Below, in pieces: positions 1 through 64,000 of a DNA stretch of 64,000 bases. The stretch lies in the NCBI GenBank assembly GCA_018818425.1, contig JAHISB010000026.1:525-64524 (forward strand). Reading direction: 5' to 3'. The notes under the pieces were generated by a model, which had not been told where the DNA came from, made no database searches, and saw only the letters and a program-made list of their open reading frames with translations. Position numbers and translations under genes: made by a program. How positions within the stretch are numbered: the first letter of the stretch is position 1; each line of letters begins with the position of its first letter. The DNA is from Patescibacteria group bacterium (GTDB lineage Bacteria; Patescibacteriota; Patescibacteriia; UBA1558; UBA10009).

Positions 1-170
1 ATTACTTTCTCAGGACAAGCAGTTACGCTTGCAGAATGGATAGCTATGTCTCCTATTCCCATTGTTCAGCCCTCCTCATTTTTGAATCATTTTTATATCA
101 CAAGAACCCCCTTATCCTTTCATAAATTCTATAAATTGTCAATTGTTTTGAATCGTCTTGGCCTTTGATG

Positions 171-204
171 AAAAAAATAAAGCCCCATTCGTGTAGAACG
201 GGGC
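171..204 (-). terminator. Rho-independent terminator downstream of CDS 255..1655(-)
   Basis: GCCCC(182-186)/GGGGC(200-204) hairpin; A-run 171-179 on the plus strand gives a T-tract on the minus strand immediately after the hairpin. Confidence 0.55.
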
Positions 205-254
205 CGCCCATAATTGGACTTCGGTCTGATGACCGCGTTATGTTTTCACCCTAT

Positions 255-1655
255 CTACCACAAGGCATTGCAGACCGTTTGGTAGATATCTCCTAACTTA
301 AGCCTTGTCGGATCAACTATTGGGTTGGTTAGCGAGCCGTTCAGGCCGGCGCCAAAGTCAGGAATGTACCAATTGGCGACAAGTGTATTCTCGGCTTCCA
401 TTTCAGCAGGTAAAATATTCAATCTGCGAATGGCTGCTTCTTTTTTCCGAAGTTCAACAATTGCTTGTTTTAACCTCGGCACCAGATGCACCTGCGGCCG
501 ACAGGTAATCTGCACATGTCCGCTACTGGGCCGTCTGACGATAGTAACGTCGCGCCTATAAGGATTTTCTGTACAGGTATGGCGCGAAGCCGGCCCAATG
601 CGGCTGCTGTCCGATTCAATTGCCGCAACCTCCCAACCCTTGATTTTGCTGGCGTATTTGATTCCGCCATTTCGTAAATCGCCCAAAGCCTTCAGCCAGT
701 CCGCTTGATAGGCAATCAGGTTCAACCAGCAATCCGTTAAAATGGCCGGCTTAAGCGACTGGGAGATTTGGTTTTCGACAATTAACTGTTGGGCAATGCC
801 TAGCAAGGTCAAGCTTTCAGCTAACCAGATGGTTTCGGGTTCATTGATCCTACTGTTATCGCCGCTCAGAATAATCAGCTTTAGCGACGGTGCGCTCATC
901 ATCTTGATGAGATCACTAAAACTCGGGTCTTCCTGGCAACGGTAGCCGCTCTCGTTCCATTTCCTGGCATTGAGTCTGTTGATGAAATTTAGGGTTGACT
1001 CAAAGTTGTCTAAATACCCCGGTTGTCCTGGTTCGAGTTCTAATGAGCTGACGATTGCCTTTGTTAATGAATGCTGAAGCAGTGTTTTGGCCTCGTTGGA
1101 AAAGCTGGCACCTTTGTCGGCCGAACCAACCCGCTTGATAATCAGCCGACACAGTCCGGTTAGTCGTTGGTAGGACTTTCCTTGCTCTTGCAAACTAACA
1201 TTGGGATCAAACGGACTAAACCGGACATTGCTAGCGCCTCTGATGATGTTGTTAATCACCAGATCGTTGGCTGGCAAGGTGCCGCCGTTGTTCTGAATGG
1301 AGAACCGAAAATTGGTTCCTTTTTGGTCATTGCCATCGATAAATCTCAACAGTCCAACAAATGGCTGTTGATCCAGTCCGACCTCTCTGGCAACGATTCT
1401 GGCTGCTGAGATTTTTTCCTGGCCGCCGTGATGATCGCGGCCAGTATGTTGCCCGCCAACATCAAAGAAAACAACTCCTTGTTCTTCCTCGTATCCCCGT
1501 ACTTGTTCTTTGGTCAGATCCCCAGCCGGCAGAAAAATTGTCGACAGAGAAATCAACTGTGGGTAGCGAGTTTCTGCAAATGCTCGAGACATACATCCAT
1601 CAAGGTCCGAAGCATGGTGCGTGGAAACGATTCTGGCTTTCCATAAGGGTAGCAT
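255..1655 (-). CDS. hypothetical protein; weak resemblance to calcineurin-like metallophosphoesterase motifs
   Basis: 466-aa ORF, GC-richer than its neighbours. N-terminal segments STHHASDLDG, PAGDLTKEQ and FFDVGGQHTGRDHHGG loosely resemble phosphoesterase motifs I-III. No confident family assignment from sequence alone. Confidence 0.45.
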   Translation of the reverse strand: MLPLWKARIVSTHHASDLDGCMSRAFAETRYPQLISLSTIFLPAGDLTKEQVRGYEEEQGVVFFDVGGQHTGRDHHGGQEKISAARIVAREVGLDQQPFVGLLRFIDGNDQKGTNFRFSIQNNGGTLPANDLVINNIIRGASNVRFSPFDPNVSLQEQGKSYQRLTGLCRLIIKRVGSADKGASFSNEAKTLLQHSLTKAIVSSLELEPGQPGYLDNFESTLNFINRLNARKWNESGYRCQEDPSFSDLIKMMSAPSLKLIILSGDNSRINEPETIWLAESLTLLGIAQQLIVENQISQSLKPAILTDCWLNLIAYQADWLKALGDLRNGGIKYASKIKGWEVAAIESDSSRIGPASRHTCTENPYRRDVTIVRRPSSGHVQITCRPQVHLVPRLKQAIVELRKKEAAIRRLNILPAEMEAENTLVANWYIPDFGAGLNGSLTNPIVDPTRLKLGDIYQTVCNALW

Positions 1656-1817
1656 TTCAACCTCCTATAAAAGGACTTGGTTTATACCCTTTATTTCAAG
1701 GGTTGGATTTGATTTTTTTATCTAGTTGTTATGGTACTAACCCAAAACAATAGCATATTTCCTAGAAAATGTCAATGTTTGGCTAATTTCAGAGATTTTG
1801 TTATATTTATCAATAAT

Positions 1818-3479
1818 ATGATTGACCTAAAAAAATTACCATCTCAACCAGGCATTTACCCCGCACCAGTTTATAAGAATAAAATAAAAACCTCCTTAAA
1901 CTTCATGCCTAACTGGTGCGGGGTGTACAAATTCCTTGACCAGCAAGGCAAACTTTTATACATTGGCAAAGCTAAGAATTTGAAAAATAGAATTAAATCA
2001 TATTTTACAAAATCGGCTGATTTGACGCCGGCTAAAAAGTTGATGATTGAGAGAATTAAAAAGATTGAATTTACTGTTGTTTCTAACGAGACCGAAGCTT
2101 TGCTGTTGGAATCAACGTTGATTAAAAAACATCAGCCGCCTTTTAATGTTGAACTTAAAGACGATAAACATTGGCAGTATATAAAAGTTACGCTCAACGA
2201 AGCGTTTCCGAAAGTGGAAATTGTAAGGAAAATAACTAAAAACTTAAAACTGAAAACTAATAAAAAACCGAGATACTTTGGTCCTTATACTTCAGGCCTG
2301 GCTGTTAGACAAACCATTCGATTGATAAAAAAAGTTTTTCCTTACAGAACTTGTAATCGCGACCTTTCTAAACTACCGAAGGGGAGGGTCTGTCTGCAAT
2401 ACCATTTAGGCAGATGTTTGGGGCCGTGCGAAAAACTTTGTACCAAAAAAGGGTATGATGAAGTCATTAAACAAGCGGTTGATTTTCTTGCCGGAAAAAC
2501 TGGCGACATAATTAAAGACTTAAAACTGAAGATGCAAAATTCATCAGATAAAAAAGAGTATGAAAAAGCCAAAGTTTATCGCGACCAGATTCAAGCTATA
2601 GAAAAACTGACCGTTAAACAAAAAGTTGTTTCAACAAAACATGAAAATCAGGATTACCTTAACATTTTTAAAGAAAGAAACTTGGCCGCCGCCGCTTTAT
2701 TCAAAGTCAGGGACGGAAAATTATTAGACCAGTTGAATTTTACTTTAAAAAATGCCGAAATCTTTTCCGAAGCAGAGCTTTTAGAACAGTTCGTCAATCA
2801 ATATTATTCGCAGACGACTGATTTTCCCAAAGAAATGATTTTGCCGGTAAAAATTGACGTTCAGCTTAAAATTATTGTTCCGCAAAAAGGCGCTAAGAAA
2901 AAATTGTTGAATTTAGCCAAGGTCAACGCTAAAGAATATTTTTTGACTCAGCTGGCTTCGTGGGAGAAAAAAACCAAAGAAACTGATAAAAAATTAGAAG
3001 AACTTAAAAAAGTTTTAAATCTGACTAAAATTCCTCAAAGGATTGAGGGCTATGATATTTCCAATCTCGGCGGAAGTTTAGCTGTCGGCTCTATGGCGGT
3101 GATGACCAACGGACAGCCCGATAAAAACGAGTATCGCAAATTTAAAATTAAGACGATTAAAGGCGCCAACGACCCGGCCATGATTGGCGAGATTATTAAA
3201 AGACGGTTGAACAACAATTGGCCCAAGCCCGATTTAATGCTGATTGACGGCGGCCCGGCACAGCTCAACGCCGCTTTGAAACAAATTGATGAAAATAATA
3301 TTCCCATTGTCAGCTTAGCCAAAAAACAGGAAAAAATTTACAAACCTGACGGAAAACTGCCGCTTAAACTGCCAAAATTCTCCCCGGCTCTCCAGCTTTT
3401 GCAGCAACTCCGCGACGAAGCCCATAGGTTTGCTGTTTCTTATCATCGAAAGTTGAGGAAAAAACGATTGGTCGGGTAG
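1818..3479 (+). CDS. uvrC: excinuclease ABC subunit C (UvrC); likely start at the ATG at 1818 inside the 1731 ORF; C-terminal (HhH)2 region appears absent
   Basis: GIY-YIG motif GVYKFLDQQGKLLYIGKAKNLKNRIKSYF, UvrBC-interaction region and the RNase H-like endonuclease domain (RIEGYDISNLGGSLAVGSMAV, IDGGPAQLNAA). The protein ends right after FAVSYHRKLRKK. Confidence 0.85.
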   Translation: MIDLKKLPSQPGIYPAPVYKNKIKTSLNFMPNWCGVYKFLDQQGKLLYIGKAKNLKNRIKSYFTKSADLTPAKKLMIERIKKIEFTVVSNETEALLLESTLIKKHQPPFNVELKDDKHWQYIKVTLNEAFPKVEIVRKITKNLKLKTNKKPRYFGPYTSGLAVRQTIRLIKKVFPYRTCNRDLSKLPKGRVCLQYHLGRCLGPCEKLCTKKGYDEVIKQAVDFLAGKTGDIIKDLKLKMQNSSDKKEYEKAKVYRDQIQAIEKLTVKQKVVSTKHENQDYLNIFKERNLAAAALFKVRDGKLLDQLNFTLKNAEIFSEAELLEQFVNQYYSQTTDFPKEMILPVKIDVQLKIIVPQKGAKKKLLNLAKVNAKEYFLTQLASWEKKTKETDKKLEELKKVLNLTKIPQRIEGYDISNLGGSLAVGSMAVMTNGQPDKNEYRKFKIKTIKGANDPAMIGEIIKRRLNNNWPKPDLMLIDGGPAQLNAALKQIDENNIPIVSLAKKQEKIYKPDGKLPLKLPKFSPALQLLQQLRDEAHRFAVSYHRKLRKKRLVG

Positions 3480-3591
3480 CGGCGCAAAATGTTGCGCCGC
3501 GAAAAAAGATTGATCGGGTAGGCCTTGCATTATTATACACGAACCGTACGTACGCGCCGCGGCGCGTACGTACAATAATGTAATTATTCAA

Positions 3592-3629
3592 ATAAAAAAC
3601 CCCGACATCCTTTTCAGAACATCGGGGGG
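3592..3629 (-). terminator. Rho-independent terminator downstream of CDS 3656..5779(-)
   Basis: Minus-strand hairpin CCCCGA(3622-3627 rc)/TCGGGG(3600-3605 rc) followed by a T-run (plus-strand A-run 3594-3599). Confidence 0.6.
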
Positions 3630-3655
3630 TGCTCACTGATCACTGATCATTGAAC

Positions 3656-5779
3656 CTACTTCACCAGCATCATTTTTCCGACTTTGGTGAAATCGCCGGA
3701 AGCGAGGTGATAGAAGTAAATTCCTGAAGCCAGATGTGAACCGTCGAAAGTGACTTCGTGAATTCCTGATTCGCGGTATCCGTTGACCAGTTGAGTTACC
3801 TGCCGTCCGTTGATATCGCAGACGGTCAAAGTAACATGGCTGGCTTCGGGCAGGGTGAACGAAAGCGTAGTGGTGGGATTGAAGGGGTTGGGATAACTGC
3901 CGATGGAGTATTCCATTAGAACTTCGGCAATCTGACCCTGTACATCTTTATCCGCGCCTCCGTTCAGCACTCGCAGAACGTCCAGAGTTTTAATTTTATA
4001 CCCGTTGAACCAATCCAAGCTTGATGACCCGCCATAGTACGACGACTGGGCATGATTGTAATTGCCATAAGTTCCAGTGGCATCGGACCACACCATGCTG
4101 GCAACAGACTCCTCGCCCTCTAAGTTGAACGGATCATCATCCAGAATCGCTCCCCAAGCATTTGGAGTTTCTGGGTTGAAATCTGCAGCCAACGGCGGGA
4201 GATAACCAGTATCGCCATCGTACATATAGGTACTGATGGCGTCGTTGCTGCAGGCGCCGGTGTTCACATTAGAGGCAGTAGCTCTAAGGATATAGAACTT
4301 GGAACTTCCCGGCGCAATTTCTCTTTCGTCATAAAACGTCAGAGTTACGGTATAAGTCCAGTCATCAGCATAAAGATGGCCGGTGGGACTGGACAGATTC
4401 TCGCCGTTCTCGCCCCAGACCCGATAAGCGTCGGTGCCGCTTAATCCCGGGGTTAACTCCACAGCAGTCTCATACGAACTACCCTCTAAAACCCTTAGGT
4501 AGGTAAGGTTCAGTATTCCTGCCGTAGGCACACTATCGTACAGATGTATTTTGAACGTCTTCTGCCCAAGAGTTAAAGGCGTACCGCCTTCTTGAGCCGG
4601 AACTTCCCAGCGGTACAACTCCACTGTTCCGTTGGTCAAGATGGTGTTGGTGGTAACATCAGGGATGATTGTTGGAAAGTTGCCATGAACGATCATTTGA
4701 TTTCCGACAATATCCTCTCCGTTGCTGGTTTCGGTAAGCGTTGTGCCGCTCGAGCCGACTGCTTCAAAGTTGCTATCGCAATCAAACCCGGCGCTAATCA
4801 AATCGCCGGTATAAGCTCCATAGGTTTGGTTGATTGGCGCCAGATTGAAGCAAACATCAACTACAACATAAGGCCCCATTGGCGCATAAAGCGGTTCTGC
4901 CGTAATGTTAAAGTCGGCATTGCCGCTGACCATTGTTTGAGTGGCTTCCACCATCTGTCCGGCTTCGTTGGGGTAGCTGATAGTTACGCTCTCAACTGAC
5001 CGATCATAGATCGACAGTTCGGCCTGCTTGATTCTTAGTTTCCAAACGCTGAAGTTCTCGTTCACAGCCAGAAATCTCAACTGCTCCATTTCAACTCCGT
5101 CAGCGCCAGCCACCACATTGGCAGTTTGAGGATTAACGCCGGCGGTTACATACAGCTCGCCGGGTTCAGATTCCACATACACTTGCGAACACCACAGCAC
5201 TGAGTCTTCCGGCCAGACAAACGGAGTTCCCGGACGCATATTAATGTCGTGATGCGCCAAGTAGAACTGCCCTTCGCTGGGTTGCTGGTTCCAATCCGAA
5301 GTAAGCAGAACCTGCAAACGCAATAAGTTAGCGCCTCTATTGAGAATGTAGGCAACATGCCCTTCAAAGAAACTGACTTTTGACAGCTCGGTTCCTAAGG
5401 AATCAAAGTTAACGTAGGGCGTTAACATTTGATAGTTCTCATCACAAAGCGCCGCGGCGCTGACGTGATCGGCCAAGCTGCCGGTTACGTAGAAATCCCA
5501 GCCATGGGTTAACCTACGCCAGTCAGAATAAACAGTGATTGAGTCTGCCGGGTAGATTACGTACGATGTCGCTTCAAACGACCCCGAGCCGTTAAAGTAG
5601 AAACCAACAGCATTGTCGGTTTGTCCTGATTCGGGGGGTTTGATATCTAAGTCGCCCCATTCGCCTTCCGCTAATTTAAGGACTCGGGGGTGGCGAGGGT
5701 ACTCGTTTGCCTCAGAGGCAAACAAAAAAGTGGCCAGCATTAAGCTGATCGCGATTGTCCAGATAATGATTGTCTTCAT
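3656..5779 (-). CDS. secreted protein with N-terminal signal peptide and C-terminal T9SS (Por) sorting domain
   Basis: N-term MKTIIIWTIAISLMLATFLFASEA. C-term SYPNPFNPTTTLSFTLPEASHVTLTVCDINGRQVTQLVNGYRESGIHEVTFDGSHLASGIYFYHLASGDFTKVGKMMLVK closely matches the Por_Secre_tail (T9SS CTD) consensus. The gene is GC-richer than its surroundings. Confidence 0.8.
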   Translation of the reverse strand: MKTIIIWTIAISLMLATFLFASEANEYPRHPRVLKLAEGEWGDLDIKPPESGQTDNAVGFYFNGSGSFEATSYVIYPADSITVYSDWRRLTHGWDFYVTGSLADHVSAAALCDENYQMLTPYVNFDSLGTELSKVSFFEGHVAYILNRGANLLRLQVLLTSDWNQQPSEGQFYLAHHDINMRPGTPFVWPEDSVLWCSQVYVESEPGELYVTAGVNPQTANVVAGADGVEMEQLRFLAVNENFSVWKLRIKQAELSIYDRSVESVTISYPNEAGQMVEATQTMVSGNADFNITAEPLYAPMGPYVVVDVCFNLAPINQTYGAYTGDLISAGFDCDSNFEAVGSSGTTLTETSNGEDIVGNQMIVHGNFPTIIPDVTTNTILTNGTVELYRWEVPAQEGGTPLTLGQKTFKIHLYDSVPTAGILNLTYLRVLEGSSYETAVELTPGLSGTDAYRVWGENGENLSSPTGHLYADDWTYTVTLTFYDEREIAPGSSKFYILRATASNVNTGACSNDAISTYMYDGDTGYLPPLAADFNPETPNAWGAILDDDPFNLEGEESVASMVWSDATGTYGNYNHAQSSYYGGSSSLDWFNGYKIKTLDVLRVLNGGADKDVQGQIAEVLMEYSIGSYPNPFNPTTTLSFTLPEASHVTLTVCDINGRQVTQLVNGYRESGIHEVTFDGSHLASGIYFYHLASGDFTKVGKMMLVK

Positions 5780-6055
5780 TACTTACTCCATTCTTTCTTT
5801 AATTTTTTTGATTTTTTTGAATCTTCTTCTGATTATCTACATTTTAGGCAAAATTTACCCCTATTTCCCTTTTTTTCTCCTTTCTTTTATATTCAATTTT
5901 TAGTGTGCTGTGTATATATAACACGCGAATCTGATATTTATTTCATCGTGTATCGCTGTTCATGTATCGTTAATATTAGATATATGATTCGTGGTTCGCG
6001 ATACACGATACCTGCCTGCCGGCAGGCGCGGCACGATATACGATACACGACAAGT

Positions 6056-6084
6056 TTGACAAAACTTTCTCTTTCTGCTATGCT
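6056..6084 (+). promoter_or_regulatory. sigma70-type promoter upstream of secG (TTGACA-17-TATGCT)
   Basis: TTGACA at 6056-6061, 17-nt spacer, TATGCT at 6079-6084. An array of CGATACACG direct/inverted repeats lies upstream at 5990-6050. Confidence 0.45.
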
Positions 6085-6100
6085 TTTTCTAACGTTTTTT

Positions 6101-6322
6101 ATGGAACAAATTCTACAAATATCTCAAATAGTTATTGCCGTTCTGTTGATAATCTTTATTCTGATTCAGCAGCGCGGGGCCGGTTTAGGCGGTATTTTTG
6201 GCGGCGAGGGCGGCGTCTACCGCACCAAACGAGGCATTGAAAAAACCTTATTTATTCTCACTATAATCTCGGCTGTTTTATTTATGGCTACTTCTTTAGC
6301 CATTGTTTTCTTAAACCAATAA
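6101..6322 (+). CDS. secG: preprotein translocase subunit SecG
   Basis: 73-aa MEQILQISQIVIAVLLIIFILIQQRGAGLGGIFGGEGG..., two TM helices, typical SecG LIQQxxGxGLGGxFGG signature. The upstream part of ORF 5903.. overlaps the promoter and is unlikely to be coding. Confidence 0.75.
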   Translation: MEQILQISQIVIAVLLIIFILIQQRGAGLGGIFGGEGGVYRTKRGIEKTLFILTIISAVLFMATSLAIVFLNQ

Positions 6323-6336
6323 CCATCTCTCACCAA

Positions 6337-8211
6337 GTGAAGCTTTCTTCTTTTTTGAAGCAACTGCCCGGAGTTCCGGGCCAAGTTGTTTCAGTTGTAA
6401 AAAAAATAATTCCAGCTAAGCTGGCAAATAAAAACTGCGGTCCCGCTGACCAGCCGACCCTCTCTAAAAAAATGGATCAGCGCTTAGTTTTTAATCTTTC
6501 CAAAAAAAATAAAAAAATACCCAGCTTCGCCCAATTAAGAGCCCTGCCGAAATTTTTAAGCAGTGCGGAAAAGAAAACCATCAACTGGCTGACATTGGTG
6601 ATTGTCATCTGCTTTGTTTTACTGATTGGCAATTTCTATCATTCTCATACTACCCTGCTGCCGGCGCCGGGCGGCTCTTACACCGAAGGGCTGGTCGGCA
6701 CGCCCCAATTTATTAATCCCTTGCTGGCTTCTTACAATGATGTGGACAGAGACTTAGCTTCTTTGATTTTTAACGGACTGCTTAAATATAATAACGAAGG
6801 TATTTTAGTGCCGGATTTGGCCGAACAGCTCCAAATCAGCCCCGACGGCTTAATCTACAACTTTAAGCTCCGCCAAGATGTTTTATGGCACGACAACAAG
6901 CCCTTTACGGCCGATGATGTTGTGTTTACCGTAGCCAATATCCAGGACCCGTCATGGCAAAGCCAGCTGAAGAGCGCCTTGGGCAATGTGCAAATAGAAA
7001 AAATTGACGAATTCACTCTGCGCTTTATTCTTAAAGACCCTTTGCCTAATTTTTTAAACAGCTTAACCTTTGGCATTCTGCCGGAACATTTATGGCTGGC
7101 CATACCTTCCAGCAACGCCACCTTGGCAGAGCTGAATAAAAAACCTGTCGGCACCGGCCCTTTTAAATTCAAATCCTTAACCAAAGATAAAAACGGCAAT
7201 ATCCGCACCTATATCATGGCTCGCAACGAAAATTACTACATGGCTAAACCCTATCTTGAAGAAATCAGCTTTAAATTCTATGGCGACTTCGAAACCGCCG
7301 CCAAAGCTTTAGCTAACAATAATATACAGGGTTTGGGCTTATTGCCTAAGGAATATCTGGCTACGGCTGAAGAAAATAAAAATATCAAATTTTACTCTTT
7401 ATCGCTGCCTCAATATACAGCCGTCTTCTTCAACCCTACAAAAAATGAACTGCTCAAAACTATAAAAGTCCGCCAGGCTCTGGCCTATGCTATCAACCGC
7501 CAGGCGATTTTAGAGCAGTCTTTAGACCAAAAAGGAGTGATTATCAACGGGCCGATTCTGCCCGGCTTTACCGGCTACCACCCGGATATTAAAAAATACT
7601 CATACGACCCCCTGGCCGCTAAAACTCTTTTAGACGAAAGCGGCTGGAAAATGGGCGAAGACGGCCTGCGCCGAAAGGGCGAAGAAGCTCTGCAAATCAC
7701 CTTAACTACCGTAGAAAAAATTGAATACACTAAAGCCGTAGAAATTATCAAGCAGAACTGGGAAGCTATCGGGGTCGGCGTCACTTTAGAAATTATTGCC
7801 AAAGACAGAATTAGAACCGACATTATTGAACCGCGCAATTACCAGGCTCTGTTATTCGGTGAAATAATAAAATCCGACCCTTATCCTTTTTGGCACTCGT
7901 CGCAAACAGAAAGCCCGGGGGCTAATCTGGCTGTTTGGGCCAACCACGAAGTAGATAAGGTTTTGGAAGAAGCCCGGCTTTTAAATGACGCCGAAGAAAT
8001 TAATAAAAAGTATGTCCATTTCCAAAACATCCTGGCCGATAATGTGCCTGCCATCTTTCTCTATAATCCTATTCATATCTATCCGGTTGATAAAAAAATT
8101 AAAGGGATCACCACTCGCCGCATCTCTGCTCCTTCTGACCGCTTTACCAGAATTACTGATTGGTATGTTAAGACTAAACGACAATTTTCATGGTCCCTAG
8201 AAGAAAAATAA
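6337..8211 (+). CDS. ABC transporter substrate-binding protein, family 5 (oligopeptide/dipeptide/nickel type)
   Basis: SBP_bac_5-like signature region PAPGGSYTEGLVGTPQFINPLLASYNDVDRDLASLIFNGLLKY... N-terminal TM anchor. GTG start at 6337; an alternative ATG is at 6473. Confidence 0.7.
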   Translation: MKLSSFLKQLPGVPGQVVSVVKKIIPAKLANKNCGPADQPTLSKKMDQRLVFNLSKKNKKIPSFAQLRALPKFLSSAEKKTINWLTLVIVICFVLLIGNFYHSHTTLLPAPGGSYTEGLVGTPQFINPLLASYNDVDRDLASLIFNGLLKYNNEGILVPDLAEQLQISPDGLIYNFKLRQDVLWHDNKPFTADDVVFTVANIQDPSWQSQLKSALGNVQIEKIDEFTLRFILKDPLPNFLNSLTFGILPEHLWLAIPSSNATLAELNKKPVGTGPFKFKSLTKDKNGNIRTYIMARNENYYMAKPYLEEISFKFYGDFETAAKALANNNIQGLGLLPKEYLATAEENKNIKFYSLSLPQYTAVFFNPTKNELLKTIKVRQALAYAINRQAILEQSLDQKGVIINGPILPGFTGYHPDIKKYSYDPLAAKTLLDESGWKMGEDGLRRKGEEALQITLTTVEKIEYTKAVEIIKQNWEAIGVGVTLEIIAKDRIRTDIIEPRNYQALLFGEIIKSDPYPFWHSSQTESPGANLAVWANHEVDKVLEEARLLNDAEEINKKYVHFQNILADNVPAIFLYNPIHIYPVDKKIKGITTRRISAPSDRFTRITDWYVKTKRQFSWSLEEK

Positions 8212-8486
8212 TCCTTATTTCTCTTATACTCAATTGCTTAAATAATTCCGTATAATGCCCCGAAGCTTTACTTTGAAAAATCCTTTGATATTAAAGTAAA
8301 AAATTCACTTTAATAAATTAGATAAATTAGGAGTTATAAAAGCGAAGGGGTATAAAATAACTAATAATGTCGCGGTGGTGGAATTCCCGCCATGAGCCAT
8401 AGGCCATCTAGGCCAAGGGCCCATATCAGCCTATGGCTTGAGGCCCTTTGGCCGAAAGGCGGACAAGGGCAGATTTAAAATTTTTT

Positions 8487-8574
8487 GCCAAAGTGGTGAA
8501 ATTGGTATACACGCTAGCTTCAGGAGCTAGTTCCCTTAAAGGGAGTGTGGGTTCGAGTCCCACCTTTGGCACCA
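8487..8574 (+). tRNA. tRNA-Leu (anticodon CAG)
   Basis: Cloverleaf GCCAAAG...CTTTGGC acceptor, anticodon loop TTCAGGA, long variable arm TTCCCTTAAAGGGAGT, T-arm GTGGGTTCGAGTCCCAC, 3' ACCA encoded. Confidence 0.85.
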
Positions 8575-8612
8575 TCAAGTCTGACTCAAACATTATTTAT
8601 AATTAACAATTT

Positions 8613-10391
8613 ATGCACAAAACAAAACAAACAAAAAGAACCATTCAATTTAAAAGAAGAAGATCTGGAGTGAGAACCAGAGCCGTTGCCGAAAAAAAAC
8701 GGCCTGTTGACTATGGCAAAGCCCGGGGAGACGACAAGTTAAAAATAATCGTTTTAGGCGGCAACGAAGAAGTCGGCAGAAATATGACTGTTTTAGAATA
8801 TGGCCGCGACTTAATAATTATTGATCTAGGCCTGCAGTTTCCCGAAGAAGATATGCCGGGCATTGACTATATTATCCCTAACATCAGCTGCCTTAAAGGC
8901 AAACAGCAAAAAATCAGAGGCATTTTTATAACTCACGGACACTACGACCATATCGGCGCCATTCCTCATTTAATGGCCGACTTGGGCAATCCGACTATTT
9001 ATAGTTCCGATCTAACGCTGGCTATGATTGCCAAAAGGCAGGAGGATTATAAAAATGGAACTAACTTAAAACTTCAATCAGTCAAGACCAGCGATGTTAT
9101 CAAAGCCGGCTGTTTTACCGTCCGCTTTTTTGGCGTCAGCCATAATATTCCCACTTCCATGGGGCTGATTATTGATACGCCTGTCGGTAAAATTGTCCAC
9201 ACCGGCGACTTTAAACTGGATTTAAACGAAACCGGCGACTCGCCCACGGAAATTGATAAAATCGCCGCTCTGGGCAAACAAAACGTTTTAGCCCTGCTTT
9301 CCGACTCCACCAACGCGCCCCAGCCGGGCCACCAGATGAGCGAGTCGGAAATTCAGCACAACCTTGATGATATTATTAAAAACGCATCAGGCAGAGTAAT
9401 TATGGGAACTTTTGCTTCTCTTTTAGGCAGAGTTCAACAAATAATTTTAGCGGCTGAAAAATTTCATAAAAAAGTGGTTATTGACGGTTACTCAATGAAA
9501 ACTAACGTTGAAATTGCCAGAGCTTTAGGTTATTTAAAAATTAAAAAAGATACTTTAATTTCTATTAAAGATACTCATCGTTATCCTAAAAATAAAATTT
9601 TGATTATGTGCACCGGCGCCCAGGGCGAAGACCGGGCCGTTTTAATGAGAATCGCCAATAAAGAGCATAAAGACCTTAAAGTTGAACCGGGCGACACCAT
9701 TGTCTTTTCCTCCTCGGTGGTGCCCGGCAACGAACGCTCCGTTCAAAGATTAAAAGATTCGCTTTACCGCGAAGGCGCCGAGGTAATTCACTACCAGATG
9801 ATGGACGTTCATGCCGGCGGCCATGCTAAAGGCGAGGATTTAAAATTCTTAATTAACTTAATCAAACCCAGATATTTTATCCCGGTTGAAGGCAATCATT
9901 CTTTTTTAAGAATACATGCCAAAATCGCTGCCAGCGCCGGCATTAATCCCAAAAATATTTTAGTGGCCGACAACGGCCAGATTATGGAATTCACCAATCA
10001 CAGCGGCGTTCTGACGGATAAAAAAGTTGTTTCTGATTATGTTTTTGTTGACGGGCTGGGCGTCGGCGATGTTTCTAACATAGTTCTGCGAGACAGGCAG
10101 ATGATGGCCGCCGACGGCATGATTGTGGTTATTGCCACCATCAGAACCAGAACCGGGCAATTGGTCCAAAATCCTGATTTAATCTCCAGGGGCTTTATTT
10201 ATATGAAGGAAAATAAAAAACTGGTGGAAGAAACCCGCAATAAAGTCAAATCTATATTAAAAGATTATAACCCCAAAACTTCAGCTAATGACGCTTACAT
10301 CAAAGACAAAATCAGAAACGAAATCGGCAGATTCCTTTTCCAAAAAACCGAACGCCGGCCCATGGTTCTGCCGGTGATTATTGAAGTTTGA
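8613..10391 (+). CDS. rnj: ribonuclease J (beta-CASP metallo-beta-lactamase family)
   Basis: LKIIVLGGNEEVGRNMTVLEY, HxHxDH motif ITHGHYDHIGAIPHL, beta-CASP region and C-terminal domain. N-terminal basic extension. Confidence 0.85.
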   Translation: MHKTKQTKRTIQFKRRRSGVRTRAVAEKKRPVDYGKARGDDKLKIIVLGGNEEVGRNMTVLEYGRDLIIIDLGLQFPEEDMPGIDYIIPNISCLKGKQQKIRGIFITHGHYDHIGAIPHLMADLGNPTIYSSDLTLAMIAKRQEDYKNGTNLKLQSVKTSDVIKAGCFTVRFFGVSHNIPTSMGLIIDTPVGKIVHTGDFKLDLNETGDSPTEIDKIAALGKQNVLALLSDSTNAPQPGHQMSESEIQHNLDDIIKNASGRVIMGTFASLLGRVQQIILAAEKFHKKVVIDGYSMKTNVEIARALGYLKIKKDTLISIKDTHRYPKNKILIMCTGAQGEDRAVLMRIANKEHKDLKVEPGDTIVFSSSVVPGNERSVQRLKDSLYREGAEVIHYQMMDVHAGGHAKGEDLKFLINLIKPRYFIPVEGNHSFLRIHAKIAASAGINPKNILVADNGQIMEFTNHSGVLTDKKVVSDYVFVDGLGVGDVSNIVLRDRQMMAADGMIVVIATIRTRTGQLVQNPDLISRGFIYMKENKKLVEETRNKVKSILKDYNPKTSANDAYIKDKIRNEIGRFLFQKTERRPMVLPVIIEV

Positions 10392-10424
10392 TAAAATATC
10401 AAATAATTAAAAAAGGGCGACTTT

Positions 10425-11186
10425 TCAATCGTCCTTTTGATTTTCACTGAATAAATGCCCCCTAACGGTTATTGCCGGCAACAAAAGAAAGCTTGTTACA
10501 GTTTCTACCTCAACTGGAACTAAGTCTTTCTCCCTTGCCCAAAGCGTAATCTCCCCTCCAGGAAAAAGGTTGTCTTTGGGGTCTAAAGTTATTCTAATCT
10601 TCCAGCATTTTATTTTTTCTTCCTGAACTTTTTTTTCCGCTTTTTTCTTAACCTCTATCCGCACCGGCTTCCAGGCGCTTTTTATCCCGTCCGAATCATG
10701 GCCGATGATATAAAAGGTATCAACCTTGCCAACTTCCGGACTATAATTCCCTTTAAGTAAAAAAATGGAACTAAGCGCATCGTTGGGTTGATGATCTCCT
10801 ATTCTTAAAGTGTCCAGCAGACTATCGCCGGAAAAATGGTAGATAAGCTGGCAGCCATAATCTATCTGCCATATTTCCTCATTAACATCAGTCAACTTGT
10901 GGTAAATTCTTTGAACACAACCATTACTATCAATTTGTACTTGGGCAAAATTATTTACCTTTTTGCCTAAAGCAGAACCCCAGCCATGAAAAGTCAGGAT
11001 AAGATTGTTGTTTTCCGCTTTTTTACAGACTAAACTAGCTTCACCGGCCTGACTTCTAGGAAAGCCAACATACCGCACATTCCAAAACAGTTGGTATTGA
11101 TACTCCTCCACAATGATTTTTTGTTGAGCGACGGCCGCGGGGCGTACGCTCAACATCAAGATTATGATGATTGCTAAGCGTTTCAT
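10425..11186 (-). CDS. hypothetical secreted protein
   Basis: Signal peptide MKRLAIIIILMLSVRPAAVAQQ if started at the internal ATG 11186 (the ORF extends to 11228). No recognisable family. Confidence 0.45.
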   Translation of the reverse strand: MKRLAIIIILMLSVRPAAVAQQKIIVEEYQYQLFWNVRYVGFPRSQAGEASLVCKKAENNNLILTFHGWGSALGKKVNNFAQVQIDSNGCVQRIYHKLTDVNEEIWQIDYGCQLIYHFSGDSLLDTLRIGDHQPNDALSSIFLLKGNYSPEVGKVDTFYIIGHDSDGIKSAWKPVRIEVKKKAEKKVQEEKIKCWKIRITLDPKDNLFPGGEITLWAREKDLVPVEVETVTSFLLLPAITVRGHLFSENQKDD

Positions 11187-11277
11187 CGCTCGTTCTCCTT
11201 TTGTTAAATCAACGAACGTTTCCACCATCTAACTAAATTTAACAGTCCTTGTCAAGCGCATAAATTACTGATAAAAT

Positions 11278-12267
11278 GTGGTTATGACCAATCAAAAAAT
11301 ACTTTTCTCCGGTATTCAACCAACCGGTGAGATACATCTTGGCAACTATTTAGGCGCCTTAAAAAACTGGGTTGATTTGCAGAATAAGTATAGTTGCTAT
11401 TATTCCATAGTTGACCTTCATGCGATTACCATTGATTATGAACCGAAAAACTATCAGGAAAAAATTCTTGATACGGCCATGGATTTGTTGGCTATTGGCC
11501 TTAACCCCAAAAAATCAGTTCTTTTTGTCCAGTCGCGCGTTCCCGAGCACACCGAACTGTGCTGGCTGTTTAATACTTTAATTCCCATCGCCGAACTGGA
11601 GCGCATGACCCAGTTTAAAGATAAGTCCCAGGAACATAAAAAGAATATCAACGCCGGACTTTTTGATTATCCTGTTCTGCAGGCCGCTGATATTCTTTTG
11701 TATCACGGCCAAGTTGTGCCGGTGGGCGAAGACCAGCTGCAGCATTTAGAACTGGCCAATAAAATCGTCAGAAAATTCAATAACAAGTTCGGAGAATATT
11801 TTAAAGAAGTTGAGCCGGTCATCAGTTCCGGCGCCAGAATTATGTCGCTAGCTGACCCGGCAAAAAAAATGAGCAAGTCCTTAGGACCGGCCCATTATAT
11901 TTCTATTAATGATACGCCTGATGTCATTAAGAAAAAGGTGATGAAAGCTGTTACCGATACGGGCGAGGCAAAAGAAATGTCGCCGGGAGTAAAAAATCTA
12001 CTTAGACTTCTTGAGCTTTTAACCGATTCCAAAACTTTCCAAAAATACCAAAAAGTTTACGATAATAAATCAATAAGATATTCTGATTTAAAAACAGAAC
12101 TGGCTGACGCTATCATCAAACATTTAAAGCCAATTCAAGAAAAAAAGAAAGAATTGATGAAAGATAAAAACAAAGTTCAAAAAATTCTTGATACCGGCGC
12201 CAAAAAAGCGCGAAGGGTTGCGCAAAAGAATATTGTGGAGATAAAAAAGAGGATGGGGTTAATGTAA
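11278..12267 (+). CDS. trpS: tryptophan--tRNA ligase
   Basis: HIGH-type motif TGEIHLGNYLG, KMSKS motif KKMSKSL, class I aaRS TrpRS layout, about 329 aa. Confidence 0.9.
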   Translation: MVMTNQKILFSGIQPTGEIHLGNYLGALKNWVDLQNKYSCYYSIVDLHAITIDYEPKNYQEKILDTAMDLLAIGLNPKKSVLFVQSRVPEHTELCWLFNTLIPIAELERMTQFKDKSQEHKKNINAGLFDYPVLQAADILLYHGQVVPVGEDQLQHLELANKIVRKFNNKFGEYFKEVEPVISSGARIMSLADPAKKMSKSLGPAHYISINDTPDVIKKKVMKAVTDTGEAKEMSPGVKNLLRLLELLTDSKTFQKYQKVYDNKSIRYSDLKTELADAIIKHLKPIQEKKKELMKDKNKVQKILDTGAKKARRVAQKNIVEIKKRMGLM

Positions 12268-12284
12268 AATAATCGTTGCAAAAC

Positions 12285-12345
12285 GCAGCGGCGCATTGTC
12301 ATCCTGAGCTGAGCCGAAGGATTGCGTCGCTATATTTTATTTGAC
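12285..12345 (+). terminator. REP-like compound hairpin / terminator after trpS (family F copy 1)
   Basis: CGCAGCGGCGCA...TGCGTCGCTAT with inner ATCCT/AGGAT stem, followed by a T-rich run TATATTTTATTT. Confidence 0.5.
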
Positions 12346-12401
12346 AAAGTCTAAACTTCCGATTAAAATACAAAAAAAGTTCATTCACAAAATACGAGGG
12401 C

Positions 12402-13079
12402 TTGGCCATGATCACCTACTTTCTACTCATTCTTGGCGGCATGGCCACCAAGATCTTTGTTTTTCTCTTCATTAAACTGGAGGTAAATGGAAGAAAAAAC
12501 ATTCCCAAAAATGTAACCAATCTCATTTTCTCATCCAACCATGAAGCTTATATTGATTCTTGGTTGGTTATGACTTACATGAGACCGCTCTGGTATTTTA
12601 TTTTTCACCCAGCTGCTATTCCATGGAACACGCCCGAAAAAAAGAATTTTTTTAACACCTGGTGGAAAAAAATCATCTTTTCACATCTTAGATGCCTGCC
12701 TGTAACAAGGGGCGGGATGGGACCAAGAGAAACTGAATTTTTCTCTGAACAAGTTAAAAAAAAATTAAAAAAGCACAGTATCTTATGGTACTTCGAACAA
12801 ACAAGGGCGCGGAATAATGAAATTGGTGAACCCAAACAAGGCGTCGGTTGGGTTATCCGCGAAAACCTGTCCAGAGTAATTCCCATAAGAATCAGAGGTA
12901 TGGATAATGTTTGGCCAGTAGATTCAAAACTCCCAAAGGTTTCCCTCTTTAAAAAAATAAGGGTCCATATCAACTATGGCAGTCCTTTAAACATTGATGA
13001 TTTGTTGATTGAACAAAATAATAAACCAACCCACATGGCTATCGGCCAGCGGATCAAGGAGGCCGTTGAGGCATTGTAA
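12402..13079 (+). CDS. lysophospholipid acyltransferase (PlsC-like) family protein
   Basis: N-terminal TM; acyltransferase H-x4-D motif SSNHEAYIDSW; later FEQTRARN and PIRIRG blocks resemble PlsC motifs III-IV. Confidence 0.5.
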   Translation: MAMITYFLLILGGMATKIFVFLFIKLEVNGRKNIPKNVTNLIFSSNHEAYIDSWLVMTYMRPLWYFIFHPAAIPWNTPEKKNFFNTWWKKIIFSHLRCLPVTRGGMGPRETEFFSEQVKKKLKKHSILWYFEQTRARNNEIGEPKQGVGWVIRENLSRVIPIRIRGMDNVWPVDSKLPKVSLFKKIRVHINYGSPLNIDDLLIEQNNKPTHMAIGQRIKEAVEAL

Positions 13080-13138
13080 AACCACCCTGAACAAAAGTTG
13101 AAGGGTGGTAATTTTTTTTTATTGTAAATATCATGAAA

Positions 13139-13189
13139 CGTAGCGACGTATTGTCATCCTGAGCTGAGTCGAAGGATTGCGTCGCTACG
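13139..13189. terminator. REP-like perfect hairpin between convergent genes (family F copy 2); probable bidirectional terminator
   Basis: CGTAGCGACG...CGTCGCTACG 10-bp perfect inverted repeat around the same core TTGTCATCCTGAGCTGAGYCGAAGGATTG as 12285-12332, followed by TTTTAT. Confidence 0.55.
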
Positions 13190-13191
13190 TT

Positions 13192-14025
13192 TTATAACTC
13201 AACCTTTTCGCCTTTAATTTTACTTCCAATAAATTTACTGCCTAGAGTTTCAAACTTTTCCGAACTGTCGGTAGTTAAATACCTGACAGCCTGCCCGCCG
13301 TGGTCTTGACGAAGGTGGGTTTTATTTTTTTCAATTTTTGACTCAATTTCCGGATGGCGATTCAAATAATCAACTAATTTTTCTGCAACCACCTTGGGCG
13401 CATCTAAAACCTTAACTCTCTTGCCAATAATTCTTTCAAACTCTTTCATTAACAGTGGATAATGAGTACAGCCCAAAATTAATGTGTCAATTTCTCTTTC
13501 TTTTAAAGACCGTAAACATTTTTTAATAGTCATCCTGGTTTCTGGTTTTTTTATCATGCCTTCCTCAACTAAAGGAACCAACAACGGACAGGAGTTTTGA
13601 AAAATTTGCAGTTTTGAGTTTTCAGTTTTTAATTCTCTGATATATGCTTTCGAATCAATGGTCGACTTAGTGCCAACCACTCCAATTCGGCCAAATCGAG
13701 ATATCTTTGCAGCTTCTTCAACCACAGGTCTGATGACTCCTAAGATGCGGCAGTCAGGGTAATTCTTGGGCAGCCACTCCTGCTGCAGCTTTCTTAAAGC
13801 TTCGGCCGAAGCCGTATTGCAAGCGATAATAACCAGCCGGCAGCCCTGCTTAAATAAAAAATCAACAGCTTTTTCGGTAAATTGATAAACTGCCTCTTGG
13901 CTTCTGCCGCCGTAAGGGGCTCTTAAATTATCACCCAGATAAATATAAGAATAATCAGGCAAAGCCCTTTTTATTTCTTTGAAGACTGTTAACCCCCCGA
14001 AGCCGGAGTCAAAGATTCCTATCAT
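13192..14025 (-). CDS. murI: glutamate racemase
   Basis: MIGIFDSGFGGLTVFKEI and IIACNTASA motifs typical of MurI. Confidence 0.85.
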   Translation of the reverse strand: MIGIFDSGFGGLTVFKEIKRALPDYSYIYLGDNLRAPYGGRSQEAVYQFTEKAVDFLFKQGCRLVIIACNTASAEALRKLQQEWLPKNYPDCRILGVIRPVVEEAAKISRFGRIGVVGTKSTIDSKAYIRELKTENSKLQIFQNSCPLLVPLVEEGMIKKPETRMTIKKCLRSLKEREIDTLILGCTHYPLLMKEFERIIGKRVKVLDAPKVVAEKLVDYLNRHPEIESKIEKNKTHLRQDHGGQAVRYLTTDSSEKFETLGSKFIGSKIKGEKVEL

Positions 14026-14285
14026 AGTATTTTATCTGATTTTAATCCGCCACTTGCCCGCCGAAGCTTTAGCGTAGGCGGGAAGCCGGAGTCGAAGATT
14101 CCTATCATATATATAAAATTCCAAAATACAAGAAACAAGATACAAACAAATCCCAAATTCCAAAATTCCAAATAACAAATAATATTCTAAATCCTAATTA
14201 CCGAAACTGTTGATTGTTTGGTTTATTATGTTTTGAAATTTGATGATTGAAATTTGTTTGTTACTTGGAATTTGTATCTTATTGC

Positions 14286-15773
14286 TTAATTGTTTATTAC
14301 TTTTAAAACCTCCTCCTGCCTTTTCTTTAATTCTTTTTGATTTTTTGCTTCAACAGTGATCCTTAAAAGCGGCTCGGTATTTGATGGACGCACATTAAAC
14401 CAATAATCCTCAAACTCCGCCGTAATGCCGTCTATTTCATCTTTAATATTTTTTTGATAGTGACTTCTGATTTTTTCTAGTTTTGACGAAATGTCATCAA
14501 CTTTAATGTTTATTTCATCGCCTCGGGCGTATAAACTGTAATCTTTGATGATTTCTGATAATTTGCGGCCGTCTTCGGAAATTGTCTGCAATGATAAAGC
14601 CAAAGCGATAAAACCGTTATCGGCATAATAATTTTTCTTAAAAGCAAAATGGCCGGAAACTTCGCCGCTCATTACTCCGCCTTCGTTCCGCATATGATTG
14701 GCTAGATTAAGGTAGCCAACCTCGCTTCTGATCGGCCGTCCGCCCCATTTACTAACCAGTTCCGGCACCGCATGGGAGCAGATTAAATTATAAACAATGC
14801 CGGCGCCCGGATTCTTTTCCAGCATAACTTTAGCCATCAACAGCAAAGTTATATCGCCGGTGATAAAATGCCCCTGTTCATCAATTAAGAACATTCTGTC
14901 GCCGTCCGCATCAAACATTATTCCCAGATCGGCTTTTTCTTTTAAAATTTTCTGGCTGGCTTTTTCCGAAGCTCCTTCTGTTAAAGGATTGGGGTGGCGG
15001 TTGGCAAACTTATTATCAAGTTCAGGGAATAATGATATTAATTGGCAAGGCAATTTTTCAAAAAGTTTGGGCATCAATAAGCCCGCCATGCCGTTGCCGG
15101 TGTCTACTACAACTTTAAGTGGCTTGATTTTATTGACTTCCACAAAAGATAAAATATGATTTAGATGATCTTGAAAGATGTCTTTTTTCTCTATCCGGCC
15201 TTTGATTTTTTCATCCTCAAGGGGAAGGTCCAGCTTGATCAATTCCTCGTATAAAACTTTACCGCTGATAAATTCAATGCTGTCCGGAAAATCCTGATTC
15301 ATTTTGACCATTTTAAAACCGCCGTATTCCGGAGGGTTGTGAGAAGCGGTGGCCATGATGCCCCCATTATATTTATAATAACCAACGGCAAAATAAAAAT
15401 CGTTAATGGAAATTAAACCAAGATCATCAACTTTGACGCCATATTCTAAAAAAATGTTGATGACTGATTTAATCAACGGCTCTGACGCTTCTCTAATATC
15501 TCGGCCGACCGCTAACTTTAACTCTTTAATCGGCTTGTTAAATTTTTGAGTCATGATCTTTAAAAAGGCTTGAGCAACCAGCTTAGCGGTTTCTTGATTT
15601 AATTGTTGAGGATAGATTCCCCTGATGTCGTAGGATTTAAAAATTTCAGCCAGAGGCTGACCAGTCTTTGACTGGGATTGATTGATATTCATATTTTTGA
15701 TTTTAGCTGATTTTGCTGGATAAATCAATAAGGCGCTGACCCAATGCCAACGCCCTATTATCCAAATAGTCAA
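14286..15773 (-). CDS. phosphoglucomutase/phosphomannomutase family protein
   Basis: Active-site loop GIMATASHNPPEYGGFK (TASHNP), Mg-binding FDADGDR, four-domain PGM/PMM length. Alternative start MNINQ at 15692. Confidence 0.8.
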   Translation of the reverse strand: MTIWIIGRWHWVSALLIYPAKSAKIKNMNINQSQSKTGQPLAEIFKSYDIRGIYPQQLNQETAKLVAQAFLKIMTQKFNKPIKELKLAVGRDIREASEPLIKSVINIFLEYGVKVDDLGLISINDFYFAVGYYKYNGGIMATASHNPPEYGGFKMVKMNQDFPDSIEFISGKVLYEELIKLDLPLEDEKIKGRIEKKDIFQDHLNHILSFVEVNKIKPLKVVVDTGNGMAGLLMPKLFEKLPCQLISLFPELDNKFANRHPNPLTEGASEKASQKILKEKADLGIMFDADGDRMFLIDEQGHFITGDITLLLMAKVMLEKNPGAGIVYNLICSHAVPELVSKWGGRPIRSEVGYLNLANHMRNEGGVMSGEVSGHFAFKKNYYADNGFIALALSLQTISEDGRKLSEIIKDYSLYARGDEINIKVDDISSKLEKIRSHYQKNIKDEIDGITAEFEDYWFNVRPSNTEPLLRITVEAKNQKELKKRQEEVLKVINN

Positions 15774-15802
15774 ATATTCAAATAATCTAATAGTCTAATA
15801 CT

Positions 15803-16957
15803 TTATTCTTTCATCTCTTTCCAAGCCCTCTTTTTCATTTCCACAATGGCCCCAAGGCCCCACCAAATCGCCACCAAACAAATTAACCAGCCAACGATAG
15901 GTATGCTCTTAATAATAACAAAAGCAATCACTCCGATAACCATTTTGAGTATTAAGCTGAATTTTTCCCAGCCAAAACCCTTGGCCAATAAAATGCCTAA
16001 AGCAATAGCGGCAAAAACTTTGCTAAGATACAGCACAACAGCATAGCTGACCCCTATAATCAAAGCTAAGGGTATGCCAATGACCGTTATCAGTAAAATT
16101 ACGCAGGCAATAGGAGTTAAGAAAAACCAAACCGCGCCCCGGCCGATCTGCGCGCCCGGTTTTTCAATCATCAAATTGGTCATCTCCTTGATCTTTTTAC
16201 CGCCCAAATAAATTATTACCAAACCGACAATAAACAAACTAAACAGTTGAACTAATTTTCCAAAAAAGTAGCCGACGGCAATAAAGCCCAGAATAGCCGC
16301 CTTCTTTGGTTTCTTAATTAAGGCATTATAAACTGTTTCTCCTGCAACAAGCTCTGTTTCCTCCGCGCTGATTTCCTCCATCGCTTTATAATTAAGATCG
16401 CCCTGCAAACTGGCTTGTGGCAATAGCTTCAATTGGCCGTCGATTTTTACATAGGTGTCGCCGCCCACTTCGGTGGCAATGTTTGCCGTATTGCCGGCGA
16501 TTTCTAAATTGCCTCCGACTTTACCCCGAACATCGACCACAGCGCCGGCCAAAGTAACGTGCCTGCCGACTTCAGCAGTTTCGCTGATTATTAAAGTACT
16601 GCCTCCGGCCATAATATTCCTGCTGACTTTGCCGTCAAAAGAAACATTAGAGCCGGCCGCTCTAACGCTGCCGTCAACATCGCCGCTGACCCTGATGTTG
16701 GAACCGGCCGCAAACACATCGCCGTTGACTGTGCCGGAAATAGTGATGGAATTGCCGGCCGCAAACACATCGCCGTTGACTGTGCCGGCAATCTCTACGG
16801 CGTTGCCCCCGGCATAAAAATTGCCTTCATGAACTTCGCTTGATGGCAAATAAACATTTTCGCCGGCTTTTTTAACTCCGGCCTGGACTGCCAGCGGCAA
16901 TACTAAAAGCAAGGCCAGCCCAAAAATCAAAATTAATCGATTAGTTTTTTTAGTCAT
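15803..16957 (-). CDS. bactofilin-like (polymer-forming cytoskeletal repeat) protein with C-terminal multi-TM domain
   Basis: Signal/TM N-term, then repeated beta-helical units GNSITISGTVNGDVFAAGSNIRVSGDVDGSVRAAGSNVSFDG (internal DNA repeats at 16650-16800), then about 5 TM helices. Confidence 0.55.
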   Translation of the reverse strand: MTKKTNRLILIFGLALLLVLPLAVQAGVKKAGENVYLPSSEVHEGNFYAGGNAVEIAGTVNGDVFAAGNSITISGTVNGDVFAAGSNIRVSGDVDGSVRAAGSNVSFDGKVSRNIMAGGSTLIISETAEVGRHVTLAGAVVDVRGKVGGNLEIAGNTANIATEVGGDTYVKIDGQLKLLPQASLQGDLNYKAMEEISAEETELVAGETVYNALIKKPKKAAILGFIAVGYFFGKLVQLFSLFIVGLVIIYLGGKKIKEMTNLMIEKPGAQIGRGAVWFFLTPIACVILLITVIGIPLALIIGVSYAVVLYLSKVFAAIALGILLAKGFGWEKFSLILKMVIGVIAFVIIKSIPIVGWLICLVAIWWGLGAIVEMKKRAWKEMKE

Positions 16958-17143
16958 AAGTATTATGTTAAATGATAAATGAATATCTTATCCGCGAACC
17001 ATCTGTGAGTTATCAGTGAACTGTCAGTGATTATCCGTGCCTTAATTATACCAAAAATATCTGAATCTTGATACTTTAAAAGCTCCATTGGCTCTTTTTT
17101 ATAGCTAATATTAGCCAAAAATATATTCATTATAATTTCACTA

Positions 17144-17172
17144 TTGACTTTTTTTTACCAATGTGCTATATT
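17144..17172 (+). promoter_or_regulatory. sigma70-type promoter (TTGACT-17-TATATT) upstream of CDS 17333..17764
   Basis: TTGACT at 17144-17149, 17-nt spacer, TATATT at 17167-17172. Confidence 0.4.
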
Positions 17173-17332
17173 AATATATTATTTTTCGTTAAGGTTGCCC
17201 TTTTTATCTTATCTGGTTTATTTGCCCTCAAACCTTAGCACTTAGCTGCGATTAACTAAAAGTTGATTGCTGTGGTTTGCTTGGACATTTACTAAAGACA
17301 AAAAAATAAACAAAAACCAAAATGAGGAAAAA

Positions 17333-17764
17333 ATGAAAAGCATTATCATTAGTGTCTTGGTGGTAGGAATCCTAACGGCATTTTACATGTTCATGTTTGG
17401 CCACCAGATACCTACAACGACAAGGGGGGAGGACAGTTTAGCATGCTGTCTGATGATAGCGGTAGAAACGATTGATAGTTTAAATGTCATAAACTCGTGG
17501 CAAGAGTTTGGTGACATCATCACCGAATACCATATTGGTACCGTTGCCGCTGGAGACAGTTCCAGCAACGTTATGTTAAGCATCAGGAAAGGGCGAGGGG
17601 TAGTCCTACTCCATGTATATAATGGAGGTAGGGGGATATTAAGTTGCTATTATAGCAGTTTGGAGCCGCCACCAATCGTGACGGTTCTAACCTCTTATGG
17701 GGCGAGTTGGTTAAATGATGCTGGACAGCATCTTTACCAGCTAGCCCAAAATCTCAACAACTAA
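17333..17764 (+). CDS. hypothetical small secreted/membrane-anchored protein
   Basis: MKSIIISVLVVGILTAFYMFMF signal/TM segment; no family recognised. Upstream part of ORF 17267.. is probably non-coding. Confidence 0.4.
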   Translation: MKSIIISVLVVGILTAFYMFMFGHQIPTTTRGEDSLACCLMIAVETIDSLNVINSWQEFGDIITEYHIGTVAAGDSSSNVMLSIRKGRGVVLLHVYNGGRGILSCYYSSLEPPPIVTVLTSYGASWLNDAGQHLYQLAQNLNN

Positions 17765-17837
17765 AAAAACAAAAGGAGATAGTTGTGAAAAAATTCATCG
17801 CCTTCAGCTCACTCTTCGTGTTCATCATGATTGTGAG

Positions 17838-17990
17838 CTAGGCACTCTCACTACAGAAGAAAAATTAGAGCTTCAAGGATTGTATGCGTTCAAAGACAAT
17901 CCGCGTGGTGCCAAACTTGTACAAAAAGAAGCTCTAGGCACTCTCACTACAGAAGAAAAATTAGAGCTTCAAGGATTGTATGCAAAAAAA
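17838..17990 (+). repeat. tandem direct repeat, 96-bp period, about 1.6 copies (core CTAGGCACTCTCACTACAGAAGAAAAATTAGAGCTTCAAGGATTGTATGC)
   Basis: An identical 50-nt core at 17838-17887 and 17934-17983 separated by 46 nt. In one frame it encodes a (G)TLTTEEKLELQGLYA.. repeat. Confidence 0.7.
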
Positions 17991-18063
17991 AATAATTAAC
18001 AAAAGCCATTTCACTAAGTACGAGCGGGACCCTCACAGGCCCCGCTTTTTTTATTTTAAAAAT

Positions 18064-18795
18064 TTATTGCTTCTTCCCAATCGCCACCACATTTACTCTT
18101 CTTTCAGGTATTTTACTTTGAGGATTCTTATTGATAAAAACTTTTTCAACCAATAATCCCGATTTTTTTATAAAGCCTTTCAATTCTCTTTTAGTAAAAG
18201 CATAAATATAACGCTGGCCTAAAATTTGGCCGTTGGGCAGTTTCCAGGGTTTGAAAAAATCTTTCCAAGAAATTTTCTGACTAAATTGATTAAAAAAATA
18301 TTTAAGATACGGCTTATGCCACAAGTGCCAGTTGGTCATTAATAAGTATCCGCCCGGTTTTAAGACCCTTCGTATTTCGCTTAACGTTTTAAGACGCAAT
18401 ACTTTTGTCGGCAAATGATGAAAAGTAGCAATACAAAAAATCAAATCAAAATAATTATCTTTATATGGCAATGTTGTCATTTCGCCGGTTTGGAATTTGG
18501 GATTTGGATATTGTTTGTTACTTGTTTCTTGTATCTTGGGGTTTTTATTTTTAGCAATTTCAATCAATTTCTCACTATTATCTAATCCATAATATTCAAC
18601 CTTGAAATCTTTAAGATACGAGAAAAAAAGCCGTCCATTGCCGCATCCCAGGTCTAGAATTTTTTGCCCTTCTTTGATATACTTGCTAAACAGCTCAAAC
18701 TCTGCCCACGGCGCATAGCGGGTTTGAGAAAAATGTTCGGCGATTTTGTTGTAGTTATTCTTGGTGTCCTTGATTATTTTTTCTGATTTATTCAT
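18064..18795 (-). CDS. class I SAM-dependent methyltransferase
   Basis: Motif I ILDLGCGNGRL, motif post-I YGLDNS, motif II IFCIATFHHL. Probable start MNKSEK at 18795 (the ORF extends to 18852). Contains a low-complexity insert KNPKIQETSNKQYPNPKFQ. Confidence 0.7.
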   Translation of the reverse strand: MNKSEKIIKDTKNNYNKIAEHFSQTRYAPWAEFELFSKYIKEGQKILDLGCGNGRLFFSYLKDFKVEYYGLDNSEKLIEIAKNKNPKIQETSNKQYPNPKFQTGEMTTLPYKDNYFDLIFCIATFHHLPTKVLRLKTLSEIRRVLKPGGYLLMTNWHLWHKPYLKYFFNQFSQKISWKDFFKPWKLPNGQILGQRYIYAFTKRELKGFIKKSGLLVEKVFINKNPQSKIPERRVNVVAIGKKQ

Positions 18796-18814
18796 ATAGT
18801 AATAATTCTCTGAA

Positions 18815-18960
18815 AGGTCTTGCCTGTCATTGCGAGGACACTGAGCGAGCATAGCGAGTCGAAGTGGACGAAGCCAATCCCATTATTGAATGAACGTTCG
18901 TAATACAAGGGGATTGCTTCACCCCTTCGGGGTTCGCAATGACGGAAAGAGGCAAGGCCT
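18815..18960. repeat. MITE-like element, family A copy 1 (TIR TGTCATTGCGAGG / CCTCGCAATGACA, outer AGGTCTTGCC/GGCAAGGCCT)
   Basis: About 146-bp element with terminal inverted repeats and an internal AATCCC/GGGATT hairpin. Near-identical copies at 24201-24344 (inverted core) and 32445-32589. Confidence 0.75.
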
Positions 18961-18980
18961 GACCGAATCTTAAAAAATTC

Positions 18981-20585
18981 ATGAAAAATCCAGCAAAGCA
19001 AATCCTTCTAGACATCCTCAAAGCTCGTCCTAAATCTTACGATGATTTTTTAAATTTAAAAAAGAAATTCTCCGGCGAGCACGGCCTGCCGCCTGTAACC
19101 AATGCTACTTTAATCAAAGCGTGGAGTCAACTTCCTGCATCCATGCGCAATAGGCAGCCGGGCTGTCGGCTGCTGGGCTGGTTAACCAAACGCAAAACCA
19201 GAACGCTCTCCGGCGTCACCCCGATTACTGTTTTAACCAAGCCCTTTGCCTGCCCGGGCCAATGCCTTTACTGCCCCGCTGAACCGGGCATGCCCAAAAG
19301 CTATTTATCCAACGAACCGGCGGCCCAGCGCGCTAAAATAAACAAGTTTGACCCGGCCAGACAGGTGACAATGAGAATTCGGGCTTTGGAAGCCAATGGA
19401 CACGTGGTTGATAAAATTGAGCTGTTGATACTTGGCGGCTGTTACAATGCTTACACAAAAAAATATCAGGAACAGTTTATAAAAAAATGTTTTGATGTTT
19501 GTAATCAAAGAACTTCAAAAAATCTTGATGATGCTTTCAAAAAAAACGAAACTGCCAAATACAGAATAATCGGCGTAACCATAGAAACCCGGCCGGATTT
19601 GATTGATGAAGAACAAGTTAAATGGTTCAGAGAGCTGGGAGTAACTAGGGTCCAGCTGGGCGTCCAGCACTTAGATGACAAAATTTTAAAACTGGTTAAG
19701 CGCGGGCACGCCACAAAGCAGACAATTGAGGCGACAAAATTTTTAAAACAGGCCGGCTTCAAGATTGACTATCACATTATGCCCGATCTACCGAGTTCAA
19801 CGCCTCAAAAAGATTTAAAGATGTTCAAACAACTTTTTTCTGATAAAAATTTTCAGCCCGATCAGCTTAAAATTTATCCGACCGTTGTTAATGAGTTCGC
19901 GCCTTTGCACCGCTGGCTGACTTCGGGAAAATACAAGCCCTATTCAGAAAAAAAACTTTGGCATTTATTATTAAAGATGAAGTTGGCTGTCCCCTGTTAC
20001 GTCCGCATCAACAGATTGATAAGGGATATTCCTAAAGAGAGTATTATGGCCGGCAACAAGATTACCAACCTGCGTGAATTTTTACAGGCCGAGCTCCGGA
20101 AAAAAAATACGAAATGCAAATGCATCAGATGCCGCGAGGCCCGCGAAAATCTTGATGATTTAAAGAAAGCCAAACTTTTTACGGAAAAATACCGAGCGTC
20201 TGATGGCTTAGAATATTTTATCAGCTACGAAAGTAAAAATCGCGATAAGCTTTATTCTTTCATCAGATTAAGAATTAATGATGATGCCGATAATTTTCTG
20301 CCCGAACTCAAAGGCGCTGCCATTGTCAGGGAACTCCATACTTATGGACAGTTGATGCCAACGAACCCGCGCAGCCGACAGCCAAGCTGTCGGCTACCGA
20401 AAACCGCGGCCCAACACACCGGCCTGGGCAAACGTTTAATGAAAACTGCCGAAGAACTGGCTAAAAAACATGGATTGGTTAAAATTGCCGTAATCGCCGG
20501 CATCGGCGTTAGGCCGTATTATAAAAAACTGGGTTATGGATTGCAGGGAACATATATGGTAAAGCCCCTCACCACTATTAAATAA
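18981..20585 (+). CDS. elp3: Elp3-family radical SAM / GNAT protein (tRNA uridine-34 acetyltransferase-like)
   Basis: Radical-SAM CxxxCxYC in FACPGQCLYCPAEPG, ELP3 blocks GVTRVQLGVQHLDD, IRDIP and RELHTYG, C-terminal GNAT (QHTGLGKRLM). Confidence 0.8.
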   Translation: MKNPAKQILLDILKARPKSYDDFLNLKKKFSGEHGLPPVTNATLIKAWSQLPASMRNRQPGCRLLGWLTKRKTRTLSGVTPITVLTKPFACPGQCLYCPAEPGMPKSYLSNEPAAQRAKINKFDPARQVTMRIRALEANGHVVDKIELLILGGCYNAYTKKYQEQFIKKCFDVCNQRTSKNLDDAFKKNETAKYRIIGVTIETRPDLIDEEQVKWFRELGVTRVQLGVQHLDDKILKLVKRGHATKQTIEATKFLKQAGFKIDYHIMPDLPSSTPQKDLKMFKQLFSDKNFQPDQLKIYPTVVNEFAPLHRWLTSGKYKPYSEKKLWHLLLKMKLAVPCYVRINRLIRDIPKESIMAGNKITNLREFLQAELRKKNTKCKCIRCREARENLDDLKKAKLFTEKYRASDGLEYFISYESKNRDKLYSFIRLRINDDADNFLPELKGAAIVRELHTYGQLMPTNPRSRQPSCRLPKTAAQHTGLGKRLMKTAEELAKKHGLVKIAVIAGIGVRPYYKKLGYGLQGTYMVKPLTTIK

Positions 20586-20645
20586 ATAAGCTCTTGATTT
20601 ATAAAGTGGTGAGGGGTAAAATATTTACACTGATCCCTAAACACT

Positions 20646-21062
20646 ATGACTATGATACTGCCACCAAATTCCATTATTGCTGCCGGCCCGGTGATTATTG
20701 AAAAAATTGACGGCCGACTTTGCACTCTCCTAAACAAACGCAAAAAAACCGTTAACAAATCTGATCCCCGGTGGCAGTTTTGCGGCGGTGAAATGGAAGA
20801 TTTTGACGCTTCGCTCGAGGAAACTGTCAAACGCGAAGTTAAAGAAGAAATGGGTATTGATATTGAAATAGAACGTTTGCTAGATGTGATAGTTCAACGG
20901 CGTGATGACGGTTCTATAGCCGTACTGGTTCATTATTTAGCCAAACGAATTGGTGAAATAAAACCCGGCGATGATATTGAAGATTGGCGTTGGTTTCCGA
21001 TTGATGATTTGCCAAAGGATGTTGCGCCCAATGTAGAGCCGGTTATTAAAAAATTGAAATAA
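20646..21062 (+). CDS. NUDIX hydrolase
   Basis: Nudix box GGEMEDFDASLEETVKREVKEEMGI (GX5EX7REUXEEXGU). Confidence 0.7.
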   Translation: MTMILPPNSIIAAGPVIIEKIDGRLCTLLNKRKKTVNKSDPRWQFCGGEMEDFDASLEETVKREVKEEMGIDIEIERLLDVIVQRRDDGSIAVLVHYLAKRIGEIKPGDDIEDWRWFPIDDLPKDVAPNVEPVIKKLK

Positions 21063-21093
21063 ACTTACTAACTTAGCAATTTATTAACTTTTT

Positions 21094-22380
21094 ATGAAAC
21101 TTTCACAAACAGACAACAAACTCGCTCAACTTTTACAAGCCGAGTTAAACCGTCAGGAACACGGCTTGGAAATGATTCCTTCGGAAAATTTTGTTTCGCC
21201 GGCCGTGCTGGAAGCCCTGGGTTCCATCGGCACCAACAAATATTCCGAGGGCTACCCGGGCCGCAGATATTACGGCGGCTGCCAGTTTGTCGATCAAATA
21301 GAAAATTTAGCCATCGCAAGGGCTAAAAAAATATTTAATGTGGACCATGCCAATGTTCAGCCCTACTCCGGCTCGCCGGCCAACCTGGCTGTTTATTTTG
21401 CTTTGCTTGATGTCGGCGATACTGTTTTAGGTGCCAACCTTTCTTTTGGCGGGCATATGACCCATGGCTTAAAAGTGAATTTTTCCGGAACTTTATATAA
21501 AGCTGTAAATTACACAGCTGATAAAAACGGCTACTTGGATTTTGACGAAATCAGGAACTTGGCCAAAGAGCATGGGCCCAAAATGATTATTGCCGGCTAC
21601 ACCGCTTACCCCCGGATTATTGACTGGCAAAAATTCAGGGAAATTGCTGATGAGGTTGGCGCTTTTTTTATGGCCGACATTGCCCATATTGCCGGCCTGA
21701 TTATTGGCGGCCAGCATCCTTCGCCGACCAGAATTGCTGACGTAACTACAACTACGACTCATAAAACTTTAAGAGGACCAAGAGGGGCTATGATTCTTTC
21801 TAATGGCACAGTCTCTAATCCAGCCAAAAAAGTGGAACGAATCAAAGAAAATATTCCGACCCTTATTGACAGGGCAATTATCCCTGGTTTGCAGGGCGGG
21901 CCTCACAATCACACGACCGCCGCCATAGCCGTTGCCCTGCACGAGGCCTCTAAACCAGAGTTTAAAGACTATGCCAAGCAAATTGTTTTAAATGCCAAAG
22001 CTCTGGCCGAATCTTTAATGAATGAAGGAATAAAACTGGTTACTGACGGAACTGACAATCATTTGATGGTTGCCGATTTAAGCAGTCTTGGAGTCAGCGG
22101 CAAAGAGGCAGAGACAGCGCTTGATGAAGTTGGCATTACCGTTAATAAAAATACGGTGCCTTTTGATAAACGAAAACCTTTTGATCCTTCAGGCATCCGG
22201 CTGGGCACGCCGGCCTTAACTTCCCGCGGCTTTAAAGAAAATGACCTGAAAATTGTCGGCCAGCTGATCGCCAAACTTCTGAAGAATATTAATGATGCTT
22301 CAATAAAAGAAGGAATCAAAAAAACAGTCAAAGAACTGACTGATAAACATCCGCTTTATCCTGATTTAAAGTATAATTAG
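21094..22380 (+). CDS. glyA: serine hydroxymethyltransferase
   Basis: SENFVSPAVLEALGS..NKYSEGYPGRRYYGG and PLP-lysine region TTTTHKTLRGPRG. Confidence 0.9.
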   Translation: MKLSQTDNKLAQLLQAELNRQEHGLEMIPSENFVSPAVLEALGSIGTNKYSEGYPGRRYYGGCQFVDQIENLAIARAKKIFNVDHANVQPYSGSPANLAVYFALLDVGDTVLGANLSFGGHMTHGLKVNFSGTLYKAVNYTADKNGYLDFDEIRNLAKEHGPKMIIAGYTAYPRIIDWQKFREIADEVGAFFMADIAHIAGLIIGGQHPSPTRIADVTTTTTHKTLRGPRGAMILSNGTVSNPAKKVERIKENIPTLIDRAIIPGLQGGPHNHTTAAIAVALHEASKPEFKDYAKQIVLNAKALAESLMNEGIKLVTDGTDNHLMVADLSSLGVSGKEAETALDEVGITVNKNTVPFDKRKPFDPSGIRLGTPALTSRGFKENDLKIVGQLIAKLLKNINDASIKEGIKKTVKELTDKHPLYPDLKYN

Positions 22381-22515
22381 AAGATACAAGAAACAACCCA
22401 TGAGTAACAAACAAACCTTAAATTACAATCCCCGATTTAATCGGGGACAAATCTCAAACGTTTGAATTTTGAAAGTTGTAATTTGTTTGTATCTTGTTGG
22501 TTGTTTTTTGTTTCT
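22381..22515. terminator. bidirectional terminator/repeat between convergent glyA and cutA (hairpin CCCCGATTTAATCGGGG inside a longer palindrome)
   Basis: Hairpin at 22422-22440 flanked by inverted AGATACAAGAAACAA / TTTGTATCTTGTT arms. A similar element is at 33541-33650 (CCTCGATTTAATCGAGG). Confidence 0.5.
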
Positions 22516-22827
22516 TTAAACAATCCTCGTCTCCTGAACCAACCAATCTTTATATTTCTTTTCCACCTGATCAACTGACAATTTGATAATACACGGCATT
22601 TCGTAGCTGTGTATTTTTTTAATGACTGATTCTATTTTTTTATAATAATTTTTTCTGGTTTTTAAAATCATAGCTGCTTCTTTATCATCAACTACTTTGT
22701 CTTTCCAGCGGTAGATTGATTCAATTGGCCACCAATTGGCGCAGGCAATCAGTTTTAACTTTAAAAGCATGGCCGCAATTTTTTTGGCTTCTGTTTTGTT
22801 TTTACAAACGGTATAGATTAATATCAT
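22516..22827 (-). CDS. cutA: divalent-cation tolerance protein CutA
   Basis: 103 aa, MILIYTVCKNKTEAKKIAAMLLKLKLIACANWWPIESIYRWKDKV, CutA1 fold signature. Confidence 0.7.
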   Translation of the reverse strand: MILIYTVCKNKTEAKKIAAMLLKLKLIACANWWPIESIYRWKDKVVDDKEAAMILKTRKNYYKKIESVIKKIHSYEMPCIIKLSVDQVEKKYKDWLVQETRIV

Positions 22828-22943
22828 AATGAATATAGAATTTCGAATTTCGAATTCTGAATTTCGATTAAATTTCGAATAATCTAATTTCGAAATTCAA
22901 TATTTAATCGAAATTAGGTCAATTCAAAATTCAGAATTATCAT

Positions 22944-23360
22944 CTATTGATTCATCAACGGCGAATAAAACTTTATCAATTGCCCTTCGGTATTAAACTC
23001 AATAAAATTCCGGGCCCGGCCTTCGCGGTAAGCTGAACATTGGTTCTCCGGCAAGTCATCAACTTCTTCCCGGGGATAATGGGCAATATCCAAAACCCAC
23101 ATGGTTTCGGAATAATCGGGGTTGCCGTGCAGATCGTTGGCTAAGCAGGGACCGGCTGATAAATCCACGCCATCGGCCACGGCCCGCTGATAAATCTCAA
23201 CCGCTTTTTGCAAAGCAATCTGATACTCCAAAGCCATATTTAAATTAGAAACATTCAGCGGCTTTTTCTCCGCTTCCTGCTGATTGGCACAACCCGCAGC
23301 CAAAACCCCAACGATAATCAATAATATAAGGATTCGTGAATATTCGCGAATTCGTGACAT
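22944..23360 (-). CDS. hypothetical lipoprotein
   Basis: Lipobox-like LAAGCANQQ after an N-terminal hydrophobic segment; no family recognised. Confidence 0.4.
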   Translation of the reverse strand: MSRIREYSRILILLIIVGVLAAGCANQQEAEKKPLNVSNLNMALEYQIALQKAVEIYQRAVADGVDLSAGPCLANDLHGNPDYSETMWVLDIAHYPREEVDDLPENQCSAYREGRARNFIEFNTEGQLIKFYSPLMNQ

Positions 23361-23402
23361 ATTAGTGAGTATATTAGTGAATTATTAGAGATATATTAGT
23401 GT

Positions 23403-24179
23403 TTAAAATAACTTGGTTTGCCAATTATTCTGCCGGCCAATAGTATTTATCTTAAGAATCTTATCAATATTAAAAAATCTGATTCCCTGCTTTAAATGAC
23501 AATAGGCCTGAATTTGTTCGTTTTTAATTAGTTTAACATCAATTCTTCTTAAGCCGCGCTCCTCGGTTTCGGTTCTTAAATAATCAATTTCAATCTGTTC
23601 GCCGTTGCGGTAAGCCATGGCCAGCCGCTCTTTAACGGTTGCGCCGTTGCCCCAGCGCACCGGGATAGTTTCCCTCCGGCCCATGTTTTCGTACCATAAG
23701 TGGCCGTGCTGGCGCCCGTATTCATAAATTTCCCGCGTGACCCTGACATCGTCTAAGCAGTACTTTTCCAGCTTGTCCCACTGGTTATTTTTATAATACC
23801 ATAAAGCGTCCAGTCCTGTCCCGGACTTGCCTTCACCCAAAGTGGTTCTGGCGATTGAATCTAACTTCAAACGATGGCCTAAAGCATGGTAAACTTCTTC
23901 TAAAATATCTAAATGGGGCAGCTTACTTAATTTAAATTTAAAATATGGCTGAAGAACTGTAAAATCAAAACTCTTGCTGTTAAAGCCGATGATTAGCGAG
24001 GCCGATTTAAGAAGCTGGCCCAGTTCCTTGAATTCCTCTTCCTTATAAGCCCTGAATTCATCTTTATCATAAGAATAAACCCCGCACAGCGAAACTTCCA
24101 GATCCTTGGCCTTATGCTGTCCGCCCACTTCTTCAAATGATTTTTTGGTCTCAAGGTCTAAGACAATTTTATCGCTCAT
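23403..24179 (-). CDS. RNase H-like fold 3'-5' exonuclease family protein (YprB / polB-exonuclease-like)
   Basis: Exo I-like VLDLETKK and Exo II-like IIGFNSKSFDFTVL motifs; remaining assignment inferred. Confidence 0.45.
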   Translation of the reverse strand: MSDKIVLDLETKKSFEEVGGQHKAKDLEVSLCGVYSYDKDEFRAYKEEEFKELGQLLKSASLIIGFNSKSFDFTVLQPYFKFKLSKLPHLDILEEVYHALGHRLKLDSIARTTLGEGKSGTGLDALWYYKNNQWDKLEKYCLDDVRVTREIYEYGRQHGHLWYENMGRRETIPVRWGNGATVKERLAMAYRNGEQIEIDYLRTETEERGLRRIDVKLIKNEQIQAYCHLKQGIRFFNIDKILKINTIGRQNNWQTKLF

Positions 24180-24200
24180 AATTTTTTATTGATTGATAGA

Positions 24201-24344
24201 AGGTCTTACCCTCCTTTGTTATTGTGAGGAGCGGAGCGACGAAGCAATCCCCTTACAAAACGAACGTTCTTGGGCAATGGGATTGCTTCGTCCACTTCGA
24301 CTCGCTATGCTCGCTCAGTGTCCTCGCAATGACAAGTAAGGCCT
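24201..24344. repeat. MITE-like element, family A copy 2
   Basis: AGGTCTTACC..TGTTATTGTGAGG ... CCTCGCAATGACAAGTAAGGCCT. The internal sequence is the reverse complement of the copy at 18815-18960. Confidence 0.7.
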
Positions 24345-24678
24345 ATTCTGAATTATTAAAATACTCCTTCGCTCTTTCCACATCTTCCTGAATTTTTTTC
24401 AACAAATCTTCTTTTTTTTCATACTTAACCAAATCTCTCATTTTATCCAAAACTTCAACTTCCAAGGTTTGGTTATACAAATCTCCGTCAAAGTCTAAAA
24501 GATAAATTTCTATATCTTGGCGAATGCCCATAATTGCCATGGCCGAATATTCTTTATTTTGATAAATAACTTTTGCCAAATAAACGCCGTCTGCTAAATC
24601 AAACCGCTGATCAACTTTCAAATTGGCGGTTTTATAGCCCAGGCCAGCTCCTTTGATGACTTTTCCCCTGATTTTCAT
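24343..24678 (-). CDS. riboflavin kinase (monofunctional RibF C-terminal-domain type)
   Basis: MKIRGKVIKGAGLGYKTANLKV...GVYLAKV...MAIMGIRQDIEIYLLDFDGDLYNQTLEVEVLDKMRD matches the flavokinase domain pattern. Confidence 0.7.
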   Translation of the reverse strand: MKIRGKVIKGAGLGYKTANLKVDQRFDLADGVYLAKVIYQNKEYSAMAIMGIRQDIEIYLLDFDGDLYNQTLEVEVLDKMRDLVKYEKKEDLLKKIQEDVERAKEYFNNSE

Positions 24679-24777
24679 AAAAAAGAAAGTCTAAATTATT
24701 AGACCCAAGATGTTGGTATTGTAACATATTTTGATAAAATAATGAATATTCCTAAAAAATTTTCCACAACCCACCTT

Positions 24778-24806
24778 TTGACAAACTTAAGTTAATTGGT
24801 TAATAT
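24778..24806 (+). promoter_or_regulatory. consensus sigma70 promoter TTGACA-17-TAATAT driving the candidate sRNA
   Basis: TTGACA at 24778-24783, 17-nt spacer, TAATAT at 24801-24806. No plus-strand protein gene lies downstream before the terminator. Confidence 0.55.
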
Positions 24807-24812
24807 AAAATA

Positions 24813-25060
24813 GCATTGCCTCACTATCTCACTGTGAGGGCAACGGCGTTCATCATCTTCAATCATCCAAGGAGGAGGAATGAAGACCATCCCATGTGTT
24901 GTGCACAGCCCTCCGGACACGAGTCCGTTTCCATGGTTGACGTTTGGATCACGACGCGCGGCGCTGCCGCACCCTTCGGACACAGCGCACTGATGTTGCG
25001 CTGATACCCACACACCGCGGATAACGGGGTCGCTAAAGGAGGCGACCCCAATTTTTATTT
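24813..25060 (+). ncRNA. candidate GC-rich small RNA (about 250 nt) with an embedded 37-aa sORF; identity unknown
   Basis: Bounded by a consensus promoter and the intrinsic terminator GGGGTCGCtaaaggagGCGACCCC + T-run (25026-25060). Strongly GC-rich relative to context. Contains a 5' hairpin GCCTCAC..GTGAGGGC, and the sORF 24880-24993 (MKTIPCVVHSPPDTSPFPWLTFGSRRAALPHPSDTAH) is preceded by AAGGAGGAGG. Confidence 0.4.
25026..25060 (+). terminator. Rho-independent terminator
   Basis: GGGGTCGC / GCGACCCC 8-bp stem, loop TAAAGGAG, then AATTTTTATTTT. Confidence 0.7.
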
Positions 25061-25071
25061 TAAAAATCTTA

Positions 25072-27111
25072 TTACACTTCCGGCAGATACTGCACCTCGC
25101 CGTCATTCAAATCTTCCAAATCAGAATCATTATGATTATCAACGAGATTGACTTCTTCCAGCAAGCTCTTTTTTATTTCCCGCAAAAACTGCGAAGGCGT
25201 ATTCAAATACATTGAGGAGTAATCGCTGGTTAGGGGATAAGAAAAAAATAACTGTTTTTGAGCTCTAGTAATAGCCACGTAGAACAGACGGCGTTCCTCT
25301 TCCAGGCCTCCTTCTTCGGCCAAGGCCCGACGGTTCGGGAAAGCTGTATCAATTAAATTGATGACAAAAACCACTTCCCATTCCAAACCCTTGGCTTGAT
25401 GAATGGTGGTAAGTATCAAACGCTCATCTTCCGCTGTATCGGGCTTGGCTCTTTCTACGGCAAACGATTCCTGCAAGGTCACTTCGGCTAAAAAAGAGTT
25501 AAGGTCTTTATAGCTTTCAGCGAACTTGGCCAGTTGTTCAAGATCCTCCAAACGCTCTTTCCAGTTTGGAAACTGTGATTCTAAATAGTTTTGATAATCT
25601 GACTTAGCAATTATTCGGATAAACTCCGACGGACCATTATCCTTAATCCTTAATCCTAAATCCTTAAAGATTCCAACCAACGCCTCCCAGCCAACCTTTG
25701 CCTTAGGAGTTAAAACATCGGAGAGGTCGGCTTCAATACATTTGATGATGCAATCCAGACCTTTGATTCGCTGAAAAATCTTTGAGCCGGTGATATCGCC
25801 AATGCCCACCTGCAAATTCAAAACCCGTAGCCACGAAACTTCTTCTTTGGGGTTGTTGATGATTTTAAGAAAAGCGATGATATCTTTGATGTGCGCCCGT
25901 TCAAAAAACCTGACTCCGCCGCGATAATCGTAAGGAATGTCGCGCTTGGTCAGTTCAAACTCCAATTCCTGCGAATGATGAGCCGCTCTGAACATTACCG
26001 CCATTTTATTCATTGCTATGCCTTCGTCCCTTAATTGCAAAATCATCTGGCTGATGAATTCTGCTTCCTGCCTGGCCGAGGTGGAAGGTACCAAATTCGG
26101 CTTGACGAATTTTTTGAGTTTAGGAATTAAAACTTTGGGATACTGCTGAATATTTTTTTTGATGACCTCGTTGGCCACGTCCAGAATTTCCGGGGTGGAA
26201 CGATAATTGGTCTGCAGTTTAAAAATCGCGGCCTCTTTGAAAATCTTGGGAAAGTTTAAAATGTTGCCGATGTCGGCGGCTCTAAACGAATAAATGCTCT
26301 GCGCATCATCGCCCACCACCAAAACATTATTATGGACCGAAGCCAGCTGATTGATGATTTCGGCCTGAAGGTAATTGGTGTCCTGATACTCATCAACCAG
26401 AATATAATGAAACTGGGCCGCTAGGCGGTCTTTGATGTTTTGATTTTCTCGCAGAAGCTTTAGCCAGTTAATCAGCAAATCATCAAAATCCATGGCATTA
26501 GCCACTTTCTTTTTATGGCGGTATCTTTCGGCGATTAACTTGATCTGCTCTTCTATTTCCAGCCACTTGGGATGTTTAAGCTCAATAACTTCTGTTAAAG
26601 ATGTTTGGGAATTTTTGCTGTAACTTATTAAATCCTTAAGCACCGCCGCCGAGGGAAAACGCCTGGCTTTGGGGTCTATGCCCTCCTCTTTAATACAAAC
26701 CTTGATTAAATCTCTGCTGTCTTCTTCATCAAGAATAGAAAAGTTTGACTGATAGCCGAGTTGCTTGGCGTATTTTCTCAGTATTCGATTACCAATGTGA
26801 TGAAAAGTGCCGCCCCAAAGTTTTTCCGGATATCTGCCTAATAGTGAAGCAACCCGAGTCAGCATTTCTTTAGCCGCCTTGTTGGTAAAGGTGACCAGCA
26901 GAATATTTTCTGGTTTGACTCCCCGTTCGATTAAATAGGCCACGCGATAAACAATGGTCCGGGTTTTGCCGCTGCCTGCTCCGGCCAAGACTAAACAAGG
27001 CCCCTCGGCTTGAGTTACGACCTTGTATTGCTCATCATTTAATTCTGATTGATAGTCTACTTTGAGCTTCTTAATATCTATTGGTTTTTTTAAAACTATG
27101 GTTTTGGTCAT
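25072..27111 (-). CDS. uvrD: ATP-dependent DNA helicase, UvrD/PcrA/Rep (SF1A) family
   Basis: Walker A AGAGSGKTRT, motif Ia FTNKAAKEM, DExx VDEYQDTN, motifs V/VI (TIHQAKGLEW, VAITRAQ). Confidence 0.85.
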   Translation of the reverse strand: MTKTIVLKKPIDIKKLKVDYQSELNDEQYKVVTQAEGPCLVLAGAGSGKTRTIVYRVAYLIERGVKPENILLVTFTNKAAKEMLTRVASLLGRYPEKLWGGTFHHIGNRILRKYAKQLGYQSNFSILDEEDSRDLIKVCIKEEGIDPKARRFPSAAVLKDLISYSKNSQTSLTEVIELKHPKWLEIEEQIKLIAERYRHKKKVANAMDFDDLLINWLKLLRENQNIKDRLAAQFHYILVDEYQDTNYLQAEIINQLASVHNNVLVVGDDAQSIYSFRAADIGNILNFPKIFKEAAIFKLQTNYRSTPEILDVANEVIKKNIQQYPKVLIPKLKKFVKPNLVPSTSARQEAEFISQMILQLRDEGIAMNKMAVMFRAAHHSQELEFELTKRDIPYDYRGGVRFFERAHIKDIIAFLKIINNPKEEVSWLRVLNLQVGIGDITGSKIFQRIKGLDCIIKCIEADLSDVLTPKAKVGWEALVGIFKDLGLRIKDNGPSEFIRIIAKSDYQNYLESQFPNWKERLEDLEQLAKFAESYKDLNSFLAEVTLQESFAVERAKPDTAEDERLILTTIHQAKGLEWEVVFVINLIDTAFPNRRALAEEGGLEEERRLFYVAITRAQKQLFFSYPLTSDYSSMYLNTPSQFLREIKKSLLEEVNLVDNHNDSDLEDLNDGEVQYLPEV

Positions 27112-27245
27112 TGGCTGAAAAATTTAGCAGATAATTCCTTAAGCTTCTGCTCAACTTCTTCGGGATTAGAAAAAGCCCGGCGAATTTTGGCCTTTTCGCG
27201 CCTAATATACTTTCTGACTGATTTTGGCAGTTTGCTTTTGGTCAT
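27108..27245 (-). CDS. small basic protein (45 aa), stop overlaps the helicase start codon (ATGA)
   Basis: MTKSKLPKSVRKYIRREKAKIRRAFSNPEEVEQKLKELSAKFFSQ. Translationally coupled geometry with the downstream helicase; below the ORF-track length cutoff. Confidence 0.3.
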   Translation of the reverse strand: MTKSKLPKSVRKYIRREKAKIRRAFSNPEEVEQKLKELSAKFFSQ

Positions 27246-27353
27246 AAATAAAATTTTCATTTACTCCGTGCTTAACAACAAGTTACAACAAGTAACTATA
27301 AGTAACTTGTTGTAACTTGTAGTAACTTATCGTTGCTTCAAAATAACACCATT

Positions 27354-27929
27354 CTACTTGTTTCTCACCTGTACCTCGTAGATAATCTGCTCCAAACGTT
27401 TAAGGTTTCTCTTGGCATCATCAAACTTCTGGCGGCATTGCCCTGATAAATACAAAGTTAAAAGATAACCGACGATTTCTTCGGTAAAAATTTTATACTT
27501 CTTTAAAACCTGGTAGTTGCCCCTGGTGGCCTGCAGAACCGCCTGGCGGACCAGTTCGCCGGTTAAATCGGCCAGACCGTTGATGTATTCTTCCGGCCCG
27601 ATGGTTTCTATCCCCAGCTTGTCCAAAGCTTTGCCCGAAAGAACCTGATGAAACGTTTTGGCTTCTACATATTCTTCCATCGCCGCTTTGTAACTGCCTT
27701 CAAACCTTAAACGATTGTTTTTATTATAGGTTCTGTTTAATTTTTTTAATAAAGATTCTGCCTCTTTGATATTCTCCTTGGCCTGCTTTTCGTCCAGCCG
27801 GTGCAAAGCAAAAATAGCAGTTTTAGATTTTTGAAGAATCCGGCGGGATTCGCCGATAATTTCGTTGCGCTCTTTTTGGTAAAGTTCCAGATCTTTTTTA
27901 ATTTTGGAAAGAAATGATTTTTTAATCAT
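27354..27929 (-). CDS. hypothetical helical protein (possibly DUF47/PhoU-like)
   Basis: 191 aa, predicted all-alpha, charged coiled-coil-like sequence; no diagnostic motif. Confidence 0.4.
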   Translation of the reverse strand: MIKKSFLSKIKKDLELYQKERNEIIGESRRILQKSKTAIFALHRLDEKQAKENIKEAESLLKKLNRTYNKNNRLRFEGSYKAAMEEYVEAKTFHQVLSGKALDKLGIETIGPEEYINGLADLTGELVRQAVLQATRGNYQVLKKYKIFTEEIVGYLLTLYLSGQCRQKFDDAKRNLKRLEQIIYEVQVRNK

Positions 27930-27961
27930 AATAAGTTGAATAAGTTGTTAAGTTAATATCC

Positions 27962-28045
27962 AGTCTTAAGTTTTCAATTTTCAGTTTTTAATTTTCAATC
28001 TTCAGTCTTCTAATCCTTCAATCCTCAATCCTCAGTCCTCAGTCC
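27962..28045. repeat. tandem 7-mer microsatellite (CAATCCT/CAGTCCT units)
   Basis: ...tcaatcctcaatcctcagtcctcagtcctcaatcctcaatctt..., about 10 degenerate units immediately downstream of fxsA. Confidence 0.6.
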
Positions 28046-28489
28046 TCAATCCTCAATCTTCTCAACAACCTTCACCTCCGCCTGTTTTCTCTGGCTTTGA
28101 TGATAAACGTAACCCACGCCCCTCATTCTCCTTTCAAACTTCTTTTTCAAATAATTTCTGTATAGCGGGCGGGTAAAAGGCAAAAGCAAAGTAAAGCCGA
28201 TAAAATCGGTGATGATGCCCGGAGTTAAAAGAAGAAGGCCGCCGATTAAAATTAAAACGCCGTCAATCAGCTGATTAGCGGGCATCTTTTGCTGAATTAA
28301 TTCTGCCTGAAGCTTGGCCCAGATTCGTAGGCCTTCCACCTGAACCAAAAAAGCTCCTAAGATTCCGGTGACAATGCACAGGCCGATTGTTTCCCAAACT
28401 CCCAGCCACTTGCCGATCTGGATTAACAAAGCCAGTTCCACCAAAGGAACAATAATGAATAAAGGAACAAGTTTTGCTAAAATTGTCAT
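28046..28489 (-). CDS. fxsA: FxsA family cytoplasmic membrane protein
   Basis: MTILAKLVPLFIIVPLVELALLIQIGKWLG...LLLLTPGIITDFIGFTLLLPFTR matches FxsA (UPF0716). Confidence 0.7.
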   Translation of the reverse strand: MTILAKLVPLFIIVPLVELALLIQIGKWLGVWETIGLCIVTGILGAFLVQVEGLRIWAKLQAELIQQKMPANQLIDGVLILIGGLLLLTPGIITDFIGFTLLLPFTRPLYRNYLKKKFERRMRGVGYVYHQSQRKQAEVKVVEKIED

Positions 28490-28560
28490 GTTTTAGTATT
28501 ATAGCTACTTAAAACATAAATAGCAAATTATAAAAAGGCGCGAACAGCAATCAGTCGCGC

Positions 28561-29049
28561 CTAAATTTTCCCTCCAAAATAATAACCTCCTATAACTACC
28601 AGAATTGTTCTGATGGCATTGGCCAACAGCAAGAACCAGTAGCCCCTTGGCATTTTAACAAAGCGCGCCGCCATGATGGCGGTATATTCAAGGCCGGGTA
28701 CTGGGATAACTGCGGCGCAGAAAATCACAATTCTCGGCGATTTGTGATTAACCATCCATTGAACTGCCTTGTCTCTGAATGTTGGCCGATGATTACCGCG
28801 CCGAACTGCTGTTTTTACCGCTTCTTTCCATTTAAAAAGTTTCTTCAACCATTTCACCAAAGCGCACCCAGCCAGCCAAAACAACCTAAGAACATCAAAG
28901 GACAAGTATGCTAAAGTAAAGCCGGTGGTTGAACCGATTAAAACAACGGTTAAAGTCTGTTCAATTGGGTGATTCTGGTAAACCAGTCCGGCCACGGCAA
29001 GATGGATCTGCCAGACCGAAGTCAAAAGGCCCAGCAGATTCTGCAACAT
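28561..29049 (-). CDS. hypothetical integral membrane protein (about 4 TM)
   Basis: Hydrophobic segments throughout; no family-specific motif recognised. Confidence 0.4.
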   Translation of the reverse strand: MLQNLLGLLTSVWQIHLAVAGLVYQNHPIEQTLTVVLIGSTTGFTLAYLSFDVLRLFWLAGCALVKWLKKLFKWKEAVKTAVRRGNHRPTFRDKAVQWMVNHKSPRIVIFCAAVIPVPGLEYTAIMAARFVKMPRGYWFLLLANAIRTILVVIGGYYFGGKI

Positions 29050-29203
29050 TTTCGTTTCTCCTGCGGTTTTTAAAAGTTCATTTGCTTGAGTTTATAACAG
29101 TTGCGGGCTGCTGGTCAAGCTAACCATGGTCATTGACAAAAAATCACCGATATGATACAGTGCTTTAATTGTTCAATTAAAACTAAAATGGGAGTGAGGC
29201 AAC

Positions 29204-29428
29204 ATGAAATACATAGCCTTAACCGTCGTCTGTTACCTCCTCTTTAATTTTGCCGTCATTTTATCAGATGGCAGCCTGCTTGCTCTGGCCGGAGCAAACT
29301 TTTTAGGAGGTATCGCCACCGGCATTTACTTTCGCCGGGAAATAATAATACAAAGTAAAAAACCCTACTGCTTAATCTCAATAACAGGAGCAATTGACCA
29401 CTCTAAACAACGCTACCAAAAAAAATAA
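29204..29428 (+). CDS. hypothetical small membrane protein
   Basis: 74 aa, two hydrophobic helices, GGAG-type RBS (gggagtgagg) upstream. Confidence 0.3.
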   Translation: MKYIALTVVCYLLFNFAVILSDGSLLALAGANFLGGIATGIYFRREIIIQSKKPYCLISITGAIDHSKQRYQKK

Positions 29429-29471
29429 GGTGTTCGGAATCGCTCTGAACACCTTTTTATTTATAAATTAT

Positions 29472-30230
29472 TTAATTTCGTTTTTTATACGCTTCCCAGC
29501 CCGCTTCCCGATATTTCTTAGCTTCTGCTTGCGGATCTTCCGCTTTATAAATTCCCCGGCCCACGATTATCACATCCGAACCGCCGCTAATTACTTTTTC
29601 CGGGGTATTGTATTGCTGTTTGAGGTTATCGGTTCCTGCCGCAAGCTTTACGCCCGGAGTCATAACAATGAACTTTGGATTATCAATCAGTTTTTTCATG
29701 CCAATAAAGCCGATGACAAAATCGTCATATTTTTGCGCCCACTCTATGGCTTTTTGCGTGTAATCGCCGACAGCTAAATTTTCCGCACTGCTCATTTCTG
29801 CAAGCAGCAATAGCCCTCTGCCCTTGGGCAATCCAACTTCTTTAAGCCCTTCAATAACTCCCTGGCCCGGTACAATGTGAGCGTTAGTTATATCTGCCCA
29901 TTCAACGATATGATAGATGCCATCGCGGTATTGATATTGAACGGTATTGCCTATATCAGCGAACTTCCGGTCTTCAAAAATCAAAAAGTTATGCTTATCT
30001 GCCAGCTCCCTTAATTCTTTGGTCAGCTCCTGATCAAAATCCACAATAATATCAATGTGGGTTTTTAAAACGCAAATTTCCGAACCAAGCTCTTGGGCGA
30101 TTTTTAAAATCTCGGCTTTAGTGGTTACGTCGGCGGCAATCGCCAGATTGGTCTGTTTAGAATCCATCAGTTCAAACAATTTTTTAGCTGTTGGATTATT
30201 GGTAAAGGTTGAACGTTGCTGGTAAGTCAT
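29472..30230 (-). CDS. pyrF: orotidine-5'-phosphate decarboxylase
   Basis: LAIAADV...LKTHIDII (K-x-D-x-D catalytic region), about 250 aa ODCase. Confidence 0.8.
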   Translation of the reverse strand: MTYQQRSTFTNNPTAKKLFELMDSKQTNLAIAADVTTKAEILKIAQELGSEICVLKTHIDIIVDFDQELTKELRELADKHNFLIFEDRKFADIGNTVQYQYRDGIYHIVEWADITNAHIVPGQGVIEGLKEVGLPKGRGLLLLAEMSSAENLAVGDYTQKAIEWAQKYDDFVIGFIGMKKLIDNPKFIVMTPGVKLAAGTDNLKQQYNTPEKVISGGSDVIIVGRGIYKAEDPQAEAKKYREAGWEAYKKRN

Positions 30231-30275
30231 GTTGTTAATTTATGATTATTAATTTACTGATAAGATTTTTTTAGA

Positions 30276-30881
30276 TTATTTTTTTATTTGATTTTCATCA
30301 ATAAATTTCGTTACTTTTTGATGGGTCTTTTGGTCAATCTTGCCGCCGTCTAATAAATTATCCAGCAGTTCAGCCATATTAAACACGGCGTGCAAATTAT
30401 AATTTTTGCCGGCTAAATTTTCCTTGCCGCCTTGCTGGCGGTCTAATAAAACAACGATGTTTTTGACTTTTAATCCTTCGAGCTCTAATGGTTCAATGGT
30501 CTCAAAAACACTGGAACCGCTGGTTACCAAATCTTCTACTACTAAAACGGTTTGGCCCGAAATAAAGGCGCCTTCAATGGCCTTTCTTGTTCCATATTCT
30601 TTAACTTCTTTCCGTCGCATTACCATTGGTTTATTATGCTCGATGGACATAACCGTGGCAATGGGCAAGGCAGTATAAGGAACGCCGCAAATCAGGTCAA
30701 AGGATAAATTTTTTGCTTTTTCCCATAAAGCTTCGGCCACCATTCGTAAAACTTTGGGATAAGAAATAATAACGCGCAGATCAATATAAATCGGCGACAT
30801 TATCCCGCTTTTTAGTTTAAATTCTCCAAATTTTATGCCGTCTATTTCGTAAAGTTGGGCAATGAGTTCTTTTGTGTCCAT
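30276..30881 (-). CDS. pyrE: orotate phosphoribosyltransferase
   Basis: FGEFKLKSGIMSPIYIDLR and PRPP-binding VLVVEDLVTSGSSV. Confidence 0.85.
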   Translation of the reverse strand: MDTKELIAQLYEIDGIKFGEFKLKSGIMSPIYIDLRVIISYPKVLRMVAEALWEKAKNLSFDLICGVPYTALPIATVMSIEHNKPMVMRRKEVKEYGTRKAIEGAFISGQTVLVVEDLVTSGSSVFETIEPLELEGLKVKNIVVLLDRQQGGKENLAGKNYNLHAVFNMAELLDNLLDGGKIDQKTHQKVTKFIDENQIKK

Positions 30882-31024
30882 AATTTGTAAAATTAATTAT
30901 TAATAATTGTATAATTGTGTAACTGTTTAATTGACTAATTGCTTAATAGGTTAATTGTTGCTTCTTTTCTATAATTCAATTACCCTATGAACCTATTAAT
31001 CTATTAGATAATTATTCAATTACT

Positions 31025-31072
31025 CTAATAGTCTAATAGTCTAATAGTCTAATAGTCTAATAGTCTAATAGT
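31025..31072. repeat. tandem 8-mer microsatellite (CTAATAGT)x6
   Basis: Perfect six-fold tandem repeat between pyrK and pyrE; a 2-copy relative is at 15785-15800. Confidence 0.8.
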
Positions 31073-31102
31073 CTATCATTCTGCGCCAAAAGCGCATCCG
31101 CC

Positions 31103-31912
31103 TCAGGCGGAAAATAAAATTTTGTCCCCGGCCGGACCGCGGTGATATTTGCCGAACTCTGAAATCTTTAAGGCCAGCTCTTTGTTTATAACCGGACCTT
31201 CGGTGCACATTCTAATGCCCAAAGGGTCGACTACGCACTGGCCGCAAATGCCGCAGGAGCATTTCATATAACGTTCTAAGCTGATTTGGCAGTCAGTCTT
31301 ATATTTTTCTGCCAGCTCTATTATTTTAAACTGCATCAGCTCCGGACCGCAAGTGGCAATATAATCTATTTTATTTTCTGACAATAGTTTTTCCAAAACA
31401 TCAGTGACTCTGCCTTTGGTACCCACAGAACCGTCATCAGTTGTAAAATAAAACTTTATTTTCTGATTAAAATCTTCGGGTTTGATGAAAAGGAGATTTT
31501 TGGTTTGGGCGCCAATGATAAAACTGATGTTAACATCAGGATTATTTTTGACGGTCTTGGCGGCCAAAAACGAAAGCGGCGCACTGCCATAGCCCCCGCC
31601 GACCAGAGCGATATTTTTTGATTTGCCGATTTCATAATAAGTGCCATACGGCCCTTTGATGCCCACTTTATCGCCAATTTTGAGCTCAAAAATCTTTTTA
31701 GTTACATTGCCTACCTGGCAGATGGTCAGGCCGAATTCGTTATTTGATTGATAGCCGACGCTAAAGGGTTTTTCCGAAATGCCCGGCAGCCACAGCCAGA
31801 CAAACTGGCCCGGTCTGGCCTCTAATTGATGTTCAAAATAAAAGGTCTTGATGAAAGCATTATTCTCAACAATTTTTTTAATGGGTAGAATGTTGATTTT
31901 TTCGTATTTCAT
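31103..31912 (-). CDS. pyrK: dihydroorotate dehydrogenase electron-transfer subunit
   Basis: FAD/NAD-binding fold (RPGQFVWLWLPG, GGGYGSAPL) and C-terminal 2Fe-2S cysteines CSCGICGQC...C. Confidence 0.8.
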   Translation of the reverse strand: MKYEKINILPIKKIVENNAFIKTFYFEHQLEARPGQFVWLWLPGISEKPFSVGYQSNNEFGLTICQVGNVTKKIFELKIGDKVGIKGPYGTYYEIGKSKNIALVGGGYGSAPLSFLAAKTVKNNPDVNISFIIGAQTKNLLFIKPEDFNQKIKFYFTTDDGSVGTKGRVTDVLEKLLSENKIDYIATCGPELMQFKIIELAEKYKTDCQISLERYMKCSCGICGQCVVDPLGIRMCTEGPVINKELALKISEFGKYHRGPAGDKILFSA

Positions 31913-32128
31913 AAAATTTACTAATGCTCAAAAAAATCATCAACGAGTCATCTGTGTGCCATCGGTCGACAGACCCCGAGCGAGCCCCGAACGAGCGTAG
32001 CGAGTTTAGAGGCGAGTCGAGGGGTGAACTATCAGCGCTCCTCCGCGTTATCTTGACAAAAATTCAACTTTCCTTTAAGGTTACCTAAATTGCACTAAAA
32101 TAAAGTAGATTAGTATTGAAAGGGGGTC

Positions 32129-32365
32129 GTGATGACCACTGGTGTAGTAAAATGGTTCAATTCAAGAAAGGGTTATGGTTTTATTAAAACCGAAGACGAG
32201 CACGATGTCTTTGTTCACTTCTCCTCTATTGTGGGCAAAGGCCACCGGTCTTTGGAGGAGGGTGACAAGGTCTTCTTTGATCTTGAACAAACACCCAGAG
32301 GACCTCAAGCGTTCAATGTCCGGAAATGTCTTTCCCCTCTCCGTCAAGACCATTTCCCCTACTAA
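32129..32365 (+). CDS. cspA: cold-shock protein (CspA family)
   Basis: [33 protein letters not shown] with RNP1/RNP2 motifs. Confidence 0.85.
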
Positions 32366-32444
32366 GCCCACAACCCACAATTTCCAATAAAGCCGGGGTC
32401 AGCAACACATCGCTCCGGTTTTTTATTTTCTCTAAATGTTCGTC

Positions 32445-32589
32445 AGGCCTTGCCAATTATGTCATTGCGAGCGAAGTATGAGCAAAGCAATCCCATTATA
32501 GAACGAACGTCTGTTATGTAAAGGGATTGCGGAGTCTGTCCCGAATAGAGTGAGGGATCGCTTCACTCCTCGCAATGACGGCAAGGCTT
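32445..32589. repeat. MITE-like element, family A copy 3
   Basis: AGGCCTTGCC..ATGTCATTGCGAG ... CTCGCAATGACGGCAAGGCTT; perfect 12-bp TIR TGTCATTGCGAG. Confidence 0.7.
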
Positions 32590-32596
32590 TTTATAT

Positions 32597-33544
32597 TTAG
32601 TGTTTATGTACCAATCCAATCACTTCTTTAATATCTTTATAATCATGTTTTTCCAACCACTCCGACATTTCTTCAGTGATTTTCTTAAAGACCTCCGGGC
32701 CGCCATAATACACGGCCGTGCCAATACCCAAAGCCGTGGCTCCGGCCATCAGCATTTCTATGGCATCTTCTGCTGTGGTGATGCCACCGGTGCCGATTAT
32801 AGGAATTTTGACTGCTTCGTATAAATCGTAGACGCACCTGATTGCTATAGGCTTTAAAGCTGGTCCTGATAAACCGCCGATTTTAAAACCTAAAACCGGT
32901 CTGGCCGATTCAATATCAATTTGCATACCCGGCCCGGCCGTGTTAACGGCGCAGATGGCCGCGGCTCCGGCCGCTTCTGCCGCTTTAGCCACATCAATCA
33001 TATTGGGATTGTTCGGTGAAACTTTAACGATAATTGGCAAGCCAGAAATTTCTCTAAGCAGCTTGGTGATGTTCTCGGACATTTCCGGCGTGTGCTGGCC
33101 GCCCATGGTGCCAAAGCCCGGCGTGTGCGGGCAGGACAAAGGAACTTCTATAGCTACAAAACCACAGCCGGCCAGATGCTCCCAAACCTGTTTAAAGTCA
33201 TCATCCTTTTGGCCGATAATGCTGGCAATAACCGGCGCTCCTAATTCATTGAGGTTGCTGAACTCTTGAGCCGCTTCTTTGGCTCCGGGATTAGAATAAC
33301 CGACCGCATTAAGCATGCCTGCTTCAAAAGTGGTGATAATGGGCGTTTCGTGACCCTTGCGAACTTCCAAACTGATTGATTTGATGGTCACGGCGCCGGC
33401 GCCGCTTTCGATAACTTTATTTAAAGATGATTTAGAAACGCCTAAAATACCCGAAGCCAAAATGGTCGGATTGTTTAAATCTATACCAGCAAAATTTGTT
33501 TTTAAATTAACGGACATTAAATTATTCTTAAATATAATTACCAA
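32597..33544 (-). CDS. pyrD: dihydroorotate dehydrogenase catalytic subunit (class 1B)
   Basis: FMN-binding TIM-barrel blocks (NAVGYSNPG, GTGGITTAEDA). Probable start at MSVNLK (33514). Confidence 0.85.
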   Translation of the reverse strand: MVIIFKNNLMSVNLKTNFAGIDLNNPTILASGILGVSKSSLNKVIESGAGAVTIKSISLEVRKGHETPIITTFEAGMLNAVGYSNPGAKEAAQEFSNLNELGAPVIASIIGQKDDDFKQVWEHLAGCGFVAIEVPLSCPHTPGFGTMGGQHTPEMSENITKLLREISGLPIIVKVSPNNPNMIDVAKAAEAAGAAAICAVNTAGPGMQIDIESARPVLGFKIGGLSGPALKPIAIRCVYDLYEAVKIPIIGTGGITTAEDAIEMLMAGATALGIGTAVYYGGPEVFKKITEEMSEWLEKHDYKDIKEVIGLVHKH

Positions 33545-33666
33545 GAACCAAACCTCGATTTAATCGAGGGAAAAGAACCAAACAAATTAAAAGAATCGAG
33601 ATAAAAAGATTTTTAATTTCTAACTTTGGTTCTTGTTTGGTTCTTTGATTCTTTTGATTTGAATAT

Positions 33667-34974
33667 TTATAAAGGTTTATCTATTTTATAACTTGACAAA
33701 GAAAGATTGCCCGGTCCGCCTAATGATTTTATTTCGGCAATGGCTTTGGCCGGGTCGGGCACTTTCAGCTTATCCAGATTTTCTTTGACCTGCTGATAAG
33801 CGTCCCTAAAAGGCAGGCCCTTCATCACCAGCTTGTTGGCTTCGTTATTGGCAAACAACTCCGGGCTTAACGATTTCATCAAGACTTTCTTATTAGGTTT
33901 AATGCCAGACATCACCAAAGAGCAGACTTCTAAACTTCTTCTGGTGATGCCCAGCCCCTTGATTAACGGCTCTTTAGTCAGCTGGGTATCTCTATTATAA
34001 CCGGAAATTAAATTTTTACAAATGTCTTTTATTCCTGTCTGCAGGCCCACGATAACGTTAACATTGCTCCTGATCAATTCAAAAACATCGGGATTTCTTT
34101 TTTGCGGCATGATGGAGGAGCCGGTAGTAAACTTCCAGGGCAGGTCAAAGTAGTTGAATTCGGGCGTGGTAAACCAGATCATCTCGTTAGCCAGCCGGCC
34201 CAGAGTCATCATTATATGAGTGCAGACCGAAAGAACAAAGCTTTCTGTTTTGCCGCGCGAGTTAACGGCGTATAAAGAATTTATCTGCGTTTTTTTAAAC
34301 TTTAATATTTTAGTGGTCAGGTTCCGGTCCAGTTTTAAATTTACGCCAAAGCCGGCGGCCGCGCCCAAAGGATTCTGGTCATTTAAATCGTAAGCGCATT
34401 CTAACTGCTTATGATCATCAATTAATTCTTCTACATAAGCTGCTGCCCAGTGGCCGACAGAAGAGGGCATGGCCCGGCGGGTGTGGGTATAACCGGGCAT
34501 GGGCATGTCCTGATACTTTTTAGCCATGTTCAAAAAAACTTTTTCCAGTTTAATTAATTCTTCGGATATCTGCTTGAGTTTTTTGCGGGTGTAAAGGCGC
34601 GTGGCTACTAAAACCTGATCGTTGCGCGAGCGGCCGGTGTGAATTTTTTTACCCAGCAGGCCGTATTTTTTAATTAAATAGTTCTCTATGGCCGTGTGGC
34701 AGTCTTCGTCTTCCAGCTTGATTTTAAATTTTCCTTGTTTGAATAATCTTAAAATTTCGTTAAGGCCCGTAATTAACTTTTTGTGCTCTGCTGGAGTGAT
34801 AATTTTCAATTTTAACAACGCCTGGGCGTGAGCTTTGGAAGCTTCGATGTCGTAAGGCAGAATTTTTTTATCCAGCTTGTAATCGTTGCCCACAGTATAC
34901 CTTTCCACCATAGGATGAAGCTTGGTCGATTTTGATTGCCAAATTTTGGTCATATGATTAAGGATTTCGGCCAT
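33667..34974 (-). CDS. argH: argininosuccinate lyase
   Basis: HTGRSRNDQV and fumarate-lyase signature GSSIMPQKRNPD. Confidence 0.75.
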   Translation of the reverse strand: MAEILNHMTKIWQSKSTKLHPMVERYTVGNDYKLDKKILPYDIEASKAHAQALLKLKIITPAEHKKLITGLNEILRLFKQGKFKIKLEDEDCHTAIENYLIKKYGLLGKKIHTGRSRNDQVLVATRLYTRKKLKQISEELIKLEKVFLNMAKKYQDMPMPGYTHTRRAMPSSVGHWAAAYVEELIDDHKQLECAYDLNDQNPLGAAAGFGVNLKLDRNLTTKILKFKKTQINSLYAVNSRGKTESFVLSVCTHIMMTLGRLANEMIWFTTPEFNYFDLPWKFTTGSSIMPQKRNPDVFELIRSNVNVIVGLQTGIKDICKNLISGYNRDTQLTKEPLIKGLGITRRSLEVCSLVMSGIKPNKKVLMKSLSPELFANNEANKLVMKGLPFRDAYQQVKENLDKLKVPDPAKAIAEIKSLGGPGNLSLSSYKIDKPL

Positions 34975-35033
34975 TGGCCAAAAGGCTGACCTAGGCCAAA
35001 AGACCTATCAGCCTATGGCTTGAAGCCTTTGGC
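34969..35033. repeat. palindromic repeat, family E copy 2
   Basis: GGCCATTGGCCAAAAGGCTGACCTAGGCCAAAAGACCTATCAGCCTATGGCTTGAAGCCTTTGGC; the related copy at 8403-8465 lies upstream of tRNA-Leu. Confidence 0.6.
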
Positions 35034-35084
35034 TGGAAGGAGTTATGATGAATAAATTTATGCTAAATTTGTGATGAATATCGA

Positions 35085-36713
35085 CTATCCTGACTTATTA
35101 GTAATCGTTTCCTTGAGTTGCCTAACAATGTGTTTGGCCACGTCCATGTTGGTGATAATGGGTATGTTATGCTCTATGGCCAGCTGGCGGATTTTTTCTC
35201 CGTCGGTGTCGGCGATAAAATTCCTTTCAGCCGAAGAAATATTAATAATTAAGTCAAATCTGCGTTCACGCATTAAAGTGATGATGTTGGGACGGCGACT
35301 ATCGGAAATTTTATAAACCAGCCTGCTTTTTATATTATGCTGCTCCATAAACTCGCTGGTATGTTCTGTGGCATAAAGGATACAGCCCAGCTGGTCAAGG
35401 ACTTTGATTTCCGATAGAAGTTTTTCTTTATTCTCCCGGCCGCCAATAGTAAGTAAAATACTTTTTTTGGTTTGTTTAGCCATCTTCATCTGCAAAGTCC
35501 ACAATTCTATAAAGCCCGGGGAAGCGTTCTGGTTGAACAAATCATCTTTCATAAAAGTGGCCAATTTTTTGTCAAATAAAGCATCGGGGGCTTTTAGCGC
35601 AATTACTTCGCAATTGCCTTTAAAAAAACGCAGAGTAACCTTGCCATTCACCTTTTCGTTAAGAACATCGATAAAACCCGACAAATCTTTCATTAAGGGA
35701 TCATACCATAAGCCGGAATAACACATATAGGCCCATTCCTGGTCGACCAGCGCCTTGAATTTATTTTCATGGCGGGTGCAGACATATTTTTCCAGTTCCT
35801 GATGAGCTTTGATTATTGCCCGGGCCGCCGGCTGCTCGTAAATGCCCCTGACCTTTAAGCCCACTACCCTGTCTTCGATATGATGGACAATGCCGACCCC
35901 GTGTTGGCCGGCTATTTTATTAAGCTGGATAATAAGCTCGCTCAATTTTAAATCGTTATTGTTTAAAGCCACCGGCACGCCTTTAATAAACTCTATTTCA
36001 ACAATCTCCGGCTCATCGGGCGCGTCTTGAGGGTGGGCGCAAACCTGCAGTATTTTCCTTAAAGGGGGAATTTCTTCCGGCGTTTCAATTTCGCCGCCTT
36101 CGCTGGTTACGCCCCACATATTGTCATCGGCCGAATAAGGCCTTTCGATATCGCAGGGTATTTCGATATTATGTTTTTTGGCATACTCAATCTCCTCATC
36201 GCGCCCCATGCCCCATTCACGCACCGGAGCAATAATTTTAATATCAGGATTTAAAGTAATGGCCGTACCCTCAAGCCGCACCTGATCGTTGCCTTTGCCG
36301 GTACAGCCATGGGCAATGGTATCGGCTTTTTCATCAAAAGCGACCTTAACCGCAATCTTGGCTAATAAGGGCCTGCCGATGGGAGTGCTTAAATGATAAT
36401 TTCCTTGATAACAAGCATTGGCTTTTATGCCCCGCGAAATATATTTTTCGGCAAATTCATCTTTGGCATCTATGACGATTGATTTTAGAGCGCCTAACTT
36501 AATGGCTTTCTGCCGGATTTTTTCCAAATCATCTGTTTGCTGGCCAATATCAACGCACAAAGCAATTACCTCGGCCTGATAAACATCCTGAATCCACTTT
36601 AACATCACCGAAGTGTCTAAACCGCCTGAATAAAGTAGAACTACTCTATTAACTTCATCAATACTTTTTGGCTCATACGAAGCGATGTGGACATAAGAAT
36701 GACTGTGGTTCAT
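35085..36713 (-). CDS. argG: argininosuccinate synthase with C-terminal MGS-like domain
   Basis: ASS signature VLLYSGGLDTSVMLKWI, full ArgG core, then a roughly 140-aa extension (LLTIGGRENKEKL...LGCILYATEHTSEFM...) resembling methylglyoxal-synthase-like regulatory domains. Confidence 0.75.
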   Translation of the reverse strand: MNHSHSYVHIASYEPKSIDEVNRVVLLYSGGLDTSVMLKWIQDVYQAEVIALCVDIGQQTDDLEKIRQKAIKLGALKSIVIDAKDEFAEKYISRGIKANACYQGNYHLSTPIGRPLLAKIAVKVAFDEKADTIAHGCTGKGNDQVRLEGTAITLNPDIKIIAPVREWGMGRDEEIEYAKKHNIEIPCDIERPYSADDNMWGVTSEGGEIETPEEIPPLRKILQVCAHPQDAPDEPEIVEIEFIKGVPVALNNNDLKLSELIIQLNKIAGQHGVGIVHHIEDRVVGLKVRGIYEQPAARAIIKAHQELEKYVCTRHENKFKALVDQEWAYMCYSGLWYDPLMKDLSGFIDVLNEKVNGKVTLRFFKGNCEVIALKAPDALFDKKLATFMKDDLFNQNASPGFIELWTLQMKMAKQTKKSILLTIGGRENKEKLLSEIKVLDQLGCILYATEHTSEFMEQHNIKSRLVYKISDSRRPNIITLMRERRFDLIINISSAERNFIADTDGEKIRQLAIEHNIPIITNMDVAKHIVRQLKETITNKSG

Positions 36714-36774
36714 ATTTTTTAAATTTTATTAATAAGATACGAATTATGCTAGTTAAATCGGTATTTAAATTTAA

Positions 36775-36878
36775 TTTCACTGATAGTTCACCGATATCCA
36801 CTGAAAGCACTGGCAGTTCACTGATTTACACGGATATTACACTTAGTTCAGTGAGTTATCCGTGAACTGTCAGTGTGT
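36775..36878. repeat. CACTGA/TCAGTGA-rich repeat, family G copy (shared 14-mer GTGAACTGTCAGTG)
   Basis: Shares GTGAACTGTCAGTG and TTATCCGTG with 16986-17040; a shorter relative is at 3633-3650. Confidence 0.5.
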
Positions 36879-36890
36879 CTCGGTATTTTA

Positions 36891-37862
36891 TTATTCAAGA
36901 ATTTTTTTACCATTAGTAGTAGCTATTTCAACTAATTGATCAAAATCATAATAGCGGCAGGCCTCCTGCAGCATTCTCATTTCTACCCACATATCGGCAT
37001 CCACAAACGGCTGGTAAAAGTCGTAGACATTATCGATTCCTAAGCCAACCGTAACGCCCGCGGCCAGCATTTCCGGAACGTTGCCAATGGAATTATGAAC
37101 CGGCGACTGATATTCATCCAATTGCCTCATAGCCAAGGCTGCCGACGGGCAGATAACTACGCTCATTCCTATTTCTGCCATTTCTTTATAAATTTTTTCA
37201 CGATATTTTTTAGGCTGGGCTGAAACCGAAAGTGCATGCACTGCCACAGTTTTATCACCATAGCTATGTTTTTTGGCGTATTTAATTAAAATTTCGGTAT
37301 CTTTTTCATTAGGATTATTTTCCTGATCAATATGAACATGAATTTTTTTATTTAAATTTTTGGCGATAGAAAACATAATCTCGTAATTTTCTTTATCACG
37401 TGGCCTATCTTTTGAGGGAAGGCCGCCGGCCAAATCCGACTTGGCAGTAATTTCTTCATAAAGTTTTCGCGCTTCTTTATCAATCAAACCGCCTAAGGGC
37501 TGGGTGATAGTTAATAATTTGATTTTATCTTTATACTCTTCCTTAACTTTATTAGCCGCGTCAATGGCTTTATGGCCAACGGCATCGTAAGCATCCACAA
37601 AAGTGGCCGTCAGCCTGCAGCCTTGTTCAATTAAAACATCTAAAGCTGTTTTGATTCTTTCTTTGATCTGTTCTTGGGTGGAGCTTTTTTTAATGTCGTC
37701 TGACATCAGCCATTTTTGTTCCATATCCACCATGCTTTTATCTAAGCCCTCTTTAGTAATATAATAGGACTTGTCAAAATGAGCATGGCAGTTTACAAAA
37801 CCGCCTTTCTGCTTAATGGCTTCCAGCATTTGTTGTTTAAGATTCCATGGTTGAAAATTCAT
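36891..37862 (-). CDS. amidohydrolase-superfamily metal-dependent hydrolase (cytosine-deaminase-like)
   Basis: HxH metal motif NCHAHFD near the N-terminus and later VHIDQ / VAVHAL blocks consistent with a TIM-barrel amidohydrolase. Confidence 0.45.
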   Translation of the reverse strand: MNFQPWNLKQQMLEAIKQKGGFVNCHAHFDKSYYITKEGLDKSMVDMEQKWLMSDDIKKSSTQEQIKERIKTALDVLIEQGCRLTATFVDAYDAVGHKAIDAANKVKEEYKDKIKLLTITQPLGGLIDKEARKLYEEITAKSDLAGGLPSKDRPRDKENYEIMFSIAKNLNKKIHVHIDQENNPNEKDTEILIKYAKKHSYGDKTVAVHALSVSAQPKKYREKIYKEMAEIGMSVVICPSAALAMRQLDEYQSPVHNSIGNVPEMLAAGVTVGLGIDNVYDFYQPFVDADMWVEMRMLQEACRYYDFDQLVEIATTNGKKILE

Positions 37863-38126
37863 ATGATTAAATTTAATGATTACAGATTCGCATTATTCGT
37901 GAATTCGTGTGATATTAGCGATGCTTATTAGTGAATTATTAGAAATATATATTAGCGATGTATAAAAAAGAACCCCTCTTCGGGGCTAATTTTGAAAAAA
38001 CTTTATAACTGACCCATGGCGGGTTTCTGGAAAAATAAGCTTTTTTGTCCACAATAATCTATGCATCTTTAATAGTATATACCTATTTTAATTGGTGGTC
38101 AAATATAGTGCCAGCCAGAGACTTAT

Positions 38127-38187
38127 CCCTGCCCGCTCATTCGAGTCTGAGAGTTTATCCTTCAGAGTCGAAGACCAGCAGGCGCGG
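38127..38187. repeat. palindromic REP/MITE-like element, family D copy 1 (CCTGC..CATTCGAGTCTGA...TCAGAGTCGAAGACC.GCAGG)
   Basis: Copies at 41996-42056 and 44790-44850 (inverted); core-less 'footprint' palindromes CCTGCCTGCCGGCAGG at 6011-6031 and 51489-51505. Confidence 0.7.
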
Positions 38188-38212
38188 CGCCTTTGGCGGA
38201 AAAATTGCTTGA

Positions 38213-38902
38213 TCACCACCCCTTGGCTTCCAAACCATTCTCGGCCGCTTTCATCTGCGCTTCCTGCTTGGAAGTGCCCTCGCCTTCGGCTACTAGTTCA
38301 TCATTTAAATAAATTCCCACCCTAAAATACCTATTATGGTCGGGCCCCGATTCATCCAATACTTTATAAATCGGCGTAACGCTGTAAAGCTCCTGGGCTT
38401 TTTCCTGAAACTTGCTTTTAGGGTCTGTATACAAATGATTTTCCAAAATATGGGGCAGCTTGACCAGAATATTATTGGTAATAAACTCTTTGGTCTGTTC
38501 CAGGCCGCTGTCTAAATAAATAGCGCCGATTACCGCTTCTAAAGCATTGGCCAAAATATAATTTCGGGCTTTGGGATTGCTGTCCTGCTTTTCGCCCTTG
38601 CTCATTTTTAAACAGGATTCGATATCCAAGCTGCGAGCAATATCAGCCAGCATTTTTGAATTAACCAAACTGGCCCGCCAGTTGGTCAGCTCGCCTTCCG
38701 GATTAGGGTAGTTCCGATATAAATATTCGGTGGTAATTATTTCTAAAACGGCATCGCCTAAAAACTCCAGCCGTTCGTTATGGTCAAGAGGAAAGTCTTT
38801 ATGTTCATTTAAATAAGAACGGTGAACCACCGCTGATTTTAATAGATCTAAATTTTTAAATTTTACTCCTAGTTTTTTTTGCAGATCGTTGTAATCTTCC
38901 AT
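38213..38902 (-). CDS. rnc: ribonuclease III
   Basis: RNase III signature ERLEFLGDAVLE, C-terminal dsRBD. Confidence 0.85.
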   Translation of the reverse strand: MEDYNDLQKKLGVKFKNLDLLKSAVVHRSYLNEHKDFPLDHNERLEFLGDAVLEIITTEYLYRNYPNPEGELTNWRASLVNSKMLADIARSLDIESCLKMSKGEKQDSNPKARNYILANALEAVIGAIYLDSGLEQTKEFITNNILVKLPHILENHLYTDPKSKFQEKAQELYSVTPIYKVLDESGPDHNRYFRVGIYLNDELVAEGEGTSKQEAQMKAAENGLEAKGW

Positions 38903-38988
38903 AAAGTTGGTAAGTTGGATAAGTTTAATAAGTTAATATGTCTTCAATAAATAACTTATCCGACTTATTAACTTAAAACTTATTCAAC

Positions 38989-39852
38989 TTAATTAATATT
39001 TAATTTCTTAAGCGCTGCTTGAAAAATCTCTTTAGCGTTCTCGTAGTCAATCATTTCTAAGGCCCGGTCTTTAGTTACCCATTGGGCGTCTTTAATTTCC
39101 GGTTCGTCGGTTATGGTTAAATCGGCATCGGTTGTTTCGATTAAATAATAATGAACGGTTTTAGGCACCGGGCGCTTATTGGGTTCATTAACCTTAATAT
39201 CGATACTGCCTAAATAACCTTTATTTTGAGTATTGGTTATGCCCACCTCTTCGCAAATTTCACGCTGGGCCGCTTTTTCTTTATCCTCGTTATCTTCGAT
39301 ATGGCCTTTGGGGAAAGTCCATTTATCATAAGCGTCCAAGACTAAAACAAATTTGACCTTATCGCCTTCTATCCGATAAACCACTCCGCCGGCCGAATAT
39401 TCCCGAGGCGGTTCTGTTTCAAACTCCTTTTTTTCGCCGCCTTCCTGCATCTCTTTAAAAACACTGCCCAAAACTCCATTAACAAACTTGCCCGACGACT
39501 CTCCGCCATAAGTTTTAGCCAGTTCAATAGCTTCGTTAATGGCTACTTTGGGCGGAATATCATCAGCTATTTTTAATTCATAAATACCCGTTCTTAAAAC
39601 ATTTCTGTCGACAATGGTAATTTGTTCAATGGGCCATTCGGGAGCATATTTTTTTATTAAGCCATCTATCTCTTTAATATTTTCGGTTACTTTAGTTAAA
39701 AGATGTTCGGAAAATCCCTGGTCATCAAAATCAGGAGCAAATTCCTTTCTGTTATTCTCCAAAATTTTATGGATATTTTCAGATTGCTGGTTAAAATCCC
39801 ATTGAAATAAGCTTTGAAGAACTAAAGTTCTGGCTAAATGTCTGTTAGACAT
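38989..39852 (-). CDS. nusB: NusB antitermination factor fused to a C-terminal NUDIX hydrolase domain
   Basis: N-terminal roughly 135 aa NusB (ARTLVLQSLFQWDF...AINEAIELAKTYGGESSGKFVNGVLG), then a Nudix domain with box GHIEDNEDKEKAAQREICEEVGI. Confidence 0.75.
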   Translation of the reverse strand: MSNRHLARTLVLQSLFQWDFNQQSENIHKILENNRKEFAPDFDDQGFSEHLLTKVTENIKEIDGLIKKYAPEWPIEQITIVDRNVLRTGIYELKIADDIPPKVAINEAIELAKTYGGESSGKFVNGVLGSVFKEMQEGGEKKEFETEPPREYSAGGVVYRIEGDKVKFVLVLDAYDKWTFPKGHIEDNEDKEKAAQREICEEVGITNTQNKGYLGSIDIKVNEPNKRPVPKTVHYYLIETTDADLTITDEPEIKDAQWVTKDRALEMIDYENAKEIFQAALKKLNIN

Positions 39853-39967
39853 AAATTTTGAATTTCTAATTTTGAATTTCGATTTAATTTTTACTTATTT
39901 AATTTTGAAGCTGTTTCGAAATTCGGTTTTCAAAATTTATTCGAAATTCAAAATTCAAAATTAATTC

Positions 39968-40186
39968 CTATTTTTCTTTTTTTTCTTTCTTTGCTTTTTT
40001 ATCTAAACTGGACTTTATCTTTATCACCTCGCGCCCCTTGTAATAACCGCAAAACCGGCAGGCTCTGTGAGCCAGGATCGGCTTTTGGCATTTAGGGCAT
40101 TTGTTTAGGCTAGATTTTTTTAAAGCAAAATGCGAAGCTCTCCTTTTTTTAGAAGATTTTGTTCTTTTTTGCGAAGGAAGTCCCAT
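39968..40186 (-). CDS. rpmF: 50S ribosomal protein L32
   Basis: MGLPSQKRTKSSKKRRASH...CPKCQKPILAHRACRFCGYYKGREV, bL32 zinc-ribbon pattern. Confidence 0.8.
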   Translation of the reverse strand: MGLPSQKRTKSSKKRRASHFALKKSSLNKCPKCQKPILAHRACRFCGYYKGREVIKIKSSLDKKAKKEKKEK

Positions 40187-40458
40187 ATAATTAGGAGGTT
40201 AGAATGTTAGGAGATTAGGAGCGTAGGAGATTTGAAGTTCACTAATAATATTGAATATCGTTTCTCCTATCCTCCTGAACTCCTAATATCCGGCTTTATA
40301 AAATTTAATGGTAGTTTAATTGATTTTAATAATTCTGTCAATGAATCCTGTTGCTTTATTTATTAAAATTTGGCTAATATTAGCTAAAATATATCTATTA
40401 AGGTTTAAAAAACTTGACAATCCCCTATTTTTTGCTATACTAACTTGTTCTGGGTGAA

Positions 40459-41525
40459 CCTACATTTTACCCTTTACCCTCAAGCGCAACACTTGGTAAT
40501 TTAGTTGATTTAGTATAAAGCTCATTAAAAACTTCTTTTGGCGTTTTATACCCAAGTTTTTTTCTAGGCGTATTATTCATCATTTCAATAATAGCAGAAA
40601 TTTGTTCCTGTGAGTAATTAGCGAGCGAAGCTCGCTTGGGAATAAAGCGCCGCAGGCGGCCAAAAGTATTTTCAATAATCGGTTTTTCCCATGAGGAATA
40701 CGGATGGCAGAAAAAGGTTTCAACATTTAGTTTTTCATACTTAGCGTTTTCCACGCCATTATCAAGTGTCATTGATTTAACTATTTTCTGATGCGGACTC
40801 AAAACATCTTTCAGTCCGTCCATAGAATATTTCAATCTGGCTGCCTTGAGCCCCGGTAGAAAAAGGGATTTCCGCTCTACTGCTCCAACGAATGTCTCCT
40901 GCTCGTATTTCGGTCGTCCCAGAGTATCGCCTTCAAAATCGCCAAAACGTTTCTGCTCGGCGACTATATCAGGGCGAAAATCAATAAATACGCGGTTAGG
41001 AATGATAGTTTTAGCAATTTTGATTGTTTGTCTCTTCTTTGGATGATAACGTTGATGCGGCAGATATTTACATAAATACTGACCACGGCTGGAATAGCAG
41101 AATTTATAAACGCTTTTAGCCGAGATAACAGCTTGGCCGTTATTAAGATAAGCGATGCGGCCGGCAACTTCCTCCGGCGACCAATTAGCCATCAATCCGA
41201 CAGCCACTTTAATTTCCAGGTTCGGATTATCGACAATTTTCATTCCCTGGTATTTTGACATTCTGCGTTTCAATCGAGCCTTGGTTTGCGCTTTGCGCGG
41301 GTCATAGGCGTCCCTCGCGCTATTAGTCTTGATTTCTCTGCTTACCGAAGAGTGGTTCTTCCCAATAGCTCTTGCTATATCCCGATGGGAATAACCTTTC
41401 TTCAGTAGGATGGAGATTTCATCTCGATCCGACTGTTTGAAGTGTTGATAACTCATAGTATTTTATTAATTGGTTTTGCCAATTATACTATACCTGAGTG
41501 TTGCACTTCAAAGGTAAATTTACGG
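40459..41525 (-). mobile_element. IS30-family insertion sequence (about 1.07 kb) with imperfect roughly 30-bp terminal inverted repeats
   Basis: Left end ...CCTACATTTTACCCTTTACCCTCAAGCGCAACACT (40459-40493) is inverted relative to the right end AGTGTTGCACTTCAAAGGTAAATTTACGG (41497-41525). Single transposase ORF inside. Confidence 0.65.
40467..41456 (-). CDS. IS30 family transposase
   Basis: N-terminal HTH (SHRDIARAIGKNHSSVSREI), DDE catalytic region typical of IS30 (DFEGDT..., ...LDNGVENA...), 329 aa. Confidence 0.8.
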   Translation of the reverse strand: MSYQHFKQSDRDEISILLKKGYSHRDIARAIGKNHSSVSREIKTNSARDAYDPRKAQTKARLKRRMSKYQGMKIVDNPNLEIKVAVGLMANWSPEEVAGRIAYLNNGQAVISAKSVYKFCYSSRGQYLCKYLPHQRYHPKKRQTIKIAKTIIPNRVFIDFRPDIVAEQKRFGDFEGDTLGRPKYEQETFVGAVERKSLFLPGLKAARLKYSMDGLKDVLSPHQKIVKSMTLDNGVENAKYEKLNVETFFCHPYSSWEKPIIENTFGRLRRFIPKRASLANYSQEQISAIIEMMNNTPRKKLGYKTPKEVFNELYTKSTKLPSVALEGKG

Positions 41526-42083
41526 AATCCAGCATTTTTATAAAAGATATTAGACCCGGCGCCATAAACTGGCGCTAAATAAAGATGCTATTTTGGTTCT
41601 GCGTCCACGACAAGCATGGGGATTATTACCAGCGCTTTTTATCCGGCTAGACAGCTCGTCTGACTTGCTCGATACGTGCTAGTAATAATTTTCTTGGACG
41701 CAGTACCAGCATAGTGTCTTTTTAAATTTCCAAATGTTTGATATTTGTTTATTTCGCTGATAATCGCCGAGATGCGCTGAGGTACGCGGATATTCGCTCG
41801 CCTCGAGCGAAGTCGAGAGGCGAAGCGGGCTGATAATCGCTGAAAAGTTGAATAATCCATTCATCAGCGTATATCCGCGCGTATCCGCCAATGGTCAGCG
41901 CTTCTCCGCGTCTATCTGCGATTTTTTATTTTGGAATTTGTAATTTATTTGTTATTTGGAATTTGGAATTTGTTTGTAACTTGTGGGTTGCCGTGCCTGC
42001 TCATTCGAGTCTGAACCTGAGGGCTCATCCCTCAGAGTCGAAGACCGGCAGGCAGGTATCTTGTATCTTATTTTATTGATATT

Positions 42084-43928
42084 TTACTCCTCAATAACCT
42101 CTCCGGTAGAAGTGGCCGTCTCCGGTTCTTTGCCGACAAGACATCTGGCCGGCCAGGGCACATAATGGCTGGTGAATCTTTCTTCTTTTATCTCGCCGCC
42201 GGGATAAGTAACCTTATAATCAAAATAGGCATCGGCGCCGGCATGGGCCGATTCAATGCAGTTTTTTTCGCCGGGCTCAAGCTCGGTGGTTTCGATATAT
42301 TGCGTTGGTCCGGAACCGGTAATGTTATAGATGACCGAATCGGACTGCTCAATAAGGCGGCCGTCTTTGGTGCCCCAAAAATCAAAATATAAATCATTGC
42401 CCTCAATTCTGGATTGAATTAAAATATGGTAAGGCGTATCGTTAACAAATTTTAAATCCGGCCTGGGGTCGTAAATAGTGGCATCTTTGCCGGCCGGCTC
42501 ATAATAACTAACGCGATAAGAATGGGGGCGGCGTTCGGTAATGGGCAGGCCGGCAGCCAGAGCGGTTCTAAAAATAGTGGTGCCGATCTGGCATAAGCCG
42601 CCGCCGTATTCCGGAACGGTCCTGTCGCCCTTAATTACCAGTTCCGGCTTGTAGCCGGTAGCCGCGTTAATTGCTCCCAGGGCCTTAATTAAAGAAAATT
42701 CTTCGTTGGGCTTAATTAAAATTCCATTTAAACTATCGGCGCCTATGGTGATATTGTGCTTCCTGTTTGAGGGACTGCCGCCAAAATCCGAATAACCTGT
42801 GCCGAGTATTTCGGCGATGCCTACATCGTTAATACTGCCTGTGGCCACCGCGGCCTTGATCTCGTTGACCACTAATTCAATCTCTAAATTATCATTTTTA
42901 AAAAGCTCTTCCTCTGTTTTAATTATGGATTTTTCGATGTCTAATTCTAAGCCATCATGGCTGCCCTGAAATTCAGTCACTCGGCCATTTTTAATCTCGA
43001 ACTTAGCGTCCGCCACCGGCTGATTAATAGCCAAAGCAATCTCTTGAGTTAAATACTTGGCCGTAGTTGAAGGCTCCAGCCCTAAAATAACCTGCCCGTT
43101 TTCCTTTTTAAGCATTAACCAGTCTTTAAAAACCTGCCGGCCGACCTGCCAATTTTTATCTTGATAAACAAAAGTGATGGCAGGATTAGTTACAAAGTCT
43201 TGTATCTCTGTTGACAAGGATTCGGTAATATCTGCCTGTTTGATGGCCGGCTCATCGAGGATTAAATCTATAACCAGAGGCTGCTTAATAAGCTGGCTGA
43301 TTTGCTCTAAAGTTTTAGTTAAAATTAACTGGTAGTTAAAACTGGTGCCCGAATTTTCCGGCAGAATTTCTAAATTAAAATCTTCATCAAAGCGCAAGCT
43401 GGCTTCGGCCTTGGGAGCGATATATTCCGCTAATTTATCCTGAAGAATCTCTAAAAATTCCTCCTGGTAAAATTCATACTTTAAAGGAAGGCTGATGCCG
43501 AAAATCAGGGCTTTCATCTGTTCTAAAAAATTTTCATAATAGCCCTGGCCCCGGCCTAAATTATAAGCATGGACAACCGCTTCCGCTACTTTAAAATCAA
43601 TCAGGCGGATAGACAAATCGGGATCGGCCGCAGCCGGTAAAATTAAAGGGATGTTGATCTCCTCGTCATGAAATTTATAAGTAATGCCTTTCTGTAAAAA
43701 ATCATCTACCGCCTGCTGAAATTTATTAATAGATTGATGGGTGTTGAGATTTTTTAAAGAATAGTTGATAACTTTTACACCCGGGAAAAAGCGATCTTCA
43801 AAAAAATTATTATAGGCCGCAACAAAAAGTCCTAAAATAGTCAGAAAAAATAAAAAAATGGTTACCATAATTAGCAACCACTTCATGGTTTTGGGCGCAT
43901 AATTACTCTGGCTGGTCTTTAGAAACAT
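42084..43928 (-). CDS. VanW-domain membrane-anchored protein
   Basis: N-terminal TM anchor; C-terminal VanW block GGGLCQIGTTIFRTALAAGLPITERRPHSYRVSYYEPAGKDATIY. Confidence 0.7.
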   Translation of the reverse strand: MFLKTSQSNYAPKTMKWLLIMVTIFLFFLTILGLFVAAYNNFFEDRFFPGVKVINYSLKNLNTHQSINKFQQAVDDFLQKGITYKFHDEEINIPLILPAAADPDLSIRLIDFKVAEAVVHAYNLGRGQGYYENFLEQMKALIFGISLPLKYEFYQEEFLEILQDKLAEYIAPKAEASLRFDEDFNLEILPENSGTSFNYQLILTKTLEQISQLIKQPLVIDLILDEPAIKQADITESLSTEIQDFVTNPAITFVYQDKNWQVGRQVFKDWLMLKKENGQVILGLEPSTTAKYLTQEIALAINQPVADAKFEIKNGRVTEFQGSHDGLELDIEKSIIKTEEELFKNDNLEIELVVNEIKAAVATGSINDVGIAEILGTGYSDFGGSPSNRKHNITIGADSLNGILIKPNEEFSLIKALGAINAATGYKPELVIKGDRTVPEYGGGLCQIGTTIFRTALAAGLPITERRPHSYRVSYYEPAGKDATIYDPRPDLKFVNDTPYHILIQSRIEGNDLYFDFWGTKDGRLIEQSDSVIYNITGSGPTQYIETTELEPGEKNCIESAHAGADAYFDYKVTYPGGEIKEERFTSHYVPWPARCLVGKEPETATSTGEVIEE

Positions 43929-44148
43929 TTAAAATATCATTTAACATGGCGGTGGCTGGCTGGTCAGTTTTCTGCTCTGCCTCTTCGGCCAAATCAAGAG
44001 AAACGGTAAATTGAACTTTAACGCCTTTAGCTGCCTTTGGAGTTAAATTTTTAGCGGGCCAAAGAACTTCGGTATTATCATCGAGCCTAATAACAGCCAC
44101 TTCCCCCTCTATCCTCTCCACTCTGCCTTTATAAATCTCCGGCTTCAT
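43903..44148 (-). CDS. hypothetical small protein
   Basis: 81-aa ORF immediately upstream of the VanW gene; no family recognised. Overlaps the annotated VanW start unless VanW starts at an internal Met. Confidence 0.3.
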   Translation of the reverse strand: MKPEIYKGRVERIEGEVAVIRLDDNTEVLWPAKNLTPKAAKGVKVQFTVSLDLAEEAEQKTDQPATAMLNDILNVSKDQPE

Positions 44149-44167
44149 AAATAATTTTTAAAAATAA

Positions 44168-44686
44168 CTATTTATTTTCATCTTTAACTTTAATGGAAAC
44201 TGATTTAGATTTTTTGGCTTTAGGCAGGCGGATAGTAAGGACGCCGTTTTTTAAGTTAGCTTCCACTTTATCGGCTATAATTTCTGTAGGCAGGATAATA
44301 GACCTGGAAAAACCGCCCCAGTAGCATTCCTGGTAAAAATAATCATCCTCTAAAACTTCTTCTTCCACCTGTCTTTTGCCGCGGACGGTTACCATATCGT
44401 TATTAATGGAAATATCAATATCCTCGGGCTTAACGCCGGCAATGGTTGATTTAATAACAATAGCGTCTTTAGTCTGGAAAACATCAACCGAAAGCTGTCC
44501 TTCTTCGTAATCTTCGTCCAGCCACTCTTCGTCGAGCTTGGCTTCGTTATCCTGCGATTCACCGACCTGGGCAGCCACTTTTTTTTCTTGAGAACTTTCA
44601 TCATCTAGAAAAAAGTCCTCGTTATTATCAGCTTCGCTGTTTTGAGAATCCGCGTCTTTGCTTTTTTTTCTAAAAATTTTCATCAT
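44168..44686 (-). CDS. Hsp20/alpha-crystallin family small heat-shock protein
   Basis: ACD core VDVFQTKDAIVIKSTIAGVKPEDIDISINNDMVTVRGKRQ...GVLTIRLPK; acidic N-terminal tail. Confidence 0.85.
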   Translation of the reverse strand: MMKIFRKKSKDADSQNSEADNNEDFFLDDESSQEKKVAAQVGESQDNEAKLDEEWLDEDYEEGQLSVDVFQTKDAIVIKSTIAGVKPEDIDISINNDMVTVRGKRQVEEEVLEDDYFYQECYWGGFSRSIILPTEIIADKVEANLKNGVLTIRLPKAKKSKSVSIKVKDENK

Positions 44687-44971
44687 ATAATTTAAAGTTA
44701 TTACTTGCTTAAGTGTTTGTTATTATACTAAATTTTTCCTGTTTTTACAAGTTAATTTGTTGATAAGTGAAAAATGATGATCTGCGACCCCTGCCTGCCG
44801 GTCTTCGACTCTGTGGTATGAGCCCTTAGGTTCAGACGGATGAGTAGCAGATATAATCCATTTCTATAACACAAAAACAGCTCCTTTTTACAGAAGATGT
44901 TTTGGATATTAAAAAATTAGTTAGTATTTGGAAATTAGAAATTGAGATTTGGAAATTCCCCCGAAGGGACG

Positions 44972-44983
44972 TGGGGTGGCTAT
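44972..44983. repeat. 12-bp direct repeat of the tRNA-His 3' end (TGGGGTGGCTAT vs TGGGGTGGCTAC at 50842-50853): putative attL of the island
   Basis: 11/12 identical nt to the 3' terminus of tRNA-His located 5.9 kb away, in the same orientation, bracketing the helicase-nuclease island. Confidence 0.5.
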
Positions 44984-45047
44984 TCGAAATGGTTGGGAAA
45001 CTATAGCTACTATACTTATTTTACTTAAAATGCAAATAAATTATTAT

Positions 45048-45833
45048 TTAGTCCAAATTATTAGTGCCTTCTCTTTGTTTTATTAAATGATCAATTTCTC
45101 TTTCTTGCTCATTTATATTATCGATAAAATTTCCGTTATCACTTCTTTTATACTTGAAGAGATTTTTGGCAATTTTTATTAAACTTAAAGCGTTTTTTAA
45201 ATCTTCTATTGTATCTTTATCTCTAAGTAGTAAGGCTGTTGTATAAAGATTGATCCATCCTTGACCTAAAATTTTATCGGAATATTCTTTAATAACATCT
45301 TTTGCATAAATGTACATTGGTAAATCAGCTGTCATTTTATCTTCTAATTTTAAAAAGTCCCTTGGCTCTATAATAGTAGCTGACCCTTTTATATACTGGC
45401 ATCTGACATAATCTATTATTAAATCTCTAAAAAAATCATACCTGTACCAAGGTTTATATCTCTCTGAAAGATGTTTTTTTTCGTTGTGAAGCTGAGGTGT
45501 GTATCTTTTATACTTCAATTCACTTAAATCCTCTAAATGAATTGGCTTATCTTTAAGCCAAAAAAGATATACTGGAATTGGAGATCCTTCCCAATATTTT
45601 ATTGTACTCTTTTTAAGATGAGGTTCGTTTTGTGTATATTTTACCTGGACATAAAAAAGTAAATTTGTAGGATACTGATCTCTTATAAGTTCACAAATAA
45701 AATCATTTCCTATATCCATACTTCCATCTATTTTATGTACCAAACAAAATTCCGATAAAAGATATTGGACAAAAGATTCGCCAATATTTCCTTTTCTTTT
45801 TGAATCAATATATTTAGGAAGGTCTTTTTTCAT
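45048..45833 (-). CDS. DUF4365-like protein with predicted PD-(D/E)xK restriction-endonuclease-like N-terminal domain
   Basis: N-terminal GNIGESFVQYLLSEF..VHKIDGSMDIGNDFICELIRD..LLFYVQVKYT pattern (E19, D40/D44, E48, K65) fits DUF4365/PD-(D/E)xK; C-terminal half helical. AT-rich codon usage like the adjacent helicase gene. Confidence 0.5.
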   Translation of the reverse strand: MKKDLPKYIDSKRKGNIGESFVQYLLSEFCLVHKIDGSMDIGNDFICELIRDQYPTNLLFYVQVKYTQNEPHLKKSTIKYWEGSPIPVYLFWLKDKPIHLEDLSELKYKRYTPQLHNEKKHLSERYKPWYRYDFFRDLIIDYVRCQYIKGSATIIEPRDFLKLEDKMTADLPMYIYAKDVIKEYSDKILGQGWINLYTTALLLRDKDTIEDLKNALSLIKIAKNLFKYKRSDNGNFIDNINEQEREIDHLIKQREGTNNLD

Positions 45834-45894
45834 AAACTTATTTAGAGTCGGGCAGAGTGTATTTATATACCTAATCTGTGCTTATAGATATTTA

Positions 45895-48800
45895 TTATTC
45901 AAGATAAAGAGTATAGCCACTTTCTCGTAACTTTCCATCCTTAATCAGTTTTTCAATAGTTGTACTTATAATTTTAGTGTCCTCTGACCAATTCCTGTTT
46001 AAACTGAATAATCCCATAACAGCTTTAGGCAGGTGTTCTTTAGCAAAACCAAATTGGTCTTCTACGAGATATAATACCGAATTAGCAATCTCATAAGGTG
46101 AGATTTGCTCAAGGCTTCTTTGGACTTCATCCGTGGGCAATCGAAAGTCATCGGCTTCAAGACCATTAGCATATAGAAACCCTTTTTGTGTGTATATTTT
46201 ACGACCTCGCGATAACAGTTGGACTGCATTTTTTACATTACTTTTAATGTTTGAACCTGCTTTCATTACTCCACATATTTCCTTGAGGCGATTTATTAAA
46301 AGTGACTCATAAATTGGAGACTCGATCTGGACAATTTTAAAAATTAAATTAGCGAGATTTAGCTGTTGAGATTTATTTAATAGATATTTTGTGTTTGATT
46401 TTCTTGATTGTTCATACTTAATATATGGTTTACCCGAGGAGTATTGTTTATTTGGTGATAGTTCTTTTGAGTTGATTGAATCGAACGAATTATTTATATT
46501 ATCTTGCTCTTTTCGTTGAGAGGTCTTTAAGGGGGGTGCCTGAATTGATTCTATACTGGGTGATTTAAGGGCGTTATTTGCACTTTTAATTATGTTATTC
46601 AGCGTATCTTCTCTATTACGAAACCAATCGGTTGACCATACCCTATGTATTTTCCAGCCCTGGTTTTTAAGTACCTGCTCCCGTATTATATCCCTGTCTC
46701 TAGCCGTTCTAGCGCTATGATAGGTGGCTCCGTCACATTCAATACCTAATAAATAACGATCTTTGTCTCGTGTATCTCTAATTGCTAAATCGATACGATA
46801 ACCACTCGATCCAATCTGCTCATCTACAATGTATCCTCTATCTTTTAAAGCTACGGCTACTCCATCCTCAAAGTCATTTGTTTCGTAGTCTGATAATGTA
46901 ACTGGTTCGGCAGGAATGTTCGCATCACGCTCCGAATACTCTATATAGTTTTTTAACATTATGGCGCCCTTATTTCCCGGGTTGACTCCAGCCAGTTCAC
47001 GACTTTGCATACTTGTAACTAATATCGTTTGCCATTTAGCTCTAGTGACTAGAACATTTAATCTGCGCCAACCACCCTCTTTGTTTAAAGGGCCAAAATT
47101 GAAGCTTAGAGCGCCTTCCGGTGTTTTCGCGTATCCAATACTAATAATTATAGTATCTCGTTCATCACCTTGAACATTTTCAAGCGACTTTACAAAGAAA
47201 GGTTCTGCTTTATTTTTATCAAATAGTGGCGTAAGTGTAGGTTTTGCCGAAAGTAAGTCGTCTAAAGCATATTCGATAGCCTCTTTTTGCGAAGCATTCA
47301 TTGCAGCTATGCCAATTGATCTGTCAGGGAATTCATCTAATTGTTGAATAACAGTCTCTGCCACTTTTTTTGCCTCAACTTTATTTGTACGACTTTTACC
47401 TCTATCCCAAGTACCTTCTGGTGTATATATCAAATGAATACCACGACCCTTGCTTGAAGTTGTTGCAGAAGGAAAGGTAATTAAGTGGTTATCATAGAAA
47501 TAGTGATTAGAAAACTTAATTAAACGTTCATCTTTACTTCGATAGTGCCATACAATTTTTGACTCTTCAAAAATGGGTCTGACCGCGACACAATTATCGA
47601 GCAGTGATTCAAGAGGTTCATAATCATCGTAATCATCACTTTCCTCTTCTTCAAGAAAAATTGAGGAAGCCTTAAAAAACGATGTCGGAGGTAATTGTTT
47701 TTCGTCTCCTGCTACCACTACCTGTTTCGCTCGTAATATTGATGGTATTGCCTCCGCGGTCGGTAATTGTGATGCTTCATCGAAGACAACCAAGTCAAAA
47801 TTAATTGATCCCGGTTTAAGAAATGTTGAAACAGATAGTGGACTCATAAGCATACAGGGTTTTAACGCCTGTAACACTCTTGGAATTTCTGCAAATAGTT
47901 TGCGAAGAGGCTTAAAACTTTTCTTTTTTTGTAGTTCTTTTTGAAGTATTCCAATTTCGCTGTGGTTTCCAGTCGTTGAACGCGCAGTTACAACTCCGCT
48001 CGCGGGGTCAGCAGCACCAGATTGTATATTCCTTAATCTTGATTTACCAATCTCTTCTTGAAGATCTTTAAATCTAGCTATTTGTTCTTCTCGTAAGCTC
48101 CCAGCAAACTCTTTTAAGCCAGGATTTTGATCCATAATTACTTCTACCCATCGCGAATAAAACTTTTTTTCAAAGATTATTGAAGCATTTGACGAACTCA
48201 CAGAGTTGAGTGAATTTAACAGTTCACCTAAATCAGAATCTTTACATTTTGAAATTGTCGCCTGTAAGACTTCCCACTCGTGTAATTTATTAAATGAGGA
48301 GAGTATTTCTTTAATTCTAGTAATTACCTTGATTATCGTGGTATTGAATAACGGTTGCTTATTATCAGTGAAACCATCTGGCCAATGTTTTTCTATATCT
48401 TTTATAATTGAAATTAATTCTACGTCTTGAATCATTTGAGATAAGAAAAACAGCGACTTTCTTATATTGTCATCAAGTATTTGATTTTCCTTGGGTTCGT
48501 TTATGATATTTTGTAGTATGGCCTCTTTAAGTTTGATGGCGGCCTTGTATTCAATTATTTGTAGCTTTAGATCCGTTGGCTCTATTGATCTTGTAGAATA
48601 GGTATGTAAATTATTATTGTTGTTCACTAACCATTTGTCTATTCCGATAATATCTTCACAAATTTTACTATAGTTTAATAATGATGAGTAAGTTATTTTG
48701 ATTCCCGGTTTTAGACTTGTTCGAAGCGAAGAGTGCCAACGCCAATAGCTAGGTTTAAAAAACCTTGTCCATAATGAGAATTCTGATTTTAAAGATTCAA

Positions 48801-50670
48801 GTAATTTTTGTAATTCTATGGGTTCAATTTTTGCAATATTCTGGTATTCTTTTTGTAAGTTCTGTTTTTTTATTTGCTTGTTTAATGCTTCCTCAAGTAA
48901 AGACACTGCCTTATTTAATTCTTGGATATTTAGTGCGCGCCATTCTGGAGGAAGTTCCTCGGTTTGCGATAAATACGAAAATACATCTCCTAATTTTGAT
49001 AAGTTTTCAAATGTAAAACCTGGCCATTGGGATATTACCAAGTCAGCTAGTTGGTTCAATTTTAAATTAATTTCTATATATTTTTCAAGGATATTTTTAA
49101 GTCCTCGTTTCAATATATCTACAGAAAGTTGAGTTTTAGAATCCCGCATAAATCCTCTCCAAGGATGTTTTTTTCGGGAATCAAAAACTGTCGATTGTGA
49201 CTCAAGACTCCTTAGTAGTTCTAGCTTTTTCTCAAGTTGCTCCTTGCTTACTCGTGTGACATCTGCCCAAGGTAGATCAAAATCAAGATCTCTATAACTA
49301 TGGTATTTTTCGATTAAACCTATAGCATTATAAATTGTTTTACCTAGAGGGTCTTTTTTGGAATGAATTTCTTTGACGTAATTATTAAGATTATTTCTAA
49401 TTTTTATAAGCTCCTCCAACTCGTCATTAAACGTATCACTGGTTCTTGTCACAGGTGATTCAATTGTTTTTTTTAATTCATCAATAATTTTTGTTTTTCC
49501 AGCCTTTGTACTATGTGCCTCTAGGCAAAAGCGACCCAGCCCAAGTTTTACTAATCTATCATAGACTACATCTAATGCAGCCATTTTTGCGCTGACAAAT
49601 AATACCTTTTTGCCTTTTCCTAAAGTATCAGCAATCAAATTAGAAATAGTTTGACTTTTTCCCGTACCAGGAGGGCCGTGAACTACTAAGTTTCTTTCTG
49701 CTGTAGCAATTGTTAATGCGTGTAATTGACTTGCGTCTGCGGGTAGAACTGGAATGGGCACGGTTTCTGGAGTTTCCATTTCGTCTAAATCCTCCCCTAA
49801 AGCTTCTGATGTTTCAGATTCTTTGTTTGCGTTCGCAAAGGCTGCAACAATTTTATTATTATAAGCTTCTTCAATCATATTTCCTAAATCAGTGTAGATA
49901 ACAAGTGATTCAAATGAGAATGTGCTTAGCCAAGTATTGTCTACTACTCGCCAGTTTTGCTCTGATGTCTTTTTTTGTACGGCGTCTAAAAATTGTTTAA
50001 GTGATTCTTGATTGGGCTCATCTATAAATTCAGGATCTATAAATTCAGGTAGGTTTACGTGATGTCTCTCTCGTAAATAAAGTTTTAATGCTGGATTAAC
50101 TTGTAGTTCCTCGTCAGACATTTTTAAAAGCATATGTGAATTGGAGCCTCGATTTTCCAATTGACAGGGAACTAATAGTAATGGTGAGGATGATTCGCCT
50201 AAAATTGGATCATCCCATTCTAAAAGGCCAAACGTTAAGTGTAATGTAGTTACACCCCTTTCTTCTAGTGTTGTTCTGCCATTATCATAAATTCGTCTCA
50301 TTATTCTGAATAAGTCTTTGGGTTCGGATTTAAATTCAATATCACCCGGCTTAACAATGTATTCGGGTTCCTCATCTTCTTCTAAGAGTTTATTTTGGTT
50401 TAACTCTTCATCCTTTCTTTTTCTTTTATTCTTTCTTTTTACAATTGGCATTTTGAGCGAGTGGGCATCTATAGCTATTGAGCTAAACAATTCTCCCGTT
50501 TCGGGCTTAATGGTAAGTAGTTTACTGACTCTGGATCGGTTTATTCCAAGCAATGGATTGCCCTTACTCAAATCTAATAAACGTTCGCGCCATTTTTTTA
50601 TCTGGGCATCTATACGTTCTATGTTTATTGTAGATTTATTTGTTGTATCCACTTTTTTTGTATATATCAT
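45895..50670 (-). CDS. 1591-aa multidomain helicase-nuclease: DUF4011 N-domain, SF1B Upf1/Dna2-like helicase (AAA_11/AAA_12), Vsr/DUF559-like PD-(D/E)xK endonuclease domain, DUF3320 C-domain
   Basis: Walker A VHGPPGTGKSQTISN, motif II VVFDEASQLP, motif V/VI QGDERDTIIIS and VLVTRAK. Nuclease block YRIDLAIRD...LLGIECDGATYHSARTARDRDIIREQVLKNQGWKIHRVWSTDWFRN (DUF559/Vsr-like). AT-rich relative to flanking genes. Confidence 0.85.
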   Translation of the reverse strand: MIYTKKVDTTNKSTINIERIDAQIKKWRERLLDLSKGNPLLGINRSRVSKLLTIKPETGELFSSIAIDAHSLKMPIVKRKNKRKRKDEELNQNKLLEEDEEPEYIVKPGDIEFKSEPKDLFRIMRRIYDNGRTTLEERGVTTLHLTFGLLEWDDPILGESSSPLLLVPCQLENRGSNSHMLLKMSDEELQVNPALKLYLRERHHVNLPEFIDPEFIDEPNQESLKQFLDAVQKKTSEQNWRVVDNTWLSTFSFESLVIYTDLGNMIEEAYNNKIVAAFANANKESETSEALGEDLDEMETPETVPIPVLPADASQLHALTIATAERNLVVHGPPGTGKSQTISNLIADTLGKGKKVLFVSAKMAALDVVYDRLVKLGLGRFCLEAHSTKAGKTKIIDELKKTIESPVTRTSDTFNDELEELIKIRNNLNNYVKEIHSKKDPLGKTIYNAIGLIEKYHSYRDLDFDLPWADVTRVSKEQLEKKLELLRSLESQSTVFDSRKKHPWRGFMRDSKTQLSVDILKRGLKNILEKYIEINLKLNQLADLVISQWPGFTFENLSKLGDVFSYLSQTEELPPEWRALNIQELNKAVSLLEEALNKQIKKQNLQKEYQNIAKIEPIELQKLLESLKSEFSLWTRFFKPSYWRWHSSLRTSLKPGIKITYSSLLNYSKICEDIIGIDKWLVNNNNNLHTYSTRSIEPTDLKLQIIEYKAAIKLKEAILQNIINEPKENQILDDNIRKSLFFLSQMIQDVELISIIKDIEKHWPDGFTDNKQPLFNTTIIKVITRIKEILSSFNKLHEWEVLQATISKCKDSDLGELLNSLNSVSSSNASIIFEKKFYSRWVEVIMDQNPGLKEFAGSLREEQIARFKDLQEEIGKSRLRNIQSGAADPASGVVTARSTTGNHSEIGILQKELQKKKSFKPLRKLFAEIPRVLQALKPCMLMSPLSVSTFLKPGSINFDLVVFDEASQLPTAEAIPSILRAKQVVVAGDEKQLPPTSFFKASSIFLEEEESDDYDDYEPLESLLDNCVAVRPIFEESKIVWHYRSKDERLIKFSNHYFYDNHLITFPSATTSSKGRGIHLIYTPEGTWDRGKSRTNKVEAKKVAETVIQQLDEFPDRSIGIAAMNASQKEAIEYALDDLLSAKPTLTPLFDKNKAEPFFVKSLENVQGDERDTIIISIGYAKTPEGALSFNFGPLNKEGGWRRLNVLVTRAKWQTILVTSMQSRELAGVNPGNKGAIMLKNYIEYSERDANIPAEPVTLSDYETNDFEDGVAVALKDRGYIVDEQIGSSGYRIDLAIRDTRDKDRYLLGIECDGATYHSARTARDRDIIREQVLKNQGWKIHRVWSTDWFRNREDTLNNIIKSANNALKSPSIESIQAPPLKTSQRKEQDNINNSFDSINSKELSPNKQYSSGKPYIKYEQSRKSNTKYLLNKSQQLNLANLIFKIVQIESPIYESLLINRLKEICGVMKAGSNIKSNVKNAVQLLSRGRKIYTQKGFLYANGLEADDFRLPTDEVQRSLEQISPYEIANSVLYLVEDQFGFAKEHLPKAVMGLFSLNRNWSEDTKIISTTIEKLIKDGKLRESGYTLYLE

Positions 50671-50841
50671 GAAATCTCACTAATTTTTATTTAATTGTTT
50701 CATTCCTTAATCTTACACAAAAACCACAAAGTTTGCCAACATTCCCTATATTCCCTACCTAGTACAAACTAGGATAGTGAAAACTCCAATTCTTCCCTAA
50801 CCCAAAAGCAAAAACAGACTTTTCGCCTATTCTTTGCCATA

Positions 50842-50917
50842 TGGGGTGGCTACTGGGAATCGAACCCAGGTTTCCGGGACCACAACCCGGTGCACTAACC
50901 GTTATGCTATAGCCACC
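50842..50917 (-). tRNA. tRNA-His (anticodon GTG), with encoded G-1
   Basis: rc: G-GTGGCTA..CCGGG-TTGTGGT-CCCGG..CTGGG-TTCGATT-CCCAG-TAGCCAC-C-CCA; the extra 5' G pairing with C73 is diagnostic for tRNA-His. Confidence 0.85.
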
Positions 50918-51007
50918 ACGATTAAAAAGTTACAAGATACAAATTCCAATTTCCAAACAAATTACAAATCTCAAATTTTAAATTCCAAATAACTTATTTC
51001 TGGGAAT

Positions 51008-51062
51008 TTGGTGATTTTCCGCCAAGGGGATTTGAATCCCTCGGCACGGCTCGGGACAGGCC
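51008..51062 (-). pseudogene. tRNA-like fragment (T-arm-like TTCAAAT loop and ..CACCA end) without a complete cloverleaf
   Basis: rc ...CCGAGGGATTCAAATCCCCTTGGCGGAAAATCACCA; no matching 5' acceptor strand, A53 instead of G53. Confidence 0.3.
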
Positions 51063-51084
51063 TACACATAAAAATAAAGGGATT

Positions 51085-51161
51085 TGGTGCGCCTGAGAGG
51101 AATCGAACCTCTGGCCTCAAGCTCCGGAAGCTTGCGCTCTATCCAGTTGAGCTACAGGCGC
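51085..51161 (-). tRNA. tRNA-Arg (anticodon CCG)
   Basis: rc GCGCCTG-TA-GCTC-AACTGGAT-AGAGC..CAAGC-TTCCGGA-GCTTG..AGAGG-TTCGATT-CCTCT-CAGGCGC-A-CCA. Confidence 0.85.
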
Positions 51162-51320
51162 GGGTAGGTCGAACCCCTTATAAATATTTAAACTATTAAA
51201 TCTTTATAAAAATAGATGGTTTACCATCCGTAGCGTCAACCTAGTTAAACGCCACTTGGTATATTAACGATTTTGTCCTACCTCGCCAAAACTACAAATA
51301 TTAGACACTGACGCGAAGGA

Positions 51321-51395
51321 TGGTGACCCCACGGGGAATCGAACCCCGGTTGCCAGGATGAAAACCTGGTGTCCTAACCACTAGACGATAGGGCC
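51321..51395 (-). tRNA. tRNA-Glu (anticodon TTC)
   Basis: rc GGCCCTA..GTCTAGTGGTTAGGAC..CCAGG-TTTTCAT-CCTGG..CGGGG-TTCGATT-CCCCG-TGGGGTC-A-CCA. Confidence 0.85.
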
Positions 51396-51462
51396 AAGAT
51401 TAATTTTGAATTTTGAAAATAGAATTTTGAATATGTTAATTTGCGTCAACCAGGATGCCTGC

Positions 51463-51545
51463 CCGCCTCTGGCGGGAAAACCTGGTGTCCCTGCCTGCCG
51501 GCAGGCTAACCCCTCGCCTCTGGCGGAATTAGACGATAGGGCCAT
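51463..51545 (-). pseudogene. scrambled partial copy of tRNA-Glu 5' half interrupted by a family-D palindrome footprint
   Basis: AAAACCTGGTGTCC (tRNA-Glu internal) + CCTGCCTGCCGGCAGG + ...AATTAGACGATAGGGCC (tRNA 5' end); a further 5'-end fragment AGACGATAGGGCT lies at 51645-51657 with the same upstream flank. Confidence 0.5.
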
Positions 51546-51947
51546 TTAAAATTTCCAATTACTAATTTTCAATAAATTCTCAATGTTTAAATTTTCAAAC
51601 AATTTCCAATAATCATTATTTGTGTTTGCGTCAGAGCAGAATTAGACGATAGGGCTATGATTAATTTTGAATTTTGAATTTCGATTGAGTTTTGAATGAT
51701 AAATTTTTAAATTTCCAATAACCAGTTACCAGTTACTGATTACTGGTAATAAAAAACTATAGCCAATACTAACAGAATTTTAACAAAAAGTCAACCCTTG
51801 CTCCCTACATTCTGCTCCCAAGCTTAATTAATTCAAAAGGACAACTAAGTTGAGGTAAAATAATTAAGCTTTGGATTAGAATTCGCGTTTTGACAAAATA
51901 TAATTATAGTATATACTTAGTATATAAATAGTATAACTATTAAATAT

Positions 51948-52223
51948 ATGAATTCAACTATTATTAACATCAAAACTAACCCTAAAGTTAAAAGTGAGGC
52001 CAAAAAAACAGCAGCTGATCTAGGGCTATCTTTAAGCGGAGTTTTAAACGCCTATCTTCGGCAGTTTATCAGAACCAAGTCTGTTTATTTTAGTTTGAAT
52101 GAAGAAAATCCCTCCCCTTATTTATTAGAAGCTTTAAAGGAATCGGAAAAACAGAGAAAAAAGAAGGGGGTTCACTCTTTTGATAATCCTGAAGAGGCAA
52201 TTCATTTCTTAAAAAATACATAG
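51948..52223 (+). CDS. type II antitoxin, RelB/DinJ family
   Basis: Ribbon-helix-helix N-term and DinJ-like KSEAKKTAADLGLSLSGVLNAYLRQFIRTKSV; 4 nt upstream of the toxin gene. Confidence 0.65.
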   Translation: MNSTIINIKTNPKVKSEAKKTAADLGLSLSGVLNAYLRQFIRTKSVYFSLNEENPSPYLLEALKESEKQRKKKGVHSFDNPEEAIHFLKNT

Positions 52224-52226
52224 GGC

Positions 52227-52490
52227 ATGAAGATTGAATACTCCAAACGTTTTGTTAAAGAATTCAAAAAATGTTCTCCTAAAGTTAAGCAGACTTTTAT
52301 TAAAAAACTGGAACTTTTTAGTACAGACAAAAATCATCCGCTTCTAAATAACCATAAATTATCAGGCAAGCTTAAGGATTACAGAAGTATAAATGTTGAT
52401 GGTGATTTTAGAGCTATTTTTCAAGAGTTTAATAATGGACAAACAATTTATTTTGTAATGATAGGCAGTCATAGTCAATTGTATTCATAA
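52227..52490 (+). CDS. type II toxin, RelE/ParE superfamily (YafQ-like mRNA interferase)
   Basis: 87 aa; YafQ-like blocks FKKCSPKVKQTFIKKLELF, DYRSINVDGDFRAIFQ, IYFVMIGSHSQLY. Confidence 0.65.
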   Translation: MKIEYSKRFVKEFKKCSPKVKQTFIKKLELFSTDKNHPLLNNHKLSGKLKDYRSINVDGDFRAIFQEFNNGQTIYFVMIGSHSQLYS

Positions 52491-52696
52491 CGGTTAGAAA
52501 AACCTCTCTCAATATATATTACTTAGAAAATTTAACAAAAATAAAAAGCCACTGAGCAAACCATACGGCTTATTTTTATCTCTTGAATTCTATTCCGAAG
52601 TGAAACATTGGGCGATCCTGTATTCTACTCTGTTTTTTATTTCTCAAAAAAATGCTAAAATACAGATGCTACATCTAAACGAAAGGGGGTGATTAT

Positions 52697-52888
52697 ATGA
52701 TAAATGGCAAAGTATTATTTGGCATTATAGTATTGATTGTGGGTATTTGGATACTGTTTTCTATGGACAATCCCACGGCCCGGTATTTGGGCGGCGGCAT
52801 TGTAACCGTAGTAGGTCTGGCCATGCTGATTAACGGATTTTTAAAGAAACCTCAACCGCCCCAAAATCAGCAAGGCGGGCAACAATAA
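52697..52888 (+). CDS. hypothetical small membrane protein
   Basis: 63 aa, two TM helices, RBS AAAGGGGGTG upstream, Gln/Pro-rich tail. Confidence 0.4.
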   Translation: MINGKVLFGIIVLIVGIWILFSMDNPTARYLGGGIVTVVGLAMLINGFLKKPQPPQNQQGGQQ

Positions 52889-52909
52889 TAATATTTAAAA
52901 TTTTAATAT

Positions 52910-53077
52910 ATGACTAAAAAAACCTATCCCCGGATACTCCCTTTAATGCTCGGGATCATCTGGGTGATTTTTGCCATCTGGTATTTTATAAAAGATGACC
53001 AAGTCGGCGGCTTTATCTGGCTTATAACATCTTTGGCCTGGTTTATTAACGCTCTTAGGCCGGTAAAAAATAACTGA
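52910..53077 (+). CDS. hypothetical small membrane protein (55 aa)
   Basis: MTKKTYPRILPLMLGIIWVIFAIWYF...ITSLAWFINALRPVKNN; two hydrophobic helices; below the ORF-track cutoff. Confidence 0.3.
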   Translation: MTKKTYPRILPLMLGIIWVIFAIWYFIKDDQVGGFIWLITSLAWFINALRPVKNN

Positions 53078-53210
53078 AATAAAACCTTGTAATTAATTGT
53101 ATTATCATATAACCTTATTAAGGACTCATTATTAATACTAATCAAATAAAATTAATTAAGATCTCTGATTAAATTTAGCTTTAATTAGAGCCATAAAAAG
53201 GAGTAAGATT

Positions 53211-54572
53211 ATGAAATCAAAACTTTTTTTAAAAAGTTTGTTTGCCGTATTGATTTTTTCTTTGCTGATGCCGGTCCAGCTAAGCTGGGCGGCGGCCAGT
53301 TTAGCGGGGGAAGTTTTAACTGTTGAGGATCCTGTTCTTGATGTCAGCTCCGAGGTTACGGCCGCTGATATCGGGGAAAGCGAAAGCGCCATTAACAACG
53401 CCTCTGCCGAAGCCACCGAATCAACCACCACCACCGGCACTTTGATTGAAATCGGCAATACCACGGCCGAAAACACCACCATCATCATCAGAACCGAAGA
53501 TGAAAATGGCGCAACCGAAGACCAAACAGTGGAAGTTGGAACCGCCACTTTAGTGCAGAACGATTCTTTTGGCGCTTCCAGTTTAAGCGACTGGATTGCC
53601 GGCGACCAGATCACCTTTACCGCCACCGAATACACCAACAGCGGCGCCGTTGTGGCAGGCAGTTTAAGAAACCGCGCTCATCATGCCTATGATATCGGCA
53701 AAAACGGCTGGGTCGCCGCCATTAGGCCGGAGCAGAACCAAATGGATATTACCTGGGATAATCAAACCTACACCCTTAATACCAGCGATGCCAGAATGGT
53801 GGCCGGTTTAAAAAATCCGGCAGCTTTAACCGACTTTCAGATCGGCGACCGGATTAGAGCCCGGGTAGTGGACGATAACGACAACAGCCCCTATACTTTT
53901 AACGCTCATATTGTGGTGGTTTTAAGAAGAGGCGATACCTTGTTTATGCGCGTTACCCGCTGGGTAGTTTCCGGCACAGTTTACACCCTGCCGGAAGACC
54001 TGACTAAACCGCTGACTATGGATGTAAAAATTCTCAACTCCCCTTTCTTTGAAGCAGGCGATGTTAATAATCTGGTCGGCGCTCCCGGCGATATTATTAA
54101 AGTTGATATTGACGAAAATACCAAGCTGATCAGAAAATATTTTGGCAAGGCCTTTCTTAAAGAATTTTCTGAAGGCGATGATGTTAGAATTATTGGCCGA
54201 CGCGACGAAAACACCGGCCATATAGTGGCTAAATTCATTAAAAATAATTCTGTCCAAAAATTAGGCAAGGTTTACCGCTTAGGCAAAGTAGATGCCGTTG
54301 ATACCGCCGCCAACACCATTGATATTACCCTGGTTAGAACCAGAATGGCTGTAAAAAACTGGACAATCGAGGTTGTGCCCAGCGCCAAAATTTATCAAGC
54401 CGGAGAAGAAATCGCTATCAGCGATATTCAGCCAAACGACAAGCTAAGAATTATTGGCGGTTCTGCAGATTGGACCGATCATACCATTATGGCCCAGAGG
54501 ATAAATGTATTAATCAAACAAACCAAGCCCACAGCCGCTGAAACAGAAACGCCAGATACTGCGACTCAATAA
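53211..54572 (+). CDS. hypothetical secreted protein (signal peptide), GC-richer than context
   Basis: MKSKLFLKSLFAVLIFSLLMPVQLSWAAAS; Thr/acidic-rich N-region then a beta-rich body; no family recognised. Confidence 0.5.
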   Translation: MKSKLFLKSLFAVLIFSLLMPVQLSWAAASLAGEVLTVEDPVLDVSSEVTAADIGESESAINNASAEATESTTTTGTLIEIGNTTAENTTIIIRTEDENGATEDQTVEVGTATLVQNDSFGASSLSDWIAGDQITFTATEYTNSGAVVAGSLRNRAHHAYDIGKNGWVAAIRPEQNQMDITWDNQTYTLNTSDARMVAGLKNPAALTDFQIGDRIRARVVDDNDNSPYTFNAHIVVVLRRGDTLFMRVTRWVVSGTVYTLPEDLTKPLTMDVKILNSPFFEAGDVNNLVGAPGDIIKVDIDENTKLIRKYFGKAFLKEFSEGDDVRIIGRRDENTGHIVAKFIKNNSVQKLGKVYRLGKVDAVDTAANTIDITLVRTRMAVKNWTIEVVPSAKIYQAGEEIAISDIQPNDKLRIIGGSADWTDHTIMAQRINVLIKQTKPTAAETETPDTATQ

Positions 54573-54595
54573 CTCAAGATATTTTTGCCAACCCA

Positions 54596-54625
54596 GCGCC
54601 CTGCCGTTATGCGGCAGGGCGTTTT
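54596..54625 (+). terminator. Rho-independent terminator after CDS 53211..54572
   Basis: GCGCCCTGCCG ttat CGGCAGGGCG + TTTT. Confidence 0.7.
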
Positions 54626-54645
54626 AAATAAAATAAGACCGGCAT

Positions 54646-54678
54646 AGAAACGCGCCGGTCTTGGTTTTATGTCCTAAG
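54646..54678. terminator. bidirectional terminator between convergent genes
   Basis: AAGACCGGC atagaaacgc GCCGGTCTT flanked by A/T runs on both sides. Confidence 0.6.
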
Positions 54679-54686
54679 GACGAATT

Positions 54687-55370
54687 CTAAACATCATCAA
54701 GCGGATTTTCGTCAAGATATTTGATGCACGCATCATACTCTGCCTGCGTAATCAAATCTTCCTCCAATCCCAGTGAGAGAACTTGACGGATGTACAGTAT
54801 CACATGAATGTTGTAAGAAGCTTGCTGCAAGGTCTCCCACTTGACTTGTTGGCGGTATAAAATAACCACCAAATCATTGACTACCACGCCCGCTTTCCTC
54901 AAAAAGGCGACGAAACGTTCCTTTGTATCGCCCGTGGTTATCACATCGCCGATCAGCAAGCAAACCTTTCCTTGATAAAGAGCTAATTGGCTGGCATCGG
55001 TGGTTTGCGGATTCCATCTGTCTTTTGTTTCCGGCAGCTCTACAAAAGGAATTCCAAAGGAATTGGCCAAAGCCCTGGCGATTTCCTTTGCTCCTGCAGA
55101 AACAGAGACGATTAAATCTGCGGTGATTTTTTTTTCATGTATTCTTTCTTTAATTGCATTAACGGCCAAAGCTTTTGCTGTAGGGGAAGTGCCGATTACT
55201 TCCTCGCTCACAAAAAAAGGAGATGGGGTTAAAGAAGTTTTGCCTAACCTCACTCTTTCTTTACTGGCCTTTAGCGGAAAGCCCTTTTCAAGATCAAACT
55301 TTAAAGCTCCTGTAAAATGAGCTATGGCCAACGCCTTTTCCACTGGAGTCATTGTAATTTTTTCACTCAT
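54687..55370 (-). CDS. type I phosphoribosyltransferase family protein (orotate/purine PRTase-like)
   Basis: PRPP-binding motif VCLLIGDVITTGDT; N-terminal region loosely PyrE-like (GALKFDLEKGFPLKAS). Confidence 0.5.
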   Translation of the reverse strand: MSEKITMTPVEKALAIAHFTGALKFDLEKGFPLKASKERVRLGKTSLTPSPFFVSEEVIGTSPTAKALAVNAIKERIHEKKITADLIVSVSAGAKEIARALANSFGIPFVELPETKDRWNPQTTDASQLALYQGKVCLLIGDVITTGDTKERFVAFLRKAGVVVNDLVVILYRQQVKWETLQQASYNIHVILYIRQVLSLGLEEDLITQAEYDACIKYLDENPLDDV

Positions 55371-55689
55371 TGACTATCTCCTCTCATTCATTATTGATGA
55401 TTTCTGAAATTTTGATTGTACAATTTCACCAAAATTACCTTATTCTATTGGTTTTGTCAATAAAATAGGAGTGCTCCAATGCCAAGCATCGGAGTTTGTT
55501 TATTATTTAAAAAGTGGGTAGAACCACGTCTCGCACGCCGTAGCAACGCTTTATTTATTTTAATGTTCATGCTGGCTCCGCTGTCCTTCCACGATTGCCT
55601 TGTCATTGGGGCTTGACGCGGAGGCGTGTCGATCCCTCGACTCATTAAACCTTTTTATAATGCCGTCAAACATCTTTTAATTTTTTATT

Positions 55690-55730
55690 AAAAAAACTCG
55701 CCCATTTCTGGACGAGCTGTCTTTTTAATT
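55690..55730. terminator. bidirectional terminator downstream of CDS 55735..56556(-)
   Basis: ACTCG cccatttctgga CGAGCT hairpin flanked by AAAAAAA (upstream) and TTTTT (downstream). Confidence 0.55.
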
Positions 55731-55734
55731 TTGC

Positions 55735-56556
55735 TTACTCCAAGCATTTAAATACCGCTGGCTTTTTTTGGCAATCACAGTTCCATGATGGCTGGCCTCC
55801 CTCAAGTTGACCCATAGCGGTAAGTATTGCTTTTACCACTTGTACCTGGGCGTGTTTTACGGCTCGTTCAACTCCCTCTCCATCAACAGAAGAATCTTCC
55901 AACGGCAGGTCTGCGACAATGCCAATGGGCAGGTAATGGGCAGCCATTTCCCTGGCTAAACGAGCTTCGCCGGCCACTGTCATTCCCAGCAATGATAATC
56001 CCGGGATAGAATTACAATAGAATGCCAATTCTGCCGGAGTTTCATAGCCAGGGCCTATAATGCAGGTTAAAACTCCACCGCGGAGAACTGCTTCGTCAGT
56101 TATCAGCGACTGCATTTGCGGACAAAGCAAGCCCTTGGCTGACCGGTAGAAAGCCGTGGGGTGGACAAAACCTTCGTCCGCGAAAGTGTAAACCCCGGCC
56201 GTTAAGTCTACTAAATCATCCGGCATGACCAGCGAGCCAACCTTCTTCCCTTGAAAAGCTCCCCAATTGACTCCGCCAACAGCAGTGGTGGCAAAAATAT
56301 GCTCGACACCACTTTTATACAGCATATACATGTAGGCCCGATGATCAATCATATGCGGGAAGCGGTATGGCACAGTACAATAATGACGGTCGACCAAAAT
56401 AAATGATCTCGAACCAGTACTGACTATATGGTATCGTATAGAACCATAAGGAGTTGTGGTATTCTTTGGTTCTGAGTTAAAGATAGGCAAGCCCATTGTC
56501 TGACTGGCCGTAAATACCCCAGACATGCCGGTGCCTGTGATAATAGCAGTTTTCAT
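55735..56556 (-). CDS. purine nucleoside / 5'-methylthioadenosine phosphorylase family (PNP family 2)
   Basis: MKTAIITGTGMSG, LVDRHYCTVPYRFPHMIDHRAYMYMLYKSGVEHIFATTAVGG resembling MTAP blocks; GC-rich gene. Confidence 0.65.
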   Translation of the reverse strand: MKTAIITGTGMSGVFTASQTMGLPIFNSEPKNTTTPYGSIRYHIVSTGSRSFILVDRHYCTVPYRFPHMIDHRAYMYMLYKSGVEHIFATTAVGGVNWGAFQGKKVGSLVMPDDLVDLTAGVYTFADEGFVHPTAFYRSAKGLLCPQMQSLITDEAVLRGGVLTCIIGPGYETPAELAFYCNSIPGLSLLGMTVAGEARLAREMAAHYLPIGIVADLPLEDSSVDGEGVERAVKHAQVQVVKAILTAMGQLEGGQPSWNCDCQKKPAVFKCLE

Positions 56557-56682
56557 GATGATTCTCCTAATTTTTTTTGAACTTTGTGCTACTGATATTT
56601 ATATCTATCACTATTTTGATATCTAAGTCAAGTTAAATATACAAATCTCTTATGGTTTGGGTATTTTAAAAAAATAAAAAAA

Positions 56683-57002
56683 CGGCCAGTTTAATAAACC
56701 GGCCGCTTACATTGGCGCCCCGCGCCGCGAGCCTGCTGCTATTATTAAGATAAACCGAACAGAACGGCCCATGGTTGACGCGGGGCAAAATGATGTCCCC
56801 TCCCAAATTGGTTTGGCAGGGGCAAACAGATTCAGAAGATGTTTTAGATGCGCTATCTGTTTAAACCCCTGCCACGAGTTAAGAGGGCCCAGGGGGTGAC
56901 TACAGGTTATTAGTAGCAGTATCTTAATAGTAAAAAACTTGTAGTCTACCACTGTAACTAAGGTATAGGCCCTTAAAAATAGTGTTAAAACACAACTTTT
57001 TG
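56683..57002 (-). ncRNA. terminator-ended structured RNA of unknown identity immediately downstream of tRNA-Trp (about 300 nt)
   Basis: Long hairpin GGCAGGGGTTTAAACAGAT...ATCTGTTTGCCCCTGCC; GC-rich helices GGCTCGCGGCGCGGGGCGCC; ends with the intrinsic terminator CGGCCggtttattaaactGGCCG + TTTTTTT (plus 56683-56707). No convincing ORF. Confidence 0.3.
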
Positions 57003-57075
57003 CGAGGCAGGGGGGGCTCGAACCCCCAACCCCCGGTTTTGGGGACCGGTGCACTACCGTTTGCGCTACTGCCTC
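57003..57075 (-). tRNA. tRNA-Trp (anticodon CCA); atypical C33, 3' CCA not encoded
   Basis: rc GAGGCAG-TA-GCGC-AAACGGTA-GTGC-A-CCGGT-CCCCAAA-ACCGG-GGGTT-GGGGG-TTCGAGC-CCCCC-CTGCCTC-G; discriminator G73 as in bacterial tRNA-Trp. Confidence 0.65.
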
Positions 57076-57183
57076 TAAAAAGAACGTTTAGCCCATTTTA
57101 ATAGATATCAAAAAAATGTCAAGCCCGTCAAAAAATTACAAAGGATTTTGATTTTTCAGTCCTTATTATGCTATTATTGATAT

Positions 57184-57933
57184 ATGCTACAAATCTGGCT
57201 ATATTCTTTAATCAGCGTGATGGTTGTTAGTTTGATTTCATTGATTGGTGCTCTGACTTTAGTCATTAAAATTGATAAACTAAAAAAGGTTTTGATTCTG
57301 TTCGTCAGCTTTTCGGCCGGCGCGCTTTTGGGCGGCGCTTTTTTTCATTTGCTGCCGGAGGTTGTGGGGCAAATAGGTTTTGGGGCCAAAACCGGAACCT
57401 TGCTGATTGGCGGCATTTTTATCTTTTTTGTTTTAGAAAAATATATTCACTGGCGCCACTGCCACGAACCGGACTGCGAAGAACATCCTCACCATTTAGG
57501 CAAGATGAATTTAGTCGGTGATGGACTGCATAACTTTATTGACGGATTGATAATCGCCGCCAGTTACCTAATTTCGATACCTTTAGGCATTGCTGCGACT
57601 CTGGCTATTATCTTCCATGAAATTCCCCAGGAGATTGCTGATTTTGGCGTACTGCTGCATAGCGGCTTTAGTAAAGCCAAAGCAATTATTTACAATTTAC
57701 TTTCAGCTTCGATAGCCCTTTTAGGAGTAATAATTGGAATTCTGCTTGGAAAAAATAATGAGCTTTTAACTTTATATATTCTGCCAATTGCTGCCGCCGG
57801 CTTCATCTATATTGCCACGGCCGACCTGATTCCCGAACTTCATAAAGAAACTAAAATGTCCAAGTCGCTGCTGCAACTGGTGAGTTTTATCATCGGAGCA
57901 TTTATAATGTATTTATTGACTTTAATGGAATAA
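57184..57933 (+). CDS. zupT: ZIP family metal (zinc) transporter
   Basis: Eight predicted TM segments; signature HEIPQEIADFGVLLHSG and His-rich loop HCHEPDCEEHPHH. Confidence 0.75.
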   Translation: MLQIWLYSLISVMVVSLISLIGALTLVIKIDKLKKVLILFVSFSAGALLGGAFFHLLPEVVGQIGFGAKTGTLLIGGIFIFFVLEKYIHWRHCHEPDCEEHPHHLGKMNLVGDGLHNFIDGLIIAASYLISIPLGIAATLAIIFHEIPQEIADFGVLLHSGFSKAKAIIYNLLSASIALLGVIIGILLGKNNELLTLYILPIAAAGFIYIATADLIPELHKETKMSKSLLQLVSFIIGAFIMYLLTLME

Positions 57934-57935
57934 AA

Positions 57936-58406
57936 ATGTTTCTAATAAAATCGCCGGCCAGCAAAAATTATCAAAAGAGCAACTCCATTACCTCGGTGGA
58001 TTTTTTTGTTTCTCCCAAGGCCAAAAAGGCGGCTGATGATATTATGAATTCAAAAAAAACAGCTGACAGGCAGATGTTGGCTAACATTTTAATTGACGAA
58101 CTCGATAATAACGCCGGCCTAGAAAAAGCCAAAGTAAAAATTTCCGACACTAGGCAGTATCACAAAAAATACAACGGCCGGGTTGTTGCCAAGCGGTATG
58201 GCTATTACCGGCCAAAATCCAACTACATCTATATTCAAAATCTGACGGCCGTCAGGGGCCAGATCTTGGCGCCTAAAACTTTTTTAAACACCCTGCTTCA
58301 CGAGTGGCTGCACCATTATGATTATCGGAAACTAAAATTAAACTCTATTCACACTAAAGGGTTTTATTTACGATTGAGGTCTTTAAAAGATGAATTATGT
58401 GTCTAA
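57936..58406 (+). CDS. hypothetical protein with HExxH zinc-metallopeptidase-like motif (SprT/DUF45-like)
   Basis: LLHEWLHHYDY contains HEWLH; the start is 3 nt after the ZIP stop. Confidence 0.35.
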   Translation: MFLIKSPASKNYQKSNSITSVDFFVSPKAKKAADDIMNSKKTADRQMLANILIDELDNNAGLEKAKVKISDTRQYHKKYNGRVVAKRYGYYRPKSNYIYIQNLTAVRGQILAPKTFLNTLLHEWLHHYDYRKLKLNSIHTKGFYLRLRSLKDELCV

Positions 58407-58492
58407 AACCAAACCCAGCTCCTTGCGGGGCTGGGTTGGAACTTATTTTCTTAAGGAAAATAATTTTAGTTTAATTTGGACAGCTCCCTGCT

Positions 58493-58666
58493 TTAGAATC
58501 GCCTTTTAGGACGGCTGCTTTTTCTTTGCTGATGACAATCCCTGCAGTAGAGAGGCCTGTCACCGTCTGGCTCAAAAGGCAATTCTTTAATTTCTGCCCC
58601 GCAACCGGAGCAGGTCCAACTGCCTTGATACATCTGGCGCTGACCAAAGTCGTTTCCTTGATTCAT
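58493..58666 (-). CDS. small zinc-ribbon protein (57 aa, CxxC...CxxC)
   Basis: MNQGNDFGQRQMYQGSWTCSGCGAEIKELPFEPDGDRPLYCRDCHQQRKSSRPKRRF; below the ORF-track cutoff. Confidence 0.4.
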   Translation of the reverse strand: MNQGNDFGQRQMYQGSWTCSGCGAEIKELPFEPDGDRPLYCRDCHQQRKSSRPKRRF

Positions 58667-58873
58667 GTTGAATGACTTTTTTGTATTTTGCCTGCCAACT
58701 TTTCAAAACGACTTTGATCGAGCCAAGCTCGATTTTGATTGAGTCAAGCCAGACTTTAGTCAAATCAGACTTGATTCTGGTCAAAAAGCTCTTTTGAATA
58801 ATTAAGCTAAACAAAACACTTAATAATTAGTAGGATAAGTTTAGCAGTAAATGAATTTTTTGTCAATTGCCCC

Positions 58874-60166
58874 CTAATTTTCACGCAAATAGCCCCAGCT
58901 ATGCAGTTTATCGCTGTCTTCGTACCACCTCTCGCCGATATCATCGCGGTAATACATATTGGGTATTAAAATATTCTGAATTCTGTTGTAAACCTGCTGC
59001 TGGGCCTGCTTCATGGTTAAACCGGCGCCCACCACAATCAGGGCCACGCCGGCCGAACCGGTAACTGTCCACTGGTCATTGACCAATTTTACGTCTTCAA
59101 TATGAATGCCGTCCAGATTGGATTTTTTGAATACAATGGTGGCGTCTTTGGAATAGGAATCAAAAGTTTTTTTATCCCTAAACGGATACGGCGGCACCAC
59201 TACCCTGATGCCGATCTGAAAGCCCTTTTTAACTTTTAAATTAGGATCTTTATTGAGGGCTAATTCGTATAAAAATTCGCCGATCGGAGTGATCATGGCT
59301 TCCTGCTGGATGCTGATGGTGGGGTAGCCAAAACGGGAAGTAAATTCCAAAGGATAAATGCCGTTATTATTAACAATGCAATTAATGTCTATATAGCCCA
59401 CATAACCCTCTTCGGCCAGCTTGGCTTCCATTTTTAACAAAGTCTGGTTAAATAGTTTGTTGGGGCCGCTCCAGAACATACTGGTGCCCATTTCGCCGGT
59501 GGCCGGACCAATGTTACCCGGAAATAATTTTTTATGTTCAAAATTAATATTGATAGGATAAATAAATTTATGGCCGTTAAAAAACGCTCCCACCGCCACC
59601 TCAACTCCGTTAACCTGTTTTTGCAGCTGAAAAACCTTTATTTTATTAGACCAGACTCTTTTATAGGCCTCCAGCACCCGCACAACATCGCTGCCGTCTT
59701 CTTCCATGCCGACAAATAATAACCGTTTAATATTTTGAGCTTCTCCGCTGGGCTTAATAACATATCGGTCAGGATTTTGTTTAACGTAATTAACTGCTTC
59801 ATCAAAGTTAGTAAATGTTTGATAAGATAAAATGTTTATCCCGGCTTTTTTAAGCTCTTCTTGACCAAAAGAACGGTCTTCTTCCAATCTTTCAGTATAA
59901 GGAGTGCCGCCAATGACCTTTTTACCCTGTCTTTTTAACTTAGCTGCCTTTAGACCTTGGCCAATTGAATCGTCAAAAACAATAACTTCAGCCCAGTCTA
60001 TCCAAGATTGCCAATCATCCGCCTTGGGTACCAGGCCGTCGGCTGAATCTTTAAACTCTTTATCCTCGATGTACATTTTTACCTCATGACCTTCTTTTAT
60101 TACTTGCCAGGCAATATCGCTGATTAAGCCGTAGTTAGAATAAAATAAAAATTTTTTCTTTTCCAT
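58874..60166 (-). CDS. purD: PurD-like ATP-grasp ligase (phosphoribosylamine--glycine ligase family, divergent N-domain)
   Basis: Blocks VEVAVGAFFNG, PGNIGPATGEMGTSMFW (cf. GPNTGGMGAYSP), NGIYPLEFTSRFGYPT (cf. EFNCRFGDPE); N-terminal domain lacks the canonical GSGGREHA. Confidence 0.5.
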   Translation of the reverse strand: MEKKKFLFYSNYGLISDIAWQVIKEGHEVKMYIEDKEFKDSADGLVPKADDWQSWIDWAEVIVFDDSIGQGLKAAKLKRQGKKVIGGTPYTERLEEDRSFGQEELKKAGINILSYQTFTNFDEAVNYVKQNPDRYVIKPSGEAQNIKRLLFVGMEEDGSDVVRVLEAYKRVWSNKIKVFQLQKQVNGVEVAVGAFFNGHKFIYPININFEHKKLFPGNIGPATGEMGTSMFWSGPNKLFNQTLLKMEAKLAEEGYVGYIDINCIVNNNGIYPLEFTSRFGYPTISIQQEAMITPIGEFLYELALNKDPNLKVKKGFQIGIRVVVPPYPFRDKKTFDSYSKDATIVFKKSNLDGIHIEDVKLVNDQWTVTGSAGVALIVVGAGLTMKQAQQQVYNRIQNILIPNMYYRDDIGERWYEDSDKLHSWGYLREN

Positions 60167-60173
60167 AAATTTA

Positions 60174-62570
60174 TTAAATCATAGTTTTTCTTTTATAACG
60201 ATTGATAGCTAAAGAAATAATCTCCTCTAACAGCTCCGGGTATTGCAGATTAATTAATTTAGCGGCTCGGGGCAAAAAAGCTTTCTCCGCCAAAGAAGGG
60301 TTGGGATTAAGTTCTAAAACATAGGGATTGTTATCCTTATCTACCCTAATTTCCACCTGGCCGTAGTCCTGGCAGTCCATAATATTATAAGTATCCAGAG
60401 CGATTTCCGTAATTAAAGTTTCCAGCTTTTTGCTGATATTTTTAGCCGGCTGCTGCAGCTTTATTTTATGATACACCGGTTTGCTGGAAAATTTAGCTTC
60501 CAGAGTATAAATCCGCCAGTATCTTTTAGGCAGGTCTTTAAAGATAGAACGGATTAACGGCAAGACTTCTAAATCCTCGAATTCGCTGCCCAAAATGGAA
60601 ACATCATATTCATCGCCTTCAATGTATTCTTCCACCAGGGCCGGGGACTGGTATTCCACAATTATTCTTTTTAACATTTTATCCAAATCCTTTTTGTTGG
60701 TAACTATCGACTCATTGGAAATACCGAAAGTTTTATCGGCGTTGCCGGGCTTGATAATAAGCGGGTACTCCAGCTCCGGATCGATCTCGTCTTCTAAATC
60801 GAAAGCGTAATCCCATTTAGGAGTGGGTATGTTATGAAAGCTCAATAGTTTCTTAGCCCTTATTTTATCTTTAGCCAAATGCAAAGTAAAGGCCGAGGAG
60901 CCGGTATAAGGTATTTGCAGAGCGTCTAAAATAGCCGGTATATTAGCCATCTGCCGGTCATCAAAATTTATCTGTTCGGCCAGATTAAAAAACAGGTCGA
61001 TCTCGCCCTTTTTAAGCTCGTTAAAAGCTTTAATAAAATTATTAAAATCTATCAGGCTGGCTTGATAGCCCTTTGCCTTAAGCGCTTGTTCTATGGCTAA
61101 GGCGGTTGTAGTCAGCTCTCTTTGAATTTCCTGCGCCCCTTCGCTGTATAAATTATAGCCTATGCCGATTCGCAGATTTTTTAAATCCTGCTTGGCCGTC
61201 CTGTTGATCTGTTCAATTTTAGCGGCTTTTAAAACTAAATTTTTTCTTAAAACCGCCGAAGAAAAGCGGTTCTTTCTGGAGGTTTTGCCAAAGGCCGATT
61301 CGGTATCAAATTTAGCCACAGAATAATTGATGAATTTTAAGGCCTCTTTTAAATTATCCTCGGCATCCAGCAGATTATCGCCCGCCACGGTTATCCAGCC
61401 CAAGTACTCATAGCCCTCGGGAGGCGCCAGCACCGGATCGCCAATCTGTTTATAAAAATGGAGCTCTTCTAAATATTTCTGCTGTTTTAATTTTTCATCA
61501 ATATCCAATGTAACCAAAATGCCTGAATCCTCGGTTAAAAAATCCTGGCCGGTGAAATATTTTCTGGGCACCTCCGGTTTTTTTACCTTAATAAAAACGC
61601 CCAAAGCAATCTTGGCGGCCAGGTCTATCATATCTACGTTCCAGGCGCCTTTCATAAAGGAATAAACCTCATCGCCGCCCATGCGCAGATTAATTTCAAT
61701 AGGCACCGGCCCGTTTTTAGCGGCCTTGGCTTCAAAATGAATGCAGCCGTTTTGCACGCCCAGCTTTTCCAAAACATCTTCGGCCATTACAAACAACTCT
61801 GTCTGGCTCTTTAAAGGCAGGCTGGAAGGAATAGAAAAGCCCGTTTCAATAAAAAAGGGCTCGTTGGTTCTGTAATTATCGGTGATGGAATAAAATTTAA
61901 TTTTGCCGTTCTGCAGCAGAATATCAATATCCACTTCATCGCCGTCGATATATTCTTCCACCAGCACCTCCAGGCCTTCGGTCAAGGCCGACTCAACGGT
62001 CGTGGAAATATTATTTTTTATATACTGATAAGTATTAAATAGTTCATCCTCGTTCTCCACTTTAACCACATAAGCGCTACTGGAGCCGTAAACCGGCTTA
62101 ATGACCATGGGGAATTTAAAAGTTTGGCTTATTTTCTTTAAATCTTCCTGCTTTTTTATTAATTTATATTGCGGAGCCGGTAAACCGTTAGTCCGGCAAA
62201 ACTCCCTGAACAAAAATTTATTTCTGACGGTCTTGGCCAGATTAAACGGTATGCCAATCAGATTAAACTTGTCGATTATCTTAGAAACCAGCAAAACATC
62301 ATCTTCCCAAAAGGTGATGGCGCCGCCGATTTTAACCCCGGGATTGGCCGCCATAAACAATTTAATATTTTGAATAACCTCCTGATGATTAAAGGTATCG
62401 GCTAAAATCCAATGGTCAACATAGGGCTCTGCCCAATTCTTTTCTTTATTCAAGACTACTAACTTAAAATTGAGAGCTTTTAATCTTTGAATGATAAATT
62501 TTTTTTTGATTAAACCGGTATTAACCAGCAGTAAATATTTCTCGCCCGGCTTGCTATTATTGTTGTTCAT
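60174..62570 (-). CDS. protein with two tandem ATP-grasp domains (carboxylate-amine / D-Ala-D-Ala-ligase-like)
   Basis: First ATP-grasp roughly aa 100-400 (FPMVIKPVYGSSSAYVVKV, IEINLRMGGDEV); second roughly aa 530-790 (YPLIIKPGNADKTFGIS, EEYIEGDEYDVSIL, VLELNPNPSL). Confidence 0.6.
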   Translation of the reverse strand: MNNNNSKPGEKYLLLVNTGLIKKKFIIQRLKALNFKLVVLNKEKNWAEPYVDHWILADTFNHQEVIQNIKLFMAANPGVKIGGAITFWEDDVLLVSKIIDKFNLIGIPFNLAKTVRNKFLFREFCRTNGLPAPQYKLIKKQEDLKKISQTFKFPMVIKPVYGSSSAYVVKVENEDELFNTYQYIKNNISTTVESALTEGLEVLVEEYIDGDEVDIDILLQNGKIKFYSITDNYRTNEPFFIETGFSIPSSLPLKSQTELFVMAEDVLEKLGVQNGCIHFEAKAAKNGPVPIEINLRMGGDEVYSFMKGAWNVDMIDLAAKIALGVFIKVKKPEVPRKYFTGQDFLTEDSGILVTLDIDEKLKQQKYLEELHFYKQIGDPVLAPPEGYEYLGWITVAGDNLLDAEDNLKEALKFINYSVAKFDTESAFGKTSRKNRFSSAVLRKNLVLKAAKIEQINRTAKQDLKNLRIGIGYNLYSEGAQEIQRELTTTALAIEQALKAKGYQASLIDFNNFIKAFNELKKGEIDLFFNLAEQINFDDRQMANIPAILDALQIPYTGSSAFTLHLAKDKIRAKKLLSFHNIPTPKWDYAFDLEDEIDPELEYPLIIKPGNADKTFGISNESIVTNKKDLDKMLKRIIVEYQSPALVEEYIEGDEYDVSILGSEFEDLEVLPLIRSIFKDLPKRYWRIYTLEAKFSSKPVYHKIKLQQPAKNISKKLETLITEIALDTYNIMDCQDYGQVEIRVDKDNNPYVLELNPNPSLAEKAFLPRAAKLINLQYPELLEEIISLAINRYKRKTMI

Positions 62571-62884
62571 AAAGTAATATTATTATACCTCCCTTATACG
62601 AGTAATGTAAATCCCTTTTGACCACAGGATGTTATGCCGCATAGCCAGCTCCGGCGGAAGCTAAGGAACTCTCCTGGGATGTAAGTAATTTGCCATAATT
62701 TTCTAAAGTGGTAAAATAATGATTACTATACCCTTTCGCTTTTATAATTCCAAAGTGGCGGAGTTTAGCATGAGAACATGGAAGCATGTGAGCATGAGAG
62801 CATTTAATCACATGTTCTAATACTCTAATTACTCCAATGTTCCAATGCTCTAATGTTCCAATAATAATTAACCACACCAACTCA

Positions 62885-63100
62885 ATGAAAATCAATATCC
62901 TTAAAGACATCTGCATCGGCTGCGGCACCTGCGTGGCCTTAGCTGACGGCGCTTTCGAAATGGGCGCCGACAATAAACCTCTGGTTAAAGAACGGCCCAA
63001 CAACACCGACGAGGAAATTATTAACGCCGCCAGGGCCTGCCCGGTTTCGGCTATCGAAATTCATAGTGGCAGCGGCAATAAACTTTGGCCGGAGAATTAA
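62885..63100 (+). CDS. 4Fe-4S ferredoxin (single-cluster type)
   Basis: MKINILKDICIGCGTCVALADGAFEM...ARACPVSAIEI; start at the internal ATG 62885 of ORF 62837. Confidence 0.7.
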   Translation: MKINILKDICIGCGTCVALADGAFEMGADNKPLVKERPNNTDEEIINAARACPVSAIEIHSGSGNKLWPEN

Positions 63101-63105
63101 AATTT

Positions 63106-64000
63106 ATGACTTTAGGAATTAACTGGAAAATTTGCGGACCCGCCGGTTTTGGGATAATGTCCGTTGGCCGCATGTTTGCCAAAACCTGTTTAAGGCACGG
63201 CTGGCAGGTTTTTTGTTATACCGAATATCCTTCGCTGATCAGGGGCGGACATAACACATACCAAGTGCATGCTAACCCTAAGGATGTAAAAAGCCAAAAG
63301 AAAAATATAGAAATTTTAATTGCTCTTAATGAGAATACCATTGTCCAAAATCAGGGCGAACTGACTGATGGCGGAGCGGTAATTTACGATCCGGAAAAAA
63401 TTCCCAATATCCCCGATAAAAAACCAAGTTTAAAATATCTTGAAGTTCCCTTGAATAAAATTTCCAAAGAAATCTGCGGCACCGATTTAATGAAGAATAC
63501 GGTGGCCATGGGAGCCAGCTTAGGAATTTACCAAGGCGAGTTAGAAATATTAAATGATTTGATTAAAGAAGAATTTGCAAGCAAAAAGGGAAAAATTATT
63601 CAGCAGAATATAGAGGCGGCTAAAAAGGGTTATGAATTTGTGGGTCAAAATTCTGAATTAATAACCGGCAAACCCAAACTAACCAAGATTAAAGCTCCGG
63701 AACGAATCTTAATTACCGGCAACGAAGCAGTGAGCTTAGGCGCTCTGGCTGCCGGCTGTAAATTCTATGCGGCTTATCCCATGACGCCGGCAACTTCTAT
63801 CCTCCACTTTTTAGCCAAGCAGGAACGTAATTATGATATGGTCGTTAAGCAGGCGGAAGATGAAATTGCGGTGATTAACATGGCCATTGGCGCTTCGTTT
63901 GCCGGCGCGCGCTCGCTGTGCGCCACTTCGGGCGGCGGCTTTGCCTTAATGAACGAAAGCTTGGGCTTTGCCGCCATTGCCGAAATACCTTTAGTGGTTA
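63106..64000 (+). CDS. 2-oxoacid (pyruvate/2-oxoglutarate):ferredoxin oxidoreductase, fused gamma-alpha subunit (partial, runs off the window end)
   Basis: N-terminal gamma-subunit fold (ICGPAGFGIMSVGRMFAKTC...YPSLIRGGHNTYQV) followed by alpha-subunit domain I (ITGNEAVSLGALAAGCKFYAAYPMTPATSI). Confidence 0.8.
   Translation, partial: MTLGINWKICGPAGFGIMSVGRMFAKTCLRHGWQVFCYTEYPSLIRGGHNTYQVHANPKDVKSQKKNIEILIALNENTIVQNQGELTDGGAVIYDPEKIPNIPDKKPSLKYLEVPLNKISKEICGTDLMKNTVAMGASLGIYQGELEILNDLIKEEFASKKGKIIQQNIEAAKKGYEFVGQNSELITGKPKLTKIKAPERILITGNEAVSLGALAAGCKFYAAYPMTPATSILHFLAKQERNYDMVVKQAEDEIAVINMAIGASFAGARSLCATSGGGFALMNESLGFAAIAEIPLVV

Follow-up and report, generated by a model that had tools for sequence, protein, structure and literature searches.

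The window, i.e., the whole 64,000-nucleotide stretch of DNA that was analyzed, contains two adjacent genes on the minus strand, flanked by a tRNA-His(GTG) gene (50842..50916, minus strand) on one side and an HSP20 gene on the other. The larger (45895..50670, minus strand) starts with ATG and encodes a 1591 aa helicase-nuclease of the short-form ProA or PADLOC PDC-S37 type; its ORF cannot be extended upstream, as the frame opens just two codons before the ATG (stop-to-stop 45898-50676). It is followed, after a spacer of 61 bp (45834..45894), by a solitary gene for a DUF4365 nuclease of 261 aa (45048..45833, minus strand; 31.2 bits against a cut-off of 24.3), the downstream gene that had been recognized in the initial annotation.

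The domain order previously read from the large protein, namely DUF4011, SF1 helicase, Vsr-like nuclease and DUF3320, was recovered with Pfam HMMs, and all of the domain matches in the 1591 aa exceed the curated cut-offs. The N-terminal DUF4011 domain (50074..50583, minus strand; residues 30-199, 86.6 bits) has a fold for which no identification was obtained among solved structures. The first part of helicase domain 1A (49243..49737, minus strand; residues 312-476) carries the Walker A motif GPPGTGKS and matches the structures of IGHMBP2 and Upf1; the AAA_11 family covers these residues and a second stretch (70.9 bits). An insert of ~460 aa then separates Walker A from Walker B (47851..49242, minus strand; residues 477-940). 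It is poorly conserved except for scattered Trp and Pro residues, and a Pfam search of residues 401-950 returned no family. The remainder of the SF1B helicase core (46936..47850, minus strand; residues 941-1245) comprises Walker B, motif III, the AAA_12 domain (residues 1042-1220, 57.9 bits) and motif VI. A PD-(D/E)xK nuclease domain of the Vsr family, MTES_1575/DUF559, follows (46585..46872, minus strand; residues 1267-1362), with scores of 120.7 bits for MTES_1575 (cut-off 38.2) and 23.2 bits for DUF559. The protein ends in the DUF3320 region (45898..46359, minus strand; residues 1438-1591), of which residues 1438-1477 match DUF3320 itself (30.5 bits) and which has been described as winged helix-turn-helix modules (PMC3710099).

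The sequence motifs of both catalytic domains are intact. Walker A (residues 332-339), Walker B (DEAS, residues 964-967) and motif VI (GGWRRLNVLVTRAK, residues 1199-1212) are present as had been proposed, and the full Upf1-like SF1B series of motifs I, II, III, V and VI, including VVAGDxxQLPP (III) and QGDERD (V), is invariant among homologues. The relatives of this helicase core with solved structures are IGHMBP2, Upf1, Sen1 and Dna2, the last three of which match the large protein at profile positions 944-1213; the solved structures yielded SF1B helicase cores only, and no full-length relative. In the nuclease domain, the block IECDGATYHSARTARDRDIIREQVLKNQGWKIHRVW occupies residues 1310-1345. 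Across diverse homologues, no variation is seen at D1313, G1314, Y1317, R1324, D1325 and R1326. Close homologues also share E1311, H1318 and D1294 without exception, and D1294 is nearly invariant in the diverse set too. Conservation of D1294, E1311, D1313, H1318 and R1324-D1327, together with an HMM score above the cut-off, identifies the domain as a Vsr-family REase. E1311, in the ECDG motif, is likely the equivalent of E1731 in the putative nuclease active site of the anti-phage protein Hhe; Hhe shields E. coli from lambda, T3, T7 and PhiV-1, and this protection is lost in the E1731A variant (Gao et al. 2020).

The large protein was placed among known families using the NCBIfam and PADLOC models, and its assignment to ProA and PDC-S37 rests on those models themselves; a literature search found no defining paper for ProA and no text on PDC-S37. 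The PADLOC PDC-S37 model aligned with the protein collinearly over its full length (1215.5 bits; residues 18-1586 against model positions 4-1542 of 1550), no structural difference between the two was found, and 24 of 24 diverse homologues tested matched the same model. As in PDC-S37, the large gene is a single gene that has no conserved neighbor (83 non-redundant loci). The PDC systems of PADLOC are candidates, nominated by their embedding in BREX, DISARM or type I RM loci. The NCBIfam model 'anti-phage protein ProA' (NF058533) scored 1210.7 bits, which is below its curated cut-off of 1500. Residues 12-1559 align in one stretch with profile positions 348-1903, so that DUF4011, the SF1 helicase, the Vsr-like nuclease and the C-terminus are collinear in both, but the large protein lacks the N-terminal ~350 residues of ProA (profile positions 1-347 are unmatched). 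That region, which precedes DUF4011, is transglutaminase-like. Long homologues (~1950 aa) that possess this extra N-terminus, in which Transglut_core is found, score 1847-2279 bits, above the ProA cut-off.

Kinship with single-polypeptide helicase-nuclease defense proteins, which had also been suggested, holds, although the specific identification as Hhe does not. Hhe is likewise a single polypeptide with DUF4011, an Upf1-like SF1 (AAA_11/AAA_12) helicase and a Vsr-like nuclease, and the homology is clear (553 bits with PADLOC Hhe, PDLC02194; 796.2 bits with NCBIfam Hhe_antiphage, NF042953). However, the Hhe models are covered in part only (best stretches 1266-1813 of 1911 and 1020-1712 of 1797, respectively), the NCBIfam score is far under the cut-off of 2000, Hhe is ~200-300 residues longer, and PDC-S37 and ProA, to which the large protein is nearer, score best. 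Proteins of the MTES_1575 type have an SF1 helicase, a Vsr-family REase and a wHTH (DUF3320) in identical order, but MTES_1575 itself additionally possesses HEPN and transglutaminase domains that are both missing from the large protein (Anantharaman et al. 2013, PMC3710099). These alignments place the large protein in the DUF4011 family, of which Hhe and ProA are also members, as an example of the short form listed by PADLOC as candidate PDC-S37. The family is extensive, with >5900 clusters at 90% identity and members in both bacteria and archaea.

Both genes lie within an islet of 5.9 kb that is bounded by 11-nt direct repeats and contains no integrase. One repeat copy is formed by the last 11 nt of the tRNA-His (50842-50852). 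The second copy of this 3'-end 11-mer (TAGCCACCCCA in minus-strand reading; 44972..44982, minus strand) marks the far edge of the islet, 65 bp beyond the stop codon of the small gene; the 11-mer occurs twice in the 64 kb, where 0.01 matches are expected. The GC content of the islet is 0.342, compared with 0.413 +/- 0.014 elsewhere in the window; that of the large gene is 0.355 and that of the small gene 0.279, a value below that of every other ORF in the window. A 33-nt inverted repeat on either side of the region (44925-44957 / 50959-50991) was considered as the terminus of an element and was rejected because the same AT-rich sequence of the TTGGAAATT type recurs upstream of the other tRNAs.

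In two syntenic relatives the order HSP20-DUF3006-VanW-L32-NusB-RNase III is kept and both islet genes are missing; these relatives share 70-72% HSP20 identity with the locus, and upstream of HSP20 their tRNA content and orientation are different as well. A search among close relatives for the precise unoccupied site gave none; the one identical HSP20 belongs to a second assembly of this locus. Insertion of the islet, though not its precise junction, is supported by the syntenic relatives.

These properties bear on whether the large protein is an immune protein at all. It could instead be a housekeeping helicase-nuclease for DNA repair or recombination, engaged in end processing of the Dna2 or AddAB kind. 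Its helicase core most resembles those of IGHMBP2, Upf1, Sen1 and Dna2, a large DUF4011 gene bounds cDHS1 of P. aeruginosa as a core gene present in every isolate, long-form ProA loci lie mostly among housekeeping genes (e.g., mfd), and uvrA or uvrC is found several kb away at two homologous loci (L005 and L007). A core repair gene is nevertheless at odds with the situation described here, where the large gene is missing from syntenic relatives, has low GC and sits beside a tRNA with an att-like repeat. Its closest homologues occupy seven different contexts, three of the seven adjoining recombinases, and its relatives are carried by 492 plasmids, many of them conjugative. Hhe and ProA, the named families nearest to it, are moreover annotated as anti-phage, in the case of Hhe with experimental support. 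A housekeeping role is accordingly considered unlikely.

The small protein is built from two parts. A DREN-like PD-(D/E)xK domain, in which D44, E48, Q63 and K65 are invariant, occupies the N-terminal ~125 aa, and residues 130-258 form a helical bundle for which solved structures gave no significant match. The fold of the first ~120 residues is common to the DREN domain of SPARDA (Foldseek E 1e-5, probability 1.0), and Q63 and K65 correspond to Q62 and K64 of TmuRE, a Q-x-K pair that a sequence alignment had suggested as active-site residues and that was mutated there (Q62A/K64A). The small protein differs from the SPARDA system in having no APAZ domain and no adjacent Argonaute, its gene being flanked by the helicase-nuclease and HSP20 genes. 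Its family is tiny, all named members are from Patescibacteria, and a search for phage-borne relatives found none.

The initial annotation had proposed that the two genes constitute an undescribed two-gene variant of the helicase-nuclease system, and tabulation of gene neighborhoods argued against it. The partner-family HMM gave no match across 86 loci of helicase homologues (83 non-redundant), a sample composed mostly of distant homologues (28-46% identity) in which the nearest clade is represented by seven loci only. In those seven (51-55% identity) the downstream gene is different in each case, and a Pfam analysis of 57 same-strand ORFs downstream of helicase homologues found neither DUF4365 nor any recurrent family. 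From the other side, none of 35 loci of the small-nuclease family (~30 non-redundant) has a DUF4011 helicase beside the nuclease gene. The neighbors there include type I RM genes and AbiU2, an AAA_13 ATPase, methyltransferases, recombinases and AbiEii, and no family recurs. Nor was a ProB-like partner found in an NCBIfam scan of 60 neighbors of 17 long-form ProA loci. The sole other copy of the gene pair is in the second assembly of the identical locus (L125). Homologues of both genes occur singly, in varied contexts that are often mobile or defense-type.

The two genes might still form a functional defense operon in which, for example, foreign DNA is sensed or unwound by the helicase-nuclease and the DUF4365 nuclease serves as an additional effector, or in which these roles are exchanged. 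They are on a common strand with a short gap, a search of the 61-bp spacer found no terminator-like hairpin or site, one repeat-bounded islet holds both, and they are jointly missing in the syntenic relatives; promoter-like sites (24, against 23.7 expected from shuffling) are uninformative on separate transcription. SPARDA provides a precedent, as its DUF4365 nucleases are effectors under the control of a sensor. In addition, an AAA_13 ATPase gene overlaps the start of one small-nuclease homologue (L103), and others adjoin AAA_14-DUF4143 (L113), SMC_N/AAA_21 (L003) or a DEAD/ResIII helicase (L001). However, NTPases are so abundant in defense islands that chance alone would be expected to put one next door, the large protein has a nuclease of its own and relatives without a conserved partner, and the difference in GC between the two genes hints at separate histories. 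With the pair absent from every independent locus in the census, a dedicated operon appears quite improbable. The layout on which the operon idea was founded stands, but strand, gap and common islet are adjacency, which is not evidence of joint function. It is more doubtful still that the small DUF4365 protein is a portable effector that teams with whatever large NTPase lies beside it, in which case the pair would be a newly formed, lineage-specific two-component defense module of a candidate-phyla-radiation bacterium.

The small gene might also be the endonuclease of an RM-type or toxin-type selfish module that happened to insert beside the helicase gene and has no bearing on it. Its homologues adjoin DNA methyltransferases, type I RM specificity and methylase genes, recombinases and AbiEii, and its exceptionally low GC and tiny Patescibacteria family fit such an origin. 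The islet, on the other hand, yielded no methyltransferase or antitoxin candidate, and the homologues have no recurrent neighbor family. As a separate explanation it appears improbable, and it is in any case consistent with the one preferred here, which already covers most of it.

The best explanation for these observations is that two separate accessory nuclease genes probably came to adjoin one another on a small, horizontally acquired tRNA-His islet, and that they do not make up a dedicated two-gene system. Domain content, intact motifs, family placement, the lack of a conserved partner and the status as an islet are observed here, whereas the substrate and polarity, the trigger and a possible phage phenotype are inferred. 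The large protein would act as a self-contained, single-polypeptide helicase-nuclease, in which nucleic acid is bound by the C-terminal winged-helix modules and possibly also by DUF4011. Powered by ATP, the Upf1/Dna2-like SF1B motor would move 5'->3' on one strand of the invading DNA, and the Vsr-like PD-(D/E)xK domain would cleave that DNA, leading to the destruction of phage or plasmid genomes. The small protein would be a solitary DREN-type nuclease that works alone in defense or conflict, and it is probably restrained by its private helical C-terminal domain or by its oligomeric state.

The locus reveals no new system, the widespread family of the large gene having already been catalogued by PADLOC and NCBIfam. 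It does provide a worked example of why adjacency by itself should not be taken for an operon-level system, and it documents that a reduced Patescibacteria genome can carry, at tRNA-His, a minimal islet of the defense type with two genes and no integrase. The PADLOC candidate PDC-S37 corresponds to the short form without the transglutaminase-like head of ProA, and is suited to asking what that head domain contributes. The small gene, in turn, points to a tiny family of solitary DREN-type nucleases that is apparently confined to Patescibacteria and in which the C-terminal domain is putatively regulatory.

The large open reading frame (45895-50670, minus strand) encodes a protein of 1591 amino acids, with a fixed start: the frame opens only two codons 5' of the ATG, and no extension is possible. 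The domains named in it by the initial annotation were all found by Pfam above the curated cut-offs: DUF4011 (residues 30-199), AAA_11 (residues 312-476 and a second stretch), AAA_12 (residues 1042-1220), MTES_1575 (residues 1267-1362, 120.7 bits) with an overlapping DUF559 match, and DUF3320 (residues 1438-1477). Anantharaman et al. 2013 (PMC3710099) assign MTES_1575 to the Vsr-family REases and describe DUF3320 as overlapping winged-helix modules. The helicase is split by an insert of ~460 amino acids between Walker A (GPPGTGKS, residues 332-339) and Walker B (DEAS, residues 964-967), which had no Pfam match and was poorly conserved among homologues. The catalytic motifs are intact; helicase motifs I, II, III, V and VI and the nuclease block (D1294, E1311-C-D1313-G, H1318 and R1324-D-R-D1327) were invariant in close homologues and largely so in distant ones. 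The solved relatives detected by sequence were SF1B helicase cores only (IGHMBP2, Upf1, Sen1 and Dna2).

The top PADLOC match was PDC-S37, aligned over essentially the full model (1215 bits, positions 4-1542 of 1550). The NCBIfam profile NF058533, whose name is 'anti-phage protein ProA', scored 1210.7 bits, below its cut-off of 1500, and was matched at positions 348-1903 only, leaving out the ProA head. Homologues of ~1950 amino acids in the same search set scored above the cut-off (1847-2279 bits), and their extra head contains a transglutaminase-like region; a 1603-amino acid homologue from Pseudomonas moorei resembles the large protein (1467 bits, profile positions 355-1903). These scores and the comparison with the long-form head place the large protein, by sequence, as a head-less short form of the ProA lineage that corresponds to PDC-S37, one of PADLOC's phage-defence candidates. 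On the same basis Hhe is a more distant relative: PADLOC Hhe was matched over part of the model only (553 bits), and NCBIfam Hhe_antiphage (NF042953) gave 796 bits against an equivalog cut-off of 2000. The earlier label 'Hhe-type' therefore holds for the superfamily and its logic, but the nearest families are PDC-S37 and ProA minus its head, with the ProA and Hhe cut-offs both failed.

The contig was placed in Patescibacteria by source names, with Komeilibacteria-like lineages indicated by the HSP20 relatives. Housekeeping genes make up the surroundings (RNase III, NusB, L32, argininosuccinate synthase, PurD-like, Ddl-like and others). A tRNA-Glu/Arg/His cluster lies on the same strand as the large gene and its small neighbor, which begin 172 bp beyond it. 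The final 11 nt of the tRNA-His (TAGCCACCCCA) have one further copy in the same orientation, 65 bp past the stop of the small gene (two matches in 64 kb, with 0.01 expected). The 5859 bp between the copies have a GC content of 0.342, against 0.413 in the rest of the window (sd 0.014; minimum of equal-size windows, 0.388). Two syntenic relatives (L126 and L128) retain HSP20-DUF3006-VanW-L32-NusB/NUDIX-RNase III, with TsaD, a cold-shock gene and a tRNA-Glu of opposite orientation upstream of HSP20, and have neither the helicase nor a DUF4365 gene. Because of the tRNA proximity, the repeat, the low GC and the absence from these relatives, the pair is a small, horizontally acquired islet without an integrase, inserted at a tRNA site in a variable region. 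The GC contents of the large (0.355) and small (0.279, the lowest of all window ORFs) genes differ by 7.6 points, which hints that they have no long common history.

In both relatives a tRNA-Glu(TTC) lies directly upstream of HSP20 (L126 3682-3756; L128 8264-8338) in the orientation opposite to that of the window, and neither tRNA-Arg nor tRNA-His is present at this junction, which implies that, besides the insertion of the islet, the junction was inverted or rearranged. An IS30-family transposase (40467-41456, minus strand; NCBIfam transpos_IS30, 178.8 bits) lies between VanW and L32 (39968-40186), which are directly adjacent in L126 and L128; it represents another mobile insertion specific to the lineage, at a distance of ~3.5 kb from the islet. 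A RelB antitoxin/YafQ-type toxin pair (51948-52490, plus strand) is found just past the tRNA cluster on the opposite strand, and in L128 the stretch upstream of HSP20 contains YafQ-like, HicAB, Fic and RVT genes; these findings suggest a variable region rich in mobile elements.

Several repeats were also observed. The 5' part of tRNA-Glu and its upstream flank (TAGACGATAGGGCC...) occur three times within 51382-51711; the copy at ~51440-51545 resembles a tRNA-Glu broken by GC-rich palindromic inserts (CCGCCAGAGGCGG, GCCTGCCGGCAGGC), lacks a T-arm and may be a pseudo-tRNA or a rearrangement scar. The 12-mer CCGGCAGGCAGG has four copies (0.18 expected), at 6011, 42045, 44790 (intergenic, upstream of HSP20) and 51490 (intergenic, within the pseudo-tRNA), and possibly represents a short palindromic, GC-rich repeat element of this AT-rich genome. 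A 33-nt inverted repeat (44925-44957 and 50959-50991, 85% complementary) is located just outside the tRNA-His repeat copies; rather than an element end, it probably represents a generic repeat of intergenic or promoter-like type, because related AT-rich sequences of the TTGGAAATT type recur upstream of the other tRNAs (51545-51567 and 51705-51727). Two further low-GC ORFs (18064-18852, 0.345; 1731-3479, 0.371) might also be foreign.

That the large protein is instead a housekeeping repair protein carries some weight, as P. aeruginosa has a DUF4011 gene in its core genome and long-form ProA loci often lie amid housekeeping genes. However, the large gene is mobile and clearly accessory in this lineage, and family members are common on plasmids, including many conjugative ones.

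The small ORF (45048-45833, minus strand; 261 amino acids) lies 61 bp downstream of the large one and matches Pfam DUF4365 (31.2 bits, cut-off 24.3), as initially annotated. The family is very small: among 1.84 billion, 14 representatives were found at E <= 1e-30, 79 at E <= 1e-10 and 295 at E <= 1e-3. All its named members come from Patescibacteria, and no phage-encoded relatives were found. In the AlphaFold model (pLDDT 89) the N-terminal alpha/beta domain resembles the DREN (DUF4365) nuclease of SPARDA filaments (Foldseek E 1e-5, probability 1.0), a match also found at the sequence level; residues 130-258 form a helical bundle with no match. D44, E48, Q63 and K65 are invariant in the family. 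Q63 and K65 correspond to Q62/K64 of the DUF4365-APAZ nuclease TmuRE, which were proposed as active-site residues by sequence alignment and mutated to inactivate it. Lacking both an APAZ domain and an Argonaute neighbor, the small protein is not a SPARDA component. By analogy with SPARDA, where DREN activity depends on assembly, it is probably a solitary, regulated nuclease.

The initial annotation had proposed an undescribed two-gene variant. Loci were gathered for the seven nearest homologues of the large protein (51-55% identity), for more distant homologues (80 genome loci with 6-kb flanks) and for homologues of the small protein (4 + 31 loci), and an HMM for each family was run on every six-frame ORF. 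The helicase was found in 86 loci (83 non-redundant) and the small nuclease in 35 (about 30 non-redundant); apart from the window, no gathered locus held both, and the pair recurred solely in L125, which is another assembly of the locus in the window. Pfam detected DUF4365 in none of 57 same-strand ORFs downstream of helicase homologues, where no family was seen more than twice, and no ProB-like partner was found at long-form ProA loci. The seven nearest homologues differed in what lay downstream: a 179-aa unknown in two cases, nothing in one, and otherwise a DUF3276 gene, a 345-aa unknown, an RNase_H_2 gene, or an 85-aa gene with an HNH gene. The small-nuclease homologues had equally diverse neighbors with no recurrent family; among them were a fused type I RM M+S+AbiU2 gene beside an AAA_13 ATPase, methyltransferases of the N6_N4 and D12 types, serine recombinases, AbiEii, AAA_14-DUF4143 and a DEAD/ResIII helicase in convergent orientation. 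This census, to which the nearest clade contributed seven loci only, lends no support to the two-gene variant. It is improbable that the small nuclease acts as a portable effector pairing with different NTPases, the window helicase among them.

Three of the seven nearest large-gene homologues have nuclease-type genes of differing kinds beside them: an RNase_H_2-domain gene follows one after 29 bp (L123 5945-7477), an HNH gene is found two genes downstream of another (L124 11106-11783), and divergent PDDEXK_1 and DUF2779 genes lie upstream of the third (L122 2354-3190). This could reflect chance in mobile contexts or a loose association with nucleases. The 179-aa unannotated ORFs are of equal length (L122 8538-9077; P0013 contig 10754-11293). 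One small-nuclease homologue sits in a compact defence-type cluster (L103 641-9056), in the order 1068-aa type I RM methylase-specificity domain-HEPN AbiU2 fusion, AAA_13 ATPase, DUF4365 gene and serine recombinase, with the ATPase gene overlapping the start of the DUF4365 gene.

The large gene adds a member to an already catalogued family. Hhe protects against lambda, T3, T7 and PhiV-1, and E1731A at its putative nuclease active site abolishes protection. From the domain identities and these genetics we infer the substrate, polarity, trigger and phenotype of the large protein: nucleic acid would be contacted by its winged-helix and DUF4011 parts, ATP would power 5'->3' translocation by the Upf1/Dna2-type SF1B motor, and the DNA being tracked would be cut by the Vsr-like PD-(D/E)xK domain. 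Such a protein would by itself find, reel in and cut phage or plasmid DNA as a defence.
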